Shown here: positions 1 through 31,140 of the stretch, in pieces
Layout: each line of letters starts with the position of its first letter
How positions within the stretch are numbered: the first letter of the stretch is position 1
NCBI GenBank assembly: GCA_043815105.1
Contig: JBDRJI010000030.1
Location: 1 to 31,140, forward strand
Source of the DNA: an archaeon
GTDB lineage: Archaea; Nanobdellota; Nanobdellia; Pacearchaeales; GW2011-AR1
Direction of reading: 5' to 3'
DNA length: 31,140 nt
Notes under the pieces: generated by a model
Database searches by the model: none
What the model saw: only the letters and a program-made list of their open reading frames with translations
What the model was told of the DNA's origin: nothing
Made by a program: the position numbers and the translations under genes

Positions 1-344
1 CTAATCCGACCTTTCCTTATCGGCTCGTCCCGAAAAACCGTCCCAATCTGAAATCTCTTATACGGCAACTTCTGATTTTTAGCAATTCTCTTTAGCTGAA
101 AAGTAAACTCAAATCTCAACGCCAACTTTCGCTTCCCCCTATCTTCAAGCTTGAAAACATCACGCACAGCCTCGTCATTAATATTATCCCCTTTCACAAA
201 TTCCTCAAACTCAATCGTAGGTGTTTCAGCCGGTTCAAACCCATAAAGTTCAAACTGCTCCTGAATAATTTTTTTCACCTTCATTCGCTTCAAAGCATCT
301 TCGCCAGTCGCGTCCTGAAATCCTTTAACTGTTTGCGTTTTCAT
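1..344 (-). CDS. hisS: Histidyl-tRNA synthetase, N-terminal part (truncated by window edge)
   Basis: Not in the ORF track. Manual translation from ATG at 344: MKTQTVKGFQD...FELYGFEPAETPTIEFEE...VFKLEDRGKRKLALRFEFTFQLKR...PYKRFQIGTVFRDEPIRKGR. This matches the HisRS N-terminus and motif 2. The ATG overlaps the upstream gene's TGA (ATGA). Confidence 0.93.
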   Translation of the reverse strand, partial: MKTQTVKGFQDATGEDALKRMKVKKIIQEQFELYGFEPAETPTIEFEEFVKGDNINDEAVRDVFKLEDRGKRKLALRFEFTFQLKRIAKNQKLPYKRFQIGTVFRDEPIRKGRI

Positions 345-901
345 CTCTTCACCTCATCTAAATAGTTTTTTAATCTAATTAAAGCTTTCTTTCTCATACT
401 AAATTCATTTTTCTCTTCCAGCGTCATCTCCCCAAAAGTCTTGTCAGAACCCTTCGGCTGAAACAACTTATCCCAACCAAACGCCCTATCGCCTCTAGGT
501 GAAACAATGTCTCCCTCAACCTCACCCTCGAAAAAAGCAATATTCTCACCGTCGGTATATCCAATTATAGTTTTCGCCACCGCACTCCGATTTTCATACC
601 GCTCAACCAAATCAAAAATTCCCTGATCCTTCACGGACTCCAAAAACCACTTTATCAAAGGACCGGGCAAACCATTCAAGCTATTAATATACAAAGAAGT
701 GTCCTCGCAAAAAAACTTTCCAGAATTATTTTTAACGGCTTCTTTTAATTTCTCTTCGATAATTTTCCGCGCATCAAGTTCTTGTATCTCGGGCAAATCC
801 AAATCAATCTGTTCCACGTCGGGAATAATACTTTTAACCTCAATAAGTTTATTTTTGTTCCCAGTTATAAAATATAGTTTTGTCATTTTGTTTTCTCCCA
901 T
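341..901 (-). CDS. rdgB: Non-canonical purine NTP pyrophosphatase (Ham1/ITPase/RdgB family)
   Basis: FITGNKNK, ELDA, EDTSL, NGLPGPLIKWF, FGWDKLF and SMRKKA are Ham1 family motifs. The true start may be MTKLY at 886. Confidence 0.93.
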   Translation of the reverse strand: MGENKMTKLYFITGNKNKLIEVKSIIPDVEQIDLDLPEIQELDARKIIEEKLKEAVKNNSGKFFCEDTSLYINSLNGLPGPLIKWFLESVKDQGIFDLVERYENRSAVAKTIIGYTDGENIAFFEGEVEGDIVSPRGDRAFGWDKLFQPKGSDKTFGEMTLEEKNEFSMRKKALIRLKNYLDEVKR

Positions 902-1347
902 CTAATATACTTTTCATTTTTCTTTCTTTTCATTTTTCTAAATCTAGCTCTCTTAAGAACTTTCCCAGAAGCAGGATTATTTATGTCATGTTCTGCCCAA
1001 ATCATTTTAAGTTTTAAATTGTCAAATCCAAATTTTAATATTTTTTCAGTTGCAATAGTTGCAATTCCTTTCCCCCAATATTCTCTTGCTAAATAAAAAC
1101 CAACTTCTGCAGACATAGTTTTGTCATCAATATTTTCCAAGACAATTCCTCCAGCAAATTTATCATTTATAAGAATAGCAAATTTATATGCATTTTTCTT
1201 TTGAAAAATTTCTTTTAACCCCTTCAGTAAATATCCGGGAACATTATACGTCAACCTATCGCCAACTTCTGGATTTTTTATAGTTTTGATAAAAGAAAAT
1301 AAATCTCTCGCCCCTAGCTTTCTTAATCTTATTTTTTCTTTCACCAT
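883..1347 (-). CDS. GNAT N-acetyltransferase, RimJ/RimL-like
   Basis: AEVGFYLAREYWGKGIAT acetyl-CoA-binding motif and NPASGKVL. Confidence 0.88.
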   Translation of the reverse strand: MVKEKIRLRKLGARDLFSFIKTIKNPEVGDRLTYNVPGYLLKGLKEIFQKKNAYKFAILINDKFAGGIVLENIDDKTMSAEVGFYLAREYWGKGIATIATEKILKFGFDNLKLKMIWAEHDINNPASGKVLKRARFRKMKRKKNEKYIRWEKTK

Positions 1348-1385
1348 TTTGTTTTATTTCTCGAAGACAAATCCTCCAAGAAAGA

Positions 1386-1457
1386 GATGGAAGGCGAGAA
1401 TCGAACTCGCGTCTCACGGACCACAACCGTACATTCTGCCATTGAACTACAACCATC
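1386..1457 (-). tRNA. tRNA-His(GUG) with encoded G-1
   Basis: Minus strand folds as G-1 ATGGTTG TA GTTC..GAAT G TACGG TT GTG GT CCGTG AGAC GCGAG TTCGATT CTCGC CTTCCAT C73. G-1:C73 is the His identity element. The acceptor stem has two U-U mismatches and CCA is not encoded. Confidence 0.9.
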
Positions 1458-1619
1458 ATTGTATGCCCCGCCCAATTTCAAATACATCAGGTAGGGTTGT
1501 TATTTAATTGAGAATTTGGTATAAAAAGTTTGTTATCAAGCAAACTCTTAGAATAAAAAATTGCGCCGACGATTTCTCGCCCGACGGCTTAAAAAAAACA
1601 AAAAAGTTGTGTAAGATAT

Positions 1620-1898
1620 TTAAGCCGTTTCTTCCGAATTTTCAGTTTCATCTGCCGTAGCAGTTTCTTCTGTCTCTTCTTCGGATTCAGCTTCTGCTTC
1701 TTCGCTATCCTCTTCAGCTGGAGTCTCAGCTTTCTCAGACTCGTCCTCAGACTCAGATTCAGCAGGTGCGACTTCTTCAGCCTCTTCTACTGTTTCTTCA
1801 GTTGCGATATCAGCAGCTTCTTCCACTGGAGTCTCAGTCGATTCAGCCTCAGGGGCAGTCTCAACGGATTCCGTAGGGGTTACTGTTTCTTCTTCCAT
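1620..1898 (-). CDS. Small, highly acidic low-complexity protein (E/A/T/S-rich)
   Basis: MEEETVTPTESVETAPEAES... with consistent GAA/GAG codon use. The ATG at 1898 is a more likely start than the track's 1940. Confidence 0.7.
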   Translation of the reverse strand: MEEETVTPTESVETAPEAESTETPVEEAADIATEETVEEAEEVAPAESESEDESEKAETPAEEDSEEAEAESEEETEETATADETENSEETA

Positions 1899-2001
1899 TA
1901 ATAAAAAAATCAAAAATTCTTTATAAAGATATAGGTGCACTAATTAATAACGTCACAAATATTTTCAAAAACTTTTTATAGTTCGACATCGTAAGAAATC
2001 T

Positions 2002-2199
2002 ATGGTGTTGCAATATAAGGCAAAATCAGCTACGAGGTGGAAAGATTATCCGGGCAAGGATAAAATTGAAGGTAACCCTGACGAGTATGACTTTAGACTT
2101 TTAAATAAAGACAAAACAAAAGTTTTGGTCGAAAAAGGAAACTATGAAAAAGTCTTGAAGCGATTCCGACAGATAGAATTCTTTAAACATAAAGGTTGA
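2002..2199 (+). CDS. Small hypothetical protein (65 aa)
   Basis: ATG-started ORF with normal composition and a TATA-like TTTTATA about 20 nt upstream. No recognisable family. Confidence 0.6.
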   Translation: MVLQYKAKSATRWKDYPGKDKIEGNPDEYDFRLLNKDKTKVLVEKGNYEKVLKRFRQIEFFKHKG

Positions 2200-2557
2200 T
2201 AACAATCCAACTTACCAACGAAACTACCACTCCAAGCGTAGCTCCCAAAAAAACTTTCCATCTATTTTCTCCTAAATATACCAGAGATACCAACATCAAA
2301 ACATAAATCAGCGACGCAAAAATAGTGAATGGGAGATGGGCATAATGAATTGATAAAAAAATCAAAATAATTATAGCGAGTCCAGAATGCAAATTAAATT
2401 TTGCGAAAATAGCTATCGATACAAACAATGCAACAGCGAGAGAAATTTTTGAAAGATAAATCCAATCTTGCAATATCGCGATTCTTGCCACAACTAGACT
2501 CACAAATGGGATTCCGCCGAGGGCAACGAAATCTCTCGCTAATTCCTGAAGTTTCAT
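2183..2557 (-). CDS. Small multi-pass membrane protein, possibly PAP2-like
   Basis: About four hydrophobic segments; ARDFVALGG N-terminus and HSG motif. ATGA overlap with the topoisomerase stop suggests translational coupling. Confidence 0.65.
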   Translation of the reverse strand: MKLQELARDFVALGGIPFVSLVVARIAILQDWIYLSKISLAVALFVSIAIFAKFNLHSGLAIIILIFLSIHYAHLPFTIFASLIYVLMLVSLVYLGENRWKVFLGATLGVVVSLVSWIVINLYV

Positions 2558-3579
2558 TGTATCAGTCTCCCAATTTTTTCAACCAATTCTGGCCAGACAT
2601 AATGATGAAGAGTCACTTGATACGAATTTTCCCACCCTAACTTTTTAGAAAATTTCTTATGTCCCAACTTTTCCGCAATCTTCAGATAAAATTTCTCTGC
2701 TTCATCTTTTGAGATTTTTTTCTTTTTCCTTAAAAATTTCTCTGTTTCATCGGTAGCATAATGAGACCGAACAATGTGCGGATAAAATTTCTTCCCACAA
2801 TATTTTTCGAATGCTAGTTCAAATGCAGTGTCTTTTAACGGACGCCCCCTTGAATCGATAAAAACAAAATCGTTCATCTTCCTCGGTCCTAAAACTTTTT
2901 TCAATTTTTCAATTACTGCATTGGAAAAATTCTCACTCGTCTTTTGCGGCACTCCATCTTTAGCAATATAATCAAATGCTATCTTGTTTCCAACAATTTT
3001 AATATTTTTTTTCTTTAACGTAGTCAATCCTTTATGATGATTTTGCAAATAATAAATTTCATTCCCCACTCTCATCTTTGTCTTTAATAAAATTAACATC
3101 GGCAAGACTAGAGCATCATCATTAATGGCTTTGATTAAATTTTTTTTCAATCTTGGCAAACATTTAGAAAACTCATTAACTTTTTTGTATTTAGCTGCCG
3201 TTGATAGTTTCATTTTTTCAACACTATAAACATAAGCAAACTCTCCGTTCGGATTTTTAAAAATAATATCCCAATGCGAATTTGACTTTTCGTCATGAAT
3301 ATTCAATTCTGGTGCAAATAAAGAATATGCCTTATTTAATTTTCTTCCGTCGGGTAAAATTCCAATTCTCTCGCCAATAATTTTTTCTTGCGAAAATCCA
3401 CCTTTTAAAAATTTCGGTTTCCTTGCATCAATAATCATCTTCAAATTATTATGTTTCTTAAAAAGTTCGGCAACAGCAACGGCTTCAGGAAACTTATGCG
3501 CACATTTTTTGCAGGATTTCCCATTAATTTCACAAACCGAAAAGTCTGAAGATTTAATCCGATAAACAACATCTCTCAT
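2554..3579 (-). CDS. DNA topoisomerase IB, short bacterial/poxvirus-type
   Basis: KMRVGNEIYY..GLTTL, FDYIAKDG, HIVRSHYAT, LGH and HHYV supply the R-K-R-H-Y catalytic set. Start moved to ATG 3579 because TTTATATA ends 22 nt upstream. Confidence 0.85.
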   Translation of the reverse strand: MRDVVYRIKSSDFSVCEINGKSCKKCAHKFPEAVAVAELFKKHNNLKMIIDARKPKFLKGGFSQEKIIGERIGILPDGRKLNKAYSLFAPELNIHDEKSNSHWDIIFKNPNGEFAYVYSVEKMKLSTAAKYKKVNEFSKCLPRLKKNLIKAINDDALVLPMLILLKTKMRVGNEIYYLQNHHKGLTTLKKKNIKIVGNKIAFDYIAKDGVPQKTSENFSNAVIEKLKKVLGPRKMNDFVFIDSRGRPLKDTAFELAFEKYCGKKFYPHIVRSHYATDETEKFLRKKKKISKDEAEKFYLKIAEKLGHKKFSKKLGWENSYQVTLHHYVWPELVEKIGRLIQ

Positions 3580-3673
3580 TTTAAATGGACGACGATGAGC
3601 TATATAAATATTTTGTAGTCTGGCGTCTAAAGATACTGTTCTTTTAATCGACAGCGCCCCCTCCAACACAACC

Positions 3674-3681
3674 TTTAAAAA
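3674..3681 (+). promoter_or_regulatory. TATA box of the degenerate tRNA-Glu copy
   Basis: TTTAAAAA, last base 24 nt before G1 (3705). Confidence 0.6.
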
Positions 3682-3704
3682 TCATAACCGATGTTTAAAT
3701 ATAC

Positions 3705-3838
3705 GCTCCGGTAGTCTAGTGGCCAAGGATTCCTATTCACGATTTGCACCTCGTAAAATATTTTAATTTTTTTTGTTTTACTCGGAGCAAATTGCTCACC
3801 CTTTCAGTCGGCAACGACCTGGGTTCAAATCCAATAGC
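3705..3838 (+). pseudogene. Degenerate upstream duplicate of tRNA-Glu
   Basis: First 26 nt match the tRNA at 3874 with one difference. A 60-nt insertion follows (3731-3790), then ATTG..CCCTTTCA..CGGCAACGACCTGGGTTCAAATCC, but the 3' acceptor strand is missing. Confidence 0.8.
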
Positions 3839-3842
3839 AAGT

Positions 3843-3850
3843 TTTAAAAA
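3843..3850 (+). promoter_or_regulatory. TATA box of tRNA-Glu
   Basis: TTTAAAAA, last base 24 nt before G1 (3874). Confidence 0.65.
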
Positions 3851-3873
3851 TCAAATTCGATGTTTAAATATAC

Positions 3874-3946
3874 GCTCCAGTAGTCTAGTGGCCAAGGATA
3901 TTGCCCTTTCACGGCAACGACCCGGGTTCAAATCCCGGCTGGAGCG
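3874..3946 (+). tRNA. tRNA-Glu(UUC)
   Basis: GCTCCAG/CTGGAGC acceptor, TTGCC-CT TTC AC-GGCAA anticodon arm, CCGGG TTCAAAT CCCGG T-arm. Confidence 0.95.
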
Positions 3947-4114
3947 TATTACCTTTTTGGGATTTGAACAGTTCAAATTGGAATTCGAAGAATTGCATGC
4001 ACAGCCGAGGTGGGAGCGTTTACGAGAAATAAGAATTGCCAATATCTTCCCATCCTCTATTTTTCCTCAGTGTTATTACTCTTTCATTTAACGCTCAATA
4101 CAAACACATAAAAA

Positions 4115-5098
4115 GTGAAATTCACCAATATTATTATGACAGAAAAAGAAAATCAGCAAGTCAATAATTTGATTTTTAAGGAATTAATTAAGCGCGGATA
4201 TTCAGAGAAGAATGGTTCTAAAACATGGAACCTTGCAGATTCAAAATTAATTTTTTGTTCAAATGATGAGGGGCAGGCGTTTTTTGATTTTGAGAAAAAC
4301 TCTCGGTATCAAAATAAAATCGACCTCCAAGAAATTAATACAATCAAGGAGAATATTAAAGAGATTAAAAATAATATTAAAGATAAAGCTGTAAATATTG
4401 TAGATCTTGGATGCGGAAGTGGAAAAAAGGCGGCGGATATTATCCAAAGACTAAAATTAAAAGATTTTAAAATTAGATACTGCCCCGTTGATATCAATAG
4501 CGATTTAGTACGAATGGCTACAGATACGGTCAGAAAAGAAAATCCGGAAGAGGTTATAAAAATGCAATGGATAGTCTCTGACTTTGACAATATTGAAAAC
4601 ATTGCGAAGTCTATTCGCTATAAGGAATATCAGAAAAACGTATTTTTACTTCTCGGAAACACAATGGAAAATCTAGATATCCATGAAATATTATACAGTA
4701 TTCGTAGATCAATGCGAGAAGGAGATTTATTAATTCTAGGAAATAGCATCTGGAATAAGGAATCTCAAGAAATGCTTGAATTGTATAAAAAATCAACCAC
4801 ATTAAAGAAATTATTAATAAATATTCCAATGGGTCTCGGATTTAAAGAACAAGAACTCGAGATGGATATTGGGTTTAAAGAATCTAGGATTGAAGTTTAT
4901 TATAATATTAAAATTAATAAGACAGTAGAGTTATACGGAAAAAAAATTGAATTCAAAAAAGGAGATAGACTCCTGGTTTTATTATCTTATAAATACGAGA
5001 AAAAAGATCTTATCGAAATTTTGAATATGTACTTTGACAATGTGAACATGAAGATTTCAGAGGATGGCTTCTATTCGGTTTCTATTTGCAAGAAGTAA
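4115..5098 (+). CDS. SAM-dependent methyltransferase, EgtD (L-histidine N-alpha-methyltransferase) family
   Basis: IVDLGCGSGKK, YCPVDIN, LLGNTMENL and GDLLILG follow the EgtD-family motif order. GTG start at 4115 or ATG at 4136. Confidence 0.75.
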   Translation: MKFTNIIMTEKENQQVNNLIFKELIKRGYSEKNGSKTWNLADSKLIFCSNDEGQAFFDFEKNSRYQNKIDLQEINTIKENIKEIKNNIKDKAVNIVDLGCGSGKKAADIIQRLKLKDFKIRYCPVDINSDLVRMATDTVRKENPEEVIKMQWIVSDFDNIENIAKSIRYKEYQKNVFLLLGNTMENLDIHEILYSIRRSMREGDLLILGNSIWNKESQEMLELYKKSTTLKKLLINIPMGLGFKEQELEMDIGFKESRIEVYYNIKINKTVELYGKKIEFKKGDRLLVLLSYKYEKKDLIEILNMYFDNVNMKISEDGFYSVSICKK

Positions 5099-5131
5099 TT
5101 TACATTTATGTGATTTCAAGAAAAAGAAATC

Positions 5132-5139
5132 TTTTTATA
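5132..5139 (+). promoter_or_regulatory. TATA box (with A-rich BRE-like upstream tract) of tRNA-Ile
   Basis: AGAAAAAGAAATC then TTTTTATA, last base 24 nt before G1 (5163). Confidence 0.65.
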
Positions 5140-5162
5140 TCCGACTTATTCAATAGTTGTAT

Positions 5163-5279
5163 GAGCCTGTAGCTCAGCCTGGTTAGAGCGCCAGTCTTAT
5201 AAGTCTGCAGTCCTTCGGGATTGTATTAGCTTTCGTCTAAGAAAGCTGGAGGCCCGGGGTTCAAATCCCCGCAGGCTCA
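5163..5279 (+). tRNA. tRNA-Ile(UAU) with 42-nt BHB intron at 37/38 (5202-5243)
   Basis: GAGCCTG/CAGGCTC acceptor, CCAGT-CT TAT A^A-GCTGG arm, CGGGG TTCAAAT CCCCG T-arm. BHB central helix CTTA (32-35) pairs with intron TAAG; the bulges are TA^A and AA^A. Confidence 0.92.
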
Positions 5280-5359
5280 TATGGATTTGAACCAGGTTCA
5301 ATACCCTACCCAATAATAAATTAAAATTGGGAGGGGCAGACCCATCCCCGCAGGCTCAT
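5265..5359 (+). repeat. 16-bp direct repeat of the tRNA-Ile 3' end (5265-5280 and 5344-5359)
   Basis: ATCCCCGCAGGCTCAT occurs twice, 63 nt apart. Confidence 0.9.
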
Positions 5360-5375
5360 TTGGAATTTAAATAAA

Positions 5376-6557
5376 ATGTTATTAGGATTAGTAGGAAAAC
5401 CGTCATGTGGAAAATCAACGTTCTTTAAGGCAGCGACGCTATCGGACGTTCTTATTGCGTCATATCCTTTTGCAACGATTGAGCCGAATCACGGAATTGG
5501 TTATGTTCGGGTCGATGCTCTTTGTAAGGAACTTGGTGTAAAATGCAACCCGCGAACAGGATTTTGTACAGGCAAGATACGATTTGTCCCAGTGGAACTG
5601 ATGGATGTCGCAGGATTAGTAAAGGGTGCTTCAGAAGGAAAGGGATTAGGTAATCAATTTTTAGACTCTTTAAGGCAAGCCAATATGTTCATCCATGTCG
5701 TTGATGTATCTGGAACAACCGACAGCGAGGGCAAAGAGGGCACAGGTAATCCAATTGAAGATATTAAAATGTTAGAGAACGAACTTGACAAATGGTATGG
5801 GGCAATTTTTGAGAGAGTCTGGAATAAATTATCCAGAACGATTCAGATGACAAAACAAAATTTTGCTGTTGAAGTTGCAAAACAATTCTCGGGCTTGAGA
5901 GTTAAAGAAGAGGATGTGAAATCTGTCTTGTTAAAATTAAAACTTAACCCCGAATCTCCCGCATCTTGGTCTGAACAGGATTTATCAAATTTTACAAAAA
6001 CGTTACGACATTCAACAAAACCAATGCTAATCGCTGCAAATAAAATTGACAAGTCCAGCGCGAAAGAAAATCTTGAAAAATTAAAATTCGAATTTCCGAA
6101 CATTGAGATAATTCCGTGTTCCGCCGACGCTGAATTATCACTGAGGCAAGCCGCGAATGCAGGAATGATTGAGTACATACAGGGCGATTCATCCTTTATA
6201 ATTAATGAGGATAAGGTAAATGAAAAGCAAAAGATGGCATTAAATTCAATCAAGGAAAATGTTCTAGATAAATTCGGCTCAACAGGAGTTCAAGATATTC
6301 TTGACAAAGCAGTATTTGAACTTTTAAATTATATTGCCATTTTCCCAGCCGGTTCAAAACTTGCGGACAGCAAGGGCAATGTTCTTCCAGATTGCTTTCT
6401 GCTTCCGGGAGGCTCGACTGCGCTTGATTTTGCCTACTCGCTTCATACAGACATTGGAGATAAATTCGTAAAAGCAATTGATGTTAGAACGAAACAGCCC
6501 GTCGGTAAAAACCACCCGCTTAAGCATCGAGATGGAATAGAAATAATGACAAGATAA
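5376..6557 (+). CDS. ychF: Obg-like translation-associated NTPase YchF (archaeal type, C-terminal TGS domain)
   Basis: GKPSCGKST, YPFATIEPN, DVAGLVKGA, NKID, and TGS motif HTDIG. Confidence 0.93.
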   Translation: MLLGLVGKPSCGKSTFFKAATLSDVLIASYPFATIEPNHGIGYVRVDALCKELGVKCNPRTGFCTGKIRFVPVELMDVAGLVKGASEGKGLGNQFLDSLRQANMFIHVVDVSGTTDSEGKEGTGNPIEDIKMLENELDKWYGAIFERVWNKLSRTIQMTKQNFAVEVAKQFSGLRVKEEDVKSVLLKLKLNPESPASWSEQDLSNFTKTLRHSTKPMLIAANKIDKSSAKENLEKLKFEFPNIEIIPCSADAELSLRQAANAGMIEYIQGDSSFIINEDKVNEKQKMALNSIKENVLDKFGSTGVQDILDKAVFELLNYIAIFPAGSKLADSKGNVLPDCFLLPGGSTALDFAYSLHTDIGDKFVKAIDVRTKQPVGKNHPLKHRDGIEIMTR

Positions 6558-6764
6558 TTCCATCGAGGCGAGATGGCGAACGTCTTTGCTCTTGCGACCA
6601 ATAAATATTAAACTATCTTGAGCGAGAGTGAAGTGTGAGTAGATAGAAATTATGACTAGATGAAAATATAATATAGCAACCAATCATGCCTTTATATCTT
6701 TATCGTCCTAAAATATGCATTATTATTTTCCATATAATTTATAAGCCAATAATTCTCAAATATT

Positions 6765-7682
6765 GTGATGGTAAAACATTTAATTGAATCACAACAATTT
6801 ACCAAAGAGCGTATGTTTAATCTTTTTAATAGAGCCGACGAACTTCGAACATCCCCAAGTAATTCTTTAAAGGGAAAGGTTTTGACGACGTTATTTTATG
6901 AACCAAGCACGCGGACGCGATTGAGTTTTGAATCGGCGATGTTAAAAATGGGCGGACAGATTATGGGAACTGAAAATGCCAGAGAGTTCTCATCTGACTC
7001 TAAGGGAGAATCTTTAGTGGATACAATTAGAGTTATCGCGGCATATTCCGACGCTATTGTTATGCGACACAACAAAGAAGGTTCTGCGGAAAAGGCATCG
7101 GAGGTAAGCGACGTTCCAATTATAAATGGTGGCGAAGGTAAAGGTCAGCATCCGACTCAGGCCCTTTTGGATACATATACGATTTACAGAGAAATCGGAA
7201 AACTTGATAATATAAAAATCGCAATGGTCGGCGACCTTGCTTCCGGGAGAACGGTTCGGTCCCTGTGTTATCTCCTCGGAAAATTCTCGGGAGTAAAAAT
7301 AACATTTGTATCTCCTACTAATCTAAAAATAGATCAAGAAATTAAAGACTATCTAGAAAAACACAATGTAGAATTTACCGAAGAAGATAGTTTGGAAAAA
7401 GTGTTGCCAACTATCGACGTGGTGTATATGACCCGAATTCAAAAAGAAAGAATAAGTCAAGAAGATTATGAAAAAGCTAAGGGTAAATTTGTTATAAATG
7501 ATGCAAATCTGGAACTTATTTCTGAAGGTGCTATAATTATGCATCCACTTCCCCACGTCGAAGAAATTGATATATCCATTGATAAAGAACAAACCGACTC
7601 GCGAGTTGCTTATTTCCGTCAGGCAGAAAATGGTCTTTACATTAGAATGGCTCTTCTCGAGGAACTTCTTCTTGCAAACTAA
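6765..7682 (+). CDS. pyrB: Aspartate carbamoyltransferase catalytic subunit
   Basis: FYEPSTRTRLSFE, HPTQALLD, YMTRIQKER, MHPLP, YFRQAENG. Confidence 0.97.
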   Translation: MMVKHLIESQQFTKERMFNLFNRADELRTSPSNSLKGKVLTTLFYEPSTRTRLSFESAMLKMGGQIMGTENAREFSSDSKGESLVDTIRVIAAYSDAIVMRHNKEGSAEKASEVSDVPIINGGEGKGQHPTQALLDTYTIYREIGKLDNIKIAMVGDLASGRTVRSLCYLLGKFSGVKITFVSPTNLKIDQEIKDYLEKHNVEFTEEDSLEKVLPTIDVVYMTRIQKERISQEDYEKAKGKFVINDANLELISEGAIIMHPLPHVEEIDISIDKEQTDSRVAYFRQAENGLYIRMALLEELLLAN

Positions 7683-7714
7683 ATACTTATAATCCCAAAC
7701 CGACTTCTATATTT

Positions 7715-7993
7715 ATGAAATTAAATATAAAGGTTGCCGACCCTGTCTGCGTTAGCAGATGCCATCTGGGCAGGAGGTACACTCTTGAGTGCCGGCCAAA
7801 TTCCGGAAGACAAGAAATACAGCAATCTATCGACGGTAGCATATCTAAAGTTTTTTTGAAAAGTCAACCCAAGGACAATAAGGCTAACGAGGAACTAGTC
7901 AAGTTTCTGAAAAAACATTTCAAAAAAGAGGTAAAGATTATAAAGGGTTTTACATCTAAAAGAAAATTAATAGAGGTAAAAGATGGCAATTAA
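7715..7993 (+). CDS. DUF167 (YggU-like) protein with ~19-aa N-terminal insertion
   Basis: IKV..PNSG, PKDNKANEELVKFL and IIKGFTSKRK are DUF167-like. Extra segment (A)DPVCVSRCHLGRRYTLECR. Confidence 0.85.
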   Translation: MKLNIKVADPVCVSRCHLGRRYTLECRPNSGRQEIQQSIDGSISKVFLKSQPKDNKANEELVKFLKKHFKKEVKIIKGFTSKRKLIEVKDGN

Positions 7994-8390
7994 ATATTAT
8001 CAGGCTACTGACATTCAGCAAATCGCCGAAGAGGTTGTAAATAAACTTAGTTGGAATCACGTACTCCTCGAACATGTTGCCTTTCTTAGAAGCACTGGAT
8101 CAAAAGCTCGACGAACAATCGCAAGATGTCACGCCCTCGGCAAAGCAATGCAAATCGGAATGGGCCGTAAAAAAGGATTTTATCTCGTCGAAGTTATTTC
8201 TGAAAAATTCGACAGACTTTCCGACGACGAACAACTAAAAGTCATCATTCACGAACTCATGCATATTCCAAAATCATTTGGCGGGGGATTCATTCATCAC
8301 AACAAAGTTCACACAGCTTCGGTAGATAAAGTATATGATTGCTACTGTGAATTGAAAAAACCGCTAAAGGAAACAATAGAATGGCATTAA
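7983..8390 (+). CDS. Putative Zn-metallopeptidase-like protein (HExxH)
   Basis: RSTGSKARRTIARC, EVISEKFDRL and VIIHELMHIP. Confidence 0.75.
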   Translation: MAIKYYQATDIQQIAEEVVNKLSWNHVLLEHVAFLRSTGSKARRTIARCHALGKAMQIGMGRKKGFYLVEVISEKFDRLSDDEQLKVIIHELMHIPKSFGGGFIHHNKVHTASVDKVYDCYCELKKPLKETIEWH

Positions 8391-8731
8391 AAACAATAAG
8401 TTACCTCATAGACGGCAAAAAGAAAAGAATCAAAGTAAAACTCTGTATCACAATATTAGAAAAAGCGACAGGGCTAATATTTAAAAAAAATTCTCCACCA
8501 CTTCTTTTTATCTTTAATAAAAATAAAAATATTCCAATCCATTCCTTCTTTTGCAAGCCATTCAGAGCAATCTGGCTCGACGAAAAAATGTGTGCAACAA
8601 AAATCGTCGACGTGAAAAACTGGAAATTAAACATTTCAGGCAAGGGAAAGTTTTTATTAGAGATTCCTGAATCACTCAAAAATAACAAATTATCGTCGAT
8701 AAACGATATTGTCGACAATAGAAACATTTAA
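8381..8731 (+). CDS. DUF192 family protein
   Basis: GLIF, LLFIF, IHSFFCKPFRAIWLD and LLEIP follow the DUF192 pattern. Confidence 0.75.
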   Translation: MALKTISYLIDGKKKRIKVKLCITILEKATGLIFKKNSPPLLFIFNKNKNIPIHSFFCKPFRAIWLDEKMCATKIVDVKNWKLNISGKGKFLLEIPESLKNNKLSSINDIVDNRNI

Positions 8732-8791
8732 ATAGAAAAGTGAGTTAAAAAAATTAGAACTTATAAAAGAGGTAAAAAGGAGGTTAAAAAA

Positions 8792-8974
8792 ATGGGAAAA
8801 ATTATCGCTAAAAATATTGTTGAACGAAAATCTGGATTTCTATATTATGTAGACGGAAAGGGAAACGTTTGCGAGGCTAAGATGGCACGAGGTGGCAAGA
8901 AGAAGAAAGTTACTAAGAAAGTAGTTAAGAAAAAAGTCACTAAGAAGAAAGTCGTCAAAAAGAAGAAAAAGTAA
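8792..8974 (+). CDS. Small basic protein with Lys-rich repetitive tail
   Basis: Strong SD (AGGAGGT) before the ATG; LYYVDGKGNV..AKMARGG core, then KKVTKKVVKKKVTKKKVVKKKKK. Confidence 0.85.
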   Translation: MGKIIAKNIVERKSGFLYYVDGKGNVCEAKMARGGKKKKVTKKVVKKKVTKKKVVKKKKK

Positions 8975-9018
8975 ACCTTTTTAATGTTATTATTTTTTAA
9001 TTTAATCATATTCAATGG

Positions 9019-9046
9019 ATCTCCCTTATTAGGGAGTTTGGGAGAT
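9019..9046. terminator. Hairpin between convergent genes, possible terminator
   Basis: ATCTCCC (9019-9025) / GGGAGAT (9040-9046), flanked by T-rich tracts. Confidence 0.4.
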
Positions 9047-9056
9047 TCATTATTTT

Positions 9057-9554
9057 TTATAAGTTTTCAGAATTCTTATTTTCCCAATTTTCAATCGCTT
9101 TCTTTAAAGTATCCGCGGCCAAATTAGAACAGTGTATTTTTATTGGGGGCAACTCGCCCAGTGCTTTTGCAACGTCGACATTTGTAATCTTCTTCGCCTC
9201 ATCTAGAGTTTTCCCCTTCGCCATCTCCGTAGCCATTGAGCTTGTAGCAATCGCCGCGGCACATCCCATCGTCTGGAATTTTATATCGGAGATTATAAAA
9301 TTCTCTTTCTGCGAAACTCCCACGTTTCGCCTATCTAAGTTTTCTGATTCCAGGGAACCTCTTTTTCTAAAAGAGGGAGCCTTCTTGATATCTTTAATTC
9401 TATTCCCCTCAATCTTTAACATCATTTTCATCACATCGCCACAACTCGGATTTCCAACTGTAGCTTCGGCGTCGGGATTTTCCATTTCGCCCATATTTCT
9501 CGGATTCCGAAAATGATCTAATACTGTTTTATTGTAATTTGTATTATCTGCCAT
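9057..9554 (-). CDS. iscU: Fe-S cluster scaffold IscU/NifU with ~35-aa insertion
   Basis: DHFRNPRN, GNPSCGD, FQTMGCAAAIA and KIHCSNLA give the three Cys ligands. Confidence 0.95.
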   Translation of the reverse strand: MADNTNYNKTVLDHFRNPRNMGEMENPDAEATVGNPSCGDVMKMMLKIEGNRIKDIKKAPSFRKRGSLESENLDRRNVGVSQKENFIISDIKFQTMGCAAAIATSSMATEMAKGKTLDEAKKITNVDVAKALGELPPIKIHCSNLAADTLKKAIENWENKNSENL

Positions 9555-9757
9555 TATTTCTTATTTCCAGAATTTAATTCTTTAATAAGTTCGTCAACAT
9601 CAACACCATGTGCCTTCGCCCCATTCTCAATTGTCTCCATCTGTGCCATCGGACAACATCCACAAAACAAACCTCGGTCAGCCAATTTTTCAGCCGCATT
9701 CTTATTTGTCTTTATCAGTTCAGCAAAAGTCATATCTTTAGTTATTTCTTTTCCTAT
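9554..9757 (-). CDS. DUF1858 domain protein (not in ORF track)
   Basis: Manual translation: (I)GKEITKDMTFAELI...GLFCGCCPMAQMETIENGAKAHGVDVDELIKELN. The stop overlaps the iscU ATG (TAATG). First ATG is at 9733; an in-frame ATA at 9757 follows a strong SD. Confidence 0.85.
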   Translation of the reverse strand: MGKEITKDMTFAELIKTNKNAAEKLADRGLFCGCCPMAQMETIENGAKAHGVDVDELIKELNSGNKK

Positions 9758-10901
9758 TTTTTACCTCCTCTAAATTTATTTTAAACGGACTAATCTCTCT
9801 CAATTTTTCAACACTCCCCCGAATTTTTTCAATAATATAATCTTCATTCCCAATAGCATCGCTACCCAGCGTTAACCTCAAACTTCCGTGTATATACAAA
9901 TCGTCAATATTCAACGCCTTTAAAACATAACTTTCAGCCAGCTTCGTAGACGCACAAGCCGAACCGGTGGAAACATAAATTCCTTCCCTGTCTAACATTA
10001 ACATTAAACTCTCTCCCTCAATTCCATAAAATGAAACATTAATATTGTGATAAACTCGATTGTTCAACGACCCGTTGATTTGAGTTTTCGGAATTTTCAA
10101 AAGTCCCTCAATAATTTTGTCTCGACTTTCCCTAATCTCTTTTTCTTTATTGTCAACATCCAAAGCCGTAGCCAAACCAATAATTCCAGGAACATTTTCT
10201 GTTCCACTTCGAAGATTACCTTCCTGTCCACCCCCCGTTATAATTGCAGAAATTTTTGTTCCTTTTTTAATATACAAAAACCCAATTCCCTTCGGCGCAT
10301 GAATCTTATGCCCCGAGACAGAAAACAAATCAATACTCTCCAAATCTAAATCCACTTTAGCAAATCCCTGAACGGCATCGGTATGAAAATAAACTCCTGC
10401 CTTTTTACAAATTTTCCCAATTTCTCCAACGGGTTGAATAGTCCCAATTTCATTATTGACTTGCATTATCGAAACAACCAAAGTATCTTTAGAAATTAAT
10501 TTTTCGATTTCTCCGACGTCGACAATTCCTTCTGAGTTAATCCCAACATAATCAATCTTATACCCAGATTTTTCCAAATCTTTACAGGTTTCCAAAATTG
10601 ACGGATGCTCAATCACCGAAGTAATAATATGTTTTCTATCTGGATTCGCCTTAGCTAAACCTCTTATCGCCAAATTATTAGACTCTGTCCCGCCCGAGGT
10701 GAATACTATCTCAGATGCTTCCGCGCCAACAAACCTAGCAATTTTCTCACGAGCTTCATTTAGTTCTTTTCTAACTTCTCTTCCAGGCGAATGTTGCGAC
10801 GAGGCATTCCCATATTTATCGACAAAAAACTCCTGAACTTTTTTCGCCACTTCGGAATCAACTTTCGTTGTCGCTGCATTATCTAAATAAATTTCCATCA
10901 A
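9738..10901 (-). CDS. iscS: Cysteine desulfurase IscS/NifS
   Basis: YLDNAATT, FTSGGTESNN, HTDAVQ, SGHKIHAPKGIG (PLP Lys) and STGSAC (catalytic Cys). Confidence 0.97.
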   Translation of the reverse strand: MMEIYLDNAATTKVDSEVAKKVQEFFVDKYGNASSQHSPGREVRKELNEAREKIARFVGAEASEIVFTSGGTESNNLAIRGLAKANPDRKHIITSVIEHPSILETCKDLEKSGYKIDYVGINSEGIVDVGEIEKLISKDTLVVSIMQVNNEIGTIQPVGEIGKICKKAGVYFHTDAVQGFAKVDLDLESIDLFSVSGHKIHAPKGIGFLYIKKGTKISAIITGGGQEGNLRSGTENVPGIIGLATALDVDNKEKEIRESRDKIIEGLLKIPKTQINGSLNNRVYHNINVSFYGIEGESLMLMLDREGIYVSTGSACASTKLAESYVLKALNIDDLYIHGSLRLTLGSDAIGNEDYIIEKIRGSVEKLREISPFKINLEEVKNRKRNN

Positions 10902-11263
10902 TACTTCGGTTCACAATTACAATAACCGAGAACCTCCTTGTTATATTTCTTACAAACATTGCAAGAACATTTGCTATCTTTCATAAATTTCAAAATTCTC
11001 TGAATCTCACCTAATGCCAACTTAGGATTCTTTACAATCACCTTTGCCGACTGGGCAACTTCTTTCTTTGTGTCTGAATTTAATTTAATTTTATTGGCTC
11101 TCTTATTCGATAAATACTGCGAAACCGCCGCCTTACTAATTCCCAAAATCGCTCCCGCCTTCTCATAACTCAATTCATATTTCCCAGTCAACAGCTTCGC
11201 TAATTCTTTTCTAACTGCCGGGATAATATACCAAACTTCGATTTCCTGAGGTAGCAAATACAT
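10898..11263 (-). CDS. Archaeal HTH transcriptional regulator with Cys-rich C-terminus
   Basis: LPQEIEVWYIIPAVRKELA, LGISKAAVSQY helix-turn-helix, C-terminal CSCNVC..YCNC. Start taken at MYLLP. Confidence 0.85.
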   Translation of the reverse strand: MYLLPQEIEVWYIIPAVRKELAKLLTGKYELSYEKAGAILGISKAAVSQYLSNKRANKIKLNSDTKKEVAQSAKVIVKNPKLALGEIQRILKFMKDSKCSCNVCKKYNKEVLGYCNCEPKY

Positions 11264-11314
11264 GTTAACTATAGTTAACATTGGTTTATAAATTTTGCGG
11301 AAAATAATGAATCC

Positions 11315-11500
11315 CTACTTAACGCTAATCGCATCGACCGGGCATCCAGCTTCAGCTTCCTTTTCGCAAGTCAACTTTTCTACCTCGCCTTTAACAGCGT
11401 GAGCTTTCCCGTCTTTCATGTCAAAAGAATTCGGGCATGTTGCAGCACAAGCCCCGCATCCGATACACTTACTTTTGTCCACTGATATTTTGTGTGTCAT
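11315..11500 (-). CDS. Ferredoxin (single cluster)
   Basis: CIGCGACAATCP ... GCPVDAI. Confidence 0.93.
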   Translation of the reverse strand: MTHKISVDKSKCIGCGACAATCPNSFDMKDGKAHAVKGEVEKLTCEKEAEAGCPVDAISVK

Positions 11501-11681
11501 TTAAATTATCATCCCCCGATTTATCATTAGAATCATTAATCTTGAAATACTCATTTTCAACCTGTTCGCCGACGACCACCGAACCCGTAATTACATTTCC
11601 TGTCATATTTGAAAAAAACATAAGTCCCAGAAGCACAACAACTAAAATGCCAATACCGATTGCAATATTGCGATTAATCAT
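11469..11681 (-). CDS. Small single-pass membrane protein
   Basis: N-terminal hydrophobic helix followed by MTGNVITG. Overlaps the ferredoxin start. Confidence 0.65.
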   Translation of the reverse strand: MINRNIAIGIGILVVVLLGLMFFSNMTGNVITGSVVVGEQVENEYFKINDSNDKSGDDNLNDTQNISGQK

Positions 11682-11731
11682 GCTTAAGAGAGTTTGCTAA
11701 TATTTATAAACTTAATTAAATTCAAATAAAT

Positions 11732-12289
11732 ATGATAAGTGCGCAAATTTGGGTGATGATTGTAGCAGCTGTAGTTCTCGTCGCGGTATTCTTTCTTTAC
11801 TATAATCGTTTTGTCCGGTTATCACATCAAATCGACAATTCTCTTGCGCAAATTGACGTTCAACTAAGAAAGCGTTCAGATTTAATACCTAACTTATTAG
11901 CTGCGGTGAAAGGTTATATGAAACACGAAAAGAAAATAATAACAGAAATTACAAACGCAAGAAAAGCGTTGCTGTCGGCAAAAACAATGGACAAAAAAAT
12001 GAAAGCTGGAAACCAAATGCAAGAAGCGCTTAAATCAATTTTTGCAATCGCAGAAGGCTATCCAGATTTAAAAGCCAACACAAATTTTTTACAATTACAG
12101 CAAGAGTTATCCGCGATAGAAGATAAGGTAGCATACGCAAGGCAATATTATAACGACGGAATTATGTCTTACAATGTTATGACGAATGTAGTTCCAGGCA
12201 AATGGTTCGCAGCAATGTACGGATTTAAAAATAGAGAATATCTAAAAATCCCAGAAGCAACGAGAGTAGTTCCGAAGGTTGAATTCTAA
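11732..12289 (+). CDS. lemA: LemA family protein
   Basis: N-terminal TM, QIDVQLRKRSDLIPNL, EGYPDLKANTNF, ARQYYND. Confidence 0.95.
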   Translation: MISAQIWVMIVAAVVLVAVFFLYYNRFVRLSHQIDNSLAQIDVQLRKRSDLIPNLLAAVKGYMKHEKKIITEITNARKALLSAKTMDKKMKAGNQMQEALKSIFAIAEGYPDLKANTNFLQLQQELSAIEDKVAYARQYYNDGIMSYNVMTNVVPGKWFAAMYGFKNREYLKIPEATRVVPKVEF

Positions 12290-12585
12290 GATTTATTTGG
12301 GATGTTACATCGACCTTTAGCAAAAATATATTTTTCAGATGAGACAGGACAAGATGACCTTTTTCCACCCTGTAATATCTGAGTTCTTACAGACACGGTA
12401 GAATAACATTTTTTGCACAAATCTCCAATATACGAATCAATTAACTCTTCTTCTAAAAAAGATTCTTTACATTTATCGCAATAAACTCCTATAGAAAGTT
12501 CTTTTCTCCATAATTCATCGTCATAGATAGTTAGGCCATCGCCTTTATCATTATCATCTATTCCATACAGTTCAGCCCATTCCAT
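12286..12585 (-). CDS. Hypothetical protein with two CxxC motifs
   Basis: YCDKC and LCKKC. TATA-like TTTATAAA about 22 nt upstream on the minus strand. Confidence 0.65.
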   Translation of the reverse strand: MEWAELYGIDDNDKGDGLTIYDDELWRKELSIGVYCDKCKESFLEEELIDSYIGDLCKKCYSTVSVRTQILQGGKRSSCPVSSEKYIFAKGRCNIPNKS

Positions 12586-12712
12586 TAAAATATTTATAAA
12601 ATTAATTTTATAAATCTTTCTATGATTACCATTATAAAATTACACCATAAATTCATATCATTAGCTTACACTCCCCCGCTAAATATAAAAACCCAAATCA
12701 CTTCCTATCAAA

Positions 12713-13600
12713 ATGCAAAGACTTTCATTTCACGAAGAAATACGGAAAAATAAACGAAACTCCTACCTCCTAATCGGAATCGTTCTCGCAATCCTCCTAG
12801 CTCTGGTTTACACAATCGGACTCGTCGTTGGCGGCGACCTATTTTTCATAATCCTAATCGTCGGAACAATCATCTCAATTGTATACGTCGTCGGTGGTTA
12901 CTATAAATCGGCTGACCTCGCGATAGCATCTGTAAATGCAAAGAAGGCAACTGGCACGGAATATCGACAATACCATAATATTGTAGAGGGATTATGTCTC
13001 GCTTCAGGATTGCCAAAACCAAAACTCTACATTATGAAAAACCAACAAATCAATGCTTTTGCTTCGGGACGTGATCCACAACACGCCGTAATCTGCATAA
13101 CAACTGGAATGCTGGATAAATTGACAAAGCAAGAAATAGAAGGCGTCCTCGCACACGAGCTATCACATGTCGCAAATTATGATATTCGTTTTATGACTTT
13201 GACTGCAGTTCTCGTCGGCATGATTGCAATTATTTCTCAAATATTTTTACGAAGTTTATTTTGGTCTGCAATAGCTGGGGGAGGAAGTGATAGAAATAAT
13301 AACAATGCAATTTTAATGGTAATCGGAATCGTTCTCGCAATTCTTGCTCCGATAGTTGTCGCCTTGGTTCAACTCGCGATATCAAGAAAACGAGAGTACG
13401 CCGCCGACTCTTCCGCCGTTAAATTCATGAGAACCCCCACCGGACTAATCGGGGCACTGAAAAAAATCCAATTCAATACGCCGATGAAAGTTTCGGGGGC
13501 GGTGGCACCTTTGTTTCTTGCAAAACCTACGAAAGAAAAAGAATGGTTCCAAACTCATCCACCGTTGAACAAAAGGATTAATAGATTGGAAAGGATGTGA
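12713..13600 (+). CDS. htpX: Zinc metalloprotease HtpX (M48)
   Basis: INAFASG, AHELSH, SRKREYAADS, THPPL..RI. Confidence 0.95.
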   Translation: MQRLSFHEEIRKNKRNSYLLIGIVLAILLALVYTIGLVVGGDLFFIILIVGTIISIVYVVGGYYKSADLAIASVNAKKATGTEYRQYHNIVEGLCLASGLPKPKLYIMKNQQINAFASGRDPQHAVICITTGMLDKLTKQEIEGVLAHELSHVANYDIRFMTLTAVLVGMIAIISQIFLRSLFWSAIAGGGSDRNNNNAILMVIGIVLAILAPIVVALVQLAISRKREYAADSSAVKFMRTPTGLIGALKKIQFNTPMKVSGAVAPLFLAKPTKEKEWFQTHPPLNKRINRLERM

Positions 13601-13604
13601 AAAC

Positions 13605-13949
13605 TCAAGATAGGTACTCATTAAAATGCGCTTTATATCGTGAATATTCTTGCTTCAAGTCCGATAGTGGCACCCTCAAGAAAGGATTAACATTTCCCAT
13701 AAATCTACTTTTTCTATAAGCTGAAGACAGGCTATTGTTTAAATCATCCTGATCTATCGAAACAATATCTTGTGACTTGCATCTAACGACAGTAAACCCT
13801 TCACTATCAAGGTGCATTATATGGGGTCTGCCACAAAAGGTATCATCTCCGTATATTAAATGACCTTTAATTTCGCGCTTATTACCAAATTCATTAATTA
13901 TACAGCTATTAACAACCATGCAAATTGTTCCATTTTTCATTTTCGCCAT
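13605..13949 (-). CDS. Hypothetical protein
   Basis: 114-aa ORF directly downstream of trxB on the same strand; no recognisable motif. Confidence 0.6.
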   Translation of the reverse strand: MAKMKNGTICMVVNSCIINEFGNKREIKGHLIYGDDTFCGRPHIMHLDSEGFTVVRCKSQDIVSIDQDDLNNSLSSAYRKSRFMGNVNPFLRVPLSDLKQEYSRYKAHFNEYLS

Positions 13950-13971
13950 ATTGTTGTTATTACTTTAAAGT

Positions 13972-14964
13972 TTATAAATCTTTTGGGAATAACTTCCCCA
14001 TCAAAAATTCATAAGCTGTTTTCGCCGCTACTGATCCGTCTCCCGCCGCCGTTATTATTTGTTTAAACGGATTATTTACCACATCTCCTGCCGCAAACAA
14101 ACCAGCTATCGAAGTCCGCCCCTCTCTATCAACCTTGATATGCCCATTTTCTAATTCAACTCCAAGCTCATTAAAAATCTCGGTAACCGGTGTCGCCCCA
14201 ATCTCGATAAAAACCCCATCAACCTCAATCAAATCTTTTCCTATCTTTTCTTCAGTTGAAGATTTTAATTTCAAACCACTAACTTTAATATCACCTATAA
14301 TTTCAACGGGCCTACTGTTATAAATAATTTCTATATTACCTAGGGACTCAACTTTCTGTAAATTAATAGCGTCGCATCTCATTTTTTCTTTTCTGTAGCT
14401 AATATAAACTTTCTTGCAAATATCCGAGAGATAAATCGCCGCCTTCGCTGCAGAGTCGCAACCGCCAATCACCGCAACAGTTTTTCCTCTAAAAAAATTC
14501 CCGTCACAAGTCGCACAATAAGAAACTCCTTTTCCTAAAAATTTCTTCTCCCCAGGAATTTCTAATTTCCGATGTTCAGATCCAAGCCCACTAATAACCG
14601 AACGTCCGAAAAATTCTTTACCCGATGAAGACGGTACACCAGTGCCCATTTTAGAGGGTATGCCGTGTACGGCGGAGCCGACACTGACGTGAAATTCATT
14701 ATCAGTTTTTTCAATCTTATCAATGTTGCCAAGTTCAAATATCGCTCCGAATGATTTTGCCTGCTCTTCAAATTTTTTCATCAAATCGGTTCCAGTTCCT
14801 GTAAACCCAGGATAGTTCTCAACTTCTCCTGCAAGATTCGCCGTTCCCCCGATTGCGTTTCCAATAACCAGAGTTTTCATTCCGTATCGCCCCGCATAAA
14901 TCGCCGCAGCCATCCCAGCCGGACCGGTTCCCAAGATAATCAAATCATAAATTTCTTTAGCCAT
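13972..14964 (-). CDS. trxB: Thioredoxin reductase (NAD(P)/FAD-dependent)
   Basis: GTGPAG, GVSYCATCDG, IGGCDSA, FAAGD. Confidence 0.95.
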   Translation of the reverse strand: MAKEIYDLIILGTGPAGMAAAIYAGRYGMKTLVIGNAIGGTANLAGEVENYPGFTGTGTDLMKKFEEQAKSFGAIFELGNIDKIEKTDNEFHVSVGSAVHGIPSKMGTGVPSSSGKEFFGRSVISGLGSEHRKLEIPGEKKFLGKGVSYCATCDGNFFRGKTVAVIGGCDSAAKAAIYLSDICKKVYISYRKEKMRCDAINLQKVESLGNIEIIYNSRPVEIIGDIKVSGLKLKSSTEEKIGKDLIEVDGVFIEIGATPVTEIFNELGVELENGHIKVDREGRTSIAGLFAAGDVVNNPFKQIITAAGDGSVAAKTAYEFLMGKLFPKDL

Positions 14965-15050
14965 ATTAATTTAAAGAATAAAGAGTTTTTATATCTTCGG
15001 AAACTTTGTTAACTAGCAAACTTTAAATAACTCTTTTCTTAGAATTAACT

Positions 15051-16115
15051 ATGGATGTTAAGGAAAGGTTTGAGTTGATAAAAGAAGTAGGTGAGGAAAT
15101 TTTAGGAGAAGATGAATTAAAAGAACTCCTCAAAACGAAAAAGAAAATTATAGCTTATGATGGGTTTGAACCGTCGGGAAAGATACATATTGCGCAGGGA
15201 CTTCTTAGAACAATTAATGTAAATAAGTTAACCAGGGCGGGAATATATTTTAAATTTTGGGTAGCTGACTGGTTCGCATTAATGAACGATAAGCTTGATG
15301 GCGATTTGGAAAAAATTCAGATAGTTGGGGAATATTTTATTGAAGTCTGGAAGGCTTGCGGAATGGATTTAAAAAATGTGGAATTTATTTGGGCGGCAAA
15401 GAGTATGAATCAAGATTATTGGCTAAGCGTTTTAAAAATTGCGAGATTAAATTCGGTGAAAAGAGTAACTCGCTGTTCACAAATTATGGGACGATCCGAT
15501 AGTGCATCACTTTCTGCTGCTCAGATATTTTATCCGATAATGCAAACGGCTGATATTTTTTATCTGAATGCTGACATCGCACAACTTGGAATGGATCAGC
15601 GAAAAGTAAATGTTCTTGCGAGAGAAGTCGCTCCAAAAATTGGAAAGAAAAAGCCAATAGCAATTCATCATCATATGCTAATGGGTTTAACAAAACCCAA
15701 GGCTGAAGGATTAACGGGTGCCGATGCTGCAATAGCGAAAAAAATGTCAAAATCAGATCCTAATTCCGCAATCTTTATGACAGACACAACCGAGGAGATA
15801 AACCAGAAATTCAAAAAAGCATATTGTCCAGAAGGTGTTGCTGAAGACAACCCAGTTTTAGATTATTGTAAATATATTTTGTTTGAAAAGATTAAAGAAT
15901 TAAAAATAGAACGTCCAGAAAAGTTTGGAGGAGATGTTTCATTCAAAAATTATAAAGATTTAGAAAAAGCATTTGTGGCAAAGGAAATTCACCCAGTGGA
16001 TTTAAAATTAGCGACGGCAAAATATATGGACGAATTTCTTGAGCCGGTAAGGGAACATTTTCGGACAGACAAAAAAGCAAAGGAACTCTTAAAAAAAGTC
16101 AACTCATTTCTGTAA
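15051..16115 (+). CDS. tyrS: Tyrosyl-tRNA synthetase (archaeal type)
   Basis: YDGFEPSGKIHIAQ, YPIMQTAD, GMDQRK, KMSKS, HPVDLK. Confidence 0.95.
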   Translation: MDVKERFELIKEVGEEILGEDELKELLKTKKKIIAYDGFEPSGKIHIAQGLLRTINVNKLTRAGIYFKFWVADWFALMNDKLDGDLEKIQIVGEYFIEVWKACGMDLKNVEFIWAAKSMNQDYWLSVLKIARLNSVKRVTRCSQIMGRSDSASLSAAQIFYPIMQTADIFYLNADIAQLGMDQRKVNVLAREVAPKIGKKKPIAIHHHMLMGLTKPKAEGLTGADAAIAKKMSKSDPNSAIFMTDTTEEINQKFKKAYCPEGVAEDNPVLDYCKYILFEKIKELKIERPEKFGGDVSFKNYKDLEKAFVAKEIHPVDLKLATAKYMDEFLEPVREHFRTDKKAKELLKKVNSFL

Positions 16116-16203
16116 ACACCATCTGTAGTATCTGAAAATTATTACTAGTTCAAGGAAAAGGGTGGTATTGCCAAGGTGTTTAAATTAGTCGAGAATGTTG
16201 TTT

Positions 16204-16782
16204 TTAATTATTAAATACATGAACATAATCTTCGATGACTTTCCACACATTTCCGGAAACCATTTTTCTGATATCTTTCCCATCTTTGTATGCCTTTCTT
16301 ATTTGGGTTCCCGAAATATCTATATGTCCTTGTAAATCTAAAATATTTACGTGCTCGGACAATCTACTTCTTACTTCTGGTTTTAATGGCATCCCTTTTC
16401 TGTTTACAATTAGGATGTTTGGAAATGAAAGATAATAATTTTTGTAAGAATCTTTTATCTCTTTACCCCTTGAAGAAATATTTAGCGAAAGAAAATTTAA
16501 AAAATCCGAGCCCGCTATAAACAAAGAATATTTAGCAGGATTTAAATCTACATATTTTCCCGTTCCAATTATCCTAATTTGATTTTCCCAGTTATTATAT
16601 TTGATAACACTTTCTACGGATTTTGCCCTAATGTGACGAGGTAGCCTGTTTTTTCTTTTTTTGGCTCCAATATAAACATCGGTTGAATCAGAGTAATCTC
16701 GAGATGTTTTTAAGAGAAATTCATGTCCTTCGTGGAACGGATCAAACCCTCCAATAATTAAACTTTTCTCGAATTTTTTCAT
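16204..16782 (-). CDS. HxGH nucleotidyltransferase (cytidyltransferase-like/NadD-like)
   Basis: GGFDPFHEGH, AGSD and ISGTQIR. Substrate cannot be determined from sequence. Confidence 0.8.
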   Translation of the reverse strand: MKKFEKSLIIGGFDPFHEGHEFLLKTSRDYSDSTDVYIGAKKRKNRLPRHIRAKSVESVIKYNNWENQIRIIGTGKYVDLNPAKYSLFIAGSDFLNFLSLNISSRGKEIKDSYKNYYLSFPNILIVNRKGMPLKPEVRSRLSEHVNILDLQGHIDISGTQIRKAYKDGKDIRKMVSGNVWKVIEDYVHVFNN

Positions 16783-16906
16783 TTATTTAAAAAGCAAGAG
16801 AAATATCTGATAAAATGGAATCCTGCCTGACGTATATAATTTAACGAGAAATTCCGTTGACGAGTAGATTAAGGATGAATATTTTTTCATTTTGTATAAT
16901 TAGTAA

Positions 16907-17689
16907 CTAGTTCATCCAAGCTATCTCGAACATATAAGCCAAGGAGCTTGTAAAAAATGGCGAGTTAATCCAAACACCGTAATCGAAATCTTCGTGGACA
17001 TTCGTGGGTTTGATTGTAAAAATTAATTCCTTTCTATCCGAGATTACAAATCGCGCGTTGATTGGTTTCGACTTAACTTCTACCCCAAGTTTTTTAGAAA
17101 GTTTCTGCGCTTCCTCGTCGCCGTCACTAATCATTATTTTAATATCTACTTTTCTCTTCTGCAATTTATCAAAAGTCTCTTTGAATATCTTTAACTTTGA
17201 GGAAAGCTCGTATGCAGATGACGCCAGATGAATCGTTTTTTCCGCACTTTCCATAATCGCCCGCATTTGAACATAAAGATTACTTCGTCCCTTAATAGAT
17301 GTCGAAAGTTCGTGATTCTTAATCGGTTCAACTCCTGTTTTATGAAGCTGTTCAAGCTCTCTGTATTCAACCGTGTCTTTCAAGTTTGAAAGCGTCTTAA
17401 TTTTTTCCTCTGCATATTGCGTTGTGTTATTTTTCAATTTCTCGATAACAGTTTTAGGTTTTATCGCGATATATTTTACCGGCTTACCCAATTTCTGAAT
17501 TACAAATCCTCGCTTTTCCAAAGATTCTAAAACATCATAAGTTCTTGAACGTGGCACACCAGAAAGTTCCGCGACCTCGCCAGCCGAAGAAATACCCTTT
17601 GACAGCAACGCTACCCAGACCTTCGTCTCATAAATATTAAGGTCGAAACATCCTTTCAATCTTTTTATTAATTCGGATTTAGCTATCAT
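16907..17689 (-). CDS. TrmB family transcriptional regulator
   Basis: LNIYETKVWVALL, SGVPRSRTYDVLESLEKRGF, C-terminal PLD-like domain. Confidence 0.92.
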   Translation of the reverse strand: MIAKSELIKRLKGCFDLNIYETKVWVALLSKGISSAGEVAELSGVPRSRTYDVLESLEKRGFVIQKLGKPVKYIAIKPKTVIEKLKNNTTQYAEEKIKTLSNLKDTVEYRELEQLHKTGVEPIKNHELSTSIKGRSNLYVQMRAIMESAEKTIHLASSAYELSSKLKIFKETFDKLQKRKVDIKIMISDGDEEAQKLSKKLGVEVKSKPINARFVISDRKELIFTIKPTNVHEDFDYGVWINSPFFTSSLAYMFEIAWMN

Positions 17690-17793
17690 ATTACTACTAC
17701 ATCATAACTACCCTTTATAAATCTTTCTGTATGTTGTCTTTTCTTAGGGGTTACATTGGAAAGTTTTAAATAGTTGGGTTTGTTATATTCTTT

Positions 17794-18276
17794 ATGAAAT
17801 CAGAATATATACTTGTATTTTTATTGGGCTTTTTCAGCTGTGCATTTTTATTTTATGGCTTTAGTTATTCAAATATTGAGGTCCCATTTGGAACAGGACT
17901 AATCAGCTTAAACAGCGAAGCAATTGCTCCTTTTGACCGGGTTTCTGAAAAAGATATTATTATCTTTGATGATATGATTATCTTGAGAGTTTCAAACACA
18001 ACGCTATCTAACTATGCAGACACAGGAAGCATGAAGCCTGTTTTTGATAAAGGGGCAAATGGAATCCGCGTTGTACCCGACGGCGAGGACGATGTAAACA
18101 TCGGAGATATTGTCAGTTACAGATTCGGAGATATTCTAGTTGTCCATCGTGTTATCGAGAAGGGAGTTGATGGCGAAGGAGTTTATTTTATAATGCAGGG
18201 AGATAATAATATTTTGAGTGATGGGAAAATTCGATTTGAGGATATTGAATATGTTACGATTGGTGTAATTTGGTAG
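17794..18276 (+). CDS. Signal peptidase I (S26, archaeal Ser/His type)
   Basis: N-terminal TM, TGSMKP, GDIV, VVHRV, QGDNN. Confidence 0.88.
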   Translation: MKSEYILVFLLGFFSCAFLFYGFSYSNIEVPFGTGLISLNSEAIAPFDRVSEKDIIIFDDMIILRVSNTTLSNYADTGSMKPVFDKGANGIRVVPDGEDDVNIGDIVSYRFGDILVVHRVIEKGVDGEGVYFIMQGDNNILSDGKIRFEDIEYVTIGVIW

Positions 18277-18280
18277 ACTC

Positions 18281-19267
18281 CTAGAACATAACTATTCTCC
18301 AAATCAACATCCCTAAGAAAATTCCGGTTGTTATATATGGCATTGCCGGATAAGCCTTCCCCTTTTCGGAAAATAAAAATATTGATGTAAGGCCAATCAG
18401 CGCTCCACCGATTATAAAGAGTGCAGGGATTAATCCATTTATTCCAAACAAAATCTGATTCGGATAAGCCCACATAAACACACCTGCCGTGATTATCGGA
18501 AAAATGACGTCGCCACCCCCGAGGATTGCAAGATTAACTTTGAACTTTTTATTTTTAATTTTCATCGGCATTTTTTTATTCTTGTATTTTTGTTTTATTC
18601 TGGCAATTTGACCTTTGACTTTTTTGGAAATAGATGGGACTAAAAAACCACCGAATATTTTTAATTCACTCATCTGGAACTTTGCCATTTTTTGCATAAT
18701 GCCAGACTGCCAAACCGCCCACATATCATAGATTGATATTAAAATTAAGAGTCCGATGATTGAAATCGGGGTCAGGATTGGAACAAATACTGCCGCGATA
18801 CCTGGATAAATAAATAATTCTGTTAAATTGTGAATGTAGGGGTTTGGTTTGAATATTTTAAAGAAAGAAAGCGGAACTGCAATTATAAGTGCAATAATTG
18901 AAATGTTCGTCAGAGTTGTATATTTTAAGAAAGCGTTAATTGCGATTCCAAGAGACAGTGTTATCACGAAAAAAAACCAGAGTCGAATTACCATTTTCCA
19001 TTTGTATTTCATTAGAATAAAAATAAGGGCGAAAGCAAGGGCGAAAGCAAAAACAATTGAAAGGAAACTCGGGGTTGGCTCATCTTCTGGAACCTGAAGT
19101 CCGAATGGCAAACTACCCTCGGTTAAAACAATTTCGGATTCCCCCGTCTCGGGATTTATAACCGTCTGAGAAGTCGGAGCATAAGCGTTAATAACAAAAA
19201 CTCCGATAAGTTGCGCGACTATAAACATACCCAGCAAAATCAGCGTTATAGAAATTTTATGTTTCAC
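18281..19267 (-). CDS. Presenilin-family intramembrane aspartyl protease (A22)
   Basis: Multiple TM helices, IYDMWAV, LGGGD, YPAMP. Confidence 0.92.
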   Translation of the reverse strand: MKHKISITLILLGMFIVAQLIGVFVINAYAPTSQTVINPETGESEIVLTEGSLPFGLQVPEDEPTPSFLSIVFAFALAFALIFILMKYKWKMVIRLWFFFVITLSLGIAINAFLKYTTLTNISIIALIIAVPLSFFKIFKPNPYIHNLTELFIYPGIAAVFVPILTPISIIGLLILISIYDMWAVWQSGIMQKMAKFQMSELKIFGGFLVPSISKKVKGQIARIKQKYKNKKMPMKIKNKKFKVNLAILGGGDVIFPIITAGVFMWAYPNQILFGINGLIPALFIIGGALIGLTSIFLFSEKGKAYPAMPYITTGIFLGMLIWRIVMF

Positions 19268-19352
19268 TTTTACCTCTCAATTAATCAGGCAAGCGGCGTT
19301 TTTAAGGGTTGGGATTGGGTTATATTTACTATAAATATTTTTTAATATCATC

Positions 19353-21242
19353 TTACCTCAACCTAATCGTCTCTAAATTTTTCGGCACGGTAGTTTCAAC
19401 CCGCTGAGATTTGTAAATGCTCGAAGCCAAATCTAAACATTTGGATTGTTCGCCGTGATTGATGATAATTTTTTTCGGTTTTGGGTTTATATTATTCACG
19501 AATGCCATTAACTCGTTTCTGGATGAATGTCCCGAAAATCCGTCGATACTTATAAATTTCAATTTGATTGGAACGACCTCATCCCTCCCGTTTACATTAA
19601 ACTTTACTTCTTTCAATCCCTCTTTAAGCTGTCGACCAAGTCCTCCCGGTGGCTGGTAACAGGATAAGCAAAGTCCGTTATTCGGACTGTCCGCAAACTC
19701 TCTCAAATATTCAACGGACGCGCCACCGACAAGCATTCCAGATGTCGCCAAAATTATACACGGTCCGCCCTCAATAACATTCTTTCGTTCGTGAGGAGAA
19801 CCAACCTGACTAAATACTTCTGACACAAACGGATTTTTGTCTGCAAAAATACTCGCCCGAAGCGAGTTCGATAAAAAGTCAGGATACGCGGTATGTACCG
19901 CATTAATGTCCCAAATCATTCCGTCTATATAAATCGGAACCTTCGGAATTTTCCCGTTTTGCATTGCGTCATCTAATAAAAGCATTTTCTCTTGAGCGTG
20001 ACCGGTTCCCAATTCAGGGAGCAAAACCTTCCCACCATTTGATACGACATCATTTACAAACTTAAGCAATTCTTCCTCAGACTCTTTTCTCGGAGGATAA
20101 TTATTATCCCTGCCACCATATGTCGCTTCAAGTTGCAAAGTCTCTAGTCTTGGAAAATAGGATGTTGCAGATTCCAGCGAACGTGACCTGCCAAATTTAA
20201 TATCGCCCGAGTAAACATAATTATGCAGTCCATTTCCGATATTAAAATGTATCATTGCCGAGCCAAGCGTATGACCAGCATTGTAAAGCGTGATTCGAAT
20301 GTCGGGCGTGATATCGGTTACTTCTTGATAGTTCAGTGTGATTGAATGTTTTACCATATTCCGAACATCGGACGATTTAAACAGAGGCGCCGCTGCCTGC
20401 TTGTAAGCTACACCAATAAAATCAAGTGCCATTAACGCGGAGATATCCCGTGTCGGAGCTGTCATGTAAACTGGACCCTTATATCCCATTTTATACAAAT
20501 AAGGAATCAGTCCCGAGTGATCAAGATGTGCGTGCGACAAAATTACCGCGTCAAGTGTCGATAAGTCTAATTCCGGAGCTTCAAGGTATGGATATTTATC
20601 TTTGCCATTTGAAGATACGTCCACGCCACAATCAATTAACACTTTAGAAATCGGAGTTTGCAAAAGAAAACAACTTCGTCCAACTTGTCGTCCACCTCCG
20701 AGTGCCGTGATTCTAATCCATTCTTCTATTTTATCAGGATTCCATCCCTTGTAGATTTTTTCACCGATGCCATTTAAGAATTTTTTCCGATAAGAATTAT
20801 CCTGATAAAGCACATCCCGTATTTTGTCTGTAATCTTAGACTGAATTGCGGCCGAACGCTGAACCTGCGGAGTCCACAAAGTTTCGGCTTTGACATCTTG
20901 TAAAAGTGAGCCACCCTTTCCTATTGCCAGCCCCGGTCTTTTTGCCTCAATAATTACTATGCTTCGTTGCGGGTCGAAAATTATTTGTGTTAATTCGGCT
21001 TCTTTTGGAATTATGTTTCGGATTTTCTTCTCGGTCTCTTCTTGCGGTAATAGCATCGACTTATCTGCCCGTAGTTCAACTCGTTTTTTGATTACATTTA
21101 CAACTTCCTTGATTTGAGCATCCCCATTTTTGAAAAACGCCACGTCTGTAGTATAAACTACAATGTTAGCTCCTTCAAATATCGTCGAACCAATCACGCC
21201 TCGCGGTAGTTGATCCTCTATTGTTTTTAAAATATCTGCCAT
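19353..21242 (-). CDS. fttA: Beta-CASP ribonuclease aCPSF1 (FttA, transcription termination factor)
   Basis: N-terminal KH domains, SHAHLDH, AGHTLGS, YSGD, FSGHS, NHGE. Confidence 0.96.
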   Translation of the reverse strand: MADILKTIEDQLPRGVIGSTIFEGANIVVYTTDVAFFKNGDAQIKEVVNVIKKRVELRADKSMLLPQEETEKKIRNIIPKEAELTQIIFDPQRSIVIIEAKRPGLAIGKGGSLLQDVKAETLWTPQVQRSAAIQSKITDKIRDVLYQDNSYRKKFLNGIGEKIYKGWNPDKIEEWIRITALGGGRQVGRSCFLLQTPISKVLIDCGVDVSSNGKDKYPYLEAPELDLSTLDAVILSHAHLDHSGLIPYLYKMGYKGPVYMTAPTRDISALMALDFIGVAYKQAAAPLFKSSDVRNMVKHSITLNYQEVTDITPDIRITLYNAGHTLGSAMIHFNIGNGLHNYVYSGDIKFGRSRSLESATSYFPRLETLQLEATYGGRDNNYPPRKESEEELLKFVNDVVSNGGKVLLPELGTGHAQEKMLLLDDAMQNGKIPKVPIYIDGMIWDINAVHTAYPDFLSNSLRASIFADKNPFVSEVFSQVGSPHERKNVIEGGPCIILATSGMLVGGASVEYLREFADSPNNGLCLSCYQPPGGLGRQLKEGLKEVKFNVNGRDEVVPIKLKFISIDGFSGHSSRNELMAFVNNINPKPKKIIINHGEQSKCLDLASSIYKSQRVETTVPKNLETIRLR

Positions 21243-21248
21243 TTTAGA

Positions 21249-21911
21249 TTAATTATGCTCTTTGTAAACTGCTTCGCTCTTTTGTTTCGAAACTTGTTTT
21301 ATCCCGTCTTTTGTAATTGTAAAAACATCTATGCCACATCCCGACGCAGTATCCCTTTCCGAAGAAGATTTTATAGATTCAATAGCTAATTCAATTCCTT
21401 CTTCTACTGACATATCTTTTCTGTATTGTCTTTCTAGAAGCCCCCAAATGTACTGCATTCCACTTCCAGATGCGTCGTATTCTTTTACTTCTGCAATTGC
21501 TCCATCGGGTGTTACATTATAAAAAGTAGTTTTTCCGTTTTCATCAAATCCCGCAATTAAATTTCCTACAATTGAAGGAATCATTGTTGGTCTCCGAATA
21601 TTTTGAAATTTCATAGTTGCTATAAAATTTGCCGATTCTTTTACCGTCGGCCTCTGTTTGTCCCGAAGCTCTTTAATTTTGAGCTGTGCCGCTATTAATT
21701 TAAAATTCACTTGTGCATCTGAGACCGTTCCCGCCATAGACATAATTAAATAATTATTGATTTGATTTGTCTTTTGAAATCCCTTATCCGCCACAAGCTG
21801 TCCTCCCATTGTTACCTTCCTGTCCGAAGCCATAACTACACCGTCTTTACACACTATTCCAACCAGGCTCGTACCTGTCGACAAAATATTTTTTTTCAAA
21901 TCCGTATCCAT
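21249..21911 (-). CDS. psmB: Proteasome subunit beta
   Basis: TG-TSLVGIVCKDGVVMASDRK, MAGTVSDAQ, SGSG, RDTASG. Confidence 0.95.
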   Translation of the reverse strand: MDTDLKKNILSTGTSLVGIVCKDGVVMASDRKVTMGGQLVADKGFQKTNQINNYLIMSMAGTVSDAQVNFKLIAAQLKIKELRDKQRPTVKESANFIATMKFQNIRRPTMIPSIVGNLIAGFDENGKTTFYNVTPDGAIAEVKEYDASGSGMQYIWGLLERQYRKDMSVEEGIELAIESIKSSSERDTASGCGIDVFTITKDGIKQVSKQKSEAVYKEHN

Positions 21912-22085
21912 TTTAGAATTGTAGAGTAATCTCTAGAATTTATATTAACTCCTATTTTATTTTATTTATAAGGTTTTCGGTAGACAGCTTAAATGTACAG
22001 GTTGACGAAATTATATATATTTTGGCAAATAAGGGTTTTTTAGTATAGAATTTCTTGCGGAAGATTTTATAAAGGAAGTTTTTGT

Positions 22086-22496
22086 ATGAGATTTATGAAT
22101 TACGAAGCCTTGTTGGATGAAGCGTACAAGAATGTTAAAGCAACTATTGAGTGTGGACGATTTGAGATTTTGAAGGTTAAGGGGCATCACGAGGGAACAC
22201 GGACCATAATTTCGAATTTTATGCAAGTCGCTATGTGCGTTAGACGAACACCAGAACATTTGTTGAAATTTTTAACTAAAGAGTTGGCAAGTTCGGGAGA
22301 AATTAAGGGAGATAGGTTGATTTTATCACGAAAATTATCTAGCAAAGATATCAACGAAAAAATCGAAAGATATGTGAACCGGTTTGTGTTATGTCCAAAG
22401 TGTAAGAAACCAGATAGTGAGTTAAATGAAGAAGGAGGCAAGGTATTTTTGAGATGTCTTGCTTGCGGAGAAAAACGAGAGGTTCAAAAAATTTAA
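22086..22496 (+). CDS. eif2b: Translation initiation factor aIF-2 beta
   Basis: YEALLDEAY, RFEI, FLTKELASSG, CPKCKKPD..CLACG zinc ribbon. Confidence 0.93.
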   Translation: MRFMNYEALLDEAYKNVKATIECGRFEILKVKGHHEGTRTIISNFMQVAMCVRRTPEHLLKFLTKELASSGEIKGDRLILSRKLSSKDINEKIERYVNRFVLCPKCKKPDSELNEEGGKVFLRCLACGEKREVQKI

Positions 22497-22527
22497 TTCA
22501 AGAAATTAAATAAAATAGGAGGTAAAA

Positions 22528-22722
22528 ATGACAATTGAAGGAAGATGTATGAAATGCAAAGAACAGAAGGCTATGAAAGACGCCGAGATGACAATGACTT
22601 CTCGTGGTGGCTATATGGCTAAAGGGAAGTGCTCTGTATGCGGATGTGGTATGTGCAGAATTATGTCAAAGGACAACGCCGAAAAGGCAGTATCTGATGG
22701 TGAAGCTAAAAAAGCCTATTAA
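22528..22722 (+). CDS. DUF5679-like small zinc-ribbon protein
   Basis: SD GGAGGT; GRCMKCK...AKGKCSVCG..MCRI. Confidence 0.85.
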   Translation: MTIEGRCMKCKEQKAMKDAEMTMTSRGGYMAKGKCSVCGCGMCRIMSKDNAEKAVSDGEAKKAY

Positions 22723-22737
22723 TTTTTGTTTTAACAA

Positions 22738-22782
22738 TTCCCCCTTAGGGAACGGGGAATTTAATTTTTTTTAATTTTTTTT
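22738..22782 (+). terminator. Hairpin plus T-tract terminator
   Basis: TTCCCC/GGGGAA stem followed by long T runs, just after the DUF5679 stop. Confidence 0.55.
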
Positions 22783-22818
22783 AATATCGTAACATAGAAA
22801 TATAATTTAAAGATAATT

Positions 22819-22905
22819 AAAAAAAGTGGAAGGAAAACGACCGAAGCCGTTAACCAACCTAAATGTTTAACCGAAGTCAAACAAGTATTCAACCGAAGTT
22901 GAATA
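22819..22905 (-). ncRNA. Candidate small RNA with three cUUCGg hairpins
   Basis: Minus strand: TATTCAAC-TTCG-GTTGAATA, TGTTTGAC-TTCG-GTTAAACA, AACGGC-TTCG-GTCGTT, then T7. TTTAAATA lies at 22933-22926. Confidence 0.55.
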
Positions 22906-22981
22906 ATATACAATAGACAGTTGAGTATTTAAACACTCCTGTATCCCGATTGTTTTATAAAGTCGCTGATTATATTTTTAT

Positions 22982-23287
22982 ATGGGCAAAATTTTATTGA
23001 AAATTCATAAGTCGTATCGATGGGTAGTCGCTGTTTGCGACAAGGATGTTTTCGGGCGAAAACTCGTTGATGGGAAAAGAGTCTTAGATTTGAGTGGGGA
23101 ATTTTTTAACGGTGAGGAAATGAGCGATGAGGAAATCGCGTCGGAAATCGTAAGGTGTAACCGCGAAGACGCGACTTTTAATTTTGCCGGAGAAAATTCG
23201 GTTAGAGTTGCAAAAGCGTTGGGAATTATTAAAGACGAATGCATTGTTAATATTGACGGAGTTCCGTTTGCATTAGTATTATTATAA
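22982..23287 (+). CDS. DUF424 family protein
   Basis: VVAVCDKDVFG, LDLSGEFF, ATFNFAGENSV, IDGVPFA. Confidence 0.9.
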   Translation: MGKILLKIHKSYRWVVAVCDKDVFGRKLVDGKRVLDLSGEFFNGEEMSDEEIASEIVRCNREDATFNFAGENSVRVAKALGIIKDECIVNIDGVPFALVLL

Positions 23288-23329
23288 TTTTCTGGGTAGT
23301 TTTATAAAGTGATTTCTTTTTATTTGTTA

Positions 23330-23686
23330 ATGGCGTTTAGCAAATTTAAAGACAAGTCAAAGAAGAATAAGGAGAAGGTTTTTGTTCCGGGACAGGAAGG
23401 ACCGGTACGAGTAAAGCTTCCGTACGGACGTGAAATTATTGGAATCATTACGCAGAGATGTGGCGCGAGCCGGATGATGGTTTCGTGCATGGATGGTAAA
23501 ACAAGAAATTGTCGAGTGCCGGGAAGAAAGAGGCGGGGATTATGGTTAAGAGAGGGAGACGCGGTTATTATTGAGCCGTGGGAATTCGACGACGACAAGG
23601 GAGATGTTCTATTCAAATACACAATTAATCAGGTTACGAAACTTAAGCAGATGGGAAGGTTGACTACCGATGAAAATGAGTTTTAG
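23330..23686 (+). CDS. eif1a: Translation initiation factor aIF-1A
   Basis: RVKLP, CMDGKTRNCRVPGR, WLREGDAVIIEPW, KGDVLFKYT. Start taken at MAFSK. Confidence 0.95.
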   Translation: MAFSKFKDKSKKNKEKVFVPGQEGPVRVKLPYGREIIGIITQRCGASRMMVSCMDGKTRNCRVPGRKRRGLWLREGDAVIIEPWEFDDDKGDVLFKYTINQVTKLKQMGRLTTDENEF

Positions 23687-24015
23687 ATTTTTAGGTTTAC
23701 GTATTGAGCTTCTCGAAAACGTGTTCTTCCTTCGGGGGTATACAAGGAGTGGCTTCCGCATTTATCTATCATTATAGCATTTGCAATTAGAGGTGCTTTT
23801 GCCTTTTCGGGTAACGTATACTCTGTGTATAAACTTCCCGTGAGTTCTCCTCTTGCTTCTACGGAAAATTTAGTTCCCAGTAGTTCGAAATCTTTTTCAT
23901 AAATTGGACGTCCATTTTTGTCCGTAATACGAGGAAAATAATGCCCACATTCTTCTTTAAGGATTACCGTTAGATTTATTTTTTCCTTGTCTGAGTTGAT
24001 TATTCTTACTTCCAT
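23683..24015 (-). CDS. Hypothetical protein
   Basis: 110-aa ATG ORF convergent with eif1a; no recognisable motif. Confidence 0.6.
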   Translation of the reverse strand: MEVRIINSDKEKINLTVILKEECGHYFPRITDKNGRPIYEKDFELLGTKFSVEARGELTGSLYTEYTLPEKAKAPLIANAIMIDKCGSHSLYTPEGRTRFREAQYVNLKI

Positions 24016-24115
24016 ATAAGTAAATGGATTTAGAGTTTTTAAGGATTATTGTAATTTGTCCTGTGTTTTAAATATAATCCCACAATCTTATAAACTAAAT
24101 TTTATTCAATATAAT

Positions 24116-24640
24116 ATGAAAAATGTACTAGTTGCCAATATGAGAAAGGTCAAGAAGGCTGTGCCTGCAATTGAAAATAAAGTTAAGGTCAAGATTGGTT
24201 TTGGAAAAGGAAGCGTCAGTATCAAAGGTACGGAGCTGAACGAGTATTTAGTTGAGCAAGTTATCCGAGCCGTTGATTTCGGATTTTATGTTGATGATGC
24301 GCTGTTATTGATTAACGAGGATTTTGTTTTGGAATTTATCGAAGTTAAAGAGCACACAAGGCGAAAGAATTTGAGAGATGTCCGGGCGCGATTAATTGGA
24401 ACGGGTGGAAAAGCGCGAAAGACGATTGAAAATTTGACTGGGTCAGAAATTGTTATTCACGGAAACACCGTCGGCGTAATTGTTGATTCGAAGCATTTGG
24501 ATGCGGTTGTGCAAGCAATTGAGTCGCTGATTCAGGGAGCAAAACACGGGAATGTTTTTGCATATTTAGAGAAGCAGAATATCTCGAGACGAAAATTTGA
24601 TGAAGATGATTTGGGCTTGAAGAAAGGGGTCGAAGAATGA
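24116..24640 (+). CDS. KH-domain rRNA-processing protein Dim2/Pno1
   Basis: RAVDFGF, RARLIGTGGKARKTIENLTG, LIQGAKHGNVFAYL. Start taken at ATG 24116. Confidence 0.9.
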   Translation: MKNVLVANMRKVKKAVPAIENKVKVKIGFGKGSVSIKGTELNEYLVEQVIRAVDFGFYVDDALLLINEDFVLEFIEVKEHTRRKNLRDVRARLIGTGGKARKTIENLTGSEIVIHGNTVGVIVDSKHLDAVVQAIESLIQGAKHGNVFAYLEKQNISRRKFDEDDLGLKKGVEE

Positions 24641-25230
24641 AGGTGATTGTTTTTGATTTTGATGGAGTAATTCATAATACGTTTGAATTAGCATATCAGT
24701 TAAATGTCCAAATTCTAGGTAGCCATTTAACAAGAGAGGAATATCGAGATTTTTTTGATGGGAATATCTATGATAGAGCAGAAATTACAAAAGATGCCTC
24801 TAAAGAGTTTTTTGAATTACAGAATGAGGCATTTAGATTTCTGAAAATTGAAGAAAAGATAAAGGAGAGTTTGATAAAGTTAGCTGAGAAATATTTATTA
24901 TTTATTATTTCATCTAATCAAAAGAAGGCTCTTGATATTTATTTTCAAAATAATAATTTTACTAATATTTTTAAGGAGATCCTTGGTTTGGAGGCACATA
25001 AATCAAAGGTTGAAAAATTTAAATTTTTGTTTAATGAGTATGGTTTTGGTCCGAATGATTGTGTTTTTGTTACAGATACCCTAGGAGATATACTTGAGGG
25101 TAATAAGGTTGGCGTGAAATCAATTGCTGTAGATTTTGGATTTCATGGAAGAGAGAGGCTTGAGAAGGGAGAGCCATTCAGAATAGTTTCTAATTTTGAT
25201 AAGATTTTGGAAGTTATTGAAGAGATGTAG
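24637..25230 (+). CDS. HAD-superfamily hydrolase
   Basis: VFDFDGVI, ISSN, SKVEK, VTDTLGDI. Confidence 0.9.
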   Translation: MKVIVFDFDGVIHNTFELAYQLNVQILGSHLTREEYRDFFDGNIYDRAEITKDASKEFFELQNEAFRFLKIEEKIKESLIKLAEKYLLFIISSNQKKALDIYFQNNNFTNIFKEILGLEAHKSKVEKFKFLFNEYGFGPNDCVFVTDTLGDILEGNKVGVKSIAVDFGFHGRERLEKGEPFRIVSNFDKILEVIEEM

Positions 25231-25266
25231 GGAATTTATTTTGGAAGGTATAGTTGAATAAATAGT

Positions 25267-25274
25267 TTTATAAA
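25267..25274 (+). promoter_or_regulatory. TATA box of tRNA-Asn
   Basis: TTTATAAA, last base 24 nt before G1 (25298). Confidence 0.65.
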
Positions 25275-25332
25275 TGATTTTTTTTATAGCTTATTATGCT
25301 TCGGTAGCTCAGCAGGTAGAGCGCACGGCTGT

Positions 25333-25829
25333 AGGACATTGTTTAATGAAAGACAAGAGAACTTATGAGGATAGAAAAGATTATCTCATAAGGGCGGTTG
25401 CCAAGAGACGACGGAAAATTCGTTTGTTGGCGATAGAACACCTCGGTGGGAAATGTATGCGTTGCGGGTATTCAAAATATCCGGAAGTGCTTGAATTTCA
25501 TCACAAGAACCCTGCGAACAAAGAATTCAATGTTTCTCGAAAGGGACATTGCAGAAGTTGGGAGCGGGTCAAGAAGGAAATTGGAAAGTGTGTTTTGCTA
25601 TGTGCAAATTGTCATAGGGAAATACACGTTGAACATAAGTTAGCAGCTCTCAAGGGAAACTTTGAGATGAACAGCGAGTAAATTCAGGGAAACCTAGAAC
25701 AGGCAATCCTGAGCCAAGCTTTCGTGAAAAGTTCATGATTGAAGGTGCAGAGACTAGACACTTGCTGCCTAAGGTGGAGACACTATGGTAATGGTATAGT
25801 CCGACTCTCCAAGGGATTGGAGTAAGGTG
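25333..25829 (+). mobile_element. Group I self-splicing intron (497 nt) carrying an HNH ORF
   Basis: Follows an exon U and ends in G. IGS GTTAGCAGC 25639-25647; P2 TCTCAAGG-GAAA-CTTTGAGA; P3 CAGCGAGT/ACTTGCTG; P4 TTCAGG/CCTGAG; P7 GACTA/TAGTC; P9 CTCCAA-GGGA-TTGGAG. Confidence 0.92.
25346..25681 (+). CDS. HNH endonuclease, putative homing endonuclease (111 aa)
   Basis: GGKCMRCGY, LEFHHKNP, CVLLCANCHREIH. The track's start at 25274 runs through the tRNA exon; the real start is likely ATG 25346. Confidence 0.88.
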   Translation: MKDKRTYEDRKDYLIRAVAKRRRKIRLLAIEHLGGKCMRCGYSKYPEVLEFHHKNPANKEFNVSRKGHCRSWERVKKEIGKCVLLCANCHREIHVEHKLAALKGNFEMNSE

Positions 25830-25850
25830 TAACCGTGATGTCGGAGGTTC

Positions 25851-26010
25851 GAGTCCTCCCCGAAGCGTAGCTTAGTAAGACATCGAACCGACGACGTCGG
25901 AGGCGAAGGATTCGCTTCGAGCAACACTAAATTTTGAATCTTGTTGCGAAATGCAAATTCTGAGTAGAGTCCTCCCCGAAGCGTAGCTTAGTAAGACATC
26001 GAACCGACGA
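25851..26010 (+). repeat. Perfect 44-bp direct repeat (25851-25894 and 25967-26010)
   Basis: GAGTCCTCCCCGAAGCGTAGCTTAGTAAGACATCGAACCGACGA occurs twice with period 116. It comprises the last 17 nt of the tRNA plus 27 nt of trailer. Confidence 0.95.
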
Positions 26011-26067
26011 TTGTCGGTGTGAGTTTGATTCCAAATAATTTATAAACTTCTTTTTCTATTTTATTCT

Positions 26068-26634
26068 ATGAAGTTGGATGATGCAATTAAGCAGAGGCGG
26101 AGTATAAAAAGATTTGATTTGAAGAAGCCAGATTGGCGGAAGATTATTCGAGCAATTGATGTGGCACGTTTTGCTCCGTGTGCAGGAAATCAATTTGTAA
26201 CAAGATTTATTTTAGTCTCAAACGAAAAGAAAATAAAAGAATTGTCAGCCGCGTCTCAGCAGGATTTTGTCGGAACCGCTCAATATATTGTCGTCGCTGT
26301 TTCTGACGATTCGCATTTGATTAGAGATTATGGAAAACGCGGAACTCGTTATTGTTCACAGCAAGCCGGAGCGGCGATTGAGAATTTTTTATTAGCTTTA
26401 GTAGAACAGAAGTTGGTGACGACGTGGGTCGGGCATTTTTACGAGGAACAAGTTAGAAGAACTTTAGGCATTCCTGAAGGTTTGCACATTGAAGCACTTT
26501 TCCCGATTGGTATTGAAACTAAGATTAAAACAAGAGAGAAAAGAAAAATGAACTTGGACCACATCCTTTATTTTGATAAATGGAAGAATTACAAAATGGC
26601 GCCGATGATTAAAGTAAGTAAGGAAGCTATTTAA
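26068..26634 (+). CDS. Nitroreductase family protein
   Basis: IKQRRSIKRF, APCAGNQ, AGAAIENFLLAL, TWVG. Confidence 0.9.
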   Translation: MKLDDAIKQRRSIKRFDLKKPDWRKIIRAIDVARFAPCAGNQFVTRFILVSNEKKIKELSAASQQDFVGTAQYIVVAVSDDSHLIRDYGKRGTRYCSQQAGAAIENFLLALVEQKLVTTWVGHFYEEQVRRTLGIPEGLHIEALFPIGIETKIKTREKRKMNLDHILYFDKWKNYKMAPMIKVSKEAI

Positions 26635-26994
26635 TTTTGATTTTTAGTGATAATTTTGTCGTGATAATCTTCTTACGTACGCGACGGCGATTCTAACTTA
26701 AAAATTTCCTGCTAAAAATAAAAATTGGTTAGTACAATTAGATTAGAAATTAATTATGATGATGTTCTATTTTTCTTAAATGAAAATAAAAGTTTTTAAT
26801 AGATTGACAAGCCCGGAAGGGTAACTCAATGGGACTCATTATAGCATATAAAATATAGCCATCATCGTGTTCGTAAAGTATTGATGGAAGTAAATATGTA
26901 GAAATTGTTTCTACTTTTTTTCTAAGGATAATTCTTCTATCATTAATATATCTACATCCGCAGAGTATATAAAAATTGTGGTAATAAAATCCAT

Positions 26995-27012
26995 CCCCGC
27001 CCGAAGGCGAGG
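26995..27012 (-). terminator. UUCG hairpin 3' of ftsZ
   Basis: Minus strand CCTCGCC-TTCG-GGCGGGG, preceded by T-rich tracts after the ftsZ stop. Confidence 0.45.
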
Positions 27013-27044
27013 AAATAAAAATAAAAATAAAAATATTTTTTGAT

Positions 27045-28127
27045 TTAACTTAAATCATCTAAGCCGAGTTCGTTGACGCTGATTCGTCTTTCTTCACTAT
27101 CGAAGCGACTGGAATTTTTCCCGAGGATGTAAGGGGATTTTACTCCCGTCATAATTGTAATGACTCTTACTCTTCCCTGGAATTCTTTGTTGACCCTTGC
27201 TCCGATGATAACCTGCGCCTCTGGCGACAAATTCTCGGTTACGAGTCTTCCGATACTATCGAATTCTTCAAGTTTCAAATCAGGACCGCACGTAATGTGA
27301 ATCAGTGCGCCAGTCGCACCTCTGTAATCTACATCCAATAATGGATGTGTCAGGGCCTGCTGTACCGCTGCATCTACTCGCGCGTTCGAGTTATCCTCGC
27401 CGATACCAATTACCGCTACGTCGCCGTTCTTCATAATTGAAGATACGTCTGCATAGTCTAAATTAATTAGCGATGGAAGAGTGATTGTTTCTACAATACC
27501 CTTAATCATCGTGGAGACCAACTCGTTCGCAACTGCGAAAGCTTGTTCCATTGGTAACTGACCAGCAATATCGACTAATCGATTATTATCTAATACAATT
27601 ACCGTATCGACGGATTCTCTTAATTCTTGAAGACCGAACTCTGCCTTGTCGATTCTTGCTTTTTCTGCCTCAAAGGGCATCGTAACTACCGCGATTACTA
27701 CCGCGCCTGCTTCCTTAGCTAATTGAGCAACTACTGGAATGGACCCAGTTCCGGATCCGCCTCCCATACCAGCCAGAACAAAAACCATATCCGAATTCGA
27801 AACAGCTTTTTTCAAGTCAGTAAGAGATTCCTTAGCCGCTTCTCTTCCTTTCTTCGGGTATCCTCCGCATCCTAAACCTCGTGTCAATTCTTTACCTATA
27901 AGAATTTTCTCGTCGGTCTTTGTAATAGATAGGTGAAGTGCGTCGGTGTTGATACCGTAAATTGTCGCACCGCTGATACCTTTGTTGAAAAGCCAGGTAG
28001 CCATGTTACATCCACATCCACCACATCCAAAAACTTTAATGTTGGCCTTTCCAGCCTTTAAACCCTCGAAGTTAATAGAATTCGCTTCCGCAGTTTGTAT
28101 CGCTTCTCTTGCAAAATCTAATGGCAT
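27045..28127 (-). CDS. ftsZ: Cell division protein FtsZ
   Basis: GCGGCGCN, NTD, GMGGGSGTG tubulin signature, LDNNRL, INLDYADV. Confidence 0.97.
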   Translation of the reverse strand: MPLDFAREAIQTAEANSINFEGLKAGKANIKVFGCGGCGCNMATWLFNKGISGATIYGINTDALHLSITKTDEKILIGKELTRGLGCGGYPKKGREAAKESLTDLKKAVSNSDMVFVLAGMGGGSGTGSIPVVAQLAKEAGAVVIAVVTMPFEAEKARIDKAEFGLQELRESVDTVIVLDNNRLVDIAGQLPMEQAFAVANELVSTMIKGIVETITLPSLINLDYADVSSIMKNGDVAVIGIGEDNSNARVDAAVQQALTHPLLDVDYRGATGALIHITCGPDLKLEEFDSIGRLVTENLSPEAQVIIGARVNKEFQGRVRVITIMTGVKSPYILGKNSSRFDSEERRISVNELGLDDLS

Positions 28128-28274
28128 ATTCTCTTTTTTAAACCTCCTTTCAAATTTTTAAATATAAATTTGGATTATAGTTTCCAAACTTTCTTTCAAT
28201 AAATGAAATGTATGATTATAGAGAGGAGTTTTTCTTTAAAAAGATATATGTGGTTAGGAGTGTTATTTAGAAAA

Positions 28275-29285
28275 TTATCCAGATACAAATTTTCTAACAT
28301 TCTCTTTAAACTTTTCAATATCTTTTGCAAGAATCATTCCACCCGCCGATGCAGTATGTCCGCCGGCAGAGCCATCTTCTAATCCCGCCACTCCTGCTCG
28401 CAGAAGTTCCGCCATATCCATTTTTTGAGAGGTATTTCTTGCAGAAAAACTAATATGTTTACCATCACTTTTTGGAGTCGCAAATATATACACTTGATTT
28501 TTATCCCGATAACTAATTATTCCGCAGACCGGAGCTTTCACGGGAAAATGTGGATCAAAATAATAAAAATCTATATCTCCTAATCTTTCTTTTTTATTTT
28601 CGTATTGCTCGACAAATTTCTGAACTTCTTCCTCAACGGGCTCAGCATATTTTTTCAGCTTAGATATTTCTTCAATCGAATTAATTTGTTGCAGAATTTT
28701 AAATGCCTTTTTAAAATCCTTGTCGAAGTATACCAAAAAATTTGTAAAGACACTTGTTATATTTTGATGGAATTCTTCCAGTGTCATATTAAGTTCTTTT
28801 AGGCGTTCGTATATAAAATTTTGATTTTCAGAATAAAACTGCCCAGAATCTGTAACCGTTCCAATCAGAGCCAACCACGGTTTTAACCCCGTCAATTCCC
28901 CCGCAGTTCGTGATGACGGGATACATCCCTTATCTGTTGTTACTAATTCTAAAATTTCTTTTGGAATTGGAGTGTCTCTCGGGTGATGGTCCGTATAGAA
29001 AGCCTGCCTGTCTTTTATTAATTCAAGTTCTTCTGCCATAAAATCAGGTGCAAGATCGCAGATAATTATTTTGTTGAATTTTTCTAAGTCAAATTTTTTT
29101 AGTTTTGATTTATTAATTGAATAAGTGAATTCTTCGGTTATCGCACCTTTATTTTTGCACCAATCGTAATACAAAATTCCAGCACAAAAGCCGTCCCCGT
29201 CATCGTGATGAATAATCGCAACTTTGTCTTCGCTGGTTATACTATCTAGAAACTCTTTTGCTTGACTAAATGTTATTTCTGGCAT
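28275..29285 (-). CDS. DHH/DHHA1 phosphoesterase (RecJ-like)
   Basis: HHDDGDG, ICDL, DHH, SAR, GGHTASAGG. Start taken at MPEIT. Confidence 0.9.
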   Translation of the reverse strand: MPEITFSQAKEFLDSITSEDKVAIIHHDDGDGFCAGILYYDWCKNKGAITEEFTYSINKSKLKKFDLEKFNKIIICDLAPDFMAEELELIKDRQAFYTDHHPRDTPIPKEILELVTTDKGCIPSSRTAGELTGLKPWLALIGTVTDSGQFYSENQNFIYERLKELNMTLEEFHQNITSVFTNFLVYFDKDFKKAFKILQQINSIEEISKLKKYAEPVEEEVQKFVEQYENKKERLGDIDFYYFDPHFPVKAPVCGIISYRDKNQVYIFATPKSDGKHISFSARNTSQKMDMAELLRAGVAGLEDGSAGGHTASAGGMILAKDIEKFKENVRKFVSG

Positions 29286-29352
29286 TTTAGAATAGGTGAA
29301 TTTAGGTTGATAAAGGTTGTTGTTTGGATTTTTAATAATTATAATAAACATC

Positions 29353-30684
29353 CTACTCAAAATCTTTTGCCAACTTAAAAATTAATTCTTCTTGAAAATG
29401 GGGTGCCAATATTTGAATTCCAACATCCTTCCCGTCGATTTTTCCTGCCGAGATTGAGATTGCGGGAAGCCCTACAATTGAAGCTAAAACAGTTGTAACA
29501 TCGTAAGCATACATATCTTTAACCGAAATTGTTTCGCCAATTTTGTGTGGAAGTTTTGGCGAGGTTGGTAAAATTATCGCGTCTACTTCTCGAAAGATTT
29601 TTTCGAATTGCTGCTTAATAAAATTTCTGGCTTTTAGCGCTTCTCTATAATATTTCCCATCGTGTTCAGCTTTCGTTATTTCAGACCCACCAATTATCCT
29701 TCTGAGAACTTCCGGGCCCGCACTTTCCTCGATTTTTTTACCAAATCTCCGACCATCAAATTTTCGCGTTGCCGAAAAAAATTCTGTATAGACAATTATA
29801 TAATAAGTTTGAATTGCGATATCCAACGGCAAATTTATTTTTTTAACTTTCCAATTATTCTGTTTTGCAATTTCATTTGTTTTAGCTTCAATTAGTTCAG
29901 CAATTTCTTTGTCGCAAAAATCCTGGACATCTACTAGTCCGATTACTCCCTTTTTGGAAGATTTAATTTTTGGAACATCTTTGCTTGTCTGGTCAAAATT
30001 GTCCTGTCCTTTAATTATATCGAAAATTAACTTTGCGTCCTCGGGAGTTTGCGTTAGCGGACCGATGCAATCAAAAGACATTGTCATATCAATTAACCCG
30101 TATCGTGATACCGCTCCGTAAGTTGGTTTTAGTCCGACGATTCCGCAATGCGATGCCGGATTTCTAATTGAACCTCCAGTATCTGAGCCTAAAGAAAAGT
30201 CACACAACTCTGCAGCAACTACCGCCGCCGAGCCTGAGCTTGAACCTCCAGTAATTAATTCTGGGTTTCTCGGGTTTTTTGTTGGTCCAAATGCAGAAGT
30301 TTCTCCAGACGACCCGCAAGCGAATTCATCCATATTAACCATTCCTAAAATTATTGCATCTTCGGCTAAAAGTTTGTTTATAACTGTTGCATTGTATGGC
30401 GAAACATAACCTTCTAAAACTTTAGAGCCACAATTTGTCTCGAGCTCTCTGACTGAAATATTTGATTTCACGGCGAAACACAAACCCGCCAGTTTTCCTG
30501 TTGTTCCATTTTTTATTCTCTTATCGATTTCTTTTGCCTGCTCAATTGCGTTTTCATTCAAAGATAAAAAAATATTCAGCTCTTTTGTTTTTGGAGTTGC
30601 AATTTTTTTGGAGAAGTTCATTAAATTTTTAACCGCGGTTAACTTGCCTTCCTTGATTTGTTTGAGTTTATGTTTAAGCGTCAT
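29353..30684 (-). CDS. gatA: Asp/Glu-tRNA amidotransferase subunit A
   Basis: AVKSNI, NMDEFACGSS, GGSSSGSA, GSDTGGSIRNPA, EVLRRI..G. Start taken at MTLKH. Confidence 0.95.
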   Translation of the reverse strand: MTLKHKLKQIKEGKLTAVKNLMNFSKKIATPKTKELNIFLSLNENAIEQAKEIDKRIKNGTTGKLAGLCFAVKSNISVRELETNCGSKVLEGYVSPYNATVINKLLAEDAIILGMVNMDEFACGSSGETSAFGPTKNPRNPELITGGSSSGSAAVVAAELCDFSLGSDTGGSIRNPASHCGIVGLKPTYGAVSRYGLIDMTMSFDCIGPLTQTPEDAKLIFDIIKGQDNFDQTSKDVPKIKSSKKGVIGLVDVQDFCDKEIAELIEAKTNEIAKQNNWKVKKINLPLDIAIQTYYIIVYTEFFSATRKFDGRRFGKKIEESAGPEVLRRIIGGSEITKAEHDGKYYREALKARNFIKQQFEKIFREVDAIILPTSPKLPHKIGETISVKDMYAYDVTTVLASIVGLPAISISAGKIDGKDVGIQILAPHFQEELIFKLAKDFE

Positions 30685-30685
30685 T

Positions 30686-30958
30686 TTATTTCTTCCACGC
30701 TCCTTTCTCCGCAACAATTGAATTGTCCTCGACAAATGGTGCATTCAGGAATGTTAAATCTCTAAATTCCGGGTCGGTGTTCCAGCCGTCACCTTCTTCC
30801 CGTGTTCCAGATGCATTTTCTCCTTGTCCTTCGACAGATACTGAAGTTTTAACTTTATCCAGTTTAGACGCAAACTCATTCAAAAGATTCTTAGACTCTT
30901 TTCTAATTTCTTCTTTTTCCTTCTCGCTAACTTCTCGCCACGTAAAATTTTTCGCCAT
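30686..30958 (-). CDS. gatC: Amidotransferase subunit C (GatC-like)
   Basis: 90-aa ORF directly upstream of gatA with R-E segment and NAP motif. Confidence 0.7.
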   Translation of the reverse strand: MAKNFTWREVSEKEKEEIRKESKNLLNEFASKLDKVKTSVSVEGQGENASGTREEGDGWNTDPEFRDLTFLNAPFVEDNSIVAEKGAWKK

Positions 30959-31140
30959 AAGATATGATAAGTAATTAAGTTTTTAAGGTTTGTTGAATTG
31001 ACAGTATCTCCGATACTTATAAAGGAGGTGGCGGAATTATAAAAATTAATTCAGAATAAACTCCCTCGATATCCTTCAAAAATTTCTTAAATACCACATC
31101 TCGCCTCGTCAACTCCAATCTCCAAATCAAAACCAACAAC

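Follow-up and report, generated by a model that had tools for sequence, protein, structure and literature searches.

Group I introns have been accepted in archaea only for rRNA genes, and in the literature that we found archaeal tRNA introns are treated as BHB introns. The 39 archaeal group I introns published by Nawrocki, Jones & Eddy 2018 (PMC6125680) all lie in rRNA genes; those listed belong to subgroups IA3 and IB4, and the hosts include Pacearchaeota, Woesearchaeota and Micrarchaeota. Group I introns of tRNA genes have been published as accepted only from bacterial and plastid genes. The seed alignment of Williams 2020 (bioRxiv 10.1101/2020.01.27.920355) contains a bacterial class, 'Asn.4Ug', and the same work gives one archaeal tRNA case, in Pacearchaeota RBG_16_35_8, for which mis-binning was suspected. 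A Patescibacteria preprint (Nakagawa et al. 2025) reportedly concerns bacterial tRNA-Asn introns at 35/36. The original prediction, which had assigned a self-splicing intron to an archaeal tRNA-Asn, was roughly right on the published background: archaeal group I introns are known from rRNA genes, and bacterial Asn 35/36 introns exist.

Here, we analysed contig JBDRJI010000030.1 of assembly GCA_043815105.1 (GW2011-AR1, Pacearchaeales), read on its forward strand over its full 31,140 nt (hereafter the window). We consider it very probable that the single tRNA-Asn(GUU) gene of this DPANN archaeon carries a mobile, IC3-like group I intron whose anatomy points to self-splicing.

Results

A group I intron between nucleotides 35 and 36 of tRNA-Asn

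The tRNA-Asn(GUU) gene occupies positions 25298-25867 (+), where an intron of 497 nt at 25333-25829 (+) separates nucleotide 35 from nucleotide 36. ARAGORN, run with introns allowed, reports tRNA-Asn(gtt) with a 497-nt intron, and so recovers the two predicted tRNA halves at that distance. The 5' exon (25298-25332, +) runs from G1 to U35 and has an archaeal-type acceptor stem (G1-C72), as judged by exon comparison over 40 loci; the 3' exon (25830-25867, +), delimited by ARAGORN and the same comparison, runs from U36 to the discriminator G73, with no CCA encoded. Direct reading confirms that the intron follows a U and ends in G: U25332 closes the 5' exon and G25829 (+), the omega-G, closes the intron and is invariant at its column in 39 introns. 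Homologous introns sit at the same tRNA-Asn site in 40 other loci. Neither default ARAGORN nor the Rfam tRNA model detected the tRNA-Asn gene at 25298-25867, and in relatives the gene is assigned to Tyr, Thr or Arg, as had been anticipated of standard callers; DPANN genomes therefore seem to be without tRNA-Asn. ARAGORN found no other tRNA-Asn in the genome (83.5% complete), and a genome-wide Rfam search returned one group I match, the tRNA-Asn intron (E 8.3e-17).

The group I assignment, originally reached by pairing helices by eye, holds against a covariance model. RF00028 (Intron_gpI) matches 25621-25823 (+) over the full model (positions 1-253) with 65.1 bits (E 1.5e-14), for a gathering score of 50 bits. 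The internal guide sequence, GUUAGCAGC (25639-25647, +), was read directly and consists of a P10 part (25639-25642) and a P1 part (25643-25647). Its GCAGC pairs with the exon GCUGU, the 5' strand of P1 (25328-25332, +), so that U25332.G25643 is the splice-site pair, while its GUUA pairs with UAAC in the 3' exon (25830-25833, +) to form P10. The nine-nucleotide guide thus spans the spliced junction with a U.G wobble at the splice site and gives the anticodon GUU, exactly as foreseen. The intron has a U.G in P1, a guide whose other part makes P10, and an omega-G at its 3' end, and the P1 and P10 pairings are conserved in all members of the intron family. P1 comprises 5 bp; U25648 is assigned to P2 by covariation, which corrects the first reading. 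In the guide region TTAGCAGC is invariant in 39 introns, as are the core strings GGCAATCCTGAGCC and GGTGCAGAGACT in the 39 relatives. No covariation was seen in P1 among the relatives, and hosts with a GACUGU exon retain the guide GCAGC, leaving an uncompensated A x C mismatch.

The remaining helices, all on the plus strand, follow in the group I order. An extension of P1, P1a (5' strand UGUUUAA at 25340-25346, partner UUGAACA at 25629-25635, direct reading), closes the loop that holds an ORF; in L117, a relative with no ORF, its place is taken by a short hairpin. P2 (25648-25667) is an 8-bp hairpin with a GAAA tetraloop at 25656-25659, recovered in the centroid fold, and all 8 of its 8 pairs show compensatory changes. 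The 5' strand of P3 (25672-25678) pairs with 25761-25767, with three pairs changed on both sides, and is also present in the centroid fold. P4 (25684-25689/25707-25712) and P5 (25693-25695/25701-25703), together 25684-25712, are paired in 100% of cells; P4 is invariant in the 39 introns, and P5, a 3-bp hairpin, has one covarying pair. P6 (25713-25715/25744-25746, within 25713-25746) is invariant and 100% paired; the same segment includes the variable P6a hairpin, which appears in the fold. P7, with 5' strand GAGACU (25750-25755) and partner AGUCC (25798-25802), is invariant and 100% paired in the 39 introns. By analogy with the Tetrahymena P7, we take G25752-C25801 to be the guanosine-binding pair. 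P8 (25768-25788), in which three pairs covary, carries an 11-nt tetraloop-receptor motif that is directly readable (CCUAAG...UAUGG) and a GAGA L8 loop. P9 (25807-25822) is a 6-bp hairpin found in the centroid fold, with a GGGA tetraloop and 5 of 6 pairs covarying. Thus, L2 (GAAA) and L9 (GGGA) are the GNRA loops that had been predicted, and the core from guide to omega-G measures 191 nt.

We evaluated this structure in an alignment of 39 related introns, in which 50 pairs were counted. The fraction of paired cells was 94.1%, compared with 30-47% when the partners were slid, and double (compensatory) changes occurred at 21 pairs. The covariation score reached 0.304, against 0.03-0.08 in the slid controls and 0.123 in shuffles. 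The helices P3 to P9, including the P3/P7 pseudoknot, have covariation support, and the five helices initially paired by eye (P2, P3, P4, P7 and P9) show 100% pairing or covarying pairs across the 39 introns. Folding energy alone is unexceptional (z -1.12). The core resembles that of the cyanobacterial tRNA-Leu and Azoarcus introns, which suggests an IC3-like assignment; compact cores of about 190-200 nt are typical of IC3.

The intron contains a putative HNH homing-endonuclease gene

An intact ORF of 111 amino acids lies in L1 (25346-25681, +) and matches phrog_2255, an HNH family, with E 9.3e-27. It also matches phrog_3106 and another seven PHROG families, the majority of which are annotated HNH. 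The Pfam HNH model PF01844 scores 19.6 bits, just below its cut-off of 21.4, and NCBIfam has no model for the protein. Its sequence reads GGKCMRCGY...LEFHH...CANCHREIH, which provides the CxxC...CxxC zinc ligands and the catalytic His of an HNH (beta-beta-alpha-metal) enzyme. The last 14 codons of the ORF coincide with the guide sequence, P2 and the 5' strand of P3, and its stop is the invariant UAA of J3/4; the ORF of archaeal copies likewise ends in frame through guide, P2 and P3 at this UAA. The protein has 622 homologues and shares 53-61% identity with its counterparts in the bacterial introns. Hundreds of metagenomic records label the gene 'hypothetical' or 'McrA'. The gene is under purifying selection (pN 0.10-0.19 versus pS 0.6-0.97). 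In addition, we found an ORF-less copy of the intron in genome G033, with a core 91% identical, and decayed HNH ORFs in L021 and L073.

The host is archaeal and also uses BHB introns

The host assembly is a 110-contig MAG labelled Pacearchaeota or Nanoarchaeota at NCBI. The 31-kb contig, which has archaeal marker genes upstream of the tRNA-Asn gene, encodes aIF2-beta, aIF1A, a KRR1-type KH protein, FttA, a proteasome subunit and TrmB, and the genome encodes EndA (104 bits) and RtcB. Comparison of exons revealed that their type tracks the domain label in 40 of 40 loci: archaeal exons have G1-C72 and encode no CCA, whereas all 17 bacterial copies have U1-A72 and, for the most part, encode the CCA. 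The archaeal type of the exons in the window is matched by its archaeal genomic context. The gene order aIF2-beta/KH/tRNA-Asn recurs on archaeal scaffolds of 565 kb and 99 kb, while on an Omnitrophota chromosome the tRNA-Asn gene is flanked by recR/dnaX. With archaeal-type exons, a gene order shared with other archaeal assemblies and an even GC content, the locus is not a chimeric join to a bacterial contig, which the original prediction had named as a possible pitfall.

The same prediction held that the host is a DPANN archaeon that also relies on EndA-cut BHB introns, and this is borne out by the markers, by EndA and by the tRNA-Ile(UAU) gene of the window (5163-5279). This gene has a 42-nt intron at 37/38 with a canonical BHB fit, including a CUUA/UAAG central helix and 3-nt bulges; in strict geometry, it serves as a control with 4/4 central and 3/3 outer pairs. 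Scored in the same way, the tRNA-Asn splice sites do not form a BHB (1/4 central, 0/3 outer and 1/3 inner pairs), and the intron sites of the archaeal relatives' tRNA-Asn genes have 0-1 outer BHB pairs. According to ARAGORN, other tRNAs of the genome have short introns, and in its genus a number of tRNA-Asn genes contain introns of 30-48 nt at ~37/38, which are presumably cut by protein.

The intron is sporadic within its genus and occurs in both domains

Exon matches abut in most of 49 genomes of the genus, the tRNA-Asn gene is uninterrupted in 13 of the 16 loci fetched from it, and its other genomes have one tRNA-Asn locus. An uninterrupted gene is thus the rule in the genus, and the intron is a mobile element that was gained sporadically. 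The family was present in 22 further archaeal MAGs, on scaffolds of up to 565 kb. Among species-representative genomes, 16 bacterial ones have this intron and HNH family at the tRNA-Asn site too; most are Omnitrophota, the others being MAGs labelled Planctomycetota or Spirochaetota. These copies are clear homologues, with a core identity of 64-79%. A 17th bacterial copy is the only one from Patescibacteria and is very divergent. As the other bacterial carriers are mostly Omnitrophota, the suggested acquisition from CPR bacteria is not supported. An intron tree rooted with tRNA-Leu and tRNA-Gln introns has long branches and weak support, and an AU test did not reject archaeal monophyly (p 0.28).

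A 5'-truncated copy occurs in genome G028; a search for a matching 5' half found none, and we do not propose trans-splicing for this copy. Another intron, L004, sits in 23S rRNA according to Rfam. Four metatranscriptomes, which cover relatives only, yielded a precursor without ORF that is still unspliced, and also a contig with joined exons; the latter is equally compatible with an intron-less allele in the relatives from which it stems. None of the RNA runs searched contained the host organism, and none of the DNA runs searched held more than 8% of the window's sampled words.

Discussion

The anatomy of the intron suggests the following course of splicing. In the precursor, P1 would arise when the guide at 25639-25647 pairs with the last nucleotides of the 5' exon, and U35 would then lie in the U.G wobble. 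A free guanosine bound in P7 would then attack after U25332. The GUUA of the guide would hold the UAAC of the 3' exon in P10, the omega-G at 25829 would enter the same site, and the exons would be joined. Joining would restore the anticodon loop CUGUUAA, and catalysis of this kind probably operates in vivo. The HNH protein is predicted to cut intron-less tRNA-Asn genes, whose repair would copy the intron in (homing); the empty sites in most genomes of the genus, the copies whose ORF is missing or decayed, and the purifying selection are indirect evidence for this proposed cycle.

Three other explanations have to be weighed against a self-splicing intron in an archaeal tRNA gene. A bacterial contig, from CPR or Omnitrophota, could have been misjoined to archaeal DNA or binned with it: bacteria commonly carry the intron family, the assembly is a MAG of 110 contigs, and mis-binning is what Williams 2020 suspected for Pacearchaeota RBG_16_35_8. 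However, the tRNA lies within the 31-kb contig, downstream of the archaeal markers and with no shift in GC, and its exons differ from those of every bacterial copy. Moreover, the promoter, the exons and a nitroreductase gene close by are found again in independently assembled genomes of the archaeal genus, where the tRNA is intron-less, and artefact would also have to account for the 22 further archaeal MAGs and for HNH homologues on Pacearchaeota contigs of up to 857 kb. We therefore regard such an artefact as barely credible. A second copy of the gene could alternatively do the work, the intron having inactivated this one and an uninterrupted tRNA-Asn lying in sequence that the assembly misses; several tRNAs are indeed absent from the ARAGORN list of the genome, at 83.5% completeness. 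This is quite unlikely, given that no second tRNA-Asn was found in four intron-bearing genomes (G000, G033, G040 and G073), one of them with a 565-kb scaffold, that the other genomes of the genus have a single locus, and that exons, core and ORF are intact and conserved.

The intron could also be a non-catalytic relic that EndA and RtcB, both encoded in the genome, remove at a BHB motif. A transition from group I to BHB introns has reportedly been proposed by Tocchini-Valentini et al.; the short introns of other tRNAs, the canonical BHB of tRNA-Ile and the 30-48-nt introns of same-genus tRNA-Asn genes would all fit such a change. We give this reading a similarly small chance, for the BHB geometry of the tRNA-Asn splice sites is poor and the bacterial members, which lack EndA, have the same architecture. 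In addition, the catalytic core, guide, U.G and omega-G are kept, with P4, P6 and P7 invariant and the other helices compensating; a relic cut by protein would need none of these features, so their retention counts against it.

The self-splicing intron remains our preferred reading. The window locus and the more than 20 other archaeal genomes show that the archaeal case is genuine, that it recurs and that it has been mobile recently. Bacteria and Archaea have a near-identical tRNA-Asn anticodon arm, hence the same intron family in both, and a mobile element family is thereby documented across the bacterial-archaeal divide. We lean slightly towards a broader picture in which one element, ribozyme plus HNH gene, moves between ultra-small Omnitrophota-like bacteria and DPANN archaea across this near-identical target, transfer being conceivable in either direction; Asn decoding would then depend on RNA self-splicing in the carriers, while sister species have no intron or a protein-cut one in the same gene. 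Because the tRNA-Asn genes of a single genus may be intron-less, have a short intron at ~37/38 or contain a group I intron, the proposed replacement of group I by BHB introns is testable, and the genus would, if this picture is true, offer a natural system for doing so in archaea.

Comparison with known systems

The bacterial Asn.4Ug introns are alike in host tRNA, insertion site (35/36), U-1/omega-G boundaries and tRNA-type core, and those of Omnitrophota also have an HNH ORF in the P1 loop. They differ in that their hosts are bacterial, whereas the window intron has an archaeal host and archaeal-type exons, and in that their ORF reads the guide/P2/P3 stretch in another frame than the archaeal copies. 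The IC3 introns of tRNA-Leu(UAA) and of Azoarcus tRNA-Ile share the small core without P5abc and the insertion in the anticodon loop. The predicted likeness to cyanobacterial tRNA-Leu introns is upheld by two fetched examples (L031 and L042), which have GGCAAUCCUGAGCCAAGC and GGUGCAGAGACU in common with the window intron; the Azoarcus intron presumably shares the GAAA L2 and the 11-nt receptor in P8. In contrast, the tRNA-Leu introns interrupt another tRNA at 34/35, are separated from the Asn family by a very long branch in the intron tree, and at 261-262 nt (L031 and L042) are too short for an ORF like the 111-aa one in the window; the Azoarcus intron is not known to have an ORF either. Archaeal rRNA group I introns are similar in being group I introns of DPANN archaea, and relatives of the host carry them in 23S rRNA, but they occupy rRNA genes, whereas in the window it is a tRNA gene that harbours the intron, which is of the tRNA type. 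Finally, archaeal BHB tRNA introns occur in the same host and, within the genus, in the same tRNA-Asn gene (~37/38); unlike them, the tRNA-Asn intron of the window has no BHB, is 497 nt long and contains a full ribozyme core.

A group I intron splits the tRNA-Asn gene

The sequence at 25298-25867 (+) agrees with the original prediction of two tRNA halves 497 nt apart around an intron ending in G. The 35-nt 5' half ends in GGCUGU, the 38-nt 3' half opens with UAACC, and the 497-nt spacer between them (25333-25829) begins with A and finishes with G. Joining the exons yields the anticodon loop CUGUUAA, and therefore the anticodon GUU. With long introns allowed, ARAGORN called a tRNA-Asn(gtt) with a 497-nt intron and identical bounds; in default mode it did not report the gene at 25298-25867. 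As had been anticipated, such genes are also misnamed: at seven loci fetched from relatives ARAGORN called tRNA-Thr, tRNA-Arg or tRNA-Tyr, with the intron placed 2 nt off in six (L023, L036, L051, L065, L076, L082) and misplaced differently in L122, and all are tRNA-Asn(GUU) split at 35/36 when the U-1/omega-G boundaries are used. The tRNAscan-SE 2.0 paper states that the tool was not designed for group I intron detection.

A covariance-model search confirmed the group I assignment. Rfam Intron_gpI matched 25621-25823 (+) over the full model length with 65.1 bits (E 1.5e-14; gathering score 50 bits), and this is the sole group I match in the 724-kb genome. P1 pairs exon GCUGU (25328-25332) with GCAGC (25643-25647), placing U25332.G25643 at the splice site; just upstream of this P1 strand, guide bases GUUA (25639-25642) form P10 with the first four 3'-exon bases. 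P1 is extended by 7 bp (25340-25346 with 25629-25635), which close off a loop of ~280 nt containing an ORF. The core comprises P2 (25648-25655 with 25660-25667, GAAA loop), P3 (25672-25678 with 25761-25767), P4 (25684-25689 with 25707-25712), P5 (25693-25695 with 25701-25703), P6 (25713-25715 with 25744-25746, plus a P6a hairpin), P7 (25750 and 25752-25755 with 25798-25802), P8 (25768-25776 with 25781-25788, carrying a CCUAAG...UAUGG receptor motif and a GAGA loop) and P9 (25807-25812 with 25817-25822, GGGA loop), with omega-G at 25829. When the core was folded by itself, the centroid structure contained P2, P3, P4, P5, P6a and P9, and P8 in part.

Homologous introns came from relatives and, through a pattern scan, from species-representative genomes; we aligned 39 cores and counted the helices on the alignment as written for the window. 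Pairing was kept in 94.1% of cells, versus 30-47% when the 3' partners were slid by 1-3 columns, and 21 of 50 pairs changed on both sides (210 cells in total). The covariation score was 0.304, against 0.03-0.08 for slid controls and 0.123 for shuffles, none of 500 shuffles reaching the observed value. Compensation falls in P2, P3, P8 and P9; P4, P6 and P7, the catalytic centre, are invariant, as are the guide TTAGCAGC and the terminal G.

An HNH gene in the P1 loop overlaps the ribozyme

The ORF at 25346-25681 encodes 111 aa with the motifs GGKCMRCGY...LEFHH...CANCHREIH. The Pfam HNH model gave 19.6 bits, just below its 21.4 cut-off, and nine PHROG families matched (best E 9e-27), most of them annotated HNH. 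A large protein collection held 622 homologues, many being Pacearchaeota or Woesearchaeota records labelled 'hypothetical protein' or 'McrA' on contigs of up to 857 kb. Comparison of eight intact archaeal copies gave 0.10-0.19 non-synonymous differences per site versus 0.6-0.97 at synonymous sites, which is near saturation, and a dN/dS of 0.04-0.16 where estimable, so selection acts on the protein. The final 14 codons (KLAALKGNFEMNSE) form the guide, P2 and the 5' strand of P3, and the stop codon is the invariant UAA of J3/4, the P3-P4 joiner. Bacterial copies read the guide/P2/P3 stretch in a different frame. Bacterial HNH ORFs from Omnitrophota and Planctomycetia (L024, L033, L059; 136-160 aa) run past the J3/4 UAA in another frame, those of L024 and L059 reading through P3-P8, so the coding/catalytic overlap differs between domains.

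The host is an archaeon

Upstream on the contig lie genes for aIF2-beta, aIF1A, a KRR1/PNO1-type KH protein, FttA (aCPSF1), a proteasome subunit, TrmB and a presenilin-type peptidase; downstream are FtsZ, a DHH protein and an amidase. The GC content stays even along the locus. Exon type tracks the domain label without exception in 40 loci: archaeal exons have G1-C72 and no encoded CCA, and bacterial exons have U1-A72 with CCA encoded in most. L061, a 565-kb Pacearchaeota scaffold, likewise has the interrupted gene behind the KH-protein gene and near aIF2-beta; the KH-protein/tRNA-Asn order is kept on L081, a 99-kb Woesearchaeota contig; on a closed Omnitrophota chromosome the interrupted gene comes after dnaX and recR. 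Williams 2020 (bioRxiv 10.1101/2020.01.27.920355) dismissed as mis-binning the one archaeal match, from Pacearchaeota, among 5,292 split tRNAs. For the window, the archaeal neighbours, even GC, archaeal-type exons and gene order common to archaeal scaffolds rule out mis-binning or an assembly artefact, including a chimeric join with a bacterial contig.

The window's FtsZ (27045-28127, -) has three cysteines in its first glycine-rich box, KVFGCGGCGCN. Directly after tRNA-Asn lies a palindromic, GC-rich stretch, 25868-25990 (...CGACGACGTCGGAGGCGAAGGATTCGCTTCGAG...). Matches to it (query 990-1085) are scattered over many places across the genus, frequently several to a genome, which suggests a small hairpin module present in repeated copies.

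Predicted splicing of the tRNA-Asn intron

As further evidence of an archaeal host, the genome encodes EndA (104 bits; among controls the model matches archaeal ones alone) and RtcB, and several further tRNAs carry short introns. EndA might then remove the tRNA-Asn intron at a BHB motif, but under strict geometry its splice sites form only 1/4 central and 0/3 outer pairs, against 4/4 and 3/3 for the control, the window's tRNA-Ile intron. This tRNA-Ile (5163-5279) has the rare UAU anticodon and a 42-nt intron at 37/38 that matches a canonical BHB, as originally described, with a CUUA/UAAG central helix. That the split gene is a pseudogene is unlikely, as exons, core and ORF are all intact and no second gene copy was found. 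The search for another tRNA-Asn extended to four intron-bearing genomes and found none, so the interrupted gene probably has to be spliced.

None of the sequencing runs searched contained RNA of the window's organism. One aquatic metatranscriptome contained contigs of relatives: an ORF-less precursor, running from the exon through 26 intron bases into guide and core, and a contig in which 25332 is linked directly to 25830. The latter has the predicted junction and could equally stem from spliced RNA or an intron-less allele; DNA carry-over is possible. Since these contigs come from relatives and the joined one is ambiguous, we infer splicing of the window's intron.

The intron shows signs of mobility among archaea and is shared with bacteria

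Across 49 genomes of the genus, the promoter-plus-5'-exon match abuts the 3'-exon match in most; 13 of 16 abutting loci fetched are uninterrupted tRNA-Asn genes and 3 have 30-48-nt introns at ~37/38. These three tRNA-Asn(GUU) genes (L136, G010:C11:3600-3900; L137, G019:C22:2920-3220; L145, G027:C5:44020-44600), one of which ARAGORN names Tyr, presumably have BHB introns. The group I element occurs within the genus in the window's genome (G000), G033 and G028 only. G033 has an ORF-less 218-nt intron with a core 91% identical to the window's. The G028 copy (L112/L005/L129, G028:C64:1-750) directly follows a complete tRNA-Met and has guide, full core, long P6 insert and tRNA-Asn 3' exon, lacking the 5' part and 5' exon; the N-terminal half of its HNH-like ORF differs, and a search of the G028 genome for a matching 5' half found none. 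Elsewhere in the order the element is in G039 and G040, and the pattern scan added 22 archaeal-labelled species genomes. ORFs are frameshifted or truncated in some copies (L021, L073) and absent in many. Empty sites beside intact, decayed and ORF-less copies form the pattern that would be expected of a homing-endonuclease element. The genus thus has three states of tRNA-Asn: intron-free, interrupted by a short intron and interrupted by a group I intron. Of the other group I matches in relatives, at least one (L004, G047:C38; L015 listed alongside) sits in a 23S rRNA gene, a setting already published for DPANN archaea, and the L004 contig has a second match.

Seventeen bacterial-labelled genomes have an intron at the same site; the carriers listed are ten Omnitrophota (four closed chromosomes), three Planctomycetia, two Spirochaetia, two unclassified and one Patescibacteria. 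Sixteen of the 17 clearly share the core, the Patescibacteria copy being very divergent, and the HNH proteins encoded by ORF-carrying copies are homologues, 53-61% identical in the six compared. The core tree unites 14 bacterial copies (support 88/92) and places bacterial L100 and L121 with an archaeal copy (87/89); the Patescibacteria copy has a very long branch. It follows from these groupings and the bacterial homologues that the family has crossed domains at least once. The proposed origin from CPR bacteria is not indicated, given the carriers, mainly Omnitrophota, and the single divergent copy; nor does the tree establish a donor, as rooting with tRNA-Leu introns places the root among Omnitrophota-type copies with weak support and the AU test is compatible with archaeal monophyly (p 0.28).

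Comparison with known group I introns

Nawrocki et al. 2018 (PMC6125680) reported 39 archaeal group I introns, every one in rRNA genes. Williams 2020 described 21 bacterial tRNA settings, with 'Pam37.Asn.4Ug' in the seed alignment, and a 2025 preprint, as cited in PMC12641178, concerns Patescibacteria tRNA introns. Our limited literature search found no paper accepting a group I intron in an archaeal tRNA gene. The element is well supported as real, shows clear signs of recent mobility and belongs to a family common to archaea and bacteria. Its class is known, that of tRNA-type group I introns with an HNH gene at Asn 35/36; the novelty lies in its host: it occupies a tRNA gene of an archaeal lineage in which BHB introns are used too.
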